Part shown: positions 1 to 64,000 of the stretch, piece by piece | How positions within the stretch are numbered: the stretch's first letter is position 1 | Layout of the letters: each line of letters opens with the position of its first letter | IMG/VR virus record: IMGVR_UViG_3300042049_000003 | Span: 5,949-69,948 of that record | Direction: 5' to 3' (one strand) | Source: a virus | Length of the DNA stretch: 64,000 nt | The notes under the pieces: model-generated | Databases searched by the model: none | Seen by the model: only the letters and a program-made list of their open reading frames with translations | What the model was told of the DNA's origin: nothing | Translations under genes and position numbers: made by a program

Positions 1-2
1 GA

Positions 3-1157
3 GAGGTTAATGCTTTAAAGAACTGGATTTTAAATTGTGGTGCAATTGGCTTTGGTGAGAGTTCTTTTGAAAGCCTAGTCCGTAAAATGGTAAGAGATAG
101 TTTAACTCTTGATCAAACCTGTGTAGAGGTAGTCTCTAGGAGAAATGGAAAACCTGCTTATTTAGTTGCTGTAGACTCTTCAACTATCGTTAAGTTGAGA
201 GCTTCTTTAAATTATTTCCTTCCTACTGACCCAGAGACTCCTTATTACGCTCAAGTTATTGATGATAAAATTGTCGCCTCTTATGGGAGACAAGATATGA
301 TATTCGGAGTGAGGAACGGTCAAACAGACTTGGAATTTTTTGGGTATGGTAAACCAGAATTAGAGAGTTTGATTCGTGTTGTCACCACTATAATTAACAC
401 AGAGAGATTTAACGCAAGCCAATTATCACAAGGTGGTACATCAAAGGGTATTCTAATCGTTAAAGGTGATGTAGACCCAGAATCCTTTGCCATCTTTAAG
501 AAAGAATTCAGGGCAATCCTCAAGAATGCTTCAAAGTCTTGGGTTCCACCTATTTTGAAAGTTTCTAGTGATAGTAGTGTAGATTGGAAGACTTTAGATA
601 GGTCGAACAGAGATATGGAATATGCACAACTGTTTGATTTCCTTATTAAACAATCTTGTGGTGCATATCAGATAGATCCTTCTGAAATTAACTGGACGAT
701 CGGGGCTACTGGAAGTACAACAACATTTGAATCTAAGAGTAATGGGAAAGTAGCAGCATCAAAAGAGAAGGGTTTGAAACCTTTATTAGCATTTATCGCA
801 GGTCTTATTAATATAAATGTTATAGACAGATTGAACCCTAATTATAAGTTAGTTTTCACCCCTGTATCAGACAACATTCATGAGACGAGTGTTGTTCGTG
901 ACAGACAAGTAAGAAGTTACAAGACTATAAACGAAGTCAGATCAGAAGTAGGGTTACCTTCTTTAGGGAAGAAGGGAGACATTATCCTCGACCCTCAATT
1001 CATGTCTGCAGAAGAAACCTCTATTGAAGACGGTGGGCGTGTAAGAGCATCAGACCCTTCTAACCCTTCTAAAACACTTCCGAAAGACCCTTCTAAACCT
1101 CCAAATAGAACGAGACCTAACTCTGATACAGCTAACAGAGAGAAAGAAGGTTCATAA
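3..1157 (+). CDS. Phage portal protein, SPO1/Twort-like (5' end outside window)
   Basis: The frame is open from base 3 (EVNALKNW...FESLVRKMVRDSLTLDQ). Motifs RKMVRDSLTLDQ, ASKSWVPPIL and SNRDMEYAQLFDFLIK resemble SPO1-like portals. It lies upstream of the protease and MCP. Confidence 0.9.
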   Translation, partial: EVNALKNWILNCGAIGFGESSFESLVRKMVRDSLTLDQTCVEVVSRRNGKPAYLVAVDSSTIVKLRASLNYFLPTDPETPYYAQVIDDKIVASYGRQDMIFGVRNGQTDLEFFGYGKPELESLIRVVTTIINTERFNASQLSQGGTSKGILIVKGDVDPESFAIFKKEFRAILKNASKSWVPPILKVSSDSSVDWKTLDRSNRDMEYAQLFDFLIKQSCGAYQIDPSEINWTIGATGSTTTFESKSNGKVAASKEKGLKPLLAFIAGLININVIDRLNPNYKLVFTPVSDNIHETSVVRDRQVRSYKTINEVRSEVGLPSLGKKGDIILDPQFMSAEETSIEDGGRVRASDPSNPSKTLPKDPSKPPNRTRPNSDTANREKEGS

Positions 1158-1616
1158 ATGAGTGATAAGATAGAGAGAAAAGCTTATGATAAGGACAGTA
1201 TGGGTTATGGGAAGCACGAGTACCATAATATTGATCCTAGTACAATTAATTGTGCAGATTTCGCCAAAGTTCTTAATGATGAAGAAGTGTTTTTTGGTGA
1301 CGTAAGGCAGTACAATACAGCCTACAACGAGAAGAATAAAAATAATACAGTTGATCTAGACTGGTTAAATAGGAGAGACACCATTTTCTCTACAAATGCA
1401 GAAGGGTTAGAGGGTAGATATAGGGTTGTAGAGTCACTTTTATCCAGAGAAGGGACTATAGAGTGTAGATGTGTTAAGGTAGACTGTTCAGACTCAGAGC
1501 AGGAAGTCCTCAGTTTAAATTGTGTCGCTTTGGGGTGTGTTGCAGATTCTTATAACCTATATAAAGACGTTGAGACTTCTCTTATAGAGAAGGGCATTGT
1601 AGGCGGCAACATTTGA
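1158..1616 (+). CDS. Hypothetical protein between portal and prohead protease
   Basis: 152-aa ORF coupled to the portal stop (TAAATG); no recognisable motif. Confidence 0.7.
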   Translation: MSDKIERKAYDKDSMGYGKHEYHNIDPSTINCADFAKVLNDEEVFFGDVRQYNTAYNEKNKNNTVDLDWLNRRDTIFSTNAEGLEGRYRVVESLLSREGTIECRCVKVDCSDSEQEVLSLNCVALGCVADSYNLYKDVETSLIEKGIVGGNI

Positions 1617-1622
1617 TACTGT

Positions 1623-1678
1623 TTGTAAAACATTGTTTGTCGTGTATACTTGAATCCCTAAAGTCTTCTATAAATACA
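1623..1678 (+). promoter_or_regulatory. Candidate promoter region upstream of protease (TTGTAA-16bp-TATACT, plus TATAAATACA)
   Basis: TTGTAA at 1623-1628, TATACT at 1645-1650 and TATAAATA at 1669-1676, all in the intergenic gap. Confidence 0.35.
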
Positions 1679-1691
1679 TAGGAAGTGTTTA

Positions 1692-2468
1692 ATGAAAATT
1701 CTTCAAGATTCAGAAGTTGATGAAAAAGGTACCCACACATTATTTAACGGAAGTGTGTGCGCACTGAAAGCTGTCAATAGTGATGAAGAGTCAGAAGATG
1801 ACGAAAAAAATATTTTTAAGATCGCTGCAATAGCCTCTGATGAGGTTAAGGATACAGATGGAGATATTATCCTAAGAGATTCTCTGGACATTTCCTACTT
1901 ATCCTCGAAAGGGTATATAAATTGGAATCATGGACATGAGTTGAAAGATGTTCTTGGTTATGTCAATAAAGCTGAGATATTAGAAGGTGATAGAATTGAC
2001 TGGGTTAAGTCTAATGTATTCCCTTCTGTTTCAGAGTCGTCCTCTCTTTATATAGAAGGATCAATTCTTAAGGTAGGTTTAAGTCCTAACAACATGCTCG
2101 TTGAGTCGATTCTAACGGCAGTACCTAAAAAAGATGCAGGAAAAGGTTTAGGAGTTTCTATTGAAGGTCTTTTTGTTAGAGATGAAGATTCAAATATAAT
2201 AAAAGCAAGAATTTTAGGTGTAGCTCTTACAATGATGCCTGCTAATCCTAGAACCTTAGTGTCATTAATGAAGAGCATTTCATCCTATAATAAAGCAGAT
2301 AAGGATTTGACTTCTAACTTACCTATTGAAGTTATGGAGGATATAACTTATAATCTTAAATCAGAAAAAGGTATTGACGACTTAGCTCTACGAATTCTTA
2401 GATTAAGACCTAAGTGGAGTCTAAAAATGGCAAGAAGTTTAGTTCACCAATTGTATACAGGAGTTTGA
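1692..2468 (+). CDS. Prohead (capsid maturation) protease
   Basis: AIASDEVKDTDGDII...GYINWNHGH, GLGVSIEG and GVALTMMPANPRT motifs; position between portal and MCP. Confidence 0.85.
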   Translation: MKILQDSEVDEKGTHTLFNGSVCALKAVNSDEESEDDEKNIFKIAAIASDEVKDTDGDIILRDSLDISYLSSKGYINWNHGHELKDVLGYVNKAEILEGDRIDWVKSNVFPSVSESSSLYIEGSILKVGLSPNNMLVESILTAVPKKDAGKGLGVSIEGLFVRDEDSNIIKARILGVALTMMPANPRTLVSLMKSISSYNKADKDLTSNLPIEVMEDITYNLKSEKGIDDLALRILRLRPKWSLKMARSLVHQLYTGV

Positions 2469-2470
2469 CG

Positions 2471-3112
2471 ATGTCAAGTAAATCTACAAGTGTTAAAGCC
2501 TCGGAAGAGGAAGTTTTGAATGAGTCTCAGCTCCTGAAAGCTATCAAGGACTTAGAACCTCAGGACGAAAAGTCTGTTGAGAAAGAAACTAAGATGGAAG
2601 CTTTGGATATCCCATCACTTGATTTAAAATCAGTGTCAGATCTTCTAGAATCAGAAGAGGTAATTACAGAAAAGTCTCAAAAAGTAGATATGAAGTCTAA
2701 CTTTGAGAGTCTAAATAAAAATATTAAGGTTTTATCAGGCTTCGTAGAGAGTTCTGTACAGACTGTTACAAAAAGTTTAAACAGTTCAGCAGAGAGAGAT
2801 CTCTCTTTTCTAAAAGTCCTAGAAGGTTTTCAGAAAAGTATCGATGGTTTGACAAGCAAGATAGAGGCTTACGGAAATCAGCCTGTATTGAAGTCAGCTT
2901 TGGAAAGTGACCTCCTTCATAAACCTACGCAGAAACAAGGTCCTTCTGCTATTACGAGAGCTCAAGTTGATAACGCTCTAAAAAGTTTAGCTGCAAAAAC
3001 TCAGAATCTTGATGAGAAAACCGCGTATGCAGATGCGGCTTCCACTTTAAGTAGACGAGGAAATCTCTCACAAGAGATGACAAAAGCTATTAAAGATGAG
3101 TTAGGTGTCTAA
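2471..3112 (+). CDS. Probable capsid scaffold protein
   Basis: Acidic, helical and low-complexity protein between protease and MCP. ATG 2471 follows the protease stop; the ORF track extends it to 2414. Confidence 0.55.
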   Translation: MSSKSTSVKASEEEVLNESQLLKAIKDLEPQDEKSVEKETKMEALDIPSLDLKSVSDLLESEEVITEKSQKVDMKSNFESLNKNIKVLSGFVESSVQTVTKSLNSSAERDLSFLKVLEGFQKSIDGLTSKIEAYGNQPVLKSALESDLLHKPTQKQGPSAITRAQVDNALKSLAAKTQNLDEKTAYADAASTLSRRGNLSQEMTKAIKDELGV

Positions 3113-3165
3113 TTCAGAGTGGTTAAAACTGTTCTGGTAAGTTAAGTTTAGGAAGGATTTAGTAA

Positions 3166-4557
3166 ATGTCAAATATGTCAGGTTTAGGGTTGGGACCAGA
3201 AGATTTCGAAGTAGGGGATATTCAAGGAAGGTTCTCAGGAGATTATGAAGCTTTTCAGAAAGCTTTAAGTTTCTCATATAATGAACCAATTGGGGATACC
3301 ACTGATGCTCTGAGAGCTGAGAGTTTAGATGCTACTCTCAGAATTCTTACAGACAGTCTCTCGAGATACAGCCTTTATCATTCTGTACCTAAGGTACGTG
3401 TGACAGGTAACGTCCATGAATATGCTCTTCAGACAAGTGAAGGGGATTCCAATGATTCGACGTTTGTAAATTCAGGGGAACTTCCTTCTGTTCAAGATTC
3501 GCAGTTCTCTCGAAAATCCATCAACATCATGTATATGGGTTCTGTTCGAACGATTCATCATCAAGCTTTGGTCACGGGTTCTATCGACAATCTTATGAAT
3601 ATAGAGACTCGTAACGGTATGAATCATATGATTGCACGGTTAAACAACAATCTGTATACCATGGATTCAGATTGTATTGACGGTTCTTTTGATTCATTCA
3701 CTAAACAGATTGAAGATGGAAACGGTCATGTTATCGATCTTCTAGGAGAACCACTGAATAAGCGTACTATTGAGGAAGCTTCTTTTCTTTCGTCTGATAA
3801 TAACGGGAATGCAACTGAGTTTTTCACTGCTCAGAAAGTGATTTCGGATTTCTCGAACGTTTATGATAGTTCGCAGAGGTGGAATGTTCCTAATACAGCT
3901 ACCTATGCAGGTACCCCCATTTCTGGTATTAATACTACGAATGGCGGAGTTATGTTTAAGCCTGATGTTTCTATCAAAACAGGTCAAACTCCTCCGACAG
4001 CTGCATCGTCTTCGCACAGCCCTTCAACCCCTACTATCTCAGGAAACCCTGCTGTAGCGACATCCGCAGAGAGTAAGTTTTCTGCATCAGATGCTGGCGC
4101 TTATCGTTATGCTGTTTCTGGTTTGAACAAGTACGGTGAATCAGCGGCGGTTGTTGTAACAGCAGCTACTACTGTACAAGCAGGTAGACAAGTTACAGTC
4201 ACTATTGTAGATGGTGGTGGAACTAATCCAGCTACTTGTTACAAGATCTACCGTTCAGAGAAGGATGGTACGGATAGAACGTTTATCGGTTATACGCAGC
4301 CGAGAACGAGGTCAGGTAACTCGTTTGCAGCCAATACGGTATTTATTGATAGAAACATCTATCGTCCTAACACGTTCACAGGCTTACTCTTAGATCTATC
4401 TACACAGAGTTTGGCATATGCTGAACTTATGGCTATGGGAAGGTTTCCTTTAGCCCGTATTGCTCCTACGGTTAGTTGGATGCAATTAATGTACGGTACA
4501 CCTATTGTTTATGCCCCTAGACGTAATGTAATCATTAGGAATATTGGAAAAGCATAA
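3166..4557 (+). CDS. Major capsid protein, SPO1/Twort-like HK97 fold with inserted beta domain
   Basis: 463 aa with ALRAESLDATLRILT, YRYAVSGLNKYGES insertion, YKIYR and MQLMYGTPIVYAPRR motifs typical of Herelleviridae-like MCPs; RBS AGGAAGGA. Confidence 0.9.
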   Translation: MSNMSGLGLGPEDFEVGDIQGRFSGDYEAFQKALSFSYNEPIGDTTDALRAESLDATLRILTDSLSRYSLYHSVPKVRVTGNVHEYALQTSEGDSNDSTFVNSGELPSVQDSQFSRKSINIMYMGSVRTIHHQALVTGSIDNLMNIETRNGMNHMIARLNNNLYTMDSDCIDGSFDSFTKQIEDGNGHVIDLLGEPLNKRTIEEASFLSSDNNGNATEFFTAQKVISDFSNVYDSSQRWNVPNTATYAGTPISGINTTNGGVMFKPDVSIKTGQTPPTAASSSHSPSTPTISGNPAVATSAESKFSASDAGAYRYAVSGLNKYGESAAVVVTAATTVQAGRQVTVTIVDGGGTNPATCYKIYRSEKDGTDRTFIGYTQPRTRSGNSFAANTVFIDRNIYRPNTFTGLLLDLSTQSLAYAELMAMGRFPLARIAPTVSWMQLMYGTPIVYAPRRNVIIRNIGKA

Positions 4558-4570
4558 GAGAGGGTTATAA

Positions 4571-5005
4571 ATGGCTGTATCTCATATAACTATAAGAAGT
4601 GAGACTGTTAGTACAGAGTACGGTCCTATAGAGTTAGATTCAGAAGGTCGTGTAGTTGCTCTACATGACCTTCTGGTCGCCCCTAATAAAATTCTAGCTT
4701 TACCAGGTTTTATTGACACAGAAGTCTATACTGGTGGGGCAACAAAATCAGAGATTAGAAATAAAGATAAAGATCTTGCAGAAGAGAAATACAAAAGACT
4801 TATTTTGACCCTTGAGAGGGATTACCCTGATAATATTAATGTAGATGGGTACTTAGACCTCCCCTTTTTTAATGAACATGCTGTAGAGCAAGGTTTAGAA
4901 AAATTAAAAGGTTTAAAGAGGCAGAAACTTTCTGAGATTGCTCGATCCCAATCTGCTTTTCTTTTGAGAGAAGAGGATAATAGCGATGGCAAAACTATTC
5001 CTTAG
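4571..5005 (+). CDS. Conserved post-MCP protein (resembles the small gene after MCP in Twort/SPO1-like phages)
   Basis: The N-terminal TVSTEYGPIELDSEGRVVAL...LPGF pattern recalls that family; position immediately after MCP. Confidence 0.55.
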   Translation: MAVSHITIRSETVSTEYGPIELDSEGRVVALHDLLVAPNKILALPGFIDTEVYTGGATKSEIRNKDKDLAEEKYKRLILTLERDYPDNINVDGYLDLPFFNEHAVEQGLEKLKGLKRQKLSEIARSQSAFLLREEDNSDGKTIP

Positions 5006-5585
5006 ATCAGAGGTAAAAGATGTGTTAGGGATAACACATGCAGATACAAAAATAGATGTTGTTTTAGAGAGAGCAATTCTTCAAGTTTCCGCAGAAGCAG
5101 AAGCTCTTACAAAAAGAAATTTTACCTCAGGAACTATTCACGAGTATTTTAGATCTTTCCAGTATGATTCTCTAGAGACAGAGATGACAATCCTAAAACC
5201 TAAGTGCTACCCTATTCAAACGGTAGACTCGGTTAGAAAAGAAACAAAATTTAACGTCTTTGAAACTATTGAACGTAGTTCGAATCTTTTTACATGGGAT
5301 GGGGATCGAGGATATATCTATCTCGCTCCAGAGGCTTGTATACGTTGCACAGATAATCCTAAAGGTTTGTATGTTACATACCAAGGTGGTTACGGTGTTA
5401 ACAGCACAGCCCCTGTAAATGCCAATGAGCCTACAATAGAACGGAATGTCACACAAACCCCTAATGGTTTAAGACAGATATTAATTCATAAGGTAGCTAA
5501 CGACTTTCAAAAGTATGCTAAGGTAAAACCTTTTACGGAGGAAGAGAAGATTCATCTTCTACCGTGGAAGCGTATTATAGTATAA
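4986..5585 (+). CDS. Head-tail connector/adaptor
   Basis: EVKDVLGI...AEALTKRNF, YPIQTVDSV and YVTYQGGY pattern of gp6/gp15-like adaptors; position. Confidence 0.65.
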   Translation: MAKLFLRSEVKDVLGITHADTKIDVVLERAILQVSAEAEALTKRNFTSGTIHEYFRSFQYDSLETEMTILKPKCYPIQTVDSVRKETKFNVFETIERSSNLFTWDGDRGYIYLAPEACIRCTDNPKGLYVTYQGGYGVNSTAPVNANEPTIERNVTQTPNGLRQILIHKVANDFQKYAKVKPFTEEEKIHLLPWKRIIV

Positions 5586-5599
5586 GGAGGTTATAGATT

Positions 5600-6178
5600 G
5601 TGCCTATTCATCTAAATGCAGTCGAAGGAGACACTTGGCAGAACAGTTATTTCTCTCTTACTACTATTAGAACAAAATTAGCATTAGAAAGAGGGACAGA
5701 TAAGTGGGATGCACTTACTGATGAGAAAAAGAAAGAGTTAGCTATTCAAACAACAAGTTTCATGGATACAAGATTTCGGTTTTATGGAAATAAGGTTAAT
5801 GCTGGACAAGGGTTAAGAGGGTTTCCTACTACAAACAGAATATCTGAAAGTGAGTCTGGTTTTAGTTTCTTTGAAAGAGCTTATATTTGGCTAGTCTCTA
5901 CAGTCTTAGAAGCCCCTTCCCTATTAAACTCTATGGGTGTAGAGGTTGGTAGTGGTTCAGCTGAAAAAGGTATTAAAATTTGGGAAACTACTGAACTGAA
6001 GATAGAGTATGAAGATCCTCCAGATACAGGGGTTCCTGCACCTGTAAATGATAGTCAGAATGTTTTCTCTTTTACTTTGAAAGAATTAGAAGTCCTTCTT
6101 GCAGAGATAGCGGAACCGTTGTCAAAATCCTCATTTGACGATAAGACAGTTCCGTTTAAGTATAGTAGAGGGTTTTAA
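5600..6178 (+). CDS. DnaT-like domain head completion protein
   Basis: NSYFSL...WDALTDEKKKEL...TSFMDTRFRFYGNK...QGL pattern of the phage DnaT-like neck family. Confidence 0.65.
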   Translation: MPIHLNAVEGDTWQNSYFSLTTIRTKLALERGTDKWDALTDEKKKELAIQTTSFMDTRFRFYGNKVNAGQGLRGFPTTNRISESESGFSFFERAYIWLVSTVLEAPSLLNSMGVEVGSGSAEKGIKIWETTELKIEYEDPPDTGVPAPVNDSQNVFSFTLKELEVLLAEIAEPLSKSSFDDKTVPFKYSRGF

Positions 6179-6540
6179 TGACTTTAAAGGATGACATTAA
6201 TTTAAGTACACGGAAACTATTTGTAGAGACTTTACAATTACAAACAGGAGTAAGTTATCTTGAGAATTCTGTAGGAGAGTATAACCCAGCTACAGCAACT
6301 GTAGACACTACCGTTACTACTCATAGCTTGTCTGGTTTTTTAACGAATGTAAAAGTTGTAGATTCTCTTGCTACTAGATCTTCCCCAAAGACTAAAGTTT
6401 TACAAGTTGAGAAGAGAACTGTTACTTTCACACCGAAGGTGAGTGATTTTATAAAGATAGGTTCAGAGACTTGGGAGATTATAGAAGTAATTTCTGAGAT
6501 GACAGATTCGATTACAACTTTCCATATAATGTTGAGATAA
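6178..6540 (+). CDS. Head closure/head-tail joining protein
   Basis: 120 aa with GEYNPAT and FTPKVSDFIKIGSETWEII; position in the neck cluster. Confidence 0.6.
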   Translation: MTLKDDINLSTRKLFVETLQLQTGVSYLENSVGEYNPATATVDTTVTTHSLSGFLTNVKVVDSLATRSSPKTKVLQVEKRTVTFTPKVSDFIKIGSETWEIIEVISEMTDSITTFHIMLR

Positions 6541-6950
6541 TGGTTGCCACTAAAAAAGAATTTCTTTTAGATATGACTACTTGGGTAGACTCTTTAGAAG
6601 ATGATGCAGAGAAGATTATTGTGAAATTCTGCAAGAGGTTAAGATATCGATTAGCTGTTTTAACCCCTGTAGACACTGGAAGAGCTGCGTCGTCGTGGAA
6701 TTTGTCGGTAGGTGATATTAATCCATACAGCTATCCAGAAGGTTACTATAACCATTTGGATTATCCTAATCTAGGGAAAGTTACTGTTGGAGGTTTTAAG
6801 ATAGGAAAACCTCTTTATATCTCTAACAACATCGTTTATATTACATCTTTAAATAAAGGGTTTAGTAGGCACCAACCACAACCTTTCTACATAGAACGAG
6901 AGGTATTTTTAAATGCTAGAACTTACTTACGTGAAGTAGTTAGAGGTTAA
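6540..6950 (+). CDS. HK97 gp10-like neck/tail completion protein
   Basis: TPVDTGRAASSW and YISNNIVYITSLNKGFS motifs. Confidence 0.8.
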   Translation: MVATKKEFLLDMTTWVDSLEDDAEKIIVKFCKRLRYRLAVLTPVDTGRAASSWNLSVGDINPYSYPEGYYNHLDYPNLGKVTVGGFKIGKPLYISNNIVYITSLNKGFSRHQPQPFYIEREVFLNARTYLREVVRG

Positions 6951-6951
6951 A

Positions 6952-7365
6952 ATGTCATTCCAAGACTGTAGGATCTGTCTAGAGACAAAGTTTAAGACTG
7001 ATTGGGGTTCTAGAAGTAAGGTTGTGTATGAAAACCAACATATAGAGGATCTTTCTTCTGAAACTTCGTTTGTAGAGTTTTTTGTTTTAGAGGGTGACGG
7101 CACAATTGAAACAATGTCCATTCCCCATCTGGTTTCATTCGAAGGCTTAATTATTTTAATTATTAACGTGAAAAGTGGTCAAGGTCTTGGCTCATCTTCT
7201 TCCTACATAGATGAATTTTCAAATATATTTAATTTTAAGCAACTAGAGTTTAGAAACAGTGGTATAATAAACTGTCAAGTAACATCTAGTGAGGTTGTAG
7301 GAGAGTCTAAGGGTTGGTACAGGTTAAAAGCTAGATGCACATACACTAGATTCCTCACCGAATAA
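6952..7365 (+). CDS. Tail terminator protein
   Basis: 137 aa directly before the tail tube gene; size and position. Confidence 0.6.
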   Translation: MSFQDCRICLETKFKTDWGSRSKVVYENQHIEDLSSETSFVEFFVLEGDGTIETMSIPHLVSFEGLIILIINVKSGQGLGSSSSYIDEFSNIFNFKQLEFRNSGIINCQVTSSEVVGESKGWYRLKARCTYTRFLTE

Positions 7366-7381
7366 GTACAAGGAGATTTTT

Positions 7382-8812
7382 ATGGCTACCGCTGATACAA
7401 ACAACGTCGCAACTTATTTCTTGGTTGAGGATGAATGGGGAACTGATTTAGAGACTATTGCCGCAGAAAAACGTGGTAAGATGTACGGAGCAGGGATTTC
7501 TTCATCTACTCTTTCTATGGATAAAGAGACAGTATCTTCAGACGTTCTGTCTTCTGATAGAATGAGAGACAATGATTCTGTAGTAGGTATAAGTTGTAGT
7601 GGGGATCTTGGATTTCAACTTTCTTCTTATGACTGGGACATCCCACTAGCTCACGCACTAGCTTCCGAAGCTTCATATATCTTCAGCAAAACCTATACTG
7701 GTACGTCTGTAACGACTACAAAGGCAAACAACAGGTTCACAATATCTTCAGGAGGTACTGTAGGTCTTACAGTAGGTGCAGAGGTTTATATCTCAGGTCT
7801 TACAGCGCATGCTGCTAATGTAGGTCGTTTTAAGATTACAGCTGTTACGGCAAACTCCTTTACTGTCTCAGGGAATTCTTTGGAGAATGAGACTTCTGTA
7901 GCTGCAACCAATGTCATTGTAAGGACAGATAGAGTAAGACCAGGTGATTTAGTTGTAGCCTCTTCAACTACTATCACAAGCACTTCTTTAGACTTCACCT
8001 CTTTAGGGTTAGAAGTCGGTCAGTGGTTTACTATGGGAGGTCTTTCTGATGCAGAAAACGTTGGTAAGAGGTTCAGAATCGCTTCTATTACAGCAAACAC
8101 CATAACTATTAATTCTGGAACGTTAAAAACAGCATCAGGTCAATCTTCTACAGGGTACCTTATAGCTAAACGTATTAAGAATGGTGTTAAGAAGACATCA
8201 ATCCTTGTCCAATTCCATCATACAGACGTAGAGACCTTCTCAACCTATAGTGGTTTGAGAACTGGAGGGGTTAAGTTAAATTTTGAGGCTAAGAAAGTTA
8301 TCACAGGTACTTTCTCCTATATGGGTAAGAAACCAGGTGCTAGTACTTCATCAATTTCCCCTTTATTAATACCTGCAGAAGTGACAGAACCTTTAACAGC
8401 TTCCAATAATATCGGGTCGATTATAGAGGGTGGAACTGTTATCTCTACAGGAATCAAGACGATTGATCTTGATGTAAACAATTATTTAAGATCTAAGCCA
8501 AGTGTTGGAACTCAATACCCTATTGATATTGGTTATGGGTATTGTGAATGTACCGGGACATTAGAAGCATATTTTTCTGATTTAAGATTACTATCAAAGG
8601 TTTTGAATCACACTGAAACTTCTATCGAGTATGGTTCTACAGATGCAAAAGGCAACATGATTCAATTTTCTCTCTTGCGTGTTGTTCTCACCAGTGGTAG
8701 TCCTTCTTTGGGTGGGGGAAATCAAGACTCAATGCTTAACATTAATTTTAAGTCTTTGAAGCATCCTGACTCTGGAAGTGTAATCATTATTGATAGTTTA
8801 AATGTTGAGTAA
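7382..8812 (+). CDS. Major tail tube protein with two inserted beta-rich repeats
   Basis: The tube core (SDRMRDNDSVVGISCSGDL; CTGTLEAYFSD) is interrupted by two repeats, VGAEVYISG...NVGRFKITAV and VGQWFTMGG...NVGKRFRIASI. No sheath gene is present. Confidence 0.8.
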   Translation: MATADTNNVATYFLVEDEWGTDLETIAAEKRGKMYGAGISSSTLSMDKETVSSDVLSSDRMRDNDSVVGISCSGDLGFQLSSYDWDIPLAHALASEASYIFSKTYTGTSVTTTKANNRFTISSGGTVGLTVGAEVYISGLTAHAANVGRFKITAVTANSFTVSGNSLENETSVAATNVIVRTDRVRPGDLVVASSTTITSTSLDFTSLGLEVGQWFTMGGLSDAENVGKRFRIASITANTITINSGTLKTASGQSSTGYLIAKRIKNGVKKTSILVQFHHTDVETFSTYSGLRTGGVKLNFEAKKVITGTFSYMGKKPGASTSSISPLLIPAEVTEPLTASNNIGSIIEGGTVISTGIKTIDLDVNNYLRSKPSVGTQYPIDIGYGYCECTGTLEAYFSDLRLLSKVLNHTETSIEYGSTDAKGNMIQFSLLRVVLTSGSPSLGGGNQDSMLNINFKSLKHPDSGSVIIIDSLNVE

Positions 8813-8824
8813 TAGGAGTTAAAG

Positions 8825-9241
8825 TTGGAATTAAATAGTATAAAAACAGATAAAATCAAAGAGACAGAAGGAGTTGTCCACCACATCGGGGGTGGCGGTT
8901 GGGTTAAAGTAGCTAGGATGAATAATTCTAAGTTTATGGTTCTTGTAAAAGAAGCGAAGAGAGAGATTGAACTTTCAAACTCGTTGATAACCCTCTCTCC
9001 TGAGGAAGACGCACGTAAATTCAACGTTATTTTAGCTAAGTCTATTCTTGTAGAGTGGGGTGGGATTGAGGAAGACGGTAAGGATCTTCCTTGCACTCTA
9101 GAAAATAAGATTAGAGTTCTGGAAGAAATTTCTGTGTTGAAGGAGTTAGTCCTTAAAATAGCTACAGAGTTTGAGAACTTTAAAATAAAGGCTGACGAAG
9201 TTGACTCGGGAAACTTAGAGCAAGGCTACGTTGGGACATAG
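8825..9241 (+). CDS. Tail assembly chaperone (G)
   Basis: TTG start after AGGAG; WVKVARMNN and ILVEWGGIEEDG motifs; between tube and TMP. Confidence 0.8.
   Translation: MELNSIKTDKIKETEGVVHHIGGGGWVKVARMNNSKFMVLVKEAKREIELSNSLITLSPEEDARKFNVILAKSILVEWGGIEEDGKDLPCTLENKIRVLEEISVLKELVLKIATEFENFKIKADEVDSGNLEQGYVGT
9208..9214 (+). other. -1 programmed frameshift slippery site G GGA AAC
   Basis: In-frame X XXY YYZ heptamer near the end of G. The -1 frame is open through to 9552 (SGKLRARLRWDIENAKDFEFLQDLALDTGVTP...). Confidence 0.85.
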
Positions 9242-9552
9242 AGAACGCCAAAGACTTTGAATTTTTACAAGATTTAGCTTTGGATACTGGAGTCACTCCA
9301 GAAATTTTAAAAAGATTACCTCAACTAACATTCTGTCAGAGGTATTACTACAAAATATTTGGAGAGTTGAATAGCTACAGACAAAGGCATTCAGAAGGTT
9401 TAAATCCAATATCTCTGACAGACATAGAGTCATACATCAGACTTTACAAAATCTCCTCTTTAGATGAAATTGAAAATATATTATACTTTATTAGAGTTCT
9501 AGATACAGAGTATCTAGAAGTTTCAAGAGAACTATCTTCTAAAAAGGTGTAG
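9212..9552 (+). CDS. Tail assembly chaperone T segment (GT fusion by -1 frameshift)
   Basis: ORF 9280..9552 lies in the -1 frame of G and is open back to the slippery site; LNPISLTDIESYIRLY motif. Confidence 0.8.
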
Positions 9553-9554
9553 AT

Positions 9555-12500
9555 TTGGTTTCCTTAGCAGAACTAGACGTTGTCATTAAAACAAGAACCT
9601 CTGTTGAGAACTTAAAGAAAGTTAAGAGAGAGGCTAAGGATACCGCATCATCAGTCGTCTCATCTACTGAACGTATGGAAGGGTCTTTTAGAGGAGCTTC
9701 TAGAAGTGTTCTTTCCTTTAGAGGTGTCTTAACAGGTGTATCATTAGGTTTTGGTCTTATACAGTCTATAAGAACTCTTTCAGAGTTTGAGAGAGCGATG
9801 CATGCTGTTAAAGCTATTTCTGGCGCAACTGGTAGTGTGTTTACAGATTTATCCAATAAAGCTAAGTTTCTTGGCTCTACAACAATGTTTACAGCATCTG
9901 AGTCTGCAGAAGGAATGAAGTTTCTAGCTCAAGCGGGTTTTAATGCTGGAGAGATTATCTCAGGTATCGGACCAAGTTTGCAGTTAGCAGCTGCGGGTAT
10001 GCTTTCTCTGGGAGAAGCCGCAGATTTTTCCTCTAACATTCTTTCTACTTTTAATATTGAAGCTTCTAATCTTACTTTTGTCGGAGACATTTTAGCTAGA
10101 ATATCCGCTAGATCAAATACATCTGTAAGACAGATGGCAGAAGCTATGAAATATGTCGGACCTGTAGCAGCAGCTTTAGATCAGGATTTGAGAGATGTAG
10201 CTGCTGCTCTAGGTGTTCTTGGTGATTCAGGTTTACAATCATCTCTTGCCGGTACTGGTCTAAGACAAGCTATGTTAGCCCTAGTCTCCCCTACTAAACT
10301 TGCTCAAAGGACTTTAGAGTCAATGAACGTGGATTTAGAGAAGATAAATCCAGCAGCTAATAGTGTTATTGATGTTATTAACGAGTTAGGTAGAGCCCAA
10401 ATTACAGCTGCTCAATCTTCTGATATTTTTGGGGTAAGGGCTTCTGGTAGTATTCTTATTCTGACTCAAAGTAGAGATCGTTTAAAAGAGTTAACTACAG
10501 AAGCTTATGGAGCTTCAGGTGCTCTTGAAGAGATGATGTTTGTTATGATGAATAACTTGTACGGTGTTTTCAAGGAGTTTAAATCCTCTCTAGAGGGTTT
10601 GGTTCTAACCTTGGGTGCAAGTGGTTTGACAAAAGTTCTGATGGAGTCCACAAGAGCTTTAACTGATTTTGTTCGTGCAGTCTCAGGTTCTTTAGACACC
10701 ACCAAAGAGGGTGCGGATAATGTTTACCTTCTTGTAGATGGGTTTAAGATTTTAGGTGCTACAATTGCCAGTTTTTATATTGGGAAGTTCGTCAGTTCAA
10801 TGGCTGCAGCAACGATCGGTATTATTTCCTATACTACTGCTGTAATTGCTACCTCAAAATCTTTAGGTATTGCTGCTACAGCCCAGGCGGCTTTTAATCT
10901 TGTTATAAAATCGAACCCTTATGTTTTTGTGGCTACTACACTAGGTGCGGTGTTGGCTGCCTATACTATATTTTCTAGTAATACTAGAGATGCCAAAGAG
11001 GCTACAGATGTGTTTAACGAAGCTATGAAATCTTCTAAAAATGCATTAGATAGTTACAGAAGTAGTCTAGAGCTTGCTAACATAGGTCTAAGCCCTGTAT
11101 CTACAGATGAGTTACAAGCTTCATCAGTTCACTTAGATGAAGCTTTAGAGAGACAGAAAACCTCTATACTAGAGTTTAAAGAAATTATCTCAGGGTTGTA
11201 TGATAGCTTTAACTTTTCGGATATCTCGTTCGATGACTCTATACAATCAGTTTTCAAGGATCTTATTGTGTCAAGTGTCCACACTACAAAAGAGGCTAAA
11301 AAGACAAGGCAAGAAATAACGCTTTTGTTTGATGCTTTTGACAGTGGTAAGGAATCTTTAGATGGTTTGATTTATGGGCTAGCAGAATTGGCTAAAGAAA
11401 ACTCTGTGTTTACAGGAACTATTGAATCTACTGTTACGAATCTTATAGAATTGAAGAAAGGGTATTCTGAGGTCATAGACCAGAGGAATTCTCTTATAGC
11501 ACAGAAATCTTCTATAGAAGCAGCTTTGGTAGGTGATTTAGATGCTTTTAATCTGGATAATGTAACAGATAGAATAGTTCTTACAGAAACAGCATTTAAA
11601 ATGTTAGGAAAGACTTCACAAGAAGCTCTTGCTATGACAGAACAAGCTATAAGGAAAGCCAATCTGGTTGCAAGGTCTTTGGAAGGTTTTCAAGCAAAAG
11701 CTTCTGACCCTGCTCTAGTCTTGTTAGAAACTAACGTCACAGCTATTGAGGAGAGAAGAGATATTCTCGTCGCATCTCTAAAAGGTCAAAAAGCAACTGC
11801 AGATTCTATTCTTTCTGTTATATCTTCCGCAGACATTCAGATAGGGAGATTGAGAGATGAGTTTGACAGGATTTCTTCTTCACGAAGCAAGGCTTCTGAC
11901 TTTGATAGAGTTACTGAGACTTTAACAAAGAACATCACTATTTTAAGGGCTACTGAAGGGTTATCAAGGGAGATAGCCAGCAACCTACTAGCTGCAGGTT
12001 TAAGTCCTTCTTTTGATGAGGAATCTTTAAAAGGTAAGACTAAAGCTATAGTAGATTTAACCACCGCTCTATATAACTTAGAGAATCCTGTGTTGAGTGG
12101 ACAGGAAAAGGGTATTAAAGAGACTTTAGAAAGTATGGAAAGTTTATCTGAAGGGGTTGCAGATGCTTTCGGGGACGCTGTAAAAAGTATGATTCTTGAT
12201 GGGACATCTCTTCAAGACTCTTTATCTAACATTGCAAGATCTATTCAACAACTTGTTGTTGAGCTTTTAGTTATGGAACCATTAAAGAGAGGGTTAGTGG
12301 CAGCTTTCTCTGGACCAGCTGGAAGTGGGGGAGGGCTCTTCGGCGCAGCAACCTCTGCAATAGGCTCTCAAGTCTCCTCTATATTCACAGCACATAGAGG
12401 GGGAGTTGTTGGAAATTCGACATCTTTTTCTGGAGATTCAGCTTTAGCTGCTAATTTTATAAAATCTTCTTTACGAAGAGCAGAACATTTGTCTATATTG

Positions 12501-12728
12501 GAAGAAGGAGAAGAAGTTCTACCTAGAACAGACCCCCGACATGTACAGAACGTGTTTCAGAACCAAACACCTCAAAGACGGAATAACTCGTCAGGGAAAG
12601 GAAGCAGCAGTCCTATTATTAATATGTACATTACGACTCAAGATGCAACATCATTTTCTAAAGGTAAGGGGAGAATGTTATCTGAGATGTTGTTAGCTCT
12701 TAAAAATGCAAATCAAAGAACAAGTTAA
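9555..12728 (+). CDS. Tape measure protein, TP901 family
   Basis: AISGATG...LGSTTMFTASESAEGMKFLAQAGF core and C-terminal AHRGGVVG...ILEEGEEVL. 1057 aa implies a tail of roughly 150 nm. Confidence 0.95.
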   Translation: MVSLAELDVVIKTRTSVENLKKVKREAKDTASSVVSSTERMEGSFRGASRSVLSFRGVLTGVSLGFGLIQSIRTLSEFERAMHAVKAISGATGSVFTDLSNKAKFLGSTTMFTASESAEGMKFLAQAGFNAGEIISGIGPSLQLAAAGMLSLGEAADFSSNILSTFNIEASNLTFVGDILARISARSNTSVRQMAEAMKYVGPVAAALDQDLRDVAAALGVLGDSGLQSSLAGTGLRQAMLALVSPTKLAQRTLESMNVDLEKINPAANSVIDVINELGRAQITAAQSSDIFGVRASGSILILTQSRDRLKELTTEAYGASGALEEMMFVMMNNLYGVFKEFKSSLEGLVLTLGASGLTKVLMESTRALTDFVRAVSGSLDTTKEGADNVYLLVDGFKILGATIASFYIGKFVSSMAAATIGIISYTTAVIATSKSLGIAATAQAAFNLVIKSNPYVFVATTLGAVLAAYTIFSSNTRDAKEATDVFNEAMKSSKNALDSYRSSLELANIGLSPVSTDELQASSVHLDEALERQKTSILEFKEIISGLYDSFNFSDISFDDSIQSVFKDLIVSSVHTTKEAKKTRQEITLLFDAFDSGKESLDGLIYGLAELAKENSVFTGTIESTVTNLIELKKGYSEVIDQRNSLIAQKSSIEAALVGDLDAFNLDNVTDRIVLTETAFKMLGKTSQEALAMTEQAIRKANLVARSLEGFQAKASDPALVLLETNVTAIEERRDILVASLKGQKATADSILSVISSADIQIGRLRDEFDRISSSRSKASDFDRVTETLTKNITILRATEGLSREIASNLLAAGLSPSFDEESLKGKTKAIVDLTTALYNLENPVLSGQEKGIKETLESMESLSEGVADAFGDAVKSMILDGTSLQDSLSNIARSIQQLVVELLVMEPLKRGLVAAFSGPAGSGGGLFGAATSAIGSQVSSIFTAHRGGVVGNSTSFSGDSALAANFIKSSLRRAEHLSILEEGEEVLPRTDPRHVQNVFQNQTPQRRNNSSGKGSSSPIINMYITTQDATSFSKGKGRMLSEMLLALKNANQRTS

Positions 12729-12737
12729 GGAGGAAGA

Positions 12738-13328
12738 ATGAGTTTTCATGAAGTATTATTCCCTGTAGATATTTCTTACGGGGCTTCGGGAGGGCCGATG
12801 TACAGTACATCGGTTACAATGTCAGACAGTGGATTTGAACAGAGAAATATAAATTGGGCTCAGTCAAGATTAAGATGGGAAGTTGTCCACGCTATTAAGA
12901 CAGATGAACAGATGAGAGAGCTAATCGAATTTTTTAGAGCAAGAAAAGGTAAAGCTTACGGTTTCAGATTTAAAGACTGGTCAGATTATACAGCAGTAGA
13001 CCAGCCAGCGTCTTTAATAACGGGAGAAACTAGAAAGTTTCAGTGTAGGAAGCAGTATGTTTCAGGTCCTAGAACGGAAGTTCGTGAGATAAAGAAGTTA
13101 GCAGATGGTACAGTAAAGGTTAAAGATGGCGCTACTGAGACAGCTAATTTCACAGTAGATAATAACACAGGAATTATCTCACTAGGTTTTACACCTGTTA
13201 ATCAGGTAACGACATCATTCGAGTTTCACGTACCATGTAGATTCGATACAGACTCCATGGATTTTTCATTAGACTTCTTTAACACATCCACCTGGTCAAG
13301 CGTCCCTATTGTGGAGTTAAGGGTATGA
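12738..13328 (+). CDS. GTA-type distal tail protein (DUF2460-like)
   Basis: FHEVLFPVDISYGASGGP, FFRARKGKAYGFRFKDWSD and FEFHVPCRFDTD motifs. Confidence 0.9.
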   Translation: MSFHEVLFPVDISYGASGGPMYSTSVTMSDSGFEQRNINWAQSRLRWEVVHAIKTDEQMRELIEFFRARKGKAYGFRFKDWSDYTAVDQPASLITGETRKFQCRKQYVSGPRTEVREIKKLADGTVKVKDGATETANFTVDNNTGIISLGFTPVNQVTTSFEFHVPCRFDTDSMDFSLDFFNTSTWSSVPIVELRV

Positions 13329-14224
13329 GGGATTTAGGCGCTGCCTTACTGGCACATCTCAGTCAAGAAGTGACCACAATATGTTTTTGTTGGAAGATAG
13401 TTCGTTCAGACAATACTGTTATAGGGTTTACAAACCATGATTTAGATATTGAGTTTGACGGTGTGAAGTATGAAGCTTCTACAGGATTTTCTTCTTCATC
13501 TATGAAGTCCACAGATAGTCTCTCAGTGGATGATATGGAAGCACAAGGGATACTAGGAGCATTAGATTCAGAAACGATAACAGAGCAAGATCTACAGAAT
13601 GGGTTGTATGACAACGCAGATATAGAGATATATGTTGTTAACTGGGAAGATATTTCTCAAAGGTCTTTAGAGAGATTTGGAACTATTGGAGAGGTAGAAC
13701 GCTCTGGCAGATTCTTTAAGACAGAGATTAGAGGATACTCTCATGTTTTGGGTCAACCTTTTGGAAGGTTATATCAGAGAACTTGTCCTTATGTTGTAGG
13801 AGACAGTGAGTGTAGGGTTAATCTTAGTGGATCAACTTTTATAGCTTCTGGTGTGGTTAGTACAGTAGACGGGCGTTCTGTGTTCCATAGCACAGGTTTA
13901 GATATGTCTGCGTCGGGGTGGTTCACTAAAGGAGTTCTAACGTGGACATCTGGACATAATACAGGAAGAAGGATAGATGTTAGGTCACACGGATTAGAGA
14001 ACACAATTTCTAGAATCCAAATTCTTTACCCAATGGGGAGAGACATTCAAGTAGGGGACTCATTTTCTATTAGTGCAGGGTGTGACAATGAGTTCAAAAC
14101 TTGTAAGGAAAAGTTTAATAACGCTATTAACTTTGGAGGTTTTCCTCATATGCCTGGTAATGATTTTATAGCTTCCTACCCAAATAAAGGGGGTGGTAAT
14201 GATGGTTCAAAGCTTGTTGATTAA
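13325..14224 (+). CDS. GTA-type tail hub protein (DUF2163/BR0599-like)
   Basis: CFCWKIVRSD..IGFTNHD, YQRTCPYVVGDSEC, GCDNEFKTCKEKFNNAINFGGFPHMPG. Confidence 0.92.
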   Translation: MRDLGAALLAHLSQEVTTICFCWKIVRSDNTVIGFTNHDLDIEFDGVKYEASTGFSSSSMKSTDSLSVDDMEAQGILGALDSETITEQDLQNGLYDNADIEIYVVNWEDISQRSLERFGTIGEVERSGRFFKTEIRGYSHVLGQPFGRLYQRTCPYVVGDSECRVNLSGSTFIASGVVSTVDGRSVFHSTGLDMSASGWFTKGVLTWTSGHNTGRRIDVRSHGLENTISRIQILYPMGRDIQVGDSFSISAGCDNEFKTCKEKFNNAINFGGFPHMPGNDFIASYPNKGGGNDGSKLVD

Positions 14225-14666
14225 ACAGCTAACACCAGACACCATTATACAAGAGGTAAGGTCTTGGATAGGAACTCCTTACATCCACCAACAAAGAAAG
14301 AAACAGGTAGCTACAGATTGCATCGGCCTTGTGTACGGAGTCTATTCTAATCTAGTAGGAGAAGTTCTAGAAGAGTCTGTTGTACCTTACTCACCTTCTT
14401 GGGCTGAAGAGGGTAACAAAGACATTTTAAGTACAGCATTATCTAAATATCTCGTTAGAGTTTCTTCTAGCTCTAGGAGAAAAGGTTCTATTGTAGTATT
14501 TTCCTTTAAAGAAAACACTGCCATGAAGCATGTAGCTTTTTTAAGTGGTGATGGTTGTATGATTCATGCATACGGAACACACCCAGTCCATGAGACTACA
14601 CTTTCCCCTTGGTGGGAGAGTAGAATTCGTCAGGTTTACGAGCTACCTAACATGGAAGAGGTTTAA
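14193..14666 (+). CDS. NlpC/P60 tail-tip cell wall peptidase
   Basis: SWIGTPYIHQ...DCIGLV (catalytic Cys) and KHVAF...MIHA. The start may be at 14199/14202. Confidence 0.9.
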   Translation: MVMMVQSLLIKQLTPDTIIQEVRSWIGTPYIHQQRKKQVATDCIGLVYGVYSNLVGEVLEESVVPYSPSWAEEGNKDILSTALSKYLVRVSSSSRRKGSIVVFSFKENTAMKHVAFLSGDGCMIHAYGTHPVHETTLSPWWESRIRQVYELPNMEEV

Positions 14667-15622
14667 TGGCTACTTTACTATTAGCAGTTGGGGGAGCAGG
14701 TGTAGCTTCTGGACTAGGGTTAACAGCTTCTGCTGCCGCTGGTTCTATTGCTGCATCGATGGGCGTTGCAGGTATAGGAGTTGTATCTACTATCTTAGGT
14801 TCGATTATAGATAGTTATCTTTTTCAACCTCATTCAAAACATGAAGGACCTAGATTAAACGCCCTTCAGATTCAGTCATCTACTGAAGGGTCACCTATAG
14901 TTGAAGTGTTTGGAAAAGCAAGAGTTGCAGGTCAACTTATATGGGCTACAAATTTTAGAGAAGTGTCGAAGGTAGAATCTTCTACAGTTGGGGGTAAGGG
15001 AGGTGCTGGAACAGCTGTCACTACAACAACCTACGAGTATTATGTATCGCTAGCCTTTGCGCTATGTAGAAAGATAACGTCTTTAGATAGAATATGGGCG
15101 GATGGTAAGCTAGTAGTTAGAAAACCTCGAAGAATCGTTGAGTCCTTTGCTCCTACTTTAGTTAAATTTGTGTCTTCTAGCTCTGCTGGAAGTGGTGGAG
15201 CATACATAGAGCTAGTTACTGCTGAAATGAGAGCGGGTATACCTTCTGTTGTTGTAGGTGCGGAGTTATCTGTCACCATTCTCGAAGGGGAACGAGACAA
15301 TGTGGGAATATACGTAATTACTTATATTAGATTTTCTCAGTTTCATGTTAAACTAGGTGTAACCCCAGATCTTACAGACGCTAGAATTGTAGAAGATGTA
15401 TTTATGGGTATGAGGATTCTGCATGAAATAGCAGACTTAAACCCTCCTTCTATTTATCTAGGGTTGGACACACAGAATCCTGACTCAGTCATAACCTCTG
15501 TACAAGGTGTTGGTAATACCCCTGCATATAGAGGCGTAAGCTACGTAGTTCTTGAGGATATACCCTTAGGGAGATATGGAAATAGAATACCGAACTTTTT
15601 ATTTGAGGTGGAGAATGGCTAG
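14666..15622 (+). CDS. Short paralog of the tail-tip (megatron-like) N-terminal region with a unique insertion
   Basis: EGPRLNALQIQSSTEGSPI..VFGKARVAGQLIWAT and PAYRGVSYVVLEDIPLGRYGNRIPNFLFEV; stops before the TIM-barrel region. Confidence 0.8.
   Translation: MATLLLAVGGAGVASGLGLTASAAAGSIAASMGVAGIGVVSTILGSIIDSYLFQPHSKHEGPRLNALQIQSSTEGSPIVEVFGKARVAGQLIWATNFREVSKVESSTVGGKGGAGTAVTTTTYEYYVSLAFALCRKITSLDRIWADGKLVVRKPRRIVESFAPTLVKFVSSSSAGSGGAYIELVTAEMRAGIPSVVVGAELSVTILEGERDNVGIYVITYIRFSQFHVKLGVTPDLTDARIVEDVFMGMRILHEIADLNPPSIYLGLDTQNPDSVITSVQGVGNTPAYRGVSYVVLEDIPLGRYGNRIPNFLFEVENG
14921..14951 (+). repeat. 31-bp direct repeat shared by the two tail-tip paralogs (second copy 16094-16124)
   Basis: AGAGTTGCAGGTCAACTTATATGGGCTACAA is identical at both sites. 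Confidence 0.9.
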
Positions 15623-15821
15623 TAAACTTTTAAGCTTGAAAGATCGTATAGATAAGTCATGTAAATTAAAACTTCTAAGAAAGAGATACGGATTATCTAT
15701 CAAAGATGCTTCAAAAATGTTAGGTGTTCAAGAAATCACTTTAAAGAGGATGGAAGGTGGTGTAGAGTTTATCCCTTTTAAAGAGGAAGATCTTTCAAGT
15801 ATATTTCTTGACATAAATTAG
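15615..15821 (+). CDS. Small XRE/Cro-like HTH protein
   Basis: LKLLRKRYGLSIKDASKMLGVQEITLKRMEGG; ATG 15615 after GAGGTGGAG. Confidence 0.7.
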   Translation: MASKLLSLKDRIDKSCKLKLLRKRYGLSIKDASKMLGVQEITLKRMEGGVEFIPFKEEDLSSIFLDIN

Positions 15822-15832
15822 CAAGGCTTCTC

Positions 15833-18800
15833 ATGGCAACTCTATTACTAGGTGTAGCTAGTTCCGGTCTGGCTACTGCAACAGGAGTTACGGCAGCAGC
15901 TGCTGGAGGTTCTATTGGAGCATCGTTTGTTCAAGCAGGGATTGGAGCTGTTTCAGTTATCTTAGGAAGTTATATCGATAATCTTCTGTTTGGAGGTATT
16001 CGAGATAGAACTCATGAGGGACCAAGGCTAACCGAATTAAAAATAACAGGTTCTACAGAAGGCGCACCTATTCTTGAAGTGTTTGGGAATGTTAGAGTTG
16101 CAGGTCAACTTATATGGGCTACAAGACATAATCAGATAGAGACTCCAGATTTACCTATAAAAATTAAGTATACTATCTCCCTTGCTATAGCAATATGTAA
16201 GGGTCCTGTCTCAATGATAAGAAGAGTGTGGGCTGATCAACAGTTCATAGATCAGAGCGATAGTAAAGTAAGGATTTACTATGGAGACCAAACTCAAGAT
16301 ATAGATCCTTTAATGACTACTATTCAAGGGTCTGGGAACGTCCCATCCTATAGAGGAGTTTGTTATATCGTTTTAGAAGACCTAGACTTACAAAGATTTG
16401 GCAACAGAATACCTATTTTTAATTTTGAGGTTGTGAATACTTTACCTAAGACAGGTGGTTCTGTAGAAGACCTAATACAAGCTGTAACTATGATTCCAGG
16501 TTCTACAGAGCATGGATATGATCCACTTGAAGTTAAGGATGTTTCTGGGTTCCCTACCACAGAGAATGAAACATCTTCAGAACAACAGACTCGATCTGAC
16601 GCACAGAGAACAGAGAAATCAGCTGGGACAGTTGTAAACATTCAAAATAAGATAGGGTACACCGATTGGAAAGCTTCACTAGATGAACTACAAAAAGTGT
16701 GTAAGAACGTAAAGTCCGTTCTACTTGTTATAGCTTGGATGGGTTCTGATCTTAGGTTAGGAGAGTGTAAGATAAGACCTAAGATAGAGTACAAAGGTGG
16801 AAAGGTTACAAACCCTATATGGAAGGTGAATAATATAACGAGGCAAGACGCTATCCTCGTAAGCTATTTCAATGGTTCTGCTTCGTACGGATCATCCCCT
16901 TCTGATGGATCTGTTATAAGAGCTATAAAGGATTTAAAGGAAAGAGGGTTAGAAGTTATATTTTACCCTTTAATCATGATGGATATTCCGCAAGGGAGTA
17001 CTTTACCTAACCCATACAGCCCAGGTCAAAATCAACCTTCATACCCTTGGAGAGGTAGGATTACATGTTTTCCTGCACCGGGTGTACCTAACTCACCAGA
17101 TAAATCTAGTGCTGTTAACGCAGAAATAGATAAATTTTTCGGTACTGCTATTCCTTCAGATTTTATCTTTAGAGATGAGACAACTATTTTTAGACAAGGG
17201 GTAGTTGTAGCAGAAGAGGATGAAGAGTGGGGTTTTAACAGAATGGTTCTTCACTATGCGCACTTATGCGCAAATGCAGGTGGTGTAGATTCATTTATAA
17301 TAGGGACAGAACTTAGGGGGATAACCTCACTAAGATCAAGTACCTCTACATACCCTGCTGTAGATAAGCTTGTAGAGCTTTCTTCTCATGTGAGAACTGT
17401 AGTTGGATCTTCTACTAAGATAGGTTATTCAGCAGATTGGTCAGAGTATGCAGGTCATGACCCATATGACGGTTCAAATGATTTTGCTTTCCATTTAGAT
17501 ACATTATGGGCTTCTTCCAATATAGACTTTGTAGGGATTGATAATTACTTACCTATGTCTGATTGGAGAGAGGGAAGGCAGCACTTAGATTCTAAAGCAG
17601 GGTTTAAGAGTATTTATGATATTGAATATCTTCACTCAAACATAGAAGGTGGAGAGTACTACGACTGGTATTATTCTTCTGAAGGTGCTACCGGTAATGA
17701 AGCATCTGTAGATAGAATAAATCAGAACCGTAGAGATATAACAGATGGAAGGTATAATAAACCTTGGGTTTATAGGAAGAAAGATTTTAAGAATTGGTGG
17801 TTAAACTTTCACTTTAACAGGGAGGCAGGTGCAGAAGTATCTTCACATACAGCATGGGTTCCTCAATCAAAGCCTATAGTGTTTACGGAGGCTGGTACTG
17901 CTGCGGTAGATAGGTCAACAAACCAACCAAACGTTTTTGTTGATGATAAATCTTTTGAAAGTTTTAAACCTTACTTTTCAATGTCTCGAAGAGATGACTA
18001 TATGCAGAGGCAGTTCTTGAGATCTATACATTCGTATTGGGAACCGTCTAAAGGTAACAATCCCTCCTCGAATAGGTATAGCGGTTCTATGTTAGATAGT
18101 GATAGAATTCATATATGGACGTGGGATGCTAGGCCTTATCCAGCTTTCCCTAACAGAACAGACTATTGGTCAGATGCTAAGAACTGGTCAGAGAATCACT
18201 GGATTACAGGAAGGATGGGTTTCGTGGATTTAAAAGATTTGGTGCTAGCTATTGCATTGAGAAGCGGCGCACCTGCTTCTAGAATAGATGCTTCTTCTTT
18301 AGAAGGAACTGTCCAAGGATATGTTATCGACAGAAGAATGTCTTCTAGAGCAGCTTTAAATCAGTTAATGAGTTTATACAGGTTCTCTGCTATAGAGACA
18401 GACGGAAAGATTAAGTTCCAGCATAGAAACCAAGCTCCGACAGTCTTTATCCCTACAGCAGATTTAATCAGAGATGTGACTGATGATGATAGCAATTTAT
18501 ATAATATTGCAAGATCACAAGAAACTGATTTACCTAGGGTATTGTCTTTCAATTACATTGATACCTTAGCCAACTATAGACAATCCGTAGTAGATGCTAA
18601 GAACAGAACCACTACATCTACTCGAGAGGATAGCATAAATTATTCCATAGGCTTGAACACAGCTCAAGCTCAAGGCATTGTAGAAAGCTTACTTTCAGAG
18701 GTATGGGCTGGAAGAGAGAAGTTAGATTTCACTCTTCCAATGAAGTACTGGTATTTAGAGCCTGGGGATGTCATTACCTTTTCTCTAGCTGGTTTCGTAT

Positions 18801-19879
18801 CTACGTTTAGGATTATAACGGTTATCAAGGAGTTTGCGATTCAGGTTGAGTGTATAAGGATGGATGAGAGTTCGTTCACAGTTATACCAGGTACAGATAG
18901 AGATCCCATTAAGGAGATTATTGCTATTTCTTCTCCTGTAAAGCTCTACATTCTTGAACTTCCTTTAAAGGAAGATACAGCAAACCCTTCATACCCTTTT
19001 GCAGCAAGTGCAGGAGCACCTTGGTCAGGTGCTTCTATCTACAGCTCAGCTACAACGACTAACTACACTCTCAATATATCTATTCCTAATAGAACTGTGT
19101 TAGGAAACACTAGATCAGTTCTTAAAGGTTCACAATCCATCTTTCTGCAAACAGATGAAGAGTTGTTATTAGATTTAAACTTCGGAAATTTACAATCTAT
19201 CTCAAAGGCAGATTTACTTAACGGAGGAAATTTATGTGCTATAGAAACTTCAACGGATGTTTGGGAGGTTCTACAGTTTATGACTGCTGAGGCAACAGGT
19301 GTGAATCAGTGGAAGATATCTAAATTCCTTAGGGGTAGAGGTGGTACAGAACATGCGATAGCAGCCACACTCGCTATAGGAGCTAAATTTGTGCTATTAG
19401 ATAGTTCAACGTTAGTGAAGATAACATCTGGTACAGGAAACATTGGGGCTGCTATTAATTATAAGTACGGTCCTTCAAACAAAGCTATAGGTTCAGACAG
19501 TTACTCTACAACAGCGTTTACAGCAAAGGGTGTAGCATTAAAGCCACTCTCTCCGGTACACCTTAAAGTAGTAAGGGATGGTAGCACTTCTGATGTAGAG
19601 ATATCTTGGATAAGGAGGACTAGATATGATGGAAGGTGGGCAAACCATGTAGATGTTCCACTGAACGAAGATAGTGAGTTATACGAAGTTACAGTTTTTA
19701 AAGGTTCTGTTTTAAAGAGAACAGAAATTATATCTACCTCTACTTATACGTACACGAGTGCTAAACAGATAGAAGATACTATTAGTTCAGGGTCTGGGTC
19801 GGCAATTAATGTAACAGTTAAGCAGATAAGTGCAATAGTAGGGAACGGTTACCCTTCGTCAATAGAGTATAGGAGTTAA
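15833..19879 (+). CDS. Tail-tip/host specificity protein, GTA megatron-like with glycoside hydrolase TIM-barrel-like domain
   Basis: 1348 aa with YPWRGRITC, HYAHLCANAGGVDSFIIGTELRG, YSADWSEY, DFVGIDNYLPMSDWR, WTWDARPYPAFP and SWIRRTR motifs. Confidence 0.92.
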   Translation: MATLLLGVASSGLATATGVTAAAAGGSIGASFVQAGIGAVSVILGSYIDNLLFGGIRDRTHEGPRLTELKITGSTEGAPILEVFGNVRVAGQLIWATRHNQIETPDLPIKIKYTISLAIAICKGPVSMIRRVWADQQFIDQSDSKVRIYYGDQTQDIDPLMTTIQGSGNVPSYRGVCYIVLEDLDLQRFGNRIPIFNFEVVNTLPKTGGSVEDLIQAVTMIPGSTEHGYDPLEVKDVSGFPTTENETSSEQQTRSDAQRTEKSAGTVVNIQNKIGYTDWKASLDELQKVCKNVKSVLLVIAWMGSDLRLGECKIRPKIEYKGGKVTNPIWKVNNITRQDAILVSYFNGSASYGSSPSDGSVIRAIKDLKERGLEVIFYPLIMMDIPQGSTLPNPYSPGQNQPSYPWRGRITCFPAPGVPNSPDKSSAVNAEIDKFFGTAIPSDFIFRDETTIFRQGVVVAEEDEEWGFNRMVLHYAHLCANAGGVDSFIIGTELRGITSLRSSTSTYPAVDKLVELSSHVRTVVGSSTKIGYSADWSEYAGHDPYDGSNDFAFHLDTLWASSNIDFVGIDNYLPMSDWREGRQHLDSKAGFKSIYDIEYLHSNIEGGEYYDWYYSSEGATGNEASVDRINQNRRDITDGRYNKPWVYRKKDFKNWWLNFHFNREAGAEVSSHTAWVPQSKPIVFTEAGTAAVDRSTNQPNVFVDDKSFESFKPYFSMSRRDDYMQRQFLRSIHSYWEPSKGNNPSSNRYSGSMLDSDRIHIWTWDARPYPAFPNRTDYWSDAKNWSENHWITGRMGFVDLKDLVLAIALRSGAPASRIDASSLEGTVQGYVIDRRMSSRAALNQLMSLYRFSAIETDGKIKFQHRNQAPTVFIPTADLIRDVTDDDSNLYNIARSQETDLPRVLSFNYIDTLANYRQSVVDAKNRTTTSTREDSINYSIGLNTAQAQGIVESLLSEVWAGREKLDFTLPMKYWYLEPGDVITFSLAGFVSTFRIITVIKEFAIQVECIRMDESSFTVIPGTDRDPIKEIIAISSPVKLYILELPLKEDTANPSYPFAASAGAPWSGASIYSSATTTNYTLNISIPNRTVLGNTRSVLKGSQSIFLQTDEELLLDLNFGNLQSISKADLLNGGNLCAIETSTDVWEVLQFMTAEATGVNQWKISKFLRGRGGTEHAIAATLAIGAKFVLLDSSTLVKITSGTGNIGAAINYKYGPSNKAIGSDSYSTTAFTAKGVALKPLSPVHLKVVRDGSTSDVEISWIRRTRYDGRWANHVDVPLNEDSELYEVTVFKGSVLKRTEIISTSTYTYTSAKQIEDTISSGSGSAINVTVKQISAIVGNGYPSSIEYRS

Positions 19880-19881
19880 AA

Positions 19882-20634
19882 ATGCCGACAACACGATCAA
19901 AAATTCCGTATATCGTTACAAACCAAGCTTCGAAAGAAGTAACTTTTGCTGAAGCAATGAATATTTTAGATGTAGTGGTCAATTGTAGTGCTATTAATAT
20001 GTCCACTACTACCCCTCCAGCAAGTCCAGTCGATGGTGATATTTATGTAGTTGCAACCGGTGCAACGGGTATTTGGCAAACGGAGGTTAATAGTATTGCG
20101 GCTTATCAATCCGGGTGGGTTTATATTAAACCATTTAAAGGATTAATTGTTTATAATGAATCTGATAATATTTCATACAGGTTTTCCACTCTCAACTATT
20201 CTGCTCTATCTTCGGGCGGTTCTAGCGGTGGTTCTAGTTTTACTCTCCCTAACTCCAACACTCAACAGATAGTAGAGACAGCAAGTTCTGCTTCTACTGG
20301 GTTAGGAATTCTAGAGGAAGAGTTGACCTTGACAGGAGCTTCTGTCACTTCAACAATAATGATTCCAAGTAGATCTATCGTAGAGGCTGTTTGTGTTAGA
20401 ACCACTCACCACGTTACTGGTGCGGCTGCATACGACTGTGGTGTCACTGGGGAGACAACAAAGTACGGTGGTAGGTTGAGTGTGTTTGCTGACAGTGTCA
20501 ATATAGGAGTCACAGGACCTACAGCTTTCTATAGTCCTACATCGATCATTCTCACCGCACAGGGAGGGTCTTTTACGGGAGGTAGAGTAAGAGTCAGTAT
20601 TCACTATAAGACATACATACCTCCGCAATCATAG
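19882..20634 (+). CDS. DUF2793-like virion/fibre-associated protein
   Basis: IPYIVTNQASKEVTFAEAMNILD...TPPASPVDGDIYVVATGATGIW; C-terminal beta domain. Confidence 0.8.
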   Translation: MPTTRSKIPYIVTNQASKEVTFAEAMNILDVVVNCSAINMSTTTPPASPVDGDIYVVATGATGIWQTEVNSIAAYQSGWVYIKPFKGLIVYNESDNISYRFSTLNYSALSSGGSSGGSSFTLPNSNTQQIVETASSASTGLGILEEELTLTGASVTSTIMIPSRSIVEAVCVRTTHHVTGAAAYDCGVTGETTKYGGRLSVFADSVNIGVTGPTAFYSPTSIILTAQGGSFTGGRVRVSIHYKTYIPPQS

Positions 20635-20669
20635 AAGGGTAAATAAATACAGATACAAAAGGAAAAAGG

Positions 20670-22220
20670 ATGTGGAATGCGAACGATATTATTAACAAGA
20701 CAAAGATAGATTTAAAAGATAACGGAATATTTAAACCTTTGTCAGGTAAAGTTCCTTTTGAATATCAGAAGGTTGCGTCAACTTTAATGTTGTTAAGACC
20801 TAGAATGGTTCTAGGAGATGATGTAGGGCTTGGTAAGACTTTAGAGATGATTCTCTCTATGAGTTATATGAAGTTTAAGAATCCAGAGACTAAGTTTCTT
20901 GTTTTCACAGAAATATCTGCTCTTCATCAATGGCAGAAGGAGTTAAGAGATCTAACCCCTTCTCTTACTTCTATTATAATCACAGCAGAGACGCATAGAG
21001 ATATTACTAATAGGGTCGCTGTTATGAGAAATCATAACAGCGATGTTGTCATTTCTACCTACTCGATGTTGTATAAGCACTGTGAAGATTTGAAGAAGGG
21101 TTTACAACCAAGATGGGTGTTTATAGCGGATGAACCAGACATATTTAAAAGCATAACATGTATAGCTCACAAAAAGGCTTTTGCCTTAGTGAACAATGAA
21201 GGCGGCCCTTGTAGGGCTTATGGGCTAACCGCTACTTTGGTAGGGAATAGGTTGTCAGAGGCGTATGGTATCTTTAGAGTTATCATGCCTTCGTTAATGC
21301 CTAATTATAGAGTTTTTGAGAATATGTTCTGTGTGAAGTACAGGAATCGGATTAGAGGTTATAAAAACTTAGATAGTTTTAAAAGTATAGTTTCAGACCA
21401 TTTTTTTGGAAGATTACAGGATGACCCAAAAGTTGAACAAGAGTTACCAGAAGTAATCACTAAAGATATACCTGTGGTCTGTTCTGTAGATCAATCATGG
21501 AAGATTGTAGAAGCTTTTGAAAGACTTATAGAAACTGTAGAAGGTTCCGTTAAGAGACTTCTCCCGCTTCCTTCTATTACATATGCTAAGTTAATGACAA
21601 ATGACCCTAGGTTAAAAGGTTTTCCAGAGCAAGGTGCAAAGGTAAAAGCTTTACAAGATCTAGTTACAGGAACCCTTAAGGGTAAGAGAGTTATCATTTT
21701 CTGTTTCTTTAAAATGATGATTTTAAATCTGAAAGAGGACTTTAAGAAAATTGGGATTGATAGCCTAAAGATAACTGGAGATGAGAATATTCTTCAGAAG
21801 AAACGTGTTGTAGAGAGATTTATGTCTGATGGGGATGACCATGTTCCCATACTGTTTATGAATAAAGCAGGTTCTAAAGCTCTTAATCTACAATCCGCAG
21901 GGCATGTAGTCTTCTTTGATCTACCTTGGGGTTATGATTTATATAGACAAGTAATAGGTCGTGTAAAGAGAACAGGATCTCTCCACTCAAAAATAGGAGT
22001 TTTTAGATTCCTAGCTGAACTTCACCCAGAGGTAGAGAAAGAGTTTAAATCTAAACGAACGATGGATCATTTTACGTTAGATATCATTCTACGAAAGTTT
22101 GAGCTTTGGAAGTCCTTAACAGGAGACAATAAGACAATGGACAGTGGAGAAGGGGATATAGAAGAGATTTTTAACGATATAATCTCTTCTTATAAGAGAG
22201 AGGTACAAAATGAGTTTTAG
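20670..22220 (+). CDS. SNF2/SF2-type helicase
   Basis: LGDDVGLGKT, IADEPD, LTATL, ALNLQSAGHVVFFDLPW and QVIGRVKRTG motifs. Confidence 0.9.
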   Translation: MWNANDIINKTKIDLKDNGIFKPLSGKVPFEYQKVASTLMLLRPRMVLGDDVGLGKTLEMILSMSYMKFKNPETKFLVFTEISALHQWQKELRDLTPSLTSIIITAETHRDITNRVAVMRNHNSDVVISTYSMLYKHCEDLKKGLQPRWVFIADEPDIFKSITCIAHKKAFALVNNEGGPCRAYGLTATLVGNRLSEAYGIFRVIMPSLMPNYRVFENMFCVKYRNRIRGYKNLDSFKSIVSDHFFGRLQDDPKVEQELPEVITKDIPVVCSVDQSWKIVEAFERLIETVEGSVKRLLPLPSITYAKLMTNDPRLKGFPEQGAKVKALQDLVTGTLKGKRVIIFCFFKMMILNLKEDFKKIGIDSLKITGDENILQKKRVVERFMSDGDDHVPILFMNKAGSKALNLQSAGHVVFFDLPWGYDLYRQVIGRVKRTGSLHSKIGVFRFLAELHPEVEKEFKSKRTMDHFTLDIILRKFELWKSLTGDNKTMDSGEGDIEEIFNDIISSYKREVQNEF

Positions 22221-22770
22221 AGAAAATTGTCCTGATAGAGAGATATGTGGGTCTACAGGACATATACATACAGAGAAAGGCTATGTTAGATGTAAGTGTC
22301 TACAGTTAGAGATGAACGAACAAAAGTTAGGAAGTATGTTCTGTGAAAATCCTGCTAAGAACTCCCCATTAATAGAATTCTTAGATAAAAATATAATCAT
22401 CTCTCACCCTTTACAAGCAGCGAGAAAAATTATTTCAGGTGCGCTTCTTACTCTACTAGATAAGAAAAAAGTCTTTAAGACTATTGATGCTTATAGACTT
22501 ATAGAGATTCATCTTGAGAAAGATTTAGAGTATAGAACGAATTACCCGATTGTTAATTGTGACTTACTGGTAATTCTCTTAGGTTTTGGGGACCCTACTA
22601 ACAAATATCTTCCTGAACTTCTTTTACAAGTTCTAAATAGAAGGGAGTTAACTAGAAAGCCTACGTGGGTGTTGCTAGGTTCGACTTTAACGTACGACAA
22701 TATATATAAAAAGTACTCTGGAGAATTGCAAGATTACCTAGATACTTTTAGGAAAGTAGGTACAAAATGA
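22210..22770 (+). CDS. DnaC/DnaI-like helicase loader, degenerate
   Basis: N-terminal Cys cluster (C-C...CKC) and CDLLVILLG...ELLLQVLNRRELTRKPTWV fold pattern. Walker A and the acidic Walker B residues are missing. Directly precedes DnaB. Confidence 0.55.
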   Translation: MSFRENCPDREICGSTGHIHTEKGYVRCKCLQLEMNEQKLGSMFCENPAKNSPLIEFLDKNIIISHPLQAARKIISGALLTLLDKKKVFKTIDAYRLIEIHLEKDLEYRTNYPIVNCDLLVILLGFGDPTNKYLPELLLQVLNRRELTRKPTWVLLGSTLTYDNIYKKYSGELQDYLDTFRKVGTK

Positions 22771-24212
22771 TAAAGGTTTTCAGATCTTTAGTTTATAAGG
22801 ACAGCGGGGAAAAAGAGAAGTCCCTAGAAAACTTTAGAAATATGGATGTAGAAAGATTATTGAATCTAACACCTCCAGAGTCTTTATTGTGGACGACTTT
22901 ATCAGATTTTTGTTTTAATTCTGGAGAGACTCCAAGTCTTCAACATTTACAAGATGTGTTTGAAGGCTTGAATAACGTTCAAGTAGGGTTGATTCTTGAT
23001 GAGATGGAAGAACAACCTTTTTATGAAGGGGCTAGCTTTCTAGCTTGTTTCGAGTTTGAAGTAGAAGCACAGTCTTTAACCTCTTTCCAAGCGATTGTAA
23101 GAACCTCTGTAGACATTGCTAATCGTCCTAAGGATTCAAAGCAAGGGGGAGGTGTTTCACAAGCTGTCAGCTATCTATTCACAGAGGCAAAACCTACACC
23201 TATGATTAGTACAGGTCGTCTTTCTCATATAATGACAGAGAATAAAGATGACTTGAGTAAGCTTTATTGGTCGAGAAAGAACAGCCCTACAAGAGGGTAT
23301 GGTATATCAACTGGACTTTCTTTATTTGATGAGTCAACAGGAGGGTTGAGAAAGAAGCAACTTCATTTACTAGCAGGTTTTGGTGGTCATTTAAAATCTA
23401 CTTTAATGTTTAATATGATTGTTAATAGTTGTGTAGATGGTTGGAACCCTATCTTGTTTACTTCAGAGATGCCTGCTGAGGATGTCCAGCAAACACTTAT
23501 ATGTATCCATAGTACAAACCCAAAGTTCAAAGGAGTATGTAACCCTGTACCCTCTAACAAGCTGTTATTAGGAGATATGACACAAAAACAGGAAGAAGAC
23601 TACGAGATAGTAAAGGAAGATTTTCTTACAAATAAAGAGCATGGTAAAATCCGGGTTATTGACAGTGCTGATTTCTCAACTTTTGGTTCTATTAAACAAA
23701 GGGTTATGAGAGAACACAGTGAAAATGAAATTGATATTCTTTGGATTGATTACCTAACGAGACTCCCTGTAGATCTTAGTTATAAAAGTATGGATATGAC
23801 ATCCGCTAGGAATGAAATCATTGCAGATGCTAAAAGGTTTGCCATGTCTTTTAATGGTGGGGAAGGGTTACCTGTTTGCACACCTTTTCAGGTCAATCGA
23901 GAAGGGTTCAAGAAAGCTAAAGTTACAGAAGGGAAGATGGATTCAACGGCATTAGCTCAGTACAATGCAGCAGAGAAAGAAGCTGATGCTATTTTTTATG
24001 TGTTTTATGGTGAGGAGGAGATGAAGACCAAAGAGCCAAAGATAGGTATTATGAAATCTAGGTATGGTTTTCTACCTCCAGACCCTCTTAGTGTGTATGT
24101 AGACCCTGATAGTCGGAGAGTCTTTGATTTAGCAACAGGACTAAGTTCTAGTTCAAACTCGTTTGATTTCAACAATTCTCCAAATACACTAGATGAGGAG
24201 ACAGTTATATGA
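22767..24212 (+). CDS. dnaB: Replicative DnaB-like helicase
   Basis: GISTGLSLFD..TGGL, LAGFGGHLKST, LWIDYL, PFQVNREG, AAEKEADAIF and IMKSRYG motifs. Confidence 0.85.
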   Translation: MIKVFRSLVYKDSGEKEKSLENFRNMDVERLLNLTPPESLLWTTLSDFCFNSGETPSLQHLQDVFEGLNNVQVGLILDEMEEQPFYEGASFLACFEFEVEAQSLTSFQAIVRTSVDIANRPKDSKQGGGVSQAVSYLFTEAKPTPMISTGRLSHIMTENKDDLSKLYWSRKNSPTRGYGISTGLSLFDESTGGLRKKQLHLLAGFGGHLKSTLMFNMIVNSCVDGWNPILFTSEMPAEDVQQTLICIHSTNPKFKGVCNPVPSNKLLLGDMTQKQEEDYEIVKEDFLTNKEHGKIRVIDSADFSTFGSIKQRVMREHSENEIDILWIDYLTRLPVDLSYKSMDMTSARNEIIADAKRFAMSFNGGEGLPVCTPFQVNREGFKKAKVTEGKMDSTALAQYNAAEKEADAIFYVFYGEEEMKTKEPKIGIMKSRYGFLPPDPLSVYVDPDSRRVFDLATGLSSSSNSFDFNNSPNTLDEETVI

Positions 24213-24736
24213 GTCAACTGCAAGAAATTGATGTTGCTAAGTTTCTGTATTTGGCAGGAATAAAGTTTTCAGAGAAAGAAGGAAGGATGTCAATCTTGTG
24301 TCCTTTTCATGATGATACAAGACCTTCAGCAAGTGTGTATAAAGATACTCAGAGATTTCACTGTTTTAAGTGTGATTTACATCTAGACCTAATTTCTTTC
24401 TACGCAAAGCTACATAAGGTTAGTAGAGATCAAGCCTGTAAAATTCTTAGTAGATTAGAAGACCCAGAAACACAGGAAAAGAACAGGATAGAGGAAAAGG
24501 AGAACAAGTTATCGAAAAAGATTGAGGAAAGGTTGGTAAATAAGTTAAAACCTTATAAGAAGTGTTTAGGAATGGTGTTATATGCAAAAATGTTAGAAAG
24601 TATAGACGCTTCTATGTGGTGCTACTCGAAAAAAGAGTTACCATTTGAAGACATTAAAAATTTCGAAAAGAAATGGGAAGATAAATTACAGGAGATACTC
24701 GATGGACGTAAATTACAAGTTAGCGAAAAGTGTTAA
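24209..24736 (+). CDS. Stand-alone primase zinc-binding (CHC2) domain protein
   Basis: CPFHDDTRPSASVY...FHCFKC; no TOPRIM domain in this ORF. Confidence 0.85.
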   Translation: MSQLQEIDVAKFLYLAGIKFSEKEGRMSILCPFHDDTRPSASVYKDTQRFHCFKCDLHLDLISFYAKLHKVSRDQACKILSRLEDPETQEKNRIEEKENKLSKKIEERLVNKLKPYKKCLGMVLYAKMLESIDASMWCYSKKELPFEDIKNFEKKWEDKLQEILDGRKLQVSEKC

Positions 24737-26948
24737 AGACATAGAAGATTACATAGAGGAGTTTCCTCAGGAACATCCTTATTTTGGTTTAGATACAGAG
24801 ACTACAGGGTTAGATACCAATATCGCAGGATTAGTTGGGATATCTATTAGTACTAAAGAGGGTACAGGGTTATATATCCCTATCGGTCACACAGATACAG
24901 TTAATCTTCCAGTACATGAGTGTTGGAATATCATTAGCAAATTAAAGAACCCTGTCTTTTTCAATGCTAAGTTTGATTTAAATGTTTTAGAAACTGCTTT
25001 AGGTTTTCTTTTAGAAGGTACGTTCGAGGATGTACTAGAGATAGCATACATAGACGACTCTAACCAGAAACAAAAAGGTTTAAAATATCTTTCTCTAGTT
25101 AAATTAGGGTTTGAGATGGATGAACTCGATTCTTTATTCACCGAGCAAGAGATAAAAGCTAATTTAAAGAATATATCTACAAAAACAGGGGAAGCATGTG
25201 TTAATTATGCATGTGCGGATGCAGACGCTACACTTAGGTTACGAAACTACTACCAGCCTGTTTATGAAGAATATAAATCTGTTATAGAGTTAGACTATAG
25301 AGTTACAAACGTAGTAAGAAGGATGGAGTCTGTAGGAGGCTTGGAGATTGATGAAGATTTTGTAACTAAGACATATGACACATTAATTAGAATTAAAACT
25401 GAGCTACAGGATAATGTCTTCAGGATATCTGGAAGGTCTTTCAATATCGGGTCACCTCAACAGCTTGCAACGATATTGTTTGAAGAGTTGAAAATCCCTA
25501 GTCAAGGAAAAACTAAGACAGGTAAGTATAAGACAGGTGAGGAAGTATTGAAGGAATTGTCAGGGACATACCCTATTGTCGAATATGTCTTATCGTATAG
25601 AAAAGTGGCAAGGTCAATTTCTTCTGATTTTGAAAAATTTAGGTTCTTAATAAAGACTGAAAAGCCTGTGAGATTTGCGTTTAACACTGTTTCAGTTCCT
25701 ACGTTTAGATTTTCAGCCCCTGGAGGAGACCCTAATGAAGACGGGTTTTCAGGATTACCTATTCAAGCCATGTCTAAAGGAGAGGAGAGAAGTTTTCCTG
25801 CTGTAGACTTATCAAGGAAGGTGGATAAAGAAACCGAAAAGGCTTACTTAGAAGATTCAGAATTAGAGGAAGACTGGGATATAGACTGGGATGAATTATC
25901 AGAAACCTGTTCTTCTGGCGAAATCTCACTGGAAAATGGAAAATCACTTAATAGAGGCGAGTTATCAGAAACAAACCCCTTCAGTGAAATTTCACCAGAA
26001 AAGGTAGAACCTCTTAATATGGAAGAGATTATTAAGTTACCTCATGTTGTGCCTTATAAGAACGGTCGTTTTGTTTGTATAAGAAATGTGTGCTCAGGTT
26101 GTCCAGCGATGTGCAAAGATTTAGGGATAGACACTACACGAAGAATCTTAGAAGGGTTACCTATTATCCCTTCGTGCCGTAAAGCTTTTAAAGCACCTAA
26201 AGGGTATAAGATTGTCTCTTTAGATTACAAGTCTCAAGAACTAGTTATTCTGACAAACTTCTGTAAAGATCCTTTATACGTAGAAGCTTTTAACCAAGGA
26301 GATGACGTTCATTTAAATGCCGCAGCCTACGCTTTTTCACTAGAAAAAGAAGATCTTGCTAAGATGAAGGTCGAGGATCCTGAGAAGTACAGTAGGGTAA
26401 GGAGTGCTGGGAAGACTTTGAACTTTTCTATTCTTTATGGTGCCAGCTCTGCAAAAATATCAGAGAACTTAGGTGTAAATTTAAAGAGAGCAGAAGAAAT
26501 AATAACAAAATTTAATTCTAGCTTTTCTACTTTGTCAGACTGGTTAGGGAGATGTAAAAGTTTTACAAGAACCAACGGGTATACAACTACTTACTTCGGT
26601 AGAAAGCGCTGGCTTCAACAGGAGTATGGTGATCCTAGTTTCCTAGATAGATCATCTGTTAACACTAAGATTCAAGGAACAGCAGCTGAGGTAACAAGAA
26701 TAGCGCTGGTAAAGGTAGATAAAAAACTTAAAGAAAATGATATCTTCTCGAATGAATGTCGTTTAGTTATGCAGATTCACGATGAACTCTCTTATATAAT
26801 AAGGGAAGAATCCATAGATAAGGTGATCCCTATGATCAAAGAGGCTATGGAGTTCAAAGTTAAGGGGTGGGTTGTGCAACTAACTGTTGATTGTAAGATA
26901 GGGGATTCGTGGGGTCTTCAAGAAGATTACACCTTCTCAGATATGTAA
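24702..26948 (+). CDS. polA: Family A DNA polymerase with 3'-5' exonuclease
   Basis: Exo I GLDTETTG, FFNAKFD, motif A SLDYKSQEL, motif B RSAGKTLNFSILYG (Phe at the 762-equivalent) and motif C QIHDEL. Start ATG 24702 after GGAG. ~130-aa insertion. Confidence 0.93.
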   Translation: MDVNYKLAKSVKDIEDYIEEFPQEHPYFGLDTETTGLDTNIAGLVGISISTKEGTGLYIPIGHTDTVNLPVHECWNIISKLKNPVFFNAKFDLNVLETALGFLLEGTFEDVLEIAYIDDSNQKQKGLKYLSLVKLGFEMDELDSLFTEQEIKANLKNISTKTGEACVNYACADADATLRLRNYYQPVYEEYKSVIELDYRVTNVVRRMESVGGLEIDEDFVTKTYDTLIRIKTELQDNVFRISGRSFNIGSPQQLATILFEELKIPSQGKTKTGKYKTGEEVLKELSGTYPIVEYVLSYRKVARSISSDFEKFRFLIKTEKPVRFAFNTVSVPTFRFSAPGGDPNEDGFSGLPIQAMSKGEERSFPAVDLSRKVDKETEKAYLEDSELEEDWDIDWDELSETCSSGEISLENGKSLNRGELSETNPFSEISPEKVEPLNMEEIIKLPHVVPYKNGRFVCIRNVCSGCPAMCKDLGIDTTRRILEGLPIIPSCRKAFKAPKGYKIVSLDYKSQELVILTNFCKDPLYVEAFNQGDDVHLNAAAYAFSLEKEDLAKMKVEDPEKYSRVRSAGKTLNFSILYGASSAKISENLGVNLKRAEEIITKFNSSFSTLSDWLGRCKSFTRTNGYTTTYFGRKRWLQQEYGDPSFLDRSSVNTKIQGTAAEVTRIALVKVDKKLKENDIFSNECRLVMQIHDELSYIIREESIDKVIPMIKEAMEFKVKGWVVQLTVDCKIGDSWGLQEDYTFSDM

Positions 26949-26957
26949 GGTGTACTA

Positions 26958-27689
26958 ATGAAGATAAACAGTTTTTTCAGACTCGTTGTAGAGAGTAGTC
27001 AATCACACCTAACAGTCGTATGTCCAGAATCTTTAGGGGTAAACTCGTCTTTAAGAAAGGTTTTAAACAGGATCAGCAATCATCACGATCAGATCTTTGT
27101 AAATGCACAAGGGTTAACAGTGAGTGAGGCTAAAGACCTTATAAACCAAACTTCATTTTCCCCTAAAGGGTGTTCAGATAGAACACACGTATTTGTGTTT
27201 AACACTGAGAGGATATCTAGACTTATAGTCTCTATCCTACTAAAGAGTGTAGAAGAGTCTAAATGCTGTAGGTGGATCTTTCAAACAAGTTATCTGAGAG
27301 AAGATGTTCTACCTGTGTTTAGCAGAACGAAAGTATGTCACATCCCTTTTCTTTCTAGAAAAGTTGTGTTGGCTAACCTTCAGAAGTCTGGTAAGGATGC
27401 TAGCAGTGTGGATGAGTTAAACCTATATGATGGGACTATAGATGGTACTATCGAAGGTTTGGTGAACAGTTCTAAGATATCCACGTTAAAAGACCTTCTA
27501 AGAGAACGGTCATCTTATGCAGTGTCTGATTTATTATCAGACAAGGTGTTGTTTGATAAGGAGATACTTCTAAAGTTCGTTAAAGAAGGTTTAACGAGGG
27601 AGGAGGAGGTTTTTCTAGATAGAGATAAAAACTCCATAAGCAGACTTAGGCTCTTAATGTTCTCTCTATTAAAAGCAGGGAGGATATAA
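26958..27689 (+). CDS. Clamp loader delta-prime-like subunit (degenerate AAA+)
   Basis: HVFVFNTERIS...ILLKSVEES..RWIFQT...VLPVFSR parallels the HolB pattern. Confidence 0.6.
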   Translation: MKINSFFRLVVESSQSHLTVVCPESLGVNSSLRKVLNRISNHHDQIFVNAQGLTVSEAKDLINQTSFSPKGCSDRTHVFVFNTERISRLIVSILLKSVEESKCCRWIFQTSYLREDVLPVFSRTKVCHIPFLSRKVVLANLQKSGKDASSVDELNLYDGTIDGTIEGLVNSSKISTLKDLLRERSSYAVSDLLSDKVLFDKEILLKFVKEGLTREEEVFLDRDKNSISRLRLLMFSLLKAGRI

Positions 27690-28613
27690 ATGAAGTCAAG
27701 TAGATTGGATCAAGAGACTTTGTTAGATAGAAGTTCAATCGTTCTGAAAAGCAGTCTTAAAAATTTAGGTTCTGTAACTTTGGCTAAAGCTACACCGAAT
27801 TTTAAACATCAGTTCTATCTTCTAGGAAGAGTCATATCTTTTAAGCTAGGTATGAAGCCAATAGTGTTTGACCGTTCTGTAGACACTCCTGAATATGTAG
27901 GGAGTGTTCTTCAGGACTATGACATCTTTAATCCAAGGGGTGTAAGGTTCTTTATCTTAGAAGGGTTCTGTACCAAGTGGATTGGAAAGTTAACTCTTCA
28001 AGAGAATACATTTATCCTAGCGAGTTCGAGTAATGAAGGTTTACCTTCTGCTTTCTTTAATAAGAAAGGGTTAAGATCATTCTTAAAAATCTTGTGGGGT
28101 ATCACAAAGATTAATGAGGGTCACATTACTTTGAAAGAGTTACAGTCTTTAGACTTATCAAGTTTCACTTCATATTGTGAGATTGAGATTCTGACTAATA
28201 TCTTATCTGTCACACAACCTTCTCTAAGAGACATAGAGTCGAAGATGGATAAAGTAAACCGGGTAAACCTACTTACTTTATTAAAAAAAGCTCCAGTAGA
28301 AGAGGTTATTAAAACTCTAAGAAGAGTAGGTCATCTTTCTTGTATGACTATGTTAATTAACACAGTCAGCGACTTTGTTCTCTACAGATTACTTTTATCT
28401 TCTGAGGGAAGTCATGAGGTTGCTTTACAAAGGCTGGATATAAGTATGTACAGCCCTCGTTCCAAAGAGTTTATGGAATTGACCAGTCTTTACTCTATAC
28501 AGGATCTAGGTTTAGTTATAGATAGACTAGTGAAGTTCGATAAGTATATCTATACGTTACATGATGTAGCTATAGAGTTGTTTTTTCTAAACATAACATT
28601 AAGGAGAAGATAA
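27690..28613 (+). CDS. Possible clamp loader delta-like subunit
   Basis: 307 aa, adjacent to the delta-prime-like gene; helical C-terminus; weak motif evidence. Confidence 0.4.
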   Translation: MKSSRLDQETLLDRSSIVLKSSLKNLGSVTLAKATPNFKHQFYLLGRVISFKLGMKPIVFDRSVDTPEYVGSVLQDYDIFNPRGVRFFILEGFCTKWIGKLTLQENTFILASSSNEGLPSAFFNKKGLRSFLKILWGITKINEGHITLKELQSLDLSSFTSYCEIEILTNILSVTQPSLRDIESKMDKVNRVNLLTLLKKAPVEEVIKTLRRVGHLSCMTMLINTVSDFVLYRLLLSSEGSHEVALQRLDISMYSPRSKEFMELTSLYSIQDLGLVIDRLVKFDKYIYTLHDVAIELFFLNITLRRR

Positions 28614-29150
28614 ATGACAGATTCACAGGAAGGATTTTCAATAGAAAAAGCGGTAGCGGTCAGATCTAAATTGAGGGAGTTATTTTCCGAAGTAGGATGT
28701 ATGGAAATAGATTTATCAGATGATACATCTTTTTATACTGCAGATTATATTAGGGAGAAGCTTGCGAGAGTTAGTTCGTTATGTGAGAGGATAGCCGATA
28801 TTCAGTGTGAGATAATTCCTTTAAAGCTTCTTTCTAGAGCAGCCTTTGAAACATTAAAAGTCGATCTTACTTATGAAAAGGCTAAGTTCAAGGCTTCAGA
28901 AGAGTACGAGATTATAAGTAGAGATAAAAGGGAATTTTGGTTAGTTGGAAAGGTAAGCACTATTTCAAAACTATATAACGAGTGGTATGACACTGTGAGT
29001 GAAGCAAAGATAGTTATTGATGCTATCAAAGAAAAAGGCTCAGCTTACAAACGTATAGATTCTGATTTAAGGTTGCATGCAAAGATTCTTTCTTCTACAG
29101 TCATAAGCTCACCTTCGGGAACAACTGAGAATCTAACATTTGATATATAA
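28614..29150 (+). CDS. Hypothetical coiled-coil protein (possibly UvsY-like mediator)
   Basis: 178-aa helical ORF in the replication cluster; the function guess rests on size and context only. Confidence 0.35.
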   Translation: MTDSQEGFSIEKAVAVRSKLRELFSEVGCMEIDLSDDTSFYTADYIREKLARVSSLCERIADIQCEIIPLKLLSRAAFETLKVDLTYEKAKFKASEEYEIISRDKREFWLVGKVSTISKLYNEWYDTVSEAKIVIDAIKEKGSAYKRIDSDLRLHAKILSSTVISSPSGTTENLTFDI

Positions 29151-29163
29151 TAAGAGAGGACTT

Positions 29164-29604
29164 ATGAGGCAGCGGAAAAAACAAGATCCTATAAGAACAA
29201 CAGAAGAGACATCTGGAATGGACTTTGTGTACTTTACAATGTCAGATGCTGTAGATAAGATGGGTAGACCTAGGAAGAAGGGAAGTAGAAGGAAGCTTTC
29301 TGTTAAGAATTCAAAAGCGTTATTCCACATAGCTATGAGAGCAGTTCTGGAAGTACTCTATAAAGAAGGTTCCGTCAGATTAGGGGATGGGTTTGGCACT
29401 TTAAAAATTGTAATTCTACCACCTTCTCTCTACAAACTACCCTCAGGACATATTATAGAGAAGGGTTCAAGAAAGAAGGTAAAATTTAGTGAAGGGATTG
29501 TTGTAAAAGCTGCTATGAAAGAGGACATATCGTTTGAGGAAATATATGAAAAAAGAGAAAGGAAAAGTAATTATAGAGGAAGATACAAGGATTTTATTCA
29601 ATAA
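29164..29604 (+). CDS. HU/IHF-like DNA-binding protein with basic N-terminal extension
   Basis: AVLEVLYKEGSVRLGDGFGTLKIV...PSGHIIEKGSRKKVKFSEG. Confidence 0.75.
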   Translation: MRQRKKQDPIRTTEETSGMDFVYFTMSDAVDKMGRPRKKGSRRKLSVKNSKALFHIAMRAVLEVLYKEGSVRLGDGFGTLKIVILPPSLYKLPSGHIIEKGSRKKVKFSEGIVVKAAMKEDISFEEIYEKRERKSNYRGRYKDFIQ

Positions 29605-29635
29605 ATACAAAAATCTTGTTTTTATTGAAAGTATA

Positions 29636-29665
29636 ATATAATATAGTAAGGTTACTATATTATAT
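29636..29665. promoter_or_regulatory. Perfect 14-2-14 inverted repeat in AT-rich intergenic region
   Basis: ATATAATATAGTAA-GG-TTACTATATTATAT, overlapping TATAAT hexamers upstream of the SSB-like gene. Confidence 0.7.
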
Positions 29666-29695
29666 AAACATAGTTACTTAAAAAGGAAATGTAAA

Positions 29696-30421
29696 ATGCA
29701 AGAAGAAACCAGAGACAAAACCAGTCATATAAAAATGGCGAAGATGGGGGATAAATCAGAGACAGTAGTAATCCCTAAATTCTCAGCAGAGAGTGGAAAG
29801 ACATACCGTGTCTGTATCCCAACGAACCAATTCCCTAAAAGTCTAACCTTCTATGACAAAGTTAGACCTAACAAGAACCTTTTTAAAGCTCCTTCAGACC
29901 AGAATCTATGTAATAAAATAGAACACTGTCTCGGGACACATCCGAAAGAGTTCTTTGTCATTGTTCTTTTTGTATACCATGCTAATAATGATGGAGAGCT
30001 TCTACCTCTACAAGTTCATCAGGGTGAACTTTACCACTGGAAAATTTCAAATATTAAGTGGAAGAAGTTAGGGATATTAAATAACAGGTCAACCATCATT
30101 AATGACGGGAGACAAAGCCAGCAAGTAGATCTTTTGTTAAGGCTAGAGGGGGACCCTCAATGGCAGAACATTGAGATGGATCTAGCAAAAGATGCAGCTT
30201 TTAAGAGAGACGATGCATCTTATGTATTCGCTACTAAAGGTGTGCCACACGCACTGTCTATGTGCCAAGATAAGTTAGGTTTCCATATCTCAGACCAAGA
30301 GTTAGAAGAGTATTATTCATTTGAATCTCCCAAAAATTTTGGTCAGGTTATTGTTGACAAAGATTTTACACCACATGGATCAGAGGACAAAGATCCATTA
30401 GACGGTATCTTAGACATATAG
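29696..30421 (+). CDS. Probable single-stranded DNA-binding protein (gp32-like)
   Basis: KFSAESGKTYRVCIP N-terminus and acidic C-terminal tail (EDKDPLDGILDI); next to RuvC and RecA. Confidence 0.55.
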   Translation: MQEETRDKTSHIKMAKMGDKSETVVIPKFSAESGKTYRVCIPTNQFPKSLTFYDKVRPNKNLFKAPSDQNLCNKIEHCLGTHPKEFFVIVLFVYHANNDGELLPLQVHQGELYHWKISNIKWKKLGILNNRSTIINDGRQSQQVDLLLRLEGDPQWQNIEMDLAKDAAFKRDDASYVFATKGVPHALSMCQDKLGFHISDQELEEYYSFESPKNFGQVIVDKDFTPHGSEDKDPLDGILDI

Positions 30422-30425
30422 GGTT

Positions 30426-30974
30426 ATGCCATTAATTCTAGGGATAGACCCATCTTTAAGGCATACAGGTCTTTGTCTTAAAGATGGGAATAACTTAACT
30501 TTTCACGAAATAAAAACTAAGTCTTTAGATGTGCTATCTGCAAGCGAACTTATAAGAGAAGAGTTCTTTAAGTTTGTTGAGGAAACAGGTTGTAGCAATT
30601 GTTCCGTGAGTATGGAGAAGCAGCTCAGTGTAGGTGCTAGCTATTCCTCGTTAATGTTCCATGTCCAAATGAATATGTTACAGGCCATTAAATTGCAGTG
30701 GGTTAAACCTTTCAATTTAATCATGCCGTTACCAGTTCATCTTCTTTCATATTTAAAGAGAGTGTACGGTCTAAAACCTTCTAGAGAAGCTTCTCCTGTA
30801 GTCAAGTTGTTTAAGGAGACGACTCTTTATCAAGACAGAGTATCTGTACATTGTGTAGACGCTTACTATCTCGCAGAGATAGGAGAGAAAATCATACGAG
30901 GTGAGCATTCATACAATAAGCCTAAGAAAGAGAAAAATTTAACTCCATGGAGGATATTAGATGGAACAGAGTAA
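30426..30974 (+). CDS. RuvC-like Holliday junction resolvase
   Basis: ILGIDPSLRHTGL, SMEKQ, HCVDAYYLA. Confidence 0.8.
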   Translation: MPLILGIDPSLRHTGLCLKDGNNLTFHEIKTKSLDVLSASELIREEFFKFVEETGCSNCSVSMEKQLSVGASYSSLMFHVQMNMLQAIKLQWVKPFNLIMPLPVHLLSYLKRVYGLKPSREASPVVKLFKETTLYQDRVSVHCVDAYYLAEIGEKIIRGEHSYNKPKKEKNLTPWRILDGTE

Positions 30975-32355
30975 ATCACAAAAGAAAGCCCAGAAATTAA
31001 GAGACACATTAAAATTTATACAAGAATTTCAGAAAAGAAGTAATGATGATGAGATATTCCCAGATCTATTAAAAGCAAAAAATATGGAAGTAACTCCTTC
31101 ATCTTCTGCGATTATTAACACAATAACAGGTATAGGTGGTTTTCCTAAAGGTCGCATAGTTGAGATATATGGAAGCTACTCCACAGGAAAGACTACAATA
31201 GCTATTGAATCAATGGCTTGTGTACAACAGAACGACGAAGATGCATGTGTTTTATTTATAGATTTTGAACATGCATTTGATTGGACATACGCAAAAAAAT
31301 TAGGTCTTTGTTTAGATCATGATAAGTTTATTTACATGCAACCTACGTGCCTTGAACAAGGCGCAGATGCAGCTATCACTGCATCTGAACGAGATTTAGT
31401 TGATTTCATAGTTATAGATTCTGTAGCTGCTATGACTCCTAAAAGTGAAATGGAAGGAGATATGTATACAGAGAAAGGTACACAGAAAGGTCTTCAAGCC
31501 GCTTTACTATCTAAATTTCTTGGCATACTCACTAAGAAGATAACGAGGGGAAAGAAACCACCTGTAATTTTAATTAACCAAACTAGATCAAGTATCAATA
31601 TCAATCCTCTTATAAAAGAAGACATTGATAAATCAGCTGGAGGTAAAGCGTTAACGTTTTATACAACTATGAGATTGGAATTAAAAGAGATTAAAAAGGA
31701 GGGAGGGGATAATAGAGGTACAAAAGGTACAGACCAAGCGTTTACACGTACCATTGTAAGTGTAAAATGCACAAAAAATAAGGTAGCTCCTCCTCAAATG
31801 CGAGGGAAGATCTGCATAGATTATGGTTCAGGTATTGATAACGTAAGTTCTATTGTAGAGTTAGCCACAGCTCATTTAGGTTTAACCACTGGGGGTGGTT
31901 ATTATGATTACGAAGGGGATTCGGAAGAAACTTCATTTAAAATAAGAGGTCTAGACAATCTACATGAATTATGTAAGTCAAATGATTCTTTAGCTTTAGA
32001 GTTAGAGAGAAAGGTTTTAGAGGCTCTAAAGAGAAAACATAGAGAGATGCTTTCTCTAGACGCTAATCAATGTAAATCATACTTACCGAAGGCACAAAAC
32101 CGTAAAACTTCTTCAAACACGATTCTTGATCAGTATGTAGATGAAGAGATAAAGGAAGTCCTTTTAACTCATGACATAGGTAACGAAGATAGGGTTAGTG
32201 GAGAAAAAATACTTTTACCTGTTGAGGTAGAAGAACCCTCGAAGGTAGAGGAAGAAGTACTTCTTGAACTAGAAAAGGTTCCTAGTTCAGATTCAGAAGG
32301 GGTATTAGATGAAGTTAAAATATCTAGTGCTGAAATTGATAACTTAGGACTATAA
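30961..32355 (+). CDS. recA: RecA/UvsX recombinase with long acidic C-terminal tail
   Basis: GGFPKGRIVEIYGSYSTGKTT, IVIDSVAAM, LINQTR, GGKALTFYTTMRL, KNKVAPP. Confidence 0.95.
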   Translation: MEQSKSQKKAQKLRDTLKFIQEFQKRSNDDEIFPDLLKAKNMEVTPSSSAIINTITGIGGFPKGRIVEIYGSYSTGKTTIAIESMACVQQNDEDACVLFIDFEHAFDWTYAKKLGLCLDHDKFIYMQPTCLEQGADAAITASERDLVDFIVIDSVAAMTPKSEMEGDMYTEKGTQKGLQAALLSKFLGILTKKITRGKKPPVILINQTRSSININPLIKEDIDKSAGGKALTFYTTMRLELKEIKKEGGDNRGTKGTDQAFTRTIVSVKCTKNKVAPPQMRGKICIDYGSGIDNVSSIVELATAHLGLTTGGGYYDYEGDSEETSFKIRGLDNLHELCKSNDSLALELERKVLEALKRKHREMLSLDANQCKSYLPKAQNRKTSSNTILDQYVDEEIKEVLLTHDIGNEDRVSGEKILLPVEVEEPSKVEEEVLLELEKVPSSDSEGVLDEVKISSAEIDNLGL

Positions 32356-32365
32356 AGGAGATTAT

Positions 32366-33085
32366 ATGCGTACAATTCTAGTAACAAGCTCAAGAGGAGT
32401 TAAGTCTCAAGATCTTCATGTTATGAGACATAGTCTCAATAAAGCTTTTCCTCACGCCAAGGTAGTGACGATTGCCCCTCATATAGATGATCGCTGGGGA
32501 AGTTTAAGAGTAACTGATCCTTATAATGGACAAAGTATAGAAAAAATAGCTACAGACTTCTACTCCATTAAAAATGGGTCTGTAGCGGATGTTATCTACC
32601 ATGCTATACAATCCAGGGAAGACTATGTAAAAAGTCCTTGGGATTTAGTTGTAGCAGGATGTACATACGGAAGTACTTTAGGTCTGGATATCTATCACTC
32701 AGGGAATGCCTCAGCGTGCATGTTAGCAACAAGCTTACTATCCATCACCTCTCTATGTATCTCTCAAGAGATAGACCCGCCTATTGAATCGGAAGTGGAT
32801 GTTCCCCCTATGTCGGAGGAAGACTTAGAGCCTTCATTCGCACCTTCTTACAACACGTTACCAGACATCCTTAGAAAGGTTGAGACTTTCGAAGAAGGTA
32901 GTTGTTGGAATATAAACATTCCACGTAAACCATCTATGGGAGTTAAATCTTGTCAGGTTTCTTCAAGTTCGATTATCAGACCAGTCTCACAGAATGTAAA
33001 ACAGGTTCAAAATAATCTTGGGAGAGATATACAGGCTGTAAGTGAAGGATATTGCACAGTGTCAAGGATTGGGTATTACTTTTAA
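32366..33085 (+). CDS. SurE-like protein, catalytic residues degenerate
   Basis: MRTILVTSSRG (canonical L-T-N-D-D-G), IAP, ADVIYHA, DLVVAGCTYGSTLGLDIYHSG, WNINIP and GYCTVS follow the SurE order. Confidence 0.7.
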   Translation: MRTILVTSSRGVKSQDLHVMRHSLNKAFPHAKVVTIAPHIDDRWGSLRVTDPYNGQSIEKIATDFYSIKNGSVADVIYHAIQSREDYVKSPWDLVVAGCTYGSTLGLDIYHSGNASACMLATSLLSITSLCISQEIDPPIESEVDVPPMSEEDLEPSFAPSYNTLPDILRKVETFEEGSCWNINIPRKPSMGVKSCQVSSSSIIRPVSQNVKQVQNNLGRDIQAVSEGYCTVSRIGYYF

Positions 33086-33098
33086 ATAAAGGTGTAAA

Positions 33099-34370
33099 GT
33101 GAAAGAAGATAATGGGGTTAGCCTGGAAGTTAGTGTTAGGAACTTCCAGGCTTTAGAGAATGTAGATCTTGTTATAAAAGGTTTTACAGTTGTAACAGGG
33201 GCTTCTAACACGGGTAAGTCTTCGTTAATAAGAGCTATAAGCTTCTGTTTATATGGGGATCAAGGCGAGACTTATATAAGGAGAGGTAAAGAGTATGCAG
33301 AGTGTAGTGTGACGCATACATTTCCATTATCTAATAAAAAGATAAGATATAGAAAAGTTTCGCAAAGCAGTACTAAAGAAGGGTTCTGTACAGAGTTCGA
33401 AATTGATGGAGTAGTTCATACTAAGTTAGGAAGGAGTCGCTCTATATCTATAGAGACAGGGTTTGAACCTGTCTCAACTACGTATGAAAGTCATAAGTTA
33501 AATCTGTCTTTACAACACGAAGGTTTATTTTTGATCTCAAGTCAGGGGTCAACTGTTGCTGAAGTTCTTCAATGTGTAGGAAGAGTAAATATCTTAACAG
33601 AGGCTTCAGGGTACGTTAAAGTAGACCACAGCCAAGAGACTTTAAAAAAGAAAGCTTGTTTAACTCTGGTAGAGGAGTGTCAAAAACGGTTTCAGGCGTT
33701 GGCATCTGTTCCAGAGATTAGTAGGAGTTTTTCAGAAGTAGACTCTTCTTTTGAAAAGATGGTAGGGGTCAGAAAGAAAAATAATAAGCTTCTAAACTTA
33801 TTACAGGAGTTTTTAGGGATAAAGGTAGTCTCTCTCCCTAAGGCGTTGACACTATTCTCTCCTTTAACAGACTTGAAAATCCTCCCTTTACTTCGTGAAT
33901 TACAGTCCATTAAACTTTTTACGTTACCTACCCACAAAGGTGCGAAAGATTTTGTAGATGTGGAAGATAGGTTAAAGAATATTCTCCTATTGAGAGAGCT
34001 TGAGAAGCTTCAAAGCAGTGTTCTACATTGTACAGTGGTACCTCCAGATAGTATGAAGTCTCCTTTCGTATCTTTAGTCTCTGATAAGAAAATCCCTCTT
34101 TTAGTAGAACTTTCTAACTTACAAGCTTCTCTAAGCTCTCACTCTACAAAGAATTTAAAACCTTTAGAGGAGAGTTTTAGACAAACAAGTCTAGGAGAGA
34201 TTCCTCTTTATCAGGAGTTATGTATGTTACAGGAAAGTCTTATAGATATTCAAACACGTCTTATAGAGGCTAAGGAGTCTATAACCAAGGTTGAAGAGTT
34301 AAAGAGAGAAATGGAAGTAGAGCTAGGAAATTGTCCTACTTGTGGAAGGAGTTTTGATAATGTTGAATAG
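33099..34370 (+). CDS. SbcC/Rad50-like ATPase, N-terminal half (Walker A, coiled coil, Zn hook)
   Basis: VRNFQALE, VVTGASNTGKSSLIRA, C-terminal CPTCG; no signature or Walker B. Confidence 0.85.
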   Translation: MKEDNGVSLEVSVRNFQALENVDLVIKGFTVVTGASNTGKSSLIRAISFCLYGDQGETYIRRGKEYAECSVTHTFPLSNKKIRYRKVSQSSTKEGFCTEFEIDGVVHTKLGRSRSISIETGFEPVSTTYESHKLNLSLQHEGLFLISSQGSTVAEVLQCVGRVNILTEASGYVKVDHSQETLKKKACLTLVEECQKRFQALASVPEISRSFSEVDSSFEKMVGVRKKNNKLLNLLQEFLGIKVVSLPKALTLFSPLTDLKILPLLRELQSIKLFTLPTHKGAKDFVDVEDRLKNILLLRELEKLQSSVLHCTVVPPDSMKSPFVSLVSDKKIPLLVELSNLQASLSSHSTKNLKPLEESFRQTSLGEIPLYQELCMLQESLIDIQTRLIEAKESITKVEELKREMEVELGNCPTCGRSFDNVE

Positions 34371-35484
34371 TGAAATACCTACGATAGAACTACCTATGAA
34401 CAATCCAAAAGTGTTTAGAGTTGTAGGAATTAATGACCCTCATTTCAGTGAAAGAGCCCCTTCAAATTTTAAAACTACTGAGGATTATTTTTCTCATGTA
34501 AAGGAGAACGTCACTAAGGTGATAGAGAAGGCTCGTTCTTTGAATGCCGATGCAGTTCTGTGGGGTGGTGACATGTTCCACTCTATAAATGCAAAAGCAA
34601 TCCCACACTCGCTAGTGTCACAGATTTCTAGTTTACTTACTATGGTAGATACAGGTGGGGAAGATGAGAATCTTAGGTTTAAAGCTTTACCTTCTTTAGG
34701 GATAGCTGGAAATCATGATTACAAGAATGGGAGTGTAGAGGCAGGGCTATCAGGACAGCCTTTGGAAACTTTAATAAATTCAGGGATCTTCCATCTTTTA
34801 GATAGGACAGAGTATGTTTTCACTTCGTCCGAGGATAAAAATTTCTCAGTTAGGATTGCAGGAGGATCTTACTATCACAGTAGAGCAGACCACGTTAAAG
34901 AGAAGAAGAGAAAAGGGGCTACCCATCTAATAGCTTTAGGTCACTTCTGGTTAGAAAAGTCTGACGGGGGTTTCTTTGGGGAAAAAGTATATGGTCATGG
35001 GTATTTTTCAGACAGTGAGGTAGATACACTCATGGTAGGTCACCACCATGAGGATAAAGGCATCACAACGATAGGAAGGCAGGCGTTTGCGTCCCAAGGG
35101 TCAATATCTATTACAGGTCACCATAATGAGTGTTTGGATAGAAAGCCCGCAGCTATTCTTATAGAACTAAAACCTGAGTATAGTGAAGAAGGTACTTTTT
35201 CTATTGATAGAAAAGTATACATACTTAGACCTTCACAAAAGTCAGGAAGAGATTTAGTAGATGAGAATAAGGTGTCACAGAAGAAGAAAGAAAATAAACA
35301 AATATCAGATTTTCTTTCTCATGACACAGGAGAAACCTCTATAGAATCCCCAATGGATTATCTTGGTGATATGAAACTTACAAAGGAGATAAAGGAAAGA
35401 ACAGCAACATATATAAAAAGAGCAGAAGAGAGTGTTAAGGAAACAGAAATGATAGGTGAAGATAATGAAGGAAGTGCAGAATAA
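34360..35484 (+). CDS. SbcD/Mre11-like metallophosphoesterase nuclease
   Basis: INDPH, GGDMFH, AGNHD, GHHHE motifs. Confidence 0.85.
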   Translation: MLNSEIPTIELPMNNPKVFRVVGINDPHFSERAPSNFKTTEDYFSHVKENVTKVIEKARSLNADAVLWGGDMFHSINAKAIPHSLVSQISSLLTMVDTGGEDENLRFKALPSLGIAGNHDYKNGSVEAGLSGQPLETLINSGIFHLLDRTEYVFTSSEDKNFSVRIAGGSYYHSRADHVKEKKRKGATHLIALGHFWLEKSDGGFFGEKVYGHGYFSDSEVDTLMVGHHHEDKGITTIGRQAFASQGSISITGHHNECLDRKPAAILIELKPEYSEEGTFSIDRKVYILRPSQKSGRDLVDENKVSQKKKENKQISDFLSHDTGETSIESPMDYLGDMKLTKEIKERTATYIKRAEESVKETEMIGEDNEGSAE

Positions 35485-36316
35485 CGAGAATTACCATGAG
35501 GATTACAGTAGTGTTGTAACGTATTGGAATAAGGCAATATCATGGACAAAGTTCAATCAATCTATGAATTGTCAAAGGCAGTTACAGAATACCATTTTGG
35601 GTATGCCAAGTCCTGATTTCGTAGACTATAATTACTATGCTGTTCTAGGTATAATAGTTCAAAGAGTGTTCGAGGTATACTTTAATAGACGGTTAAATAT
35701 ACAAAACAAGTATAGAAATGCAGCTTTCTATGACAAATTAATAGAGAGGGTGTGGAGCGTTATGTCTCCGGAGAAAGATACTGTTATCTACAGAGACGGA
35801 GAAACTCTTTCCAACTTAAACGAGGAGGTTATCTTCCTTTCTCACAAAGGGTTTAAGACATTTTCAGACATGGGAGTTCTTGGGTGTACTATTGACAGTG
35901 AAGTTCCATGGAGAACATGTTTAAGAGGCTTGACTCTATTTAGTAAGGTTGACTTTGTTCATGAGACTTTTTATGGAATCAAGATTTTTGACGGAAAATC
36001 TAATAAGGCGAGAGGTATATTACCAGATCAGCTTCTCTTTAATTCTTTGACAGCTCTAGGTTCAAGTAAGACTGTTATAAGTGCGGGGTATGTATATTGG
36101 AGGTCTGGGTTTAGTAAGGAGGATGTATCAGCCCCAGCCCTTAAAACTTTTAAAGATACAAAACTTCTAGCTCAAAAACCTCTATTCGACTCACTACAGA
36201 AGGGTATAAAACACGCCCTTCCAACTTCGCCTTCACTTAGTAAGTGTAGGTTTTGTAAATGGGGAAGTCTTTGCTCAGACTCTCTTTATCGATCAGCCCA
36301 TAACACAGGAGATTAA
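35465..36316 (+). CDS. PD-(D/E)XK (Cas4/RecB-like) exonuclease
   Basis: SKVDFV...IFDGKSN, Q-L, C-terminal CRFCKWGSLC. Confidence 0.75.
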   Translation: MKEVQNNENYHEDYSSVVTYWNKAISWTKFNQSMNCQRQLQNTILGMPSPDFVDYNYYAVLGIIVQRVFEVYFNRRLNIQNKYRNAAFYDKLIERVWSVMSPEKDTVIYRDGETLSNLNEEVIFLSHKGFKTFSDMGVLGCTIDSEVPWRTCLRGLTLFSKVDFVHETFYGIKIFDGKSNKARGILPDQLLFNSLTALGSSKTVISAGYVYWRSGFSKEDVSAPALKTFKDTKLLAQKPLFDSLQKGIKHALPTSPSLSKCRFCKWGSLCSDSLYRSAHNTGD

Positions 36317-36317
36317 A

Positions 36318-36596
36318 ATGGGAACTAAAGAAAAATACGACGAACTTAATTCAAAAAGAGAAAAGTTAAATTCAGATTTATCATACTTAGCAGCTCAAGA
36401 GGCTTTGAAGGTTCAGAAGATCGAAGCGATAAAGAAATCTCTTGAAGACTTAGGGTGTTCTACAGAAGACCCTTCAGCTCAAATTAAGGTTCTTGAAGAG
36501 AAAGAGGCAGAAAACTTAAAAAAAATAGAGGAAGAGTTAAAATCCTTTGAGGACAGTTTAATAGAGTGTGAGAAGTCAGGAGGGATCAATGTCTAA
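36318..36596 (+). CDS. Small coiled-coil protein
   Basis: 92 aa, heptad-rich, RBS AGGAG. Confidence 0.7.
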   Translation: MGTKEKYDELNSKREKLNSDLSYLAAQEALKVQKIEAIKKSLEDLGCSTEDPSAQIKVLEEKEAENLKKIEEELKSFEDSLIECEKSGGINV

Positions 36597-37854
36597 AGTC
36601 GAGTTCTCTGTAGATTCCGATGTGTTTAAATCTCACATTGATTTTGTTAAGAGTGGGTTAGGTGTCTCGGATACAAATATAGCTAACCTTCTTGTTTTGA
36701 TGCGGTTAGAAGGAACAACCTTGCATTTCTTCACATCAAATAATGATATGTTCTGTATCACCTCAACTGAAGTTTCTCTTAAAGGTTCTTGTGAAGGTGT
36801 GAAGAACTTTAGTATCTTGGGGTCAAAGTTAACCTCATTAGTTCAAGTAACAGATACTGAATCCATTACTTTTACGGTAGAAGAAGGTGTTGTAGGAATT
36901 AAGGTAGGGTTATTTCAAATAAGCTTGATTCAGCTTGACTCAAAAGTCATCAGTTCTCTATTAGATATGTACATAAGGTATGAGGATTGTTCAGATTATT
37001 TTGAGGTAGACAGCTCTATTCTACGTGAATCTGTATTGTGCGCATCTTCTTGCACTACTGTAAAGTCAGTAAGGTCAGAGTTAATGCATGTTCAATTAAG
37101 AAGAGGGAAGGTTATATCTACAGATGGTAGGAGAGTAATGATATATGATGCTCCAAATGCTTTCCCTAAGGATAAAGGTTTCAAGATACCTTCATCATGT
37201 ATAACCCAATCTGTTATCTGTATGAAGCACATTCCTTCTTCTATAATCAAAGTGTCTGAGGAGTCTTCCCATTTTGTGTTCTCTGGGAATAACGTAGGGT
37301 TTATTTTTGGAGTAAGAAAAGTAGACAGTGATATTCCAGACATAGAGAATCAGGTTTGTAATGTAGAAGTCTCCCCTGAAGACGAAATCTCTATTGATGC
37401 TGCTTCTCTTGATAATGCAGTGAAATCTACTTCTATAGGAATAGACACAGATAGTGAGGTCATTAGGTTTGAAGTTCATGGTGAAGATAGAAAAGCTTAC
37501 ATAGAGATATCTGCTTTAAATTCCTTACAGAAAAGGTCTTATAAAAAAGCTAGCGTCTCTAGGGGAGGTAGTAAGTCTATATCCTTCCCTATTTCCTATA
37601 AGCATCTTTTAGAAACTTTGAAGACTTCTACAAAAGGAGGAATCATTGATATCGAGGTTAGAACACCAGGAAATTATCTAGTTGTAAAAGATGAAACAGA
37701 TGTTAGAATCGTTTATACATTAATTCCTTTTAGGACTTCAAACGAACTTCAGGAAGAAATTCCTCACCCTAACACTCAGAGTGTTGAACCTAATATGGAA
37801 GACGTTATTCAAGAGTCTGATGTAGTAGATTCTTCTCAAGAGTTAGATTTGTAG
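36589..37854 (+). CDS. dnaN: DNA polymerase III beta-like sliding clamp
   Basis: Three-domain length and VISTDGRRVMIY motif (STDG.RL of beta clamps); acidic tail. Confidence 0.75.
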   Translation: MSKVEFSVDSDVFKSHIDFVKSGLGVSDTNIANLLVLMRLEGTTLHFFTSNNDMFCITSTEVSLKGSCEGVKNFSILGSKLTSLVQVTDTESITFTVEEGVVGIKVGLFQISLIQLDSKVISSLLDMYIRYEDCSDYFEVDSSILRESVLCASSCTTVKSVRSELMHVQLRRGKVISTDGRRVMIYDAPNAFPKDKGFKIPSSCITQSVICMKHIPSSIIKVSEESSHFVFSGNNVGFIFGVRKVDSDIPDIENQVCNVEVSPEDEISIDAASLDNAVKSTSIGIDTDSEVIRFEVHGEDRKAYIEISALNSLQKRSYKKASVSRGGSKSISFPISYKHLLETLKTSTKGGIIDIEVRTPGNYLVVKDETDVRIVYTLIPFRTSNELQEEIPHPNTQSVEPNMEDVIQESDVVDSSQELDL

Positions 37855-37876
37855 GTTTGAATTAAAGGGGATAAAA

Positions 37877-38530
37877 ATGCAAGTGGAAGAAGATGTAGAG
37901 ATAGACCTATTGCAAAAACTTGTACAAGATGTAAAACTTAGAGTTAAAGTTCTTGAACACACTTTTTCAGATAGGGAAGCAGTGCTAAAGAAAGCTCAAG
38001 ATGACTCAGAAATTACAGAGAGAGAGTTACAGGTTTTACAGCAAGTGAAAGAAGTTCTGTCTGCAATAACAGGTAAGTGTTTTAGTTCTGCTACTAAGAG
38101 GATAGAAGGTCTAGTTAATAAAGGGCTAAGTGAGGTTTTCGACGATCAGAACTTAGTATTCTCTATTCGGGCAAGTGTTTCAAGAAAGAAGAGTTTTGTA
38201 TCATTTCACTTAAGAGAGGGTTCAACTGGTGAGGATCTTCCTTTAATATCCTCTTATGGAGGAGGTGTTCTTAGTGTTATAGCAATTCTTTTGAGGATTA
38301 CAACAATTCACCTTCTAGAGAAAAGAAAGGTTTTGATCTTAGATGAGTCTTTATCTCAAGTCTCAGATGAGTATATAGAGAATTTATCAGCGTTCTTAAA
38401 CAACCTGTGTGAGAACAGTGATTTTATAATCCTTCTAGTCACTCATCAAAGAAAGTTCACTACTTATGCATCAGAACATTATCGAATGGTAAAAGGGTCG
38501 AATTCGACTACTTTAGAAAGGGTAACATGA
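37877..38530 (+). CDS. SbcC/Rad50-like ATPase, C-terminal half
   Basis: N-terminal coiled coil, then SSYGGG signature, LILDES Walker B and VTHQ H-loop. Confidence 0.85.
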   Translation: MQVEEDVEIDLLQKLVQDVKLRVKVLEHTFSDREAVLKKAQDDSEITERELQVLQQVKEVLSAITGKCFSSATKRIEGLVNKGLSEVFDDQNLVFSIRASVSRKKSFVSFHLREGSTGEDLPLISSYGGGVLSVIAILLRITTIHLLEKRKVLILDESLSQVSDEYIENLSAFLNNLCENSDFIILLVTHQRKFTTYASEHYRMVKGSNSTTLERVT

Positions 38531-41500
38531 GTAATTCAGACGAAGATCTATATGAAGTCTACTCAACAATGCAAGAGCAAATGTTGCCTGAGGATCGTCA
38601 AGCTCTAGAAGGAGGTTTTACTTCTGGAGGAAATCTTATAGACTTCATTGATCTAAGACCTGAACACACTCTAGATGAGTCTAAAGTGTTAAACCCTCCC
38701 ATTGTAAATGATGGTGAGGGTTTACTCACTTTTTTACGTAAAACACTTCATAAGTTCCAATGTCCTTACGCATATATAGGGGGGGAGGCGAACTCCCCTT
38801 CTGTAGATACATATAAAGACTCAAAGTTAAAGATTCTTATTTGCAGACTGTCAACTTATAACTCTGTTAGTTTGTCCATGTCTCACTCACTAATGGCTCA
38901 AATATATGCAGAGATAGACAACGTATTTTGTGATCTAGCTTTTCTTCCAAGCCCTAAAGACTTCGAACTATTATGTAAAAATAGTTTCCCTGTATGGTTT
39001 GGGTTAAACACAAAGTTAGGTGCTAAGAAGTTCGATATTTTATCCATAACACATGCAGTAGTTATGGAGCAGGTTAATTTCATTCCTTTACTATGGGAGT
39101 CAGGGATACCTATATTTAAATCACAGAGGATAGATGACGAGTCACAACCTATAATTCTGGTTGGGGGTTCCAATTCAGGGACAACAGCCCCTTTAAATGG
39201 AGAGTTTAAAGATAGTACAGGAAAGGTTCATAGAGGAATCATAGACTGTGTTATTTACGGTGATGGTGAAGAAGCTGCTAAACAGTTCGTAGAGATAGTT
39301 ATAAGTGGTAGAAAAGAGGGTAAGACAAAAAGGGAAATCTTTAGAGATTGCCACGGAAATGTAGAGGGTTTTTATGAGCCAGATTGTTACGAACACAATT
39401 ATGACGGGAAAGGTGTCTTAACCTCGATAACAAAGTCTAAAGGTAGAGAATATGCAGATCTACCGGTCGTACGCGCTACGGTTGAAAACTTAGATACTGT
39501 TAGAACATTAGAAGAAAAGATTTTACCTTACAGTGGTGACGGTACTTCCGTAGACGCTGCTATTGCAGGCTCAGTAGGGTGTATAGGTTCTGCGGGTTTA
39601 GGTGCATGTTCTTTTTGTAGAGAAGGGTCAGAAGGACCGTATAGAGAAAGATCTTTAGATAAAGTTATTGAAGCCATCGGGTTAGCTACAAAGAATCAAG
39701 GTACTAAAGAGGTAACATTCTTCTCTTTAAATTTTAACCAGTATGCAGACTTCTTCCCTCTAGTAGCGAAGAGTGTAGAGAAGGGTTATAAGGTTGGACT
39801 CATCTCACAACGGGTAGATATGCTTGCAGAAACACCTGAACAGATTTCTGTTCAGAAATGGTTAAAAAAATCTAATTATACTTTAGGGATAGAAGGAATT
39901 TCTGGAAGAACTAGAGCGTATTTAAACAAGAATCTTCAAGAGTGGGAGATTCTCAAGTGTGTTTATGTAATGATGAAAGAAGGGGCTTCGGAAATAAAAT
40001 TGTTTCAAATTCTAACAGGGTTAGAAACTGATGTAGACATCGATGAGTTCAATACATTGATGGAGAAGATCAATGCAATAAGAGCTAATTTAGGGGCTTG
40101 TACAAGGTTTAGGATATCTTTCACACCTCTATTTCCAGCAGCTTTCACAGCTCTACAGTTTGCACCTGTTAGAGCTGCTTTGAATCATGGGGCCAGGTTG
40201 GTAGATAAAGTTTTCATACGGGCTAAAGAACTAGGGTGGAATAGAAGGTTTTCAGTGACAAGGGAAGAACCTCTAATAGCAAACTCTATTACACATGGAG
40301 GTCGTGTACTTACAGATATTCTTGTTCGATCATACTTCTGTGATGATTATGTGTTCTACGGATGTATTCCTGAAGGAACTTGGGATAGGTGGGAGAGAAG
40401 AATAGATAAAGATCCTAATATAGATATAGATAGAATCTGGGGAGAGAAAGAGAAAGATTATGTATTTCCTTGGGAGGACATTGCTTACTCTACTACCAAA
40501 CAAATTTTGTGGTTAGGGTATGTAAAAGCTACTGCTTTTATGGGATCTACATATTGTCTATCTACTAGAACAGTTAAAGGGATATGTAAGTGGAGAGAGT
40601 GTGGGGCATGTGACCCTAAGAAAACAGGTAAGCCTAATGCACAAATAATGAAAAATATTGTAGGAAGAAAGGTAGCCCCTACTATACCAGTATCAAAGAT
40701 AGCAGAACTTGCTAAGACAAATGATAAGAGCTACCACGTAAGAGTCTTATTTAGAACAGAAGATCCTATATACCGGTACGTTAGTAAAGGGTATTTTTCT
40801 TGTCAAATACCACGAGCCTTAATGCTTACATCTCCTAAGTTTGATAATGCTTATATAACCAGTCTAGGACATGCCAGAATGTCGGCAGGAGCAAATACAA
40901 CCAAGGATTGGACTTTTGGAAGCAACATCTATGACTTTTCTTTACGAGAAAAAGTGTCGCAGCAAGAGTTAAAATCTATTCTTCCTGAAGCTAACAAGTT
41001 AATAGGTGAGGGAAGTATTTTAGATATAAAAGTAGAGACTCACCTAACTATGTTGAGAAACGACGTAGATTATGCTGTTTACAGTGTTTTCATCCCTAAT
41101 AAAGGGGTGACGTTTCATAAGCTTAGTACTGATATAGATAGGTTTATTGAAGCTCGTAATAAGGGAAAGAAGGCTTTTATAAATGTAAAGGTTGCAAAGG
41201 GAAAGGATTCTGTTGCTACGGTTAAGAAACTACTTTTAGATAAGGATGTAAGAGCGGTTACTTACCAATTTACCCCTGAATTTAAAGGTACATTAGTTAG
41301 AATGGCTATATCTGCAAACTTCAACCCTTTCGCTATGTTGGAAGCTATTACGAAGAGGAAGTTTCAGATGTGGAAAGAGTTCCCTATTTTCTGTGACGGG
41401 TATGTACAGGTTCCTAAGGTCGAAGGTGAGGTAGATTTGTTCGCTACTCTCCTAAATGAAAACCCTTTATGTAAAGCTACAGGGAGACAGATCGAGATAG

Positions 41501-41634
41501 ACTTATTTACAGGTAAAGTTCTACCTTCAGGATATAGTCTCAGCTCAGAAGATGGGATAGACAAAAACTATCCTATAGATATAGATGTCTTCTTCACCAA
41601 GAAATTAAAATCATTAGAGGAGTTATGCAAATAG
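38527..41634 (+). CDS. Large radical SAM protein (TIGR03960-like) with probable radical-SAM-linked (DUF2344-like) C-terminal region
   Basis: KILICRLS, FDILSITHAVVMEQVNFIPLL..SGIP, IILVGG, GDGEE, GCIGSAGLGACSFCRE (CX8CX2C) and LGIEGISGRTR; later YHVRVLFRTEDPIYRYVS. Confidence 0.75.
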   Translation: MSNSDEDLYEVYSTMQEQMLPEDRQALEGGFTSGGNLIDFIDLRPEHTLDESKVLNPPIVNDGEGLLTFLRKTLHKFQCPYAYIGGEANSPSVDTYKDSKLKILICRLSTYNSVSLSMSHSLMAQIYAEIDNVFCDLAFLPSPKDFELLCKNSFPVWFGLNTKLGAKKFDILSITHAVVMEQVNFIPLLWESGIPIFKSQRIDDESQPIILVGGSNSGTTAPLNGEFKDSTGKVHRGIIDCVIYGDGEEAAKQFVEIVISGRKEGKTKREIFRDCHGNVEGFYEPDCYEHNYDGKGVLTSITKSKGREYADLPVVRATVENLDTVRTLEEKILPYSGDGTSVDAAIAGSVGCIGSAGLGACSFCREGSEGPYRERSLDKVIEAIGLATKNQGTKEVTFFSLNFNQYADFFPLVAKSVEKGYKVGLISQRVDMLAETPEQISVQKWLKKSNYTLGIEGISGRTRAYLNKNLQEWEILKCVYVMMKEGASEIKLFQILTGLETDVDIDEFNTLMEKINAIRANLGACTRFRISFTPLFPAAFTALQFAPVRAALNHGARLVDKVFIRAKELGWNRRFSVTREEPLIANSITHGGRVLTDILVRSYFCDDYVFYGCIPEGTWDRWERRIDKDPNIDIDRIWGEKEKDYVFPWEDIAYSTTKQILWLGYVKATAFMGSTYCLSTRTVKGICKWRECGACDPKKTGKPNAQIMKNIVGRKVAPTIPVSKIAELAKTNDKSYHVRVLFRTEDPIYRYVSKGYFSCQIPRALMLTSPKFDNAYITSLGHARMSAGANTTKDWTFGSNIYDFSLREKVSQQELKSILPEANKLIGEGSILDIKVETHLTMLRNDVDYAVYSVFIPNKGVTFHKLSTDIDRFIEARNKGKKAFINVKVAKGKDSVATVKKLLLDKDVRAVTYQFTPEFKGTLVRMAISANFNPFAMLEAITKRKFQMWKEFPIFCDGYVQVPKVEGEVDLFATLLNENPLCKATGRQIEIDLFTGKVLPSGYSLSSEDGIDKNYPIDIDVFFTKKLKSLEELCK

Positions 41635-42233
41635 AGGTAAGACCATTAACACAAAGAGCAAAAGAATACATAAAATCAAGAGGGTACACGGAAGAGATTA
41701 TAGAAAAAGAGAAGGTCTACAGTATTACAGACCCTTATGACAGACCTTGTATAAGATGGCTATGTTACTCAATGTCAGGTGCTTTCATAGGATATAATGA
41801 CAGGACTATAGAAGGTAAGAGATTCTGCTGGGGTCATTCAAGCAGAAGGTTCCTTCCTACTCTCTACGGCACAGAGGAAGACTACAAAATCCTATTTGAT
41901 ACTGGTTCAATGATTCTTGTAGAAGGAATATTTGACAGAGTAGCTTTAAAGAGATGTTTTCCTAATCAAGCCGTTTTCTCTAGAATGACTGTAGGGTTAT
42001 CAAACAGTATCTTCAATTTCATCTTGAGGTTCTGTTCGTGTTTAATCCTGTGCTATGATCAGGATGATGCTGGAGTGAAATCAACAAAAGATGTAGAGAG
42101 TAAACTTCTAGGAAAAGTACCTGTAATATCTTTAAGTTACCGTCATAAAGACCCCTCACTTTTCTTAGAGAAAAGAGGTATTAACGTAATGTTAGAGAAG
42201 TTCAAGACTCAAATAGATAGGTATACATTATGA
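41625..42233 (+). CDS. Primase catalytic (TOPRIM) domain protein
   Basis: YIKSRGY, LVEGIFDRVAL, LCYDQDDAG, YRHKDP; no zinc finger. Confidence 0.85.
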   Translation: MQIEVRPLTQRAKEYIKSRGYTEEIIEKEKVYSITDPYDRPCIRWLCYSMSGAFIGYNDRTIEGKRFCWGHSSRRFLPTLYGTEEDYKILFDTGSMILVEGIFDRVALKRCFPNQAVFSRMTVGLSNSIFNFILRFCSCLILCYDQDDAGVKSTKDVESKLLGKVPVISLSYRHKDPSLFLEKRGINVMLEKFKTQIDRYTL

Positions 42234-43360
42234 CGAATTTGAATCTGCCAAATAAGTACAGACCAAAAAACTTCTGTTCTGTATTAGGTCAAGATAGTGA
42301 AGTCAAGATATTGAGACAGATAGCAACCAAAGACTGGTTACCTAATGCTATTCTCATCTCGGGACCTTTCGGAACAGGTAAAACGACTCTTGCAAGATTA
42401 TTGGCAAGATCTTTATTCTGTTCAGATAGGAAGAAGGATTCACAAGGGGTTTTGTGTGAACCTTGTGGGGGATGTAGAAGTTGTAAGTCTATGGATTCAT
42501 TAAACCATCCTAACTACAGGGAGGTTGATTCTGCTTCTCATGGATCTGTTGCAGATATTAGATCTTTAAAAGGAGACTTGGCATATAGGTCAGGGAGTAC
42601 AGGGGTTATAATAGTTCTTGATGAATGCCATCAGTTGACTAGTGCAGCACAGAATTCTCTTTTACAGATTTTAGAAGAAGGGAGTTCAAAAGATGTTCTG
42701 TTCATTTTTGCTACTACAGCCAAAGATAAGATGTTGCCAACCATCTTATCTAGATGTATCAATTTGAATATGAGACTTCTCACTCCTACTCAAGTTAGTA
42801 CGAGATTACAACAGGTGTGTGGTTTAGAAGGTATTAAACACACAGGCTCTGCACTTAAACTCATAGCTTCTTATATAAAAGGTCATATGAGAGATGCTCT
42901 AATGTTATTAGAGCAATTGTCAAACACAACAGATATCATTACTGAAGACATAGTTAGAACCTATTTAAGGTTAGACAAAGACATTGAGATTTATAAGTTC
43001 TTAAGTGAGAGCGACGTAAAGACAAATTTACAGACGTTAGAGGCGTTATTGTGTACATACCATTCATCAGAGTTATTAAAGTGTTTAGTAACTATACTGG
43101 TAGAGGCTTTTAAAGTTTCTAAGGGTTTACCCGCAGCAACTGAGGTAGACTCTGTGTGGTTGAAAAAGGTTGCAACTACTAGAGGAGAGGATAATTTGTT
43201 AAACATGGCAGAGAGTTTGTTACTAAAGTCGAACAGCCCTGTATCCTTTATACAAGAAGGGATTGCGGTAATTGGAGGTGTTCTGTTTCGACATAAAGCC
43301 GTTGAGGTTAGTGTTCAGCAGAATAGTTCTGATTTTCGAAGGAAGAAAAGTTCGTGTTAA
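42230..43360 (+). CDS. dnaX: Clamp loader gamma/tau subunit
   Basis: KYRPKNFCSVLGQ, GPFGTGKTTLAR, CGGCRSC, EVDSAS, LDECHQL, PTILSRC, GHMRDALMLLEQ. Confidence 0.92.
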   Translation: MTNLNLPNKYRPKNFCSVLGQDSEVKILRQIATKDWLPNAILISGPFGTGKTTLARLLARSLFCSDRKKDSQGVLCEPCGGCRSCKSMDSLNHPNYREVDSASHGSVADIRSLKGDLAYRSGSTGVIIVLDECHQLTSAAQNSLLQILEEGSSKDVLFIFATTAKDKMLPTILSRCINLNMRLLTPTQVSTRLQQVCGLEGIKHTGSALKLIASYIKGHMRDALMLLEQLSNTTDIITEDIVRTYLRLDKDIEIYKFLSESDVKTNLQTLEALLCTYHSSELLKCLVTILVEAFKVSKGLPAATEVDSVWLKKVATTRGEDNLLNMAESLLLKSNSPVSFIQEGIAVIGGVLFRHKAVEVSVQQNSSDFRRKKSSC

Positions 43361-43376
43361 TTAAAAGGAGATCATT

Positions 43377-44255
43377 ATGGAAAGAGTGTTAATAGTGGAT
43401 GCCTCACCACTAATATATAGTAATTACAGTAAGTTATCCCATATAAAAAGTTCTAAGGGTGAACCTACAGGAGTTCGATATGGGTTCATTCGTTCTATTA
43501 AGTCTTTACAAGTTAAGACTAGGGTAGATAGAGTTATAATTTGTTATGACAGTAAAGGGTCTATAGATAAAGCTGAAGGTGTTTCTGAGTATAAAGCTAA
43601 CAGAGTTGAGACTCAGGTAAAGAAAGACATGTACTCTCAGATAGATGATTTAAAGGCTCTGTTAAGTTTAACAAGATGGGCTCAAGTAGAAAAACCTGGT
43701 GTAGAAGCAGATGACATAGTCGCTACTCTAGCTAGGAAAGAGTATGAAAAGGGACATAAGGTAATAATATTTTCAGTTGACGAAGATTTTTTACAGCTGA
43801 TATGTAATAGACCTTGTTCTAGTATAAGTGTCGCAGTTAAAATTAATTCAAAATTACAGATAAGAGATGATTCCTTCGTTATAGACAAGTACGGGGTAAG
43901 ACCTTCAAACTTGCTATATCTAAGGTCATTAAAGGGTGACACATCCGATAATCTAAAGAGTGTTGGTTTAAAAAGTTCTACACTTGCACACATTATAAAA
44001 GTATTAGATGGAGTTCCGGAAGGGTTAAATCTTCAGGAGTTGGGTTTATATGTCAGATGTAAGTGTGATTCTGAAATGCAAGAAGAGTTACTGAGTGTTG
44101 AAGATAAAATTCTGAGAAACCAGAAGGTAATGACTTTATATAACATAGATGATTTATATGTAAAAGAAGGTCTCTCAGATCTTGAGAGCCTTACGAAATT
44201 GTTTGAGGAGTTGGAGTTTAAGTCTTTGATTCAACATATAAATTTATTTCTGTGA
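43377..44255 (+). CDS. 5'-3' exonuclease/flap endonuclease (PolA N-terminal-like)
   Basis: LIVDAS, CYD, YKANR, EADDIVAT, SVDEDFLQL, LKGDTSDN. Confidence 0.92.
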   Translation: MERVLIVDASPLIYSNYSKLSHIKSSKGEPTGVRYGFIRSIKSLQVKTRVDRVIICYDSKGSIDKAEGVSEYKANRVETQVKKDMYSQIDDLKALLSLTRWAQVEKPGVEADDIVATLARKEYEKGHKVIIFSVDEDFLQLICNRPCSSISVAVKINSKLQIRDDSFVIDKYGVRPSNLLYLRSLKGDTSDNLKSVGLKSSTLAHIIKVLDGVPEGLNLQELGLYVRCKCDSEMQEELLSVEDKILRNQKVMTLYNIDDLYVKEGLSDLESLTKLFEELEFKSLIQHINLFL

Positions 44256-44277
44256 GTAGATAACAAAGGAGGTTTTA

Positions 44278-44343
44278 ATGGGCGTTAATCTTATTATATG
44301 TGTGGTCATTCTTCTATTACTAGTTGCGAAGTCTATTAGATAG
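44278..44343 (+). CDS. 21-aa single-pass membrane peptide (not in ORF track)
   Basis: AAGGAGG at 44266-44272, 5-nt spacer, then MGVNLIICVVILLLLVAKSIR*. Confidence 0.6.
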   Translation: MGVNLIICVVILLLLVAKSIR

Positions 44344-44424
44344 TCTGAAATAGAAACCTTTACAGGTTTCCCCTCTATGATACAATTCTTTCCCCTAACT
44401 AAGAATTTTAAAAGGAGATTAAGT

Positions 44425-46281
44425 ATGGTGGACCCCTACAAACAGCAGATAGTTCTAGATGTTTGGAAAGAAAAGTATTCGACTAAAGGGGAGGTGTGCA
44501 TCGATGAAAGTTTTAAACGTGTTGTAGAGGCTATAATACCTTTAACTGTAAAGAACAAGCACCGAGAGAAAATTCTTCAGGCGTTAAAAGATAGGCATCA
44601 GATTTTAGCTGGCAGGGTTTTATCCGGAGCAGGTTCTTCAAAGAGAGTGACCTTATTAAATTGTTTTGTATCACCTAAGATAGAGGATTCCTTAGATTCT
44701 ATTATGGATTGTCTAGCTACATCTGCGTTCACTCAACAGATGGGTGGTGGAATAGGTATGGACTTCTCTAACTTAAGACCTTGTGGGGCTACAGTTTTCA
44801 GGACTGGCTCTGAGTCTAGCGGAGTAATACCTTTTATGCATATGTGGGATGCCATGTGTAAAACTATTATGTCTTCAGGATCTCGTAGAGGTGCAATGAT
44901 GGGGACACTGTCTGTATACCACCCAGATATTGAAAGATTCATAGACGTAAAGAAGAAGAGTGGAAGCTTAGAGATGTTCAATCTCTCTATTCTAATACCG
45001 GATAGCTTTATGCGTTCTGTAGCGGATGATGGTATAGTTCATTTGAAATGCCCTAACCCTAGGGTAGACGAAACTTACACAGAAATCTTAGAAGAAGGTG
45101 GCCAGAAGTTTTATGTGTATAAGACTATTAAGGCTAGAGATTTGTGGGAAAGAATAACTAAATCCACTTATGTTTATAGTGAACCAGGTCTTATTTTTAT
45201 TGATAGGGTAAACAAGCTCAACAACCTTTACTATTGTGAGTCTATATCCGCTACAAACCCTTGTGGAGAGCAACCCCTACCTCATAATGGTTGTTGTAAC
45301 TTAGGTCATATAAATCTTGCTGGCATGGTCAAGAATTCTTTTACAGATGAAGCAAGTATAGATTGGGAATTGTTGAAGGAGACTGCAACAGGGTTAACGT
45401 ATTTTCAAGATGCAGTTATTGAGAACTCTTTATACCCTACCGAAGAACAAAGAACAGAGGCTTTAGATAAGCGCAGATTAGGGCTTGGGTATACAGGTCT
45501 AGCGAACATGCTTCAGCAGTTAAAGGTTGCCTACGGTACAGATAAGGCTGTTTCCATAACACGAGAAGTTTCTGAGGCTTTTGCTTGTGCAGTTTATAGA
45601 GCCTCAATCAGTCTATCTAAAGAGAAAGGGAGTTTCCCAAGTTTTGACGTAGATAATTTTCTGAAAGCTTCTTTTGTTACCAAGCTTCCAAAGGATATAA
45701 GGGATGGTATTAGAAAACACGGAATTAGAAACGGGGTGTTGCTAACTATAGCCCCTACAGGTACAAGTTCTATTATCGCAGGGAATGTAAGTTCCGGTAT
45801 AGAGCCTGTGTTTGCATTTACGTATACAAGAAAGGTTCTTGTTAAAGATGAGTTTAACGAAGATACTAAGAGACAGTACGAAGTTTACGACTATGGTTAT
45901 CTAAAGTTTTATTCTACTTTACACCCTGATAAAGAACTAGGATCTGTCCCTCTTCCTCACTATATGAATACAGCAAAAGATTTGACAGTGGTGTCTCATT
46001 TAAAGATGGTAGCAGCAGCTCAAGAGTGGGTAGATTCTGCTATTTCAAAAACAGTTAATGTACCTACAGATCTTTCGTATGAAGACTTTAAAAACATCTA
46101 TTTAGCGGCTTATTCTCTCGGGTTAAAGGGGTGTACAACTTATAGAGAGTGTGCGGAGTCAGGGAGGATGTCTGTGCTACAGTCATCAGAGATGGTATGT
46201 AAAACCTGTAATTCTTCTATCCCTTCTAATTCAGGTTCATGTGCTATATGCCCTATATGCGGTGTTGGTTCATGCGGGTAA
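44425..46281 (+). CDS. nrdJ: Ribonucleotide reductase, probably class II (adenosylcobalamin-dependent)
   Basis: GRVLSGAG, TLLNCFV, GGGIGMDFS, RRGAMM, TNPCGEQPL, GCCNLG, TIAPTGT and C-terminal Zn ribbon. No NrdB in the window. Start ATG 44425 after AGGAG. Confidence 0.85.
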   Translation: MVDPYKQQIVLDVWKEKYSTKGEVCIDESFKRVVEAIIPLTVKNKHREKILQALKDRHQILAGRVLSGAGSSKRVTLLNCFVSPKIEDSLDSIMDCLATSAFTQQMGGGIGMDFSNLRPCGATVFRTGSESSGVIPFMHMWDAMCKTIMSSGSRRGAMMGTLSVYHPDIERFIDVKKKSGSLEMFNLSILIPDSFMRSVADDGIVHLKCPNPRVDETYTEILEEGGQKFYVYKTIKARDLWERITKSTYVYSEPGLIFIDRVNKLNNLYYCESISATNPCGEQPLPHNGCCNLGHINLAGMVKNSFTDEASIDWELLKETATGLTYFQDAVIENSLYPTEEQRTEALDKRRLGLGYTGLANMLQQLKVAYGTDKAVSITREVSEAFACAVYRASISLSKEKGSFPSFDVDNFLKASFVTKLPKDIRDGIRKHGIRNGVLLTIAPTGTSSIIAGNVSSGIEPVFAFTYTRKVLVKDEFNEDTKRQYEVYDYGYLKFYSTLHPDKELGSVPLPHYMNTAKDLTVVSHLKMVAAAQEWVDSAISKTVNVPTDLSYEDFKNIYLAAYSLGLKGCTTYRECAESGRMSVLQSSEMVCKTCNSSIPSNSGSCAICPICGVGSCG

Positions 46282-46286
46282 ATAGA

Positions 46287-46697
46287 ATGTCTGATAAACA
46301 ACACATCTGTAAGGATATTCGAGATTTACTGGCTAGTGGTTTAGATTGTAATGTTCAAGATGTGTATGGGAACTCTTGCCTCCATTATTCATGTGTGAAT
46401 GCAAGGTCTGATATCAAGCAGTTATTATTAAAGAGACTTAAAGTTAAGGAAAGGTGTCCTAGTAAGGAGAAATATTTGAAATTATTTTCACTTTGTATTA
46501 TACACGGTGTTAGATGCACCCAAACTCTTATAGAGTTTGGGTGTAAGGTATCTATAAGAAACATGTTAGGTCACTCTTCTCTATACGTTGCTTGTTATAA
46601 TGATCATTTAGACGTTTTGAGATACCTAATACCTGAAGAACAGAAGGTCGTAAGATCAGATGTAAAAAAGTATCTTGCTATATTGTCAGAGTGTTAA
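46287..46697 (+). CDS. Ankyrin repeat protein, degenerate (about 2 repeats)
   Basis: DVYGNSCLHYSC, NMLGHSSLYVACYNDH. Confidence 0.7.
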   Translation: MSDKQHICKDIRDLLASGLDCNVQDVYGNSCLHYSCVNARSDIKQLLLKRLKVKERCPSKEKYLKLFSLCIIHGVRCTQTLIEFGCKVSIRNMLGHSSLYVACYNDHLDVLRYLIPEEQKVVRSDVKKYLAILSEC

Positions 46698-46710
46698 GAG
46701 GTCCTCTAAA

Positions 46711-47601
46711 ATGGTTTTAGACTTACTGGATGCCTGTAGAAAAGGTAACACTGTACAGGTTAGATCTATTATAAAGGGTAAGAACAGTTTCAAGTTTCAA
46801 GTTTCAAGTAAAGGAGAGACACCTTTACATTTAGCTTGTAAATATGGTCATTCTGCCATAGTAAAAATCCTGACAACAAAAGGGGAAAACCTAAACAGTA
46901 AAACATTAATAGGTCAAACTCCTTTACATTTAGCATGTTTAAATACCGTTACGAAAGTGGTAACAATTATGCTTAAAAAAGGTGCAGACATGTTAGAGGG
47001 AGATTGTAGGGGAGATTCTCCTTTACACTATGTCGCGTTAAAAGGTTCTATGGAATTCTTAAATCTTTTTATTGGGACAGGGGTTTCTTTAGATAAGAAG
47101 AATCTATTTGGGAACTCTGCTCTACACCACGCCTGTTTCTGTGGTCATTATAAGGTCGTAGAAGCTCTTGTAGGTTCAGGGTGTAATATAGACGTCACTA
47201 ATAACGAGATGTTCCTTCCTATCCACATAGCAAGCTCTGAGGGCAAGACTTCTTGTGTAGAGTTGTTGTTAAATCTAGGAGTTTCTCCAGAAATAAAAAG
47301 TGGTTCTGAAGGGAACACTTGTTTACATCTTGCCTCACTGGCTGGGAGAGAAGATACAGTACAAGTGCTGTTAGATAAATCTGCTCGTATTTCGGCGGTT
47401 AACGATCATGGCGACTCCTCGTTACATTTAGCTTGTATGAAAGATCATTTATCAGTGTGTAAACTTCTTCTATCTAGCGGGTCTAGTATCTTACTTAAAA
47501 ATAAATTAGGTTTCTCCCCTAGACAGTTAGCTACTAGCAGAGGTCATATTAGAATAGTTAATTTAATGAAGTCCGCAGAGAGTTTTGGGAAAATAGACTA
47601 G
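46711..47601 (+). CDS. Ankyrin repeat protein (about 8 repeats)
   Basis: Repeated GETPLHLACKYGH-type units. Confidence 0.95.
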   Translation: MVLDLLDACRKGNTVQVRSIIKGKNSFKFQVSSKGETPLHLACKYGHSAIVKILTTKGENLNSKTLIGQTPLHLACLNTVTKVVTIMLKKGADMLEGDCRGDSPLHYVALKGSMEFLNLFIGTGVSLDKKNLFGNSALHHACFCGHYKVVEALVGSGCNIDVTNNEMFLPIHIASSEGKTSCVELLLNLGVSPEIKSGSEGNTCLHLASLAGREDTVQVLLDKSARISAVNDHGDSSLHLACMKDHLSVCKLLLSSGSSILLKNKLGFSPRQLATSRGHIRIVNLMKSAESFGKID

Positions 47602-47626
47602 AAGTTATACATGTAGTCCAAAGAAT

Positions 47627-47716
47627 GGCAGCCACACGCGCTGTACAATACCTGTAGGAAAAGGCAGCCACACGCGCTGTACAATACCTGTAGGAAAAGG
47701 CAGCCACACGCGCTGT
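47627..47716 (+). repeat. 36-bp tandem repeat, 2.5 copies
   Basis: GGCAGCCACACGCGCTGTACAATACCTGTAGGAAAA at 47627 and 47663, with an 18-bp partial copy at 47699. Confidence 0.95.
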
Positions 47717-47762
47717 GAAACTACAGTAGGAAGAATAAGTAGAGGTTAGAGGGTAGGTTAGA

Positions 47763-48272
47763 ATGCATCAATCAGAAGACTTGAATAAGGACTTACAAGA
47801 GTATTGCCTCATAGGGGATATTCAGAAAATTGTTAGGTCTATAGATAAAGGGGCAGATAGGTTTTGTGTAGATGAAGAAGGTCGTACTTGTCTTCATACA
47901 GCTTGCATAGCAGGAAATGTTGTAGTTGTTAGATTTCTTTTAAATTTTACATACCGTGTTGACGAGGATGCAAAGGATAAGTTTGGGCTCACTCCTTTTC
48001 ACTACGCATGTAAGTTGGGCTATAAAGAGATATGCATTATTCTTGTTAGTTATGGATGTCTTATAGACTGTATAGGTTCAGAAGGTACAGCTCTTCTTTT
48101 AGCTTGTAGAAATGGGTATGTAGATATAGCCAGACTTCTAATTAAAAGAGGTGCAGATGTGAACTATTGTGATCAGTTTGGAAAGAGTATTCTTTCAAAT
48201 TGTAGAATAAAAGGTTGTTTAGATATATTGTCTTTATTACTAGACAGTGGAGTTCTTGTTGACGATGGTTAA
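47763..48272 (+). CDS. Ankyrin repeat protein (about 4 repeats)
   Basis: GRTCLHTAC, GLTPFHYAC, GTALLLAC. Confidence 0.9.
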   Translation: MHQSEDLNKDLQEYCLIGDIQKIVRSIDKGADRFCVDEEGRTCLHTACIAGNVVVVRFLLNFTYRVDEDAKDKFGLTPFHYACKLGYKEICIILVSYGCLIDCIGSEGTALLLACRNGYVDIARLLIKRGADVNYCDQFGKSILSNCRIKGCLDILSLLLDSGVLVDDG

Positions 48273-48429
48273 AGAGCCAAAGTAACAGAATTATTTTTAA
48301 TGTTTTAATTTAGGTGTAAATTTAATAAAATATTTATACTATACATTCTATTCTTATAAATAAATTATTCGTTGTTAGTTCAATAAGGTTTATTTTAAAA
48401 ATTTGTACTTTCTGCGAAAAATAAAAATG

Positions 48430-48458
48430 TTGATTAAATTTTCGCTTTCTGTTAATAT
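48430..48458 (+). promoter_or_regulatory. Sigma70-like promoter TTGATT-17bp-TAATAT in a very AT-rich island
   Basis: -35 at 48430-48435 and -10 at 48453-48458, 32 bp upstream of ATG 48491. Confidence 0.5.
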
Positions 48459-48490
48459 TTAAAAATCAATATTATATTTTAGGTGGTAAA

Positions 48491-49582
48491 ATGGGTACAA
48501 GAGCTTATTCAAGTATAAGTAGGAGTTCGAGTGTACCCGCAGATTTATCTAAGTTAGATGAAATAGACCAGTTTCAAGCTACAGTAGTTAGAGCTGTAGA
48601 AAAAATTACTCCTCCAACAAAAATAATTCTATTAAGTCCAGACATGGCGTCCTCGCCTTATGTCACGTACAGTGAGATGAGTGTTCAAGATTATCAATTA
48701 GACCTTCTAGAGTCTTGCTCTACAGGAAATGAGAAGAACGTCAAGAAACTATTAGAAAAGAATTTAGATTTAGAGATAAGAGATGCGAAAGGGAATTCTG
48801 CTTTACATATAGCGTGTGGTTGGGGATACGTTAATATTGTACAGGCTTTAATCTCAAAAGGATGTGACATAGAATCCAGAGATGCAGATTCTGATACAAG
48901 TTTACACCTAGCATGTAGACATGGATATCCTGAAATTGTTCAAGAACTTCTTGATTGCGGCGCAGACCCTACCGCTTTAGATAAAGATGGAGATGAGCCT
49001 TTACATATCGCTTGTGTGTATGGGTACACTAAAGTTGTAAAATGTCTTTTAATGAAGACATTTACAAATTTAAAAGGCAGTAATGGAGCTTCACCACTAC
49101 ATACAGCTTGTTGTAGCGGATACATTGAGATTGCAGACATGTTAATTCTTTCTGGTTGTGATATAGATGTAAAGGATAAAGACGGGTTCACTCCACTCCA
49201 TTACGCTAGTGTTAAAGGAAGCACCCCAATAGTTAAGAGGCTTCTACAGAAAGGGGCAAGAATTGAGGAAAGTTCATATAAATTTACAGCTCTACATTTA
49301 GCTTGTCAGATGGGCTACTTAGGTGTCGCCATGGTGTTATTAGACAACGGTGCTAAAGTTAATGTGGCTAATATTTATAGAGACACACCTTTGCACCTAG
49401 CGTGTTCTTCGAATTCTTTGTCGATTGTTAAACTTCTCTGTACAAGAGACATACACTTTGACATTAAGAACGTGTGGGATATGACCCCACTTGACTTAGC
49501 TAAAGACAATAACTATGAAGATATTTGTTTAGTCTTAGAAAAAGCTATGTCACAAGACTACAGCTATGAAACTGTAGTATAA
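48491..49582 (+). CDS. Ankyrin repeat protein with Ser/Pro-rich N-terminal extension
   Basis: About 65-aa non-ankyrin leader followed by about 8-9 repeats. Confidence 0.95.
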   Translation: MGTRAYSSISRSSSVPADLSKLDEIDQFQATVVRAVEKITPPTKIILLSPDMASSPYVTYSEMSVQDYQLDLLESCSTGNEKNVKKLLEKNLDLEIRDAKGNSALHIACGWGYVNIVQALISKGCDIESRDADSDTSLHLACRHGYPEIVQELLDCGADPTALDKDGDEPLHIACVYGYTKVVKCLLMKTFTNLKGSNGASPLHTACCSGYIEIADMLILSGCDIDVKDKDGFTPLHYASVKGSTPIVKRLLQKGARIEESSYKFTALHLACQMGYLGVAMVLLDNGAKVNVANIYRDTPLHLACSSNSLSIVKLLCTRDIHFDIKNVWDMTPLDLAKDNNYEDICLVLEKAMSQDYSYETVV

Positions 49583-49694
49583 ACCCACAATTTATTTTAC
49601 ATATCTTAGAATCCGTTTTAATCGGTGTTTAGGTTAAGAAATCTTTACCTTGTTTATGAGGGCAAAGTGTGTAGCAGTTTTAGAGGGAAAAAAC

Positions 49695-50540
49695 ATGGAT
49701 AAAGAACTAGCATGTGTAACAGGATATAAGGATAAGTCCCCATTATTTATGAAGGAAGATAAAAGTTATTGTGGTGATCTTAGAAGAGCTTGTGCATCAC
49801 GTCCAGGATATACAGAGTTAGATATTGTACGTATTGTACAATATTGTATAAACAAGGGTGTGGATGTTAATACAGTTTTTGACTATGGAAAGTCTTTTCT
49901 TTTTTATGCATGTAGTAACGGTCAGGCAGACTCTGCCAAAATTCTTTTGGAGGCTGGAGCTGATATCAATGCCCGAACTAGTTGGGGTGTTAGTGCATTC
50001 GATTTTTCATGTAGAAGAGGTTACACGGAAGTTGTAAAAATTCTCTTACAACATGGGGCGTGTAATGATTTACAGAGACAACTTCGTTTAGCATGTTCTT
50101 TAGGGTTTTTAGACCTTGTTAAACTCTTTATAGAAGAAGGTGCAGACATAGACGACACCTATTCAGGGAGTGGGACTATTTTGATGATGTCGTGCAGGCA
50201 CAGGTACAATGAGTTATTCACACACCTACTATTAAAAGGAGCAAACGTCAACTTGACAGATAGTATAGGGTACTCACCTTTATATTATGCGTGTGCAAGG
50301 AATAATGTAGGAATGGTTAAATCTCTTATAGAGAATGGCGCGAATGTGAACCATTCCACAGAGTTTGGTGCAACGGCTCTTAGAATAGCTTGTTGTTTAG
50401 GGAATGCAAAGATAGTCCAACTCCTTCTAGAACAGAAAGTGGATCTTACAACAGTTAATTCTGTAGGTCATACAGCGCTCACCTCTGCACATATGTCCGG
50501 TCGAGATGATATAGTAGAGCTCTTAGAAAAGGAGGTATAA
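49695..50540 (+). CDS. Ankyrin repeat protein
   Basis: About 7 repeats (GKSFLFYAC, GYSPLYYAC, GATALRIAC); start ATG 49695 after GAGGG. Confidence 0.9.
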   Translation: MDKELACVTGYKDKSPLFMKEDKSYCGDLRRACASRPGYTELDIVRIVQYCINKGVDVNTVFDYGKSFLFYACSNGQADSAKILLEAGADINARTSWGVSAFDFSCRRGYTEVVKILLQHGACNDLQRQLRLACSLGFLDLVKLFIEEGADIDDTYSGSGTILMMSCRHRYNELFTHLLLKGANVNLTDSIGYSPLYYACARNNVGMVKSLIENGANVNHSTEFGATALRIACCLGNAKIVQLLLEQKVDLTTVNSVGHTALTSAHMSGRDDIVELLEKEV

Positions 50541-50607
50541 AGATGATAAGCAAGTGATTTAACAAAAGATAAAATAAATACAACGTAAACAAGATAGAGG
50601 AGAGAAT

Positions 50608-51081
50608 ATGTTTAAAGTTAATAATGCCGTGAATAAAACTTATCAGCCATATATTGAAGAGAGTTCTAATGAGATTTTTCCTGTTTCAGTGTTAGAAACT
50701 TCCAAAGGAAGACAGGTCAATCATACATCTTCAAGACAAGTAGTCAGTAGCTTATTCGAAGAGCCTACGCACTACCCAATAGTACCTAAACTTTCTTCTT
50801 GTCACATAAAACCTCTGAGACTGTCTTATTCAGAAGATAGAGTTGATCTTCTGAGAGATGCTATAAAGAGTGGGTTTCCTATTAATAGTATGTCTCAAGC
50901 AGGGAGAACGACTCTTCATCTTGTCTGTGAGAGTGGAGACCTAAAGATAGTAGAATTACTAGTTGGGTTAGGAGCAGACATAGAAAAAAAGGATAGAGGA
51001 GGAAGAACCTCTGTGGATATAGCTACACATTTTGGACATATTAAAATTGTAGAATTCTTGAAAGGAAAAGTAAATGAGTGA
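50608..51081 (+). CDS. Ankyrin repeat protein with long low-complexity N-terminal extension
   Basis: About 75-aa leader followed by 2 repeats (GRTTLHLVC, GRTSVDIA). Confidence 0.85.
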   Translation: MFKVNNAVNKTYQPYIEESSNEIFPVSVLETSKGRQVNHTSSRQVVSSLFEEPTHYPIVPKLSSCHIKPLRLSYSEDRVDLLRDAIKSGFPINSMSQAGRTTLHLVCESGDLKIVELLVGLGADIEKKDRGGRTSVDIATHFGHIKIVEFLKGKVNE

Positions 51082-51640
51082 AACATATAAGAACCGACAG
51101 ATAAGATCTATCAAAGAATTTTTAGATAGTGGAGGGGACATTAATGAGAGTTGGAAGTATGGAGCTACATTTCTTCATTCGGCTTGTGCGAACAAGGATA
51201 TAGATGAAGTTAGGTTTCTTATAGATAATGGAGCGAACCTTGAATCAAGGAGTGATATAGGAGAGACTCCTATACACATTTCCTGTTTCAAAGGGGTTGT
51301 AGACATAACTAAACTCCTCCTAGAAAAAGGGGCAAATCTCTATCTTATTAACGACTTTGGAATGAGTCCTTTTCAACTTGCTTGCCGACAGGGAAAGGCA
51401 TTGCTTGTTGAGTTCATGATTAATTATGGTGTAGATGTTAATTATACTGAATGGGAAAGTCACACACCTTTCTTTTTCGCATGTTACAGCGGTAATGTAG
51501 AAGTTGTTAGACTTCTTCTAGATAATGGAGCGAACCATATGTTGACTACTAAAGATGGCTTATTTCCTACAGAGATACTAAATGGTAAAGATGGTAAAGC
51601 CATTTGTGAACTATTTATAGAAAAAAGGGTGTGTTGCTAG
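51074..51640 (+). CDS. Ankyrin repeat protein
   Basis: About 5 repeats (GATFLHSAC, GETPIHISC, GMSPFQLAC). Confidence 0.9.
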   Translation: MSETYKNRQIRSIKEFLDSGGDINESWKYGATFLHSACANKDIDEVRFLIDNGANLESRSDIGETPIHISCFKGVVDITKLLLEKGANLYLINDFGMSPFQLACRQGKALLVEFMINYGVDVNYTEWESHTPFFFACYSGNVEVVRLLLDNGANHMLTTKDGLFPTEILNGKDGKAICELFIEKRVCC

Positions 51641-51684
51641 GATAACAATAAGAGAATTATTAAGATGTTAGAAAGGGAAAATCA

Positions 51685-53292
51685 ATGAGTAGTTTAGAGA
51701 ATGATTTACAGAATGCTTTCAGGATTGGAAACATGGACGTTATTCACAACCTTCTTGAGAATGGAGGAATTGTTAATGTGTCTAGTGAGTCCAGATACCC
51801 ACCTATGATCTCTGCGTCTAGACACAATCATCTAGACCTAGTGGAAAGACTCCTTGTTGAAGGTGAAAATGTTAATTGCACTATTAAGTCTGGTGAGACA
51901 CCACTGCATCTCGCATGTGAGTTTGGGAATACAGATATTGTTCAATTCCTCCTAAAGAACGGTGCAGACATCCACGCTAAAGACTATCAAGACTGGACAC
52001 CACTGCATCACGCATGTTTTAGAGGACACACGAACACCATCGAAATACTTATTAAGAATGGAGCAGATATCAATTTTGTTGATAGAGCGGGTCGCAATCC
52101 TGTATATATTGCATGTTATAGAGGTTGTGCTGATGTTATTAAAGTTCTTGCTGAGAACGGTGCGAAAGTTAACGGAGGAACAAGATCGTATAATTGCAAC
52201 CCTTTACACAACGCATGTGAAGGAGGTCATACAAAGGCGGTTAAAGCCTTACTTAAAGCAGGAGCCAACGTTCAAGTAGTTAACGGGTGTAAACTACGTT
52301 GGGAATGTTATCATGGACACACAGAGATTGTTCAATCTTTACTTGATTATGGTGTAAAAGTTAACAAACAAGACACGTTCGGAGCTACCCCTCTATATTA
52401 CGCGTGTGATGGGGGTCATACAGAGATTGTTAAAGCCATTCTTGAAAAGAAACCTGACGTCACTCTGTGTGATGACTACAACCAATCTGCTTTACACATT
52501 GCTTGTGAAAAAGGTTCAATAGAGATTGTTAAACTCCTCATCGATTATGATGTACAAACTGTTTTTTCTCGTACCAAAACACTACAGACACCTTTACAGC
52601 AGGCATGTAGAAACGGTCATGTGGATATAGTTGAATTGTTGATCAAGGCAGGTGCTGACGCGACTTCGAAGAGTAGATATTCTAGCGCCTTCGAAGATGC
52701 ATGTACAAGAGGTCACTTAGATATTGCTTCGGTACTTCTTAAACATGGAGTGGATATTAATCTTGTTTCTACTGATCAACAGTATAGTACAGTATTAGAG
52801 GCTGTTTGTTCACATGGTCAAAAACATGTTGTTGAATTCTTGCTTAAGAACGGCGCAGATGTCACCCTTTCTAAGAAAGGTCCGTCGACCTTATTATGCT
52901 ATGCATGTCTGAGATCTGATCTAGGTATGGTCAGACTTCTACTTGAAAAAGGTGCAGCTGTAGTTGATTCTACCGTCATTGACCCTAATAAAGGAAGAAG
53001 AACTACTTTGTCTTACATATGCAGGTCAAACAATACACTTGTAATGGAGTTACTTCTTGAGTTCGGAGTAGATATCAATATGAAGGATGAGATAGGGGTT
53101 ACTCCTTTGTTCTATGCATATAGAAACGGTCTTGTAGATTTGTTTCAATTTCTCCTAGACAATGGTGTAGATATTAACTGTCTTAAAGATGTCCCTATGA
53201 CAAAAGAGCGTTACCAGGGTTTTGCGGATCATGTAAAGGTTCTTCTTCTATTAGAGGAGGCAAGGAGATCTGTTAAAGAGTGTGTAGATTAA
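51685..53292 (+). CDS. Long ankyrin repeat protein (about 14 repeats)
   Basis: 535 aa of contiguous repeats; no other domain. Confidence 0.95.
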   Translation: MSSLENDLQNAFRIGNMDVIHNLLENGGIVNVSSESRYPPMISASRHNHLDLVERLLVEGENVNCTIKSGETPLHLACEFGNTDIVQFLLKNGADIHAKDYQDWTPLHHACFRGHTNTIEILIKNGADINFVDRAGRNPVYIACYRGCADVIKVLAENGAKVNGGTRSYNCNPLHNACEGGHTKAVKALLKAGANVQVVNGCKLRWECYHGHTEIVQSLLDYGVKVNKQDTFGATPLYYACDGGHTEIVKAILEKKPDVTLCDDYNQSALHIACEKGSIEIVKLLIDYDVQTVFSRTKTLQTPLQQACRNGHVDIVELLIKAGADATSKSRYSSAFEDACTRGHLDIASVLLKHGVDINLVSTDQQYSTVLEAVCSHGQKHVVEFLLKNGADVTLSKKGPSTLLCYACLRSDLGMVRLLLEKGAAVVDSTVIDPNKGRRTTLSYICRSNNTLVMELLLEFGVDINMKDEIGVTPLFYAYRNGLVDLFQFLLDNGVDINCLKDVPMTKERYQGFADHVKVLLLLEEARRSVKECVD

Positions 53293-53322
53293 GTAAAGTC
53301 TGTAGAGAAGAAAGGGAAGAAA

Positions 53323-53757
53323 ATGAATGAAGAGAAAGAACAACGTAAATTAGACGAAGAGTTAGTTATCTCATGCACCTTGGGTCATACGAAAGTTGTT
53401 CAACTCCTCCTCGAAAACAGCGCAGACGTCAACACAACTGATAAGGATGGCAACTCACCCCTACATCACGCATGTTCAAGGGGACATACGGATGTTGTTC
53501 GACTACTCCTTAAAAACGACGCAAACGTCAATGCGATTAATAATGAGGATAACACACCATTATATATCGCATGTAGGTACGGTCATACGATAGTTGTGAA
53601 ACTCCTCCTCGAAAACGGCGCAAACGTCAACACAACTTATGGTAAAGGGTGGTCACCACTACGTATCGCACATTTCCTAGATTATATAGATATAGAAGAT
53701 CTTCTAAAAGTGTGTATCAAGAGAGAAGAGTTTAAAGAGAATAAAGAAAGGAAATAA
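53323..53757 (+). CDS. Ankyrin repeat protein, near-consensus class
   Basis: N-cap EQRKLDEEL, 3-4 repeats, C-cap. Confidence 0.95.
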   Translation: MNEEKEQRKLDEELVISCTLGHTKVVQLLLENSADVNTTDKDGNSPLHHACSRGHTDVVRLLLKNDANVNAINNEDNTPLYIACRYGHTIVVKLLLENGANVNTTYGKGWSPLRIAHFLDYIDIEDLLKVCIKREEFKENKERK

Positions 53758-53758
53758 A

Positions 53759-54487
53759 ATGATTAAAACGAAAGAACAAATTGAATTATATGAAGAGTTA
53801 AGTGTTGCATGTAGAGAAGGTCACACAGATCTTGTTAAAGAACTCCTCCTTAAAAAAGGTGTAGACGTCCACGTGAAGAATAAGTATGGAGAGTCACCAC
53901 TGCTCATCGCATGTTGGTTTGGTCATACGGATGTTGTTCAACTACTCCTCGAAAACGGCGCAGACGTCAACGCGATTAATAATGATAATAACACACCATT
54001 ATATATCGCATGTAGGTATGGTCATACGAAAGTTGTGAAATTACTCCTAGAAAACGGCACATCCATGATGACAATTAATAATGAGTATGGTAACACACCA
54101 TTATATATCGCATGTGTTGAAGGTAATACGGATATTGTTGAATTACTCCTCGAAAACGGCGCAGACGTCAACACGACTGATAAGTATGGCAACTCACCTC
54201 TGAATTTTGCATGTAGTAAGAGCTATATAGATGTTGTTCAACTCCTCATAGAAAACGGAGCAGACGTCAACAAGGTTAATGAGTATGGTGAGACACCACT
54301 GCATCACACATGTTTATGGGGTAAGACAGAGATTGTTAAACTACTCCTAGAAAACGGCGCAAACATCAACACAGTTGGTCAGTATGGCAAAACACCATAC
54401 GATATCGTATATAGGTCGGATGATAGAGAGATCATAAAGCTTCTAGAAGAACACATAGAAAGAGAATCAAGAAAGGAAATAAAATGA
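53759..54487 (+). CDS. Ankyrin repeat protein, near-consensus class
   Basis: 6-7 repeats with LLLENGADVN. Confidence 0.95.
   Translation: MIKTKEQIELYEELSVACREGHTDLVKELLLKKGVDVHVKNKYGESPLLIACWFGHTDVVQLLLENGADVNAINNDNNTPLYIACRYGHTKVVKLLLENGTSMMTINNEYGNTPLYIACVEGNTDIVELLLENGADVNTTDKYGNSPLNFACSKSYIDVVQLLIENGADVNKVNEYGETPLHHTCLWGKTEIVKLLLENGANINTVGQYGKTPYDIVYRSDDREIIKLLEEHIERESRKEIK
53945..53971 (+). repeat. 27-bp sequence shared among ankyrin genes (also 54146-54172 and 63259-63285)
   Basis: CTCCTCGAAAACGGCGCAGACGTCAAC is identical at three sites. Confidence 0.9.
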
Positions 54488-54897
54488 TTGAAGAGAAAGA
54501 ACAACGTAAATTAGATCGAGGGTTAGTTAAGGCATGTTCGAGAGGTCGTTTAGATATTGTTGAATTACTAATTGAAAAAGGCGCAAACATAAACAATGTT
54601 GATGATACCAGCTGGTCCCCTCTACATTATGCATGTTATAATGGTTATACGAATATTGTTCAAGATCTCCTCGAAAGACAGGCGGATATTGAGATTCAAA
54701 CCGAGTGTGGTAGCTCCCCACTACATCTCGCATGTATTGATGGTCATACAGATGGTGTTAAATTACTCCTAGAAAAAGGTGCAAATGTTAACTTGACTCG
54801 TACGAATGGAGAGACACCACTATATGAGGCATATAGGTGGGGTTATACTGATATCATAGAACTTCTAATAGAACATATGAATAAAGAAAGAGGGTAA
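54484..54897 (+). CDS. Ankyrin repeat protein, near-consensus class
   Basis: N-cap nearly identical to that of 53323 (EEKEQRKLD). Confidence 0.95.
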   Translation: MIEEKEQRKLDRGLVKACSRGRLDIVELLIEKGANINNVDDTSWSPLHYACYNGYTNIVQDLLERQADIEIQTECGSSPLHLACIDGHTDGVKLLLEKGANVNLTRTNGETPLYEAYRWGYTDIIELLIEHMNKERG

Positions 54898-54898
54898 A

Positions 54899-56113
54899 AT
54901 GACTATAGAGAAAAAAGAACAAGCTAAATTAGATGAGTTGTTCATTATATCATGTGAATTGGGTAATACTGATCTTGTTCAAGAACTCATAGAAAAGGGT
55001 GCAAACGTTAACATGACTAAGTTGAATGGTCAGAAACCGCTGCATCGTGCATGTTGGAATGGTCATATAGAAGTTGTTAAATTACTCCTTACAAATGATG
55101 TAGATGTTAACGTGGTTAATAAGCAGGGCTACACACCGCTACATATCTCATGTGAATTTGATAATACAGAGATCGTAAAGCTGTTAAAACAGCACATCAA
55201 GAAAATGGATAAAATGACTACAGAGAAAAAAGTTCAAGATAAATTAGGGGTAGAGTTAGCTCAAGCCTGTTTAGAAGGTCATCTGGATATTGTTAAAGAA
55301 CTCCTAGAAAAAGGTGCAAATGTTAACTTGCCTGATAGTAAGGGTCAGACTCCACTGCATATCGCATGTTTTCAAGGTCATACAGATGTTGTTCAACTCC
55401 TCCTCGACAATGGTGCAGATGTTAACGTGACAGGTGGTTTTGGAAGTTCTCCCCTACATATCACATGTTGGCAAGGTCATACAGAGATTGTTCGACTCCT
55501 CCTAGAAAAAGGCGCACTCATAAACGTGACTGATGATTATGACAGCACACCCCTGCATATCGCATGTAACCATAGTTATACCGAGATCATAAAGCTGTTA
55601 AAACAGTACATAAAGAAAGGGTATAATATGGATAATGAGAAAAATAAAAAGTTACTAGATGCATGTTTAAATGGTGATTTAAAGATTATTCAACGACTCC
55701 TTAAAAACGGTGAACATGTCGACACAACTGATGAGCTTGGCTTCACACCACTGCATATCGCATGTTACAATGATAATACAGAGATTGTTCAACTCCTCAT
55801 AGACAACGGCGCAAACATCAACACAGTTGATGAGTATGACGACACACCATTACATAGCGCATGTTTAGAAGGTCATACTAACATTGTTAAACTCCTCCTT
55901 AAAAACGGCGCAAATGTTAACGTTGTTACTAAGGGTGGAAACACACCACTGCATTTCGCATGTTTAATGGGTAATCAGGTCGTTGTTGAGACACTCCTCA
56001 AGAACAGTGCAGACATCAATGTGTCTAATGAGGATGGTAGGTCTCCCCTACATCTCGCAAGTGAGGCAGGTCATACAGAGATTAGAAATCTTTTAGAGAA
56101 CCTTCCTTCATGA
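54899..56113 (+). CDS. Ankyrin repeat protein, apparent in-frame fusion of three gene units
   Basis: Internal C-cap/RBS/ATG junctions at 55214 and 55628. Confidence 0.9.
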   Translation: MTIEKKEQAKLDELFIISCELGNTDLVQELIEKGANVNMTKLNGQKPLHRACWNGHIEVVKLLLTNDVDVNVVNKQGYTPLHISCEFDNTEIVKLLKQHIKKMDKMTTEKKVQDKLGVELAQACLEGHLDIVKELLEKGANVNLPDSKGQTPLHIACFQGHTDVVQLLLDNGADVNVTGGFGSSPLHITCWQGHTEIVRLLLEKGALINVTDDYDSTPLHIACNHSYTEIIKLLKQYIKKGYNMDNEKNKKLLDACLNGDLKIIQRLLKNGEHVDTTDELGFTPLHIACYNDNTEIVQLLIDNGANINTVDEYDDTPLHSACLEGHTNIVKLLLKNGANVNVVTKGGNTPLHFACLMGNQVVVETLLKNSADINVSNEDGRSPLHLASEAGHTEIRNLLENLPS

Positions 56114-56224
56114 ATAATGTTTAGGTTGTTATACAGAGACTTCGAACTACTTATAACTTATATAAGAAGAAAGAAAGGTGATGTAAATCGCTTTATTAGC
56201 AATAAATTATTGGAGGGGAAGATC

Positions 56225-58816
56225 ATGGATAAAAGACAAAATTTCTGTATTGTACTTCCACCACCGAATGTGACAGGGACTTTACACATTGGACATGCTC
56301 TCAATAGTACGTTGCAGGATATTCTTATTAGATGGCGTCGCATGTGTGGTGACGATGTTTTGTGGCAGCCAGGCGTAGATCATGCTGGGATAGCTACTCA
56401 GATGGTTGTGACTAGAGAGCTTGAAAAAGAGCATGGTGTTGGATGTGTTTCTGGCATGGATCGTGACACTTTTCTTTCGCATGTATGGGCGTGGAAGAAA
56501 AAATCAGGTTCAAGGATTAAAGAACAGTTAGACCGCCTTGGGGCATCGTGCAATTGGGAGCGGGAACGCTTTACGATGGATGAAGAATTTTCTCGTGCTG
56601 TACGACATGCCTTTGTAACATTATACAGAGAAGGGTTGATTTTTCGTGATCATCGCCTGGTAAATTGGGATCCCTATTTAGAGACTGCTATATCAGATTT
56701 AGAGGTTGTTTCCAAGACAGTTCAAGGAACATTGTGGTATTTCCAATATCCCATAGAAGGTTGTAAGCAAACAATTACAGTCGCAACAACTCGTCCAGAG
56801 ACTATTCCAGGAGATACAGGGATAGCAGTTCATCCTGATGACAAGCGCTATAGGGGATTGATTGGTAAATTTGCAATTCTGCCAATGGTCGGTAGAAGAA
56901 TACCGATTGTTGCGGATAGTCATGTAGACCAGACTTTGGGGACGGGTGCTGTCAAAATTACACCTGCGCATGATATGGATGATTTTCAGATAGGCAAACG
57001 GCATAACCTGCGTAGCATTAACATTATGGACGTATCTGCTCACATTCAGCTTGCTGGAAATGAGGATTTCCTAGAGGGTTTGCCCGAAGAATCATCCAGA
57101 GAAGTTTCTGCAACGATAGATGCTCTAGATGGTTTGGATCGCTTTGCTGCAAGGGATTGGATTGTCAAGCATTGTGGTGAAACAGGTATTTTGGAAAAAG
57201 CTGTAGACCACGAGCATGTAGTTCCTTTTGGAGATCGTTCAGGAGTTCCCATAGAACCTTATCTCACATACCAATGGTTTGTTGATACGGCAGACATGGC
57301 TAAAAAAGCGATTGAAGTTGTAGAAGACGGGTCTATTAAATTTCATCCTGAGTCAGTGAAAAAAACCTACCTTAGTAGGTTAGAGACAATAGAACCTTGG
57401 TGTATTTCAAGGCAATTGATGTGGGGTCACAGAATTCCTCTATGGTATTCTGAGGATGGAGAGATATTTTGTGCAATATCAGAAGAAGATGCTCATAAAC
57501 AGGCAGAGAGTCACTTTAGGTTCGATGTTGAGTTAACTCAAGATACAGATGTTTTGGATACATGGTTTTCCTCTGCACTATGGGCGTTTGTAACTTTGGG
57601 ATGGCCTAACTCTACAATAGAGTTAGAGAAGTACTTTCCTAGTTCAATCTTAATGACAGGGTTTGACATTCTTTTCTTCTGGGTTACACGTATGATTATG
57701 TTCAGTTTGTATTTCATGAAAGATTTGAAAGGTGATGGGATTATTCCTTTTCGAGAGGTGTATATACACGCTCTTGTTCGTGATGAAAAGGGTCAGAAGA
57801 TGTCTAAATCCGCAGGGAATACTATTGATCCTTTGGACTTATGTGACAAATACGGTGTTGACGCTTTACGCTTTACCCTTGCATCTACTGCAACAATGGG
57901 GCAAGACATTAGAATTTCTGAAAGCAAAATGGAAAGCTGCCGTAATTTTTGTACAAAGATTCGGAACGCTGTAAAATACTGTCTGATAAACGAAGCCTTG
58001 CCACAGATAGGGTTTAATTCACAGACAGCGAAACATCCTATTAATAAATGGATTGTAGGTAGAAGTGCCTCGTTAGTAGAATCTGTAAGTTCTTCTCTTA
58101 AGGGATACCATTTTAATCGAGCAGCTGATAGAGTGTACTCCCACGTACGAGAGGAATTTTGTGATTTATATCTTGAGTTTTCCAAAGTCATTTTTTCTAA
58201 AGGGTCGTCTGAAGAGAAAGAAGAAACTAAAGCATGTATGGGATGGGCTGTGGAGAGAGTATTACAGGTTTTACATCCTTTTATGCCTTTTCACACACAA
58301 GGTCTTTCCTCTCTATTACAATGTAGTGGAAGTCTACAAGTCTGGCCTACGCTAGAAGAGCAAGAGAATGTACCACATGTTGACTTGATGGTGGTTTTGA
58401 TTGCAGAGATTAGGTCAATTCGTGCATCACTTAACATTTCTCATTCACAAGTATTCTGTATAAGTTTAGGTGACCTACCCGTCTATAATCTACACCAGAT
58501 TATAGAGGATTGTGCCAAAGTTAAGTGTAAAGAGGGGTTACAAGGTAAAAGTCTAGGTCTTTATATAGGGTCTTCAAAGGTAGAACTTTTTATTTTTGAT
58601 GAACTAGATTCAGACAACCTTATATCCACAACCACTAGAAAAATAGAAAGGGTAAATTTAAATATGAGTGTTATGAACAATCGTCTAAGTAATCCAGAGT
58701 TCATTGAGAAAGCTTCACCTTTTGCAATCGATAAATCTAGAAAGGATTTAGAAACCTTAGAGACAGATAAGCAAAATCTTCAGAAACTATTATGTCAATT
58801 GAAAGGTGTGGAATGA
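56225..58816 (+). CDS. valS: Valyl-tRNA synthetase
   Basis: LPPPNVTGTLHIGHAL (HIGH), DHAGIATQMVV, TTRPET and GTGAVKITPAHD editing domain, WCISRQLMWGHRIP, GQKMSKS, anticodon helix bundle and C-terminal coiled coil. Start ATG 56225 after GGAGG. Confidence 0.97.
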   Translation: MDKRQNFCIVLPPPNVTGTLHIGHALNSTLQDILIRWRRMCGDDVLWQPGVDHAGIATQMVVTRELEKEHGVGCVSGMDRDTFLSHVWAWKKKSGSRIKEQLDRLGASCNWERERFTMDEEFSRAVRHAFVTLYREGLIFRDHRLVNWDPYLETAISDLEVVSKTVQGTLWYFQYPIEGCKQTITVATTRPETIPGDTGIAVHPDDKRYRGLIGKFAILPMVGRRIPIVADSHVDQTLGTGAVKITPAHDMDDFQIGKRHNLRSINIMDVSAHIQLAGNEDFLEGLPEESSREVSATIDALDGLDRFAARDWIVKHCGETGILEKAVDHEHVVPFGDRSGVPIEPYLTYQWFVDTADMAKKAIEVVEDGSIKFHPESVKKTYLSRLETIEPWCISRQLMWGHRIPLWYSEDGEIFCAISEEDAHKQAESHFRFDVELTQDTDVLDTWFSSALWAFVTLGWPNSTIELEKYFPSSILMTGFDILFFWVTRMIMFSLYFMKDLKGDGIIPFREVYIHALVRDEKGQKMSKSAGNTIDPLDLCDKYGVDALRFTLASTATMGQDIRISESKMESCRNFCTKIRNAVKYCLINEALPQIGFNSQTAKHPINKWIVGRSASLVESVSSSLKGYHFNRAADRVYSHVREEFCDLYLEFSKVIFSKGSSEEKEETKACMGWAVERVLQVLHPFMPFHTQGLSSLLQCSGSLQVWPTLEEQENVPHVDLMVVLIAEIRSIRASLNISHSQVFCISLGDLPVYNLHQIIEDCAKVKCKEGLQGKSLGLYIGSSKVELFIFDELDSDNLISTTTRKIERVNLNMSVMNNRLSNPEFIEKASPFAIDKSRKDLETLETDKQNLQKLLCQLKGVE

Positions 58817-59817
58817 TTTCTTCAAAAGAGAAAGACTTGTTAAACAAACAACTTTTACAAATGCTTTACACAGGGAGTGAAGAGTGTGTTTTAAAGTTGC
58901 TTAAAGCAGGGGCAGACGTGAATGTGAACAATTCATTCACGTATTCCTTATTGCATCTAGCGTGTATAAAAGGGTACACAGAGGCTGTTAAGTGGATGAT
59001 AGATAAAGGAGCAGATGTTAACCTAATTAATTCCATTGGACAGACACCTTTCCATTACGCATGTAGGCACGGTTATGTAGAGATTATGAAGCTTCTTATA
59101 GAAAATGGAGTAGACATATATTTATTTAATAACGACGGTTACTCACCACTACACCTTTCATGTATTTATGACCAGAAAGAGTCTATCTTAGAACTCCTTA
59201 AAAACGGCGTAGACATCAACGTTCAGAGAGTGAATGGAGAATCACCTCTTGATCTTGCTTGTATAAGGGATAATAAAGATATTATTCAGATCTTGTTAGA
59301 TAATGGGGCAAAAGCTTTGTTGAAAGATAGTAACAAGCTTTCTACTTTGTCTAAAGCTCGTATTTCTGATAATGAGGAAGTTGTTAAATTACTTGAGACT
59401 GGTTTAGATGTTTTGAATAAAAATCAACATGAGTTAAATTGCACTCTTATTAGTGCTTGTTATAAAGGACATCATGATGTTGTCATATCTACGATAGAAG
59501 AAGGAGCAGACATAAATAGTATTAGTGAACATGGTAAGTCTGCATTATTCTTGTCGTGTAAGCATGGACATACAAGTATTGTTAAGTATCTTCTTGAAAA
59601 AGGTGCAGACGTGAATATAGCTGATAACTATGATAACACTCCTTTGTATGTTTCCTGTTCGAAGGGCTATTCGAAAACTGTAGCTTTATTACTAAAAAGT
59701 GGTGCAGATGTCAATCAAGCTAGTGTAAATCGTGAGACCCCTTTGAATTGCGCAAGGAGAAAGGGTTATACGAATTTAGTAGAGTTACTTGAGAGCTTCA
59801 TAATTTACTCTGTATAG
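58813..59817 (+). CDS. Ankyrin repeat protein (about 8-9 repeats)
   Basis: Overlaps the valS stop; GQTPFHYAC, GYSPLHLSC, GKSALFLSC. Confidence 0.95.
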   Translation: MISSKEKDLLNKQLLQMLYTGSEECVLKLLKAGADVNVNNSFTYSLLHLACIKGYTEAVKWMIDKGADVNLINSIGQTPFHYACRHGYVEIMKLLIENGVDIYLFNNDGYSPLHLSCIYDQKESILELLKNGVDINVQRVNGESPLDLACIRDNKDIIQILLDNGAKALLKDSNKLSTLSKARISDNEEVVKLLETGLDVLNKNQHELNCTLISACYKGHHDVVISTIEEGADINSISEHGKSALFLSCKHGHTSIVKYLLEKGADVNIADNYDNTPLYVSCSKGYSKTVALLLKSGADVNQASVNRETPLNCARRKGYTNLVELLESFIIYSV

Positions 59818-59851
59818 AATAAAGAAAGGAAATAAAATGGTTAAAACGAAA
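59809..59851 (+). repeat. Conserved gene-junction repeat (copies also at 53738-53773, 54463, 62754-62796, 63373-63407; weaker at 53296, 54880, 55610, 61404, 61501)
   Basis: (TCTGTAG)AGAATAAAGAWAGGAAATAAAATGRTTRAAACGA. 35/36 identity between 53738 and 59816, 40/43 between 59809 and 62754, and 35 bp identical between 62760 and 63373. Confidence 0.9.
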
Positions 59852-60646
59852 AATGTAACAGAGTTTAGGGGTTTGATTTTAACCGAAGAGCCAACAACAT
59901 CGAAACAAGTTCTTGTAGTGCATCCTGATATACGATCAAGAATAGACAAAATTATTCATGAGTTTAGACAGAGAGCCAAACTGAAATCACACGGCCTGTC
60001 TCACCGCAGGAAAATACTTTTGGTTGGGCCTCCTGGAACAGGTAAAACAATGACGGCGAATGTGTTGGCGCATGAGCTTCGTATCCCACTTCATACAATA
60101 CAAGTTGATCGTCTTGTAAGTCAGTATCTCGGAGAAACCAGCACAAGACTAAGACGGGTATTTGATTTCATGAAAGAAGAACTTGGTGTTTATTTCTTTG
60201 ATGAGTTTGATTCTATTGGTGGGGATAGAGGTTTAAGTAATGATGTTGTAGAAATGCGCCGTGTTTTAAATTCGTTCTTGCAATTTATAGAGCAAGATAT
60301 GTTGGATAGCATTGTTATTGCCGCAACGAATAACCAGGAACTTTTAGACAAAGCACTGTTTAGGCGTTTTGATGATGTCCTGTATTATAGTAACCCTACA
60401 GATGAGGAAAAACAACAATTGATAGAAAATGTATTAGGAACATTTAAACCTAAAGATTTCATGTGGGATCGTGTTATAGAGAACAGTTCTAATTTGTGTC
60501 ATGCAGAATTAGTTTCCGCCTGTCTCGACGCTGTTAAAAATGCGGTATTAGCAGATGAAAAGAAAGTTAGTGATTCAGACCTTTGTGACATGATTAACAA
60601 TAGAGAAGGTGAATACCATGTAATAGAGACTAAGGTTATTTCTTAA
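59837..60646 (+). CDS. AAA+ ATPase of the type normally paired with an S8 peptidase (IetA-like)
   Basis: GPPGTGKTMTA, YLGETSTRLRRVFD, YFFDEFDSIG..R...NDVVEMRRVLNSFLQFIEQD, IAATN, DKALFRRFDD. Confidence 0.85.
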   Translation: MVKTKNVTEFRGLILTEEPTTSKQVLVVHPDIRSRIDKIIHEFRQRAKLKSHGLSHRRKILLVGPPGTGKTMTANVLAHELRIPLHTIQVDRLVSQYLGETSTRLRRVFDFMKEELGVYFFDEFDSIGGDRGLSNDVVEMRRVLNSFLQFIEQDMLDSIVIAATNNQELLDKALFRRFDDVLYYSNPTDEEKQQLIENVLGTFKPKDFMWDRVIENSSNLCHAELVSACLDAVKNAVLADEKKVSDSDLCDMINNREGEYHVIETKVIS

Positions 60647-60687
60647 CATTTACGGGTCAATCACTTGATAATGTTGAGATAATAGGT

Positions 60688-60706
60688 TTAACAAGAAACT
60701 TGTTAA
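60688..60706. promoter_or_regulatory. 8-3-8 palindrome upstream of ankyrin gene 60727
   Basis: TTAACAAG-AAA-CTTGTTAA. Confidence 0.5.
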
Positions 60707-60726
60707 GAGAATGAAAGGTATATTTA

Positions 60727-61371
60727 ATGTTTCCATCACGTTCAAGGGTCAATGTAGTTCCTATTGATACACGACAACCACCACAAAGTGGTGAACCTTT
60801 AAAAGAGTTCGTTAGTATTGTGGATATTATGAAAAGATACCCACCACCAGAGAAACCTGCTCGCAAGTCTTCACCGAAAGATTCTTCAAGCTCTGCGTCG
60901 AAAACTTCTTCAAGTTTTGCAGAGATGACTCGTAGCTTTGCAGATATGTCGGCTAGAAGCTACTACAAAAAAACACCTATATCACATGACGGTTTCAGTC
61001 CTCTTCATTATAACAGCGCAACAGGTCGTTTACTCCGTGTTCGTGAAGGTTTGATTAGCGGTGCTAATATTAATAGTAGAGATCAAGACGGCGCTACCCC
61101 TCTTCACCTAGCTTGCTTCTACGGTAAGTTACCAGTCATTAGACAACTTCTAATGAGCAAGGCAGATTTAACAATTCGAGATTTTAAAGGTTTTACAGCC
61201 TTGCACAGCGCTTGTATGTGTGGACATCCAGGGTGTGTTAGATCACTTCTAGTAGCAGGTGCTGATACGCATGTTAGAGATAATGAAGGTCGTACACCTA
61301 TCAACATTGCTCGTAATCACAAGCATTATCCAGTTGTAAACCTCCTAATGGCTAAAGAATTCAACCATTAA
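60727..61371 (+). CDS. Ankyrin repeat protein with Ser/Pro/Lys-rich disordered N-terminus
   Basis: About 88-aa leader (PPPEKPARKSSPKDSSSSASKTSSS) followed by 3-4 repeats. Confidence 0.93.
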   Translation: MFPSRSRVNVVPIDTRQPPQSGEPLKEFVSIVDIMKRYPPPEKPARKSSPKDSSSSASKTSSSFAEMTRSFADMSARSYYKKTPISHDGFSPLHYNSATGRLLRVREGLISGANINSRDQDGATPLHLACFYGKLPVIRQLLMSKADLTIRDFKGFTALHSACMCGHPGCVRSLLVAGADTHVRDNEGRTPINIARNHKHYPVVNLLMAKEFNH

Positions 61372-61415
61372 TATAGTCTATAGTTCCTATCTTTCACTTA
61401 TTGAAAGGAAATAAA

Positions 61416-62555
61416 TTGTCTAACACGAAAGATTATGATAAACCCTTGCATATCGCATGTGAATTAGGACATATGGATATCAAAAATCTCTTAGAAGAAA
61501 ACATAAAGAAAGGTAATAAAATGATTAATGAGAACTGCAACTCACCTCTACATAAGGCATGTTTAAAGGGTCATATGAATGATGTTCAATTCCTCCTCGA
61601 AAACGGCGCAAACGCCAACACGCCTAATGAGTATGGTAAGACACCATTACATCTCGCAAGTAGAAACGGTCATTCAGACGTTGTAAAACTACTCCTAAAA
61701 AATAACGCGTGTGTAAACACTGAGAGGGGTAACGGGAAGATACCACTGTTTATCGCATGTTTAAAGGGTCATACAAAGGTTGTTGAATTACTCCTTTCAA
61801 GTAACGCAGATGTCAATGGGGTTAATGAGGATGGAGAGACTCCACTTCATCTCGCATGTGTTGGGGGTCATTCGTGTGTTGTTGAAGAACTCCTCGACAA
61901 TGGTGTAGTTGTTAACGTGACTAGTGAGTTCGGCCACACACCTCTACATATCGCATCTGCTACAGGTAATACGAATATTGTTCGATTACTCCTTAATGCA
62001 GGTGCGGAGGTTAATATACAAGATCAAGATGAAGACTCACCACTACATCTCGCATGTTGGAAAGGTCATACGGATGTTGTTCAATTACTTCTTAATGCAG
62101 GTGCGGAGGTTACTACACAAGATAAGAATGACAATACACCTCTGTTTATCACATGTTATAGAGGTCATACGGATGTTGTTCGATTACTCCTTAATGCAGG
62201 TGCGGAGGTTAATATACAAGATCAAGATGGCAATACGTCTCTGTATCATGCATGTTATAGAGGTCATACAGAGATTGTTCAACTCTTCCTCGACAATAAC
62301 GCAAACGTCAATGTGACTAGCAATAGCGGTTGGTCACCTCTGAATATTGCATGTTTAGAGGGTCATAAAGAGATCGTTCAATTACTCCTAGAGAATGACG
62401 CAGATGTCAACTCGATTAATAAGGATGGAGAGACTCCACTACATCTCGCAAGTGTTGTGGGTCATACAGAGATTGTTAAACTCCTCCTTAAAAACGGCGC
62501 AGCCGTCAACGTGAAAGATAGTGGTCACCCAGGCACCTGTACAACTGGCAAGTGA
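61416..62555 (+). CDS. Ankyrin repeat protein (about 10 repeats) with a fused partial unit at the N-terminus and a frameshifted last repeat
   Basis: TTG 61416 or ATG 61521 follow junction motifs. The terminal helix continues in the +1 frame at 62533-62616. Confidence 0.9.
   Translation: MSNTKDYDKPLHIACELGHMDIKNLLEENIKKGNKMINENCNSPLHKACLKGHMNDVQFLLENGANANTPNEYGKTPLHLASRNGHSDVVKLLLKNNACVNTERGNGKIPLFIACLKGHTKVVELLLSSNADVNGVNEDGETPLHLACVGGHSCVVEELLDNGVVVNVTSEFGHTPLHIASATGNTNIVRLLLNAGAEVNIQDQDEDSPLHLACWKGHTDVVQLLLNAGAEVTTQDKNDNTPLFITCYRGHTDVVRLLLNAGAEVNIQDQDGNTSLYHACYRGHTEIVQLFLDNNANVNVTSNSGWSPLNIACLEGHKEIVQLLLENDADVNSINKDGETPLHLASVVGHTEIVKLLLKNGAAVNVKDSGHPGTCTTGK
61978..62031 (+). repeat. 54-bp exact direct repeat (second copy 62176-62229, 198 bp = two ankyrin units apart)
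   Basis: TTGTTCGATTACTCCTTAATGCAGGTGCGGAGGTTAATATACAAGATCAAGATG. Confidence 0.9.
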
Positions 62556-62675
62556 GTCAAGTCATGTGGAGATCATAAATCTGTACAACAAGTCTGTAGA
62601 CAATCCTACCCACTAAGTGGTACAAGAGGTCTCCTTAAGGTATAAGAAACCTTTGATTTTTAAAGTTAATGTTAT

Positions 62676-62714
62676 AGAGAGTCCATTATGAATAATTTTG
62701 GGCTCTCTTTTTTT
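62676..62714 (+). terminator. Probable intrinsic terminator
   Basis: AGAGAGTCC...GGGCTCTCT stem (one G-U pair) followed by a T tract. Confidence 0.7.
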
Positions 62715-62781
62715 GTATAATTATGCACCTGTATAAAGAGAGAAGTCTACAAGTCTGTAGAGAATAAAGATAGGAAATAAA

Positions 62782-63393
62782 ATGGTTGAAACGAAAGATG
62801 AGAATGGTGACACACCACTGAATCTCGCATGTGCATGGGGTCATATAGATGTTGTTAAAGAACTCCTCGAAAACAGCGTAACCATCAACACAGCTAATAA
62901 GTATGGATACTCACCCCTGCATTTCGCATGTAGAGGAGATCATATAGAGATTGTTGAACTCCTCCTTAAAAACGGAGTAAACGTCCATATGACTGATAAG
63001 TATGAACAGTCACCACTACATTTCGCATGTATGTATAACCATACTGATATTGTTCGACTCCTCCTTAAAAACGGCGCAAACGTAGACATGGTTGATGAGG
63101 ATGGTGGCTCACCACTACACGTAGCATGTGAGTGTGGGCATACGGATGTTGTTCGACTCCTCCTAGAAAACGGCGCAGACATCAACAAGGTTGATACCGG
63201 TGGCTGGTCGCCACTATATTTCGCATGTTTTGAGGGTCATATAGAAGTTGTTAAACTCCTCCTCGAAAACGGCGCAGACGTCAACACAGTTGATAAGTTT
63301 GACCAGACACCTCTGTATATCGCATGTTTATATGGTCATATGGAGATCATAAAACTGTTAGAAGCACACATCGAGAATAAAGATAGGAAATAA
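62782..63393 (+). CDS. Ankyrin repeat protein, near-consensus class (6 repeats)
   Basis: GDTPLNLAC, GYSPLHFAC and similar; ends ENKDRK. Confidence 0.95.
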   Translation: MVETKDENGDTPLNLACAWGHIDVVKELLENSVTINTANKYGYSPLHFACRGDHIEIVELLLKNGVNVHMTDKYEQSPLHFACMYNHTDIVRLLLKNGANVDMVDEDGGSPLHVACECGHTDVVRLLLENGADINKVDTGGWSPLYFACFEGHIEVVKLLLENGADVNTVDKFDQTPLYIACLYGHMEIIKLLEAHIENKDRK

Positions 63394-63394
63394 A

Positions 63395-64000: not shown

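Follow-up and report, generated by a model that had tools for sequence, protein, structure and literature searches.

The window analysed here, a 64,000-nucleotide stretch of a viral record, carries a gene for a valyl-tRNA synthetase (ValRS) embedded in an array of ankyrin genes that spans more than 24 kb in a tailed phage found in a mollusc microbiome. The open frame at 56117–58816 (+) encodes 899 aa, with ATG 56225 as its Met37. Because the Shine-Dalgarno sequence GGAGG (56212–56216, +) can be read directly 8 nt upstream of ATG 56225 and ATG 56117 has no ribosome-binding site, Met37 is the probable start, giving a coding sequence at 56225–58816 (+) and a protein of 863 aa. A scan of all gene starts found a site of this kind before most genes of the phage, and one JGI gene call (P0121) likewise begins at 56225. 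At the 3' end, the TGA stop (58814–58816) overlaps the next ATG in an ATGA at 58813–58816 (+). As the sequence-only reading had stated, the following ankyrin gene begins here: ATG 58813 is in frame with its ORF and is preceded by an AGGTG site.

The upstream ankyrin-repeat gene (54899–56113, +; Pfam Ank, 304.6 bits) differs in length between assemblies, with indels in contigs L141 or L142 relative to the window, and the downstream one lies at 58813–59817 (+; Pfam Ank_2, 258.6 bits). A Pfam scan of the neighbourhood recognized ankyrin genes and an AAA ATPase. A promoter and terminator scan of 54800–60800 returned no more candidates than shuffled sequence did. The idea that ValRS is a cassette bounded by the 23-nt junction motif of the array was discarded, as none of the six motif copies flanks the gene.

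The protein lacks the N-terminal segment typical of its family. In all 118 homologues that have the PPPNVTG motif, 37–77 residues precede it, against 11 in the phage ValRS counted from Met37. The 36 in-frame codons 5' of Met37 (56117–56224, +), with an alternative start at ATG 56117, 3 nt past the ankyrin stop, do not supply it: with a canonical N-terminus profile as reference, 545 of 1000 shuffles of these residues score as high, and their pLDDT in an AlphaFold2 (AF2) model is below 50. The absence noticed from the letters alone thus holds, and these codons, which are not recognizably a canonical ValRS N-terminus, may be an untranslated spacer.

The rest of the protein is that of a full ValRS, as had been claimed. 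It passes the cut-off of the NCBIfam valS equivalog NF004349 (1029.5 bits, cut-off 704), matching the model to position 858 of 860, and that of TIGR00422 (903.5 bits, cut-off 612.1), and models of MupA and MupB score far under their cut-offs. The HIGH motif (H57-I-G-H60; 56285–56296, +) aligns with HMGH of the Thermus thermophilus enzyme (PDB 1GAX), and alignment to the same structure places KMSKS at K561–S565 (57797–57811, +) and shows the equivalents of Thermus D81, W456 and W495 to be kept. The CP1 editing domain spans approximately residues 195–385 (56699–57271, +), with Pfam tRNA-synt_1_2 recognized at residues 249–306, and contains TTRPET and GTGAVKITPAHDMDD. Equivalents of the Thermus residues that hydrolyse Thr-tRNA-Val (R216, T219, K270, T272, D276 and D279) are all present, TTRPET and GAVKITPAHDMDD being the stretches that align to them. 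An anticodon-binding helical domain follows at residues 643–778 (58043–58450, +; Pfam Anticodon_1, 86.8 bits), and then a C-terminal coiled-coil tRNA-binding arm at residues 832–898 (58610–58810, +), modelled as two helices (832–858 and 868–898) with pLDDT 80–92, although Pfam Val_tRNA-synt_C scores slightly below its cut-off (24.1 against 25.9 bits). The AF2 model has a pLDDT of 84.2 and its best Foldseek match is 1GAX_A (TM 0.75/0.78); mupirocin-resistant IleRS2 and AgnB2 LeuRS are among its structural neighbours. Sequence and model together confirm that the gene encodes an intact-looking bacterial-type ValRS without the canonical N-terminal segment. It is nonetheless a strongly derived one. 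Among 50 alphaproteobacterial ValRS, 349 columns are conserved at 94% or more; the phage protein deviates at 69 of them, the others at a median of 2.

The record that contains the window also holds genes for a terminase, major head protein, tape measure, gene transfer agent (GTA)-type tail, PolA, a helicase, UvsX and ribonucleotide reductase (RNR), all on one strand. Since it measures 72.6 kb and CheckV estimates it as ~68% complete, the phage genome is well under 200 kb. ValRS is its one aminoacyl-tRNA synthetase (aaRS). No tRNA gene of any kind, tRNA-Val included, was found in these 72.6 kb, and the missing part of the genome could hold some. Searches of IMG/VR for relatives of the phage gave one match, at 27%, for the major head protein and none for PolA. 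ValRS occurs in the same context, at 99.7–99.9% identity, in the JGI, ENA and Logan assemblies. The ENA contig also contains the end of RNR. A 4029-nt contig from a second sample spans both ValRS junctions at a depth equal to that of the phage. The reading frame is identical in the three assemblies, with one amino-acid difference. From the gene set of the record and this recurring context, it is reasonable to regard valS as a real phage gene. The alternative, that a bacterial valS was misjoined into a phage contig at repeats, had been raised in the sequence-only reading and was checked. It would profit from the repetitive nature of the ankyrin array, within which the Logan contigs end. However, the same flanks and identical junctions were recovered in three assemblies and the second sample, ValRS depth equals phage depth in two runs, and the bacterial allele exists as a separate sequence with its own chromosomal flank, so that we regard a chimera as next to negligible.

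The nearest relative of the phage gene is a valS on the chromosome of an alphaproteobacterium, uncultured and low in GC (proteins P0125, P0002 and P0126; contigs L002 and L140). This valS comes from sister metagenomes, and one run of the mollusc study that yielded the phage contains it as well. It lies next to cytochrome c, ilvD, rodZ, rlmH, rsfS and cobT genes. Its product retains the canonical N-terminus as well as five conserved Trp residues that are gone from the phage ValRS, and contains an insertion of six TPR_10 repeats, placed after the anticodon domain and before the C-terminal arm, that the phage enzyme lacks. The bacterial protein is the closest match in every region of the phage ValRS, with ~80% identity over the aligned core (P0002), 94% over residues 76–400 and only 35% in the C-terminal domain. 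At the DNA level there is no homology 5' of codon 41.

No other relative as close as P0002 was found in IMG/VR, metagenome contigs or, by peptide patterns, GTDB genomes. The best IMG/VR match was a copy in a giant-virus metagenome-assembled genome (37% identity), the best segment in the metagenome-contig and GTDB peptide-pattern scans was a short fragment at 51%, and full-length identity levelled off at 48–52% among 401 alphaproteobacterial species genomes, one of which (G041) is unpublished and underlies no statement made in this text. In a tblastn search of INPHARED no genuine phage ValRS stood out, full-length matches reaching 37–39% and many being bacterial contigs filed as phage.

In the ValRS tree the phage and bacterial proteins are sisters (100/100) on a long stem within the alphaproteobacterial clade (100/99), with branch lengths of 0.56 for the phage and 0.26 for the bacterium. 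In the best tree two Rhodobacterales ValRS join the pair, with weak support (75/96), and a Hyphomicrobiales grouping is not rejected by the AU test (p 0.20). A quick tree of IlvD from the bacterial contig places it within Rhodobacterales (99), and the bacterium is probably Rhodobacterales-like. The CP1 stretch HIQLAGNEDFLEGLPEE...LDGLDRF, a gap in Thermus, had been likened to that of Rhizobiales. It does follow the alphaproteobacterial consensus, but the ValRS trees do not single out any one order. The proposal that the gene was captured from a host is supported by the sister relationship to a chromosomal valS and by a near-identical tract of about 1 kb shared with it. As had been anticipated, no other gene in the window marks the host as well as ValRS, which points to one bacterial contig, L140. 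Because of the shared tract and the co-occurrence in the mollusc study, we take the alphaproteobacterium carrying this valS to be the likely host of the phage.

The tract (56327–57316, +), delimited by sliding window, takes in the CP1 editing domain together with a portion of the catalytic core and shares 93–97% DNA identity with the bacterial valS (L002). Synonymous divergence between the two genes (dS) is 0.05–0.3 inside it and at least 1 downstream, and outside it silent sites are saturated. In run X3, all 23 variant bases equal the L002 allele. A near-identical segment of ~1 kb amid saturated silent-site divergence fits an old capture followed by more recent recombination with the bacterial gene. 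The 5' kilobase had earlier been described as less ameliorated than the 3' end. The 5' part does differ, but the difference is this tract and not amelioration: total GC is raised at 56417–57316 (0.43–0.44), whereas third-position GC (GC3) is flat and inside the range of the phage. GC3 is uninformative about the direction of the exchange because the bacterial baseline (0.33–0.38) is the same as that of the phage.

The pairwise dN/dS, which averages both lineages, is 0.17–0.22 for the whole gene; it is 0.135 for the old 3' part, where 1.5 kb outside the tract has saturated dS and is without stop or frameshift. GC3 and valine-codon use of the gene are those of the phage core. The low dN/dS and the phage-like codon use suggest long residence in the phage. 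The valine content of phage proteins shows no clear excess (7.1–7.7%; a small sample of bacterial proteins gave 6.5%). The loss of the N-terminus, the 69 of 349 altered columns, the 35% identity of the C-terminal domain, the lack of a tRNA gene and the valine content form a set of observations that speak against an active enzyme with a part in valine charging during infection.

The reading we favour, with somewhat better than even confidence, is that of a phage-resident, host-derived ValRS that is most likely still active and adds valine-charging capacity, or replaces the host enzyme, during infection. The enzyme looks whole because it passes the equivalog cut-off, keeps catalytic and editing residues and has a predicted fold matching 1GAX. 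From the divergence pattern, a siphovirus ancestor would have taken valS from the lineage to which its alphaproteobacterial host belongs, and the gene would have stayed long enough to adopt phage codon use. Along the way it appears to have lost the canonical N-terminal ~40 residues and to have evolved at about twice the rate of the bacterial gene, whose TPR insertion it lacks, and more recently ~1 kb of it seems to have recombined with the bacterial valS. The gene would be expressed along with the co-oriented ankyrin array and, as no tRNA gene was found in the record, its product is proposed to charge host tRNA-Val. Phage protein synthesis could thereby be sustained when host ValRS is limiting or shut off.

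Other functions can be imagined for the same protein. The sequence-only reading had named, as conjecture, the bypass of a defence or toxin and the support of translation in a starved endosymbiont. The phage protein might be a spare ValRS that escapes a natural inhibitor, a toxin or a host shut-off acting through the bacterial TPR insertion, and so be useful by differing from the host enzyme (no TPR, no N-terminus) rather than by adding capacity. The six repeats of the bacterial enzyme, all missing from the phage copy, would suit this, and both proteins are unusually derived at conserved columns, as a contested protein would be. To our knowledge no inhibitor or defence targeting ValRS is known, and none was found in this analysis; the genes adjoining ValRS, ankyrin genes and an AAA ATPase, include no biosynthetic or toxin gene. 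There is precedent in spare aaRS on mobile elements that confer immunity to aaRS inhibitors (PMC9437257), with IleRS2 and AgnB2 LeuRS as structural neighbours of the present enzyme. On balance we judge this explanation unlikely.

The gene might also be a passenger of little or no benefit, its intact look maintained mainly by repeated conversion from the essential valS of the host. A recent 1-kb conversion tract, a roughly twofold faster rate outside it (0.56 against 0.26) and the loss of conserved residues are what such a history could leave. Conversion does not account for the 3' 1.5 kb, where silent sites are saturated and yet the frame is open at a dN/dS of 0.135. In addition, the catalytic motifs are all kept, codon use is fully phage-like and three assemblies show the same frame with one amino-acid difference, which makes a mere passenger rather improbable. 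Still less credible, in our view very unlikely, is a role outside translation, with the truncated protein serving as a sink or decoy for tRNA-Val or joining the ankyrin proteins in an action on the bacterial host or the animal. Its position inside the ankyrin array, to which it is translationally coupled, together with the lost N-terminus and changed tRNA-binding regions, would be in keeping with such a role. Against it, both the synthetic and the editing active site are intact, which would not be expected if catalysis were dispensable, and a Pfam scan showed neither secretion signal nor effector domain.

A more speculative extension, to which we assign a low probability, is that ValRS is contested between phage and host. 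The TPR-bearing, fast-evolving bacterial enzyme would sense or resist takeover, the shortened TPR-less phage enzyme would keep translation going, and recurrent recombination would be part of the conflict. If true, phage action on valine charging in particular would be known from two independent cases, T4 Vs being the first. A siphovirus well below 200 kb with a single synthetase and no tRNA genes found offers a much simpler case for asking what one extra synthetase does for a phage. The near-identical 1-kb tract also links, directly by sequence, an uncultured phage and a single uncultured bacterium of a mollusc microbiome, and the TPR-bearing host ValRS and the TPR-less phage ValRS constitute a natural comparison.

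In domain order, motifs and fold the phage protein resembles the class Ia ValRS of T. thermophilus (PDB 1GAX/1IVS). It differs from bacterial ValS in being encoded by a phage, in lacking the N-terminal ~40 residues and in the 69 of 349 conserved columns that have changed. Virus-encoded synthetases have been documented in huge phages (Al-Shayeb et al., 2020; PMC7162821) and giant viruses. Like them, the present enzyme is related to, yet distinct from, that of the host, but huge phages, whose aaRS genes come with tRNA and other translation genes, are a different setting from a genome well under 200 kb with a single aaRS and no tRNA in 72.6 kb (~68% complete). The mobile spare copies MupA/MupB IleRS2 and AgnB2 LeuRS are likewise second copies of an essential class Ia enzyme, and immunity to aaRS inhibitors is what such genes give (PMC9437257); here, by contrast, matches to the models of MupA and MupB fall far short of the cut-offs, the window holds no biosynthetic cluster and there is no known inhibitor. 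A precedent for the proposed mechanism is phage T4, which also acts on valine charging specifically. T4 Vs is a small protein that binds host ValRS and modifies it, whereas the phage described here supplies a whole enzyme. T4 vs is conditionally essential in minimal medium, being needed only under nutrient limitation (PMC13716836), and this result, taken with the TPR comparison, could help to explain why phages act on valyl-tRNA synthetase.

The ValRS (valyl-tRNA synthetase) gene belongs to the phage. The sequence-only reading had left room for a chimeric contig, and the flanks were tested accordingly. Three contigs, from JGI (76 kb), ENA (42 kb) and Logan (4 kb), encode a ValRS protein differing by one amino acid in the same gene context and match the window at 99.7-99.9% identity; the one from ENA also includes the RNR gene end. 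A single contig spans 55883-59911 in a second run belonging to the same "mollusc metagenome" study, and ValRS depth equals phage depth in both well-covered runs.

The virus record (IMG/VR) is linear, 72,577 bp long and about 68% complete (CheckV), with all genes on the + strand. Amidase and large terminase genes come first, at the beginning of the record, followed by those for the major head protein, the tape measure and a GTA-type tail protein of 1348 aa (about 40% identity to its Rhodobacter, Caulobacter and Roseobacter siphovirus counterparts), and then by helicase, PolA, UvsX-like recombinase and RNR. Ankyrin-repeat genes form a continuous run from about 46.2 kb to the record end. A JGI contig that reaches further along this phage prolongs the run: it encodes additional ankyrin proteins (541 and 805 aa, up to 22 called repeats; L141:17279-21305), and its terminus still lies within an ankyrin gene. 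Only two genes of the array are not ankyrin genes, ValRS and an AAA ATPase (59837-60646, + strand). A 23-nt junction, GAATAAAGAAAGGAAATAAAATG, occurs with at most 3 mismatches in six copies at array gene starts (53739, 54464, 59817, 61501, 62762 and 63375) and never in shuffles; one copy precedes the ATPase gene, and none of the six flanks ValRS. The length of the ankyrin gene directly upstream of ValRS (54899-56113) depends on the assembly, with gene calls of 404 aa (window), 436 aa (second assembly) and only 195 aa (third assembly) and a variable stretch at about 55265-55621; this looks like repeat-number variation. Around 60029-60332, within the ATPase gene, all four mollusc runs have contigs of similar depth (78-97), independent of phage abundance. 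These contigs match only some 20 nt to either side of the stretch, the remainder being unlike sequence, and likely represent a related ATPase gene from another abundant organism. No promoter or terminator signal stands out in a scan of 54800-60800.

The ValRS open frame (56117-58816, + strand, 899 aa) scores above the cut-off of the NCBI valS equivalog models (NF004349, 1029.5 bits vs 704) and aligns to Thermus thermophilus ValRS (1GAX) with an E-value of 1e-172. In this alignment the HIGH and KMSKS motifs, the valine-pocket Asp and Trp residues and all six editing-site residues are kept. An AlphaFold model built from 53 sequences (mean pLDDT 84.2, pTM 0.77) has 1GAX_A as its closest structure (TM 0.75/0.78) and a confident C-terminal coiled coil at residues 832-898. 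The ValRS stop overlaps the next ankyrin start (ATGA, 58813-58816), as had been read from the sequence.

Translation may begin at the frame's first ATG (56117) or at Met37 (56225). GGAGG lies 8 nt 5' of the latter, and no ribosome-binding site precedes the former, although such sites are common to most genes of this phage. DNA homology to the valS of the closest relative starts exactly at codon 41. From Met37 only 11 residues precede PPPNVTG, vs 37-77 in all 118 motif-bearing homologues. The peptide encoded by the 36 codons between the two ATGs fits the canonical N-terminus profile no better than shuffled versions do and is modeled with pLDDT below 50. The canonical N-terminal segment is therefore missing with either start, in agreement with the earlier claim.

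A search among 5.8 billion proteins returned only one cluster close to phage ValRS, with three members. The next-closest enzymes, from Hyphomicrobiales and other Alphaproteobacteria, are about 50% identical, and full-length identity across 401 alphaproteobacterial species genomes plateaus at 48-52%. The only other IMG/VR match is a giant-virus MAG (GVMAG) ValRS with 37% identity (L003:7363-9684). Close relatives derive from the valS of an uncultured low-GC alphaproteobacterium. One of its protein calls, P0002, has a canonical N-terminus and 80% identity to the phage protein across residues 41-735; it terminates within TPR repeats, perhaps by repeat collapse in assembly. The TPR-bearing gene (L002:233-2992 and L140:1-478, protein P0125) encodes the ValRS core, the anticodon domain, six TPR_10 repeats and a normal C-terminal arm; as an in-frame insertion of about 250 aa, the repeats separate the anticodon-binding domain from the coiled-coil arm. 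P0126, identical to the final 150 residues of P0125, is encoded at one end of L140, an 11.6-kb contig that continues with cytochrome c, solute-binding protein, ilvD, rodZ, aminotransferase, dsbD, rlmH, rsfS and cobT, and is bacterial chromosome. Its GC (41.6%) and GC3 (0.26-0.42) are near phage values. Such a GC content is low for Rhodobacterales. IlvD from L140 reaches no more than 73% identity with the species representatives recovered and falls within a clade of 32 Rhodobacterales in a quick tree (SH-aLRT 99), on a long branch (0.59 vs a median of 0.18). The bacterium may belong to a host-associated lineage whose genome is drifting.

The proposal of a captured host-lineage gene is supported by a careful ValRS tree, in which the phage protein is sister (100/100) to that of the chromosomal valS. 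The pair, whose stem length is 1.56 changes per site and whose branches measure 0.56 (phage) and 0.26 (bacterial), is nested in the alphaproteobacterial clade (100/99). It groups with two Rhodobacterales ValRS with weak support (75/96), and the AU test does not reject a Hyphomicrobiales grouping (p 0.20). Both enzymes are unusually derived: of 349 columns at least 94% conserved among 50 alphaproteobacterial ValRS, 69 differ in the phage copy and about 47 in the bacterial one, vs a median of 2 (maximum 10) in the remaining sequences. Five conserved Trp from the protein's second half are lost in the phage copy alone.

Divergence between phage and bacterial valS is strongly uneven. DNA identity is 93-97% over 56327-57316 (residues ~70-400; dS 0.05-0.3), vs 64-81% beyond residue ~400 (dS at least 1), and the C-terminal domains share only 35% protein identity. 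Even so, this bacterial gene is the nearest alphaproteobacterial ValRS to the phage copy in every region of the protein. The simplest history would be an old valS capture and, more recently, homologous exchange over about 1 kb; such an exchange would imply that phage and bacterial genomes met within one cell. Mollusc-study run X3 contains a variant that spans portions of the tract at a depth of 22-59, vs about 2-10 for the phage; wherever it departs from the window (23 differences), it has the bacterial allele. Thus, bacterium and phage were both present in the study, in varying proportions. The 5' kilobase had been described as less ameliorated than the 3' end; the 5' part does differ, but silent sites lend that explanation no support. 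Phage valS matches the phage core genes in GC3 (0.32) and in its use of valine codons, so its silent sites give no hint of recent arrival, and the elevated total GC towards the 5' end sits in codon positions 1 and 2.

We favor phage ValRS as a probably active enzyme that would aid phage translation, because its two catalytic sites are preserved, its old part appears to be under purifying selection (dN/dS of 0.135, vs about 0.2 for the whole comparison with bacterial valS, both averaged over the two lineages), huge phages carry host-related aminoacyl-tRNA synthetases (PMC7162821), and T4 vs, the gene for a ValRS modifier, is required in minimal medium (PMC13716836). The absent N-terminus, the changes in the tRNA-binding half and a host enzyme that bears TPR repeats leave room for other possibilities. 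The protein may serve a bypass or immunity function or have a role outside translation, or the gene may be a passenger.

Virus-encoded synthetases acquired from hosts are already known. What is unusual here is a ValRS in a siphovirus whose genome is well below 200 kb and whose 72,577-bp, about 68%-complete record shows no tRNA genes; its placement within an ankyrin array; its lack of the N-terminal segment; and its exchange, apparently ongoing, with a host gene that bears TPR repeats.

Follow-up and report, generated by a model that had tools for sequence, protein, structure and literature searches.

Gene context

The window, that is the whole analysed stretch of 64,000 nucleotides, is part of a viral record of 72,577 bases with a CheckV completeness of 68% (IMG/VR). 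Genes encoding a terminase, an endolysin, a major head protein, a tape measure and tail proteins identify the source as a tailed phage, and helicases, PolA, a UvsX-like recombinase and RNR are also encoded. No integrase was found among the genes examined, which are a subset of those in the record. An array of co-oriented ankyrin-repeat genes extends from about 46.3 kb to the record end, and a ValRS gene is located inside this array as well. The gene under study encodes an AAA+ ATPase of the IetA family and lies within the array (Table 1). Both of its neighbours are ankyrin genes, as the sequence-only reading had stated, with the Pfam family Ank_2 detected on each side. The downstream ankyrin gene shows no similarity to IetS by tblastn, and a scan for promoters and terminators around the ATPase gene gave nothing above chance.

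Table 1. Position and properties of the features at the ATPase locus, numbered from the first letter of the window.
Feature	Position	Strand	Properties
Upstream ankyrin-repeat gene	58792..59817	+	341 aa; Pfam Ank_2 E 3.8e-78; fills the space of the IetA N-domain
Cassette junction	59801..59836	+	in-frame TAA 59801-59803; upstream ankyrin stop TAG 59815-59817; Shine-Dalgarno-like AAAGGAAA 59824-59831
N-domain-less IetA-family AAA+ ATPase gene	59837..60646	+	269 aa; codons 1-7 (MVKTKNV) cassette-derived; IetA homology from about residue 9
Walker A GPPGTGKT	60026..60049	+	residues 64-71; columns invariant in three homologue alignments
Presumed pore loop 1 and next helix	60119..60160	+	residues 95-108; SQYLGETSTRLRRV versus TKFMGETSAKLRQI in bacterial IetA
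Walker B VYFFDE	60188..60205	+	residues 118-123; D122 and E123 invariant
Sensor-1 (AATNN, 162-166) and arginine-finger pair (R176, R177 in ALFRRFDD)	60320..60367	+	columns invariant in two homologue alignments
Downstream ankyrin-repeat gene	60727..61371	+	214 aa with Ser/Pro-rich leader; Pfam Ank_2 E 1.8e-36; at the place of bacterial IetS

The DNA of this phage is present in four runs of a single 'mollusc metagenome' study, and no RNA run was listed for the gene. Contigs of 76 kb and 42 kb from two other samples are reassemblies of this phage, and both display the order ValRS, ankyrin, ATPase, ankyrin, with only ankyrin genes beyond. An apparent joint from 60049 to 60311 in assembled contigs proved to be an artefact, caused by a different AAA gene of FtsH-like type which matches only in Walker A and sensor-1.

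Assignment to the IetA family

An IetA-type ATPase had been proposed from sequence motifs, all of which are found in the open reading frame: YLGETSTRLRRVFD at residues 97-110, FFDEFDSIGGDR through NDVVEMRRVLNSFLQFIEQD at residues 120-154, and ALFRRFDD at residues 173-180. Profile searches confirm the proposal. The PADLOC IetA profile PDLC02196 is matched with E 8e-70 (residues 18-256 on profile positions 83-321 of 374) and the NCBIfam IteA family with E 5e-62, while the next families, PAN and FtsH, reach 1e-25 or weaker; the Pfam AAA match has E 1.9e-29. The score on the NCBIfam equivalog NF042959 is 210.1 bits against a cut-off of 510, with profile positions 85-322 of 367 matched, and it falls under the cut-off because around 85 N-terminal and 45 C-terminal profile positions have no counterpart in the protein. 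This cut-off is a narrow one, since even the full-length IetA of a phage with a complete pair gives only 288 bits. The protein also possesses the elements of the classical AAA+ clade, namely GPPGTGKT, VYFFDE, AATNN, FRRFD and YLG.

The best database matches are proteins of 322 aa with 70-75% identity across 94% of the query, the closest reaching 74-75%. In the phylogenetic tree the phage gene nests among S8-linked IetA genes (support 100/99 and 97/88), and its neighbours (100/99) are the S8-linked IetA of an Emcibacteraceae MAG and of two metagenome contigs. This MAG is the nearest named genome with 74% identity; the matches that follow, with about 60%, come from many different phyla, a spread that a mobile defence system would be expected to show. 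It was considered as the host and is not supported as such, its ValRS being only 48% identical to the phage copy. The phage gene is a derivative of IetA that retains the whole AAA+ motor together with the C-terminal lid. Scans of IMG/VR with a protein query and two exact DNA patterns returned no close relative; such relatives were found through protein cluster look-up.

Absence of the protease partner

The bacterial comparison set consists of 80 species genomes with relatives of the gene and three metagenome loci, 83 in total. An S8-like ORF is found on the same strand, -72 to +62 nt downstream of the ATPase, at 79 of these loci. One of the remaining loci has no room for an S8 ORF, and three are full-length bacterial orphans. 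In the two homologue contigs examined, the gene for an 820-822-aa Peptidase_S8 protein, named IetS by PADLOC, begins 3 nt past the ATPase stop, so that the 322-aa relatives stand directly upstream of it. The closest homologs are S8-linked, in agreement with the earlier statement that an ATPase of this kind is normally next to a subtilase.

No S8 gene was detected in the whole 72.6-kb record by Pfam S8 search, and tblastn with two complete IetS queries gave chance matches only in the same record. S8 genes are also missing in the flanks of four other assemblies, among them the 76-kb reassembly, where the 7-10 kb around the ATPase were covered, and the surroundings of the second allele described below. 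The description of the gene as an orphan without its S8 partner is borne out in the record, the 76-kb assembly and the surroundings of the second allele, by Pfam and tblastn. An adjacent co-oriented IetS, by which an IetAS system is recognised, does not accompany the phage gene.

Loss of the N-terminal domain and origin of the gene start

Sequence alignment reveals that the phage protein is without the first 58-62 residues, approximately, of the 322-aa IetA. The AlphaFold2 model of a full-length IetA relative (mean pLDDT 81) displays three helices (residues 4-13, 19-35 and 39-55), which a disordered linker (57-63) connects to the AAA+ core. As the missing part corresponds to the modelled three-helix bundle plus linker, one whole domain was removed at the linker. 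By fold, the full-length relative resembles PAN, Rpt, FtsH and p97, most closely the PAN/Rpt proteasomal ATPases, and the N-domain in these families serves substrate or adaptor recognition. Bacterial IetA proteins show strong conservation of their N-domain, which for this reason probably matters for the native antitoxin function. The C-terminal tail of the phage protein differs from IetA too.

No remnant of the N-domain was found in the record when the N-terminal 70 residues of four complete IetA proteins served as tblastn queries, the matches being at chance level. A domain encoded separately or out of frame was considered and rejected, because tblastn was empty both in the record and in marine contigs. 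A longer N-terminus is excluded by the in-frame TAA upstream of the start.

The start of the gene resembles those of ankyrin genes in the array. A 35-nt junction, which spans the upstream stop, AAAGGAAA, the ATG and the first five codons, occurs in three copies in the window (53739, 59817 and 62762; up to 3 mismatches) against 0 expected. It aligns with the junctions of the ankyrin genes at 53759, 62782 and 63395 and is near-identical to those at 53759 and 62782. The 5' UTR and only about six codons of the ATPase gene come from the ankyrin cassette. The sequence-only reading had the native N-terminus replaced by an ankyrin-cassette start. The cassette start stands; however, what it contributes is limited to these few codons and the 5' UTR, whereas a whole N-domain was lost. 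This loss may predate the capture into the ankyrin array, since homologues in non-ankyrin phage contexts are equally truncated, although separate losses are conceivable too.

Second allele and other relatives

A second allele, P0121, with a size of 278 aa, is contained in the 90%-identity protein cluster; at least 5 samples of the study yielded it, on 8 contigs in all. This allele is 92-94% identical to the window gene in protein and 95.7-95.9% in DNA over 59830-60621. The truncation is the same and the junction similar (MANTKNV...), with another C-terminal tail and other ankyrin flanks. The 61-kb contig carrying P0121 belongs to a different phage, in which the replication genes are on the opposite strand and a DUF5906 primase-helicase has no match in the window phage. 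Identities between the two phages are 27% over 161 residues for PolA, 39% for RNR and 39-54% for ankyrin genes. The depth ratios of the alleles, about 3.3:1, 1.4:1 and 0.4:1 in runs X1, X2 and X4, vary between runs and thus place the two alleles on separate replicons. No other gene common to both phages is nearly as well conserved as the ATPase, which indicates that the cassette was exchanged laterally.

Two further N-domain-less proteins, P0055 (287 aa) and P0067 (293 aa), share 62-63% identity with the window protein and start at about IetA residue 61. They are encoded on phage-like contigs of marine metagenomes, between two conserved small genes and in the neighbourhood of ThyX, RNR, an M15 peptidase and a replication initiator; neither an S8 gene nor an N-domain remnant was found on these contigs. 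The derived states T95S, F97Y, A103T, I108V, A126S, A146S, Q168E, K190E, S205P, R207D, N230L and I244V, as well as a V-x-E-F start, are common to P0055, P0067 and the window protein. A single origin of the N-domain-less forms is recovered by FastTree (0.84) and not by IQ-TREE, which separates them; one clade is not rejected by the AU test (p = 0.29).

Other relatives were found in different contexts. P0043 is a full-length orphan located between ankyrin genes on a 79-kb Tara contig. P0127, with 272 aa and no N-domain, belongs to a tightly packed early region of phage type, where its neighbours are a DnaA/IstB-like loader and an MT-A70 methylase. About eight more N-domain-less representatives are present among the best 150 of a profile search, their contexts, where read, coming only from short contigs. 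Ankyrin-gene clusters are the context in three of the four nearest orphans. A more distant IteA-like ATPase of 337 aa, with 30% identity (IteA E 3.6e-49 versus PAN 3.9e-24), is found in cultured Rhodobacter capsulatus phages of the RcSwan group, of which at least 15 encode it. This ATPase has neither N-domain nor S8 partner, and it shows translational coupling to an FtsK-gamma/GapR protein. In most of the known phages with IetA-like genes the pair is complete; among them are an E. coli lambdoid phage, Paenibacillus Yyerffej, Enterobacter phiT5282H and an Acutalibacteraceae phage.

Selection and the pore loop

The two phage alleles differ by 20 synonymous and 27 non-synonymous changes at dS of about 0.13, with a dN/dS of 0.31-0.35 (about 0.33). 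The neutral expectation is approximately 10 and 37 (binomial p = 9e-4). Three bacterial relatives give a dN/dS of 0.04-0.05 at dS 0.74-1.03, and comparisons of phage versus bacterium give 0.15-0.21 at similar dS; non-synonymous change is 4-6 times above that of the bacterial relatives. The phage ATPase is under purifying selection about 8 times weaker than that on bacterial IetA. In the tree, the branch leading to the phage pair measures 0.31 changes per site versus 0.03 in the sister clade.

The changes on the phage lineage are distributed unevenly over the alignment. Eight of the 94 columns with at least 97% conservation changed (8.5%), compared with 14 of 66 columns at 80-97% and 30 of 74 below 80%. 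Variable columns changed at 36-45% (Fisher p = 1.6e-6, top class versus the classes below 80%). Five of the eight deviations in the most conserved class fall within residues 95-108 (hypergeometric p of about 1e-3), which we take to be pore loop 1 from what is known of classical AAA+ ATPases. Here TKFMGETSAKLRQI was turned into SQYLGETSTRLRRV with the aromatic-hydrophobic-Gly signature kept. The substitution G138V affects a position at which the other 119 proteins of the database-homologue set show no variation. The rewriting of pore loop 1 could mean a changed or lost substrate. Judged by intact motifs, a dN/dS below 1 and the sparing of conserved columns, the gene appears to be functional and not decaying.

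Predicted contact with IetS

The IetS model comprises an N-terminal region (residues 1-275), the S8 domain (276-615) and a beta-rich C-terminal domain. D286, H320 and S551 are invariant and are taken to be the catalytic triad. A complex of the phage protein with residues 1-620 of a non-cognate bacterial IetS (locus L004) was modelled and reached a score of 0.74, while the best of three controls scored 0.00. Of 80 solved complexes, 58 attain the mark set for this score, whereas only 2 out of 110 mismatched pairs do; it is a mark that close cousins of true partners pass as well and that does not address affinity. The three runs of the complex agree in at least 78% of the contacts, with a partner pLDDT of at least 77. 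A search of the PDB by sequence returned no solved relative of the IetA or IetS family, and the result is consequently not the recall of a solved complex.

The predicted contacts involve residues 20-25, 37-48, 81-82, 194-204 and 229-233 of the ATPase, and residues 254-269, 294, 319, 475-479, 519-527 and 539-545 of IetS. Those on the IetS side flank the three presumed catalytic residues and are found beside His320 and just ahead of Ser551 in sequence. The model supports a predicted binding of the phage protein to a non-cognate bacterial IetS near its catalytic residues. On the phage lineage, changes occurred in five of the approximately 25 residues predicted to make contact. This equals the background rate, and the interface is therefore not specially conserved.

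Putative function

The ietAS genes had been described in the sequence-only reading as a toxin-antitoxin-like pair of the Agrobacterium Ti plasmid which was later described as an anti-phage system, in agreement with the literature (PMC13069673). IetA is the antitoxin of the protease toxin IetS, and IetAS acts by abortive infection after being triggered by a phage protein through a mechanism that is not described (PMC13069673; 10.1101/2022.08.27.505566). How the system senses phages and how the protease is restrained were both stated to be unknown in 2026 (PMC13069673). No IetA-type gene tied to counter-defence and no inhibitor of IetAS were found in the literature searched.

The phage gene is a candidate antitoxin mimic that would block abortive infection by IetAS. 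We give this about an even chance (roughly 0.5) on the basis of homology, the orphan state, the purifying selection, the presence in two unrelated phages, the recurrence of similar orphans, the clean loss of one domain, the complex model and the antitoxin mimics of other phages. Against it stand the weaker constraint compared with bacterial IetA, the rewritten pore loop 1, the conservation of the lost N-domain in bacteria, the ordinary rate of change at the predicted interface, the non-cognate IetS in the model, and the ankyrin-cluster context of three of the four nearest orphans, which could hint at a role tied to the ankyrin proteins. During infection the phage would make the N-domain-less IetA protein, which would bind the host IetS protease near its active site. 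IetS would then stay silent when the host IetA is inactivated or depleted, and the infected cell would be spared suicide, which would allow the phage cycle to be completed. More speculatively, the loss of the N-domain might render the protein insensitive to whatever switches native IetA off. A low-depth contig end from one run of the same study matches canonical bacterial ietA 30/30; it is compatible with a local IetAS target and proves nothing.

The antitoxin mimic against IetAS seems the most economical reading, and its main alternative is a motor that would no longer act on IetS and was repurposed to unfold or remodel something else, be it a protein of the host or the ankyrin proteins of the phage, for example as a chaperone for their assembly or delivery. 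This is unlikely, though it is the rival with most in its favour. Pore loop 1 is specifically rewritten, and a domain of the substrate- or adaptor-recognising type is gone. The gene resides within ankyrin arrays of two unrelated phages, and the full-length orphan P0043 is also flanked by ankyrin genes. The fold comes closest to the PAN/Rpt proteasomal ATPases, and the ankyrin-repeat chaperone gankyrin/Nas6 is known to bind the lid of one Rpt subunit. However, N-domain-less orphans are found without nearby ankyrin genes too (L115-L118, L120 and the Rhodobacter phages), accessory regions gather unrelated cargo such as the ValRS of the same array, and the complex model still favours binding to IetS.

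Three further explanations are each less likely than either an antitoxin mimic or a repurposed motor. A fragment of bacterial ietA might have been caught by recombination in the highly recombinogenic ankyrin array as a functionless passenger, which would suit the 5' end made by junction recombination, the non-synonymous change at 4-6 times the bacterial level and the likewise captured ValRS. This appears improbable, as the ORF has remained intact in two phages after a dS of about 0.13 with dN/dS significantly below 1, conserved columns were spared, and the same architecture occurs again in other phages. Slightly more improbable is a dominant-negative subunit that joins hexamers of the host IetA and disables them, although the oligomerising AAA+ core is kept at 72-75% identity to bacterial IetA and the N-domain is missing. 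Disabled IetA should free the toxic protease, an abortive outcome harmful to the phage, and it was not possible to clone systems in which ietA was mutated (PMC13069673). The suggestion in the sequence-only reading that the phage might poison host IetAS is unlikely on the same ground, that the toxin would be freed. Least probable by our estimate is that the gene is half of a defence or exclusion module carried by the phage, with the toxin partner either in the unsequenced part of the genome, the record being 68% complete, or represented by a different, unrecognised protein: many temperate phages do carry complete IetAS pairs as cargo, but the protease gene follows immediately downstream in bacteria (79 of 83 loci) and in pair-carrying phages, four independent assemblies have no S8 gene near the ATPase, and the subset of genes examined yielded no integrase.

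Under the preferred reading of an antitoxin mimic, the other orphans may be related in function. It is conceivable, if rather doubtful, that orphan N-domain-less IetA proteins represent a recurrent anti-IetAS class, distributed in the mollusc ankyrin-array phages, marine phages and perhaps the RcSwan phages, in which the protease-binding core is kept and the lost bundle would be the infection switch of native IetA. If so, the phage version would shed light both on phage sensing by IetAS and on the restraint of IetS, which IetA would exert from a position on the protease beside its active site.

Comparison with known systems

The phage gene is similar to IetA of the IetAS system, also named Gao_Iet, which is a plasmid-stabilising pair on pTiC58 with anti-phage activity. 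The AAA+ core and the lid are common to both, with 72-75% identity and all ATPase motifs. In contrast to IetA, the phage gene has neither IetS nor the three-helix bundle, and it differs in pore loop 1, in its tail and in its location inside an ankyrin array. IetA-family genes of phages are also known from the complete IetAS pairs of vB_EcoS-683R6, Yyerffej and phiT5282H. These phages, however, keep a full-length IetA of 360-386 aa with the protease directly downstream as defence cargo, whereas the window gene is an orphan.

Phage T4 encodes the antitoxin mimic Dmd. Antitoxin mimics against DarTG have been described in other phages, with AdfB of ICP1 acting against DarT (PMC11481870) and a DarG2-like antitoxin in a chimallivirus (PMC13309987). 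The logic would be alike if the proposed role is true, in that only the antidote half, or something mimicking it, is carried and abortive infection is prevented. The window gene is phage-encoded and homologous to a defence antitoxin, the antitoxin role of IetA being taken from PMC13069673. It differs in that its putative antitoxin is an ATP-driven motor of about 30 kDa rather than a small binder or simple enzyme, and neutralisation is putative here.

IetAS is a widespread abortive-infection system, and a domain-deleted phage antitoxin would, if true, be the first candidate anti-IetAS gene. It would further provide a ready-made separation-of-function variant, with the binding core and without the N-domain, for dissecting IetAS, together with a testable structural hypothesis for the IetA-IetS interface. 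What would be new is the orphan domain-deleted IetA in phages, its putative role being a variant of a known counter-defence strategy. Testing in a laboratory host is possible because more distant homologues exist in cultured Rhodobacter capsulatus phages.

The sponge 'ankyphages' (10.1101/608950) are likewise tailed phages of animal-associated microbiomes with ankyrin-repeat genes; that literature concerns the ankyrin proteins, and no IetA-type gene is described in an array there. The transfer of the ATPase between two unrelated phages shows that ankyrin arrays swap non-ankyrin cargo via common junction sequences.

Orphan IetA genes with and without the N-domain

Full-length ietA without an S8-like ORF downstream was found in three of the 80 bacterial genomes holding close IetA relatives (loci L021, L052 and L077), and therefore bacterial orphans exist, at about 4%. 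All three keep the N-domain. An orphan of full length is also carried by a Tara scaffold (L119), where it is flanked by ankyrin-repeat genes on either side and by a DUF3560 gene. IetA and ankyrin genes are here associated for a third time, independently of the other two cases.

IetA-like genes lacking the N-domain were found in several other settings. At least fifteen cultured R. capsulatus phages of the RcSwan group encode such an ATPase, IteA-like and 337 aa long, without an S8 neighbour; its gene overlaps by 4 nt the gene upstream, whose 441-aa product contains FtsK-gamma and GapR DNA-binding domains. These RcSwan-type phages are a possible laboratory model. The marine phage-like contigs L115-L118 share a conserved three-gene block, in which the ATPase gene is preceded by a gene of 126-137 aa and overlapped by 4 nt by a following gene of 132-136 aa, with ThyX next in order. 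The small coupled gene could encode a new partner. The protein from the metagenome contig L120 has an unchanged, bacterial-type pore loop; its gene lies in a region densely packed with overlapping small genes, where a DnaA/IstB-like loader and an MT-A70 methylase are also encoded, and no S8 gene is present.

Features of the window and of related loci
Feature	Location	Remark
ORF, 1035 aa	window 38527-41634	replication module
Junction of stop, Shine-Dalgarno and start, 35 nt, three copies	window 53739-53773, 59817-59851, 62762-62796	at most 3 mismatches
Valyl-tRNA synthetase gene, full-length	window 56117-58816	within ankyrin array; probable start 56225
IetS	L004 2264-4729	bacterial ietA locus
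IteA-like ATPase, 337 aa	L110 3941-4954	Rhodobacter phage RcSwan, OP009286.1
Second ankyrin-array phage	L113 1-20378	61-kb contig, same study; unrelated to window phage
N-domain-less IetA-like gene	L115 691-1554; L116 6001-6882; also L117, L118	marine phage-like contigs
Orphan IetA, 317 aa, full-length with N-domain	L119 6001-6954	Tara 78.8-kb scaffold; no S8
N-domain-less IetA-like gene, 272 aa	L120 5001-5819	JGI 3300033149, 50.7-kb contig

Ankyrin arrays and their cargo

The second ankyrin-array phage (L113) carries an allele of the ATPase of 278 aa. The genes for its DUF5906 primase-helicase, dCTP deaminase/dUTPase, 685-aa PolA, HMUDK_hel protein and RNR all lie on one strand and the array on the other. 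A junction common to the ankyrin genes and the ATPase occurs three times in the window against zero expected, and a similar one precedes the allele of the second phage. The junction looks like a recombination handle by which cargo would be moved from array to array.

The second gene upstream from the ATPase is the one for valyl-tRNA synthetase. In the Emcibacteraceae MAG, the source of the closest named IetA, the top match to this synthetase is just 48% identical, which leaves that MAG as at most a possible host of the phage. The 1035-aa ORF of the replication module gave no match in the PHROG search at E 1e-5.

N-terminus of IetS

Sequence alignment revealed a short conserved motif, such as LPHI.L or RHIFL, at the extreme N-terminus of IetS proteins, including that of L004. 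In the IetS model, residues 20-29, which come after the motif, are of low confidence, and the motif region looks like a tail that an AAA+ pore may engage.
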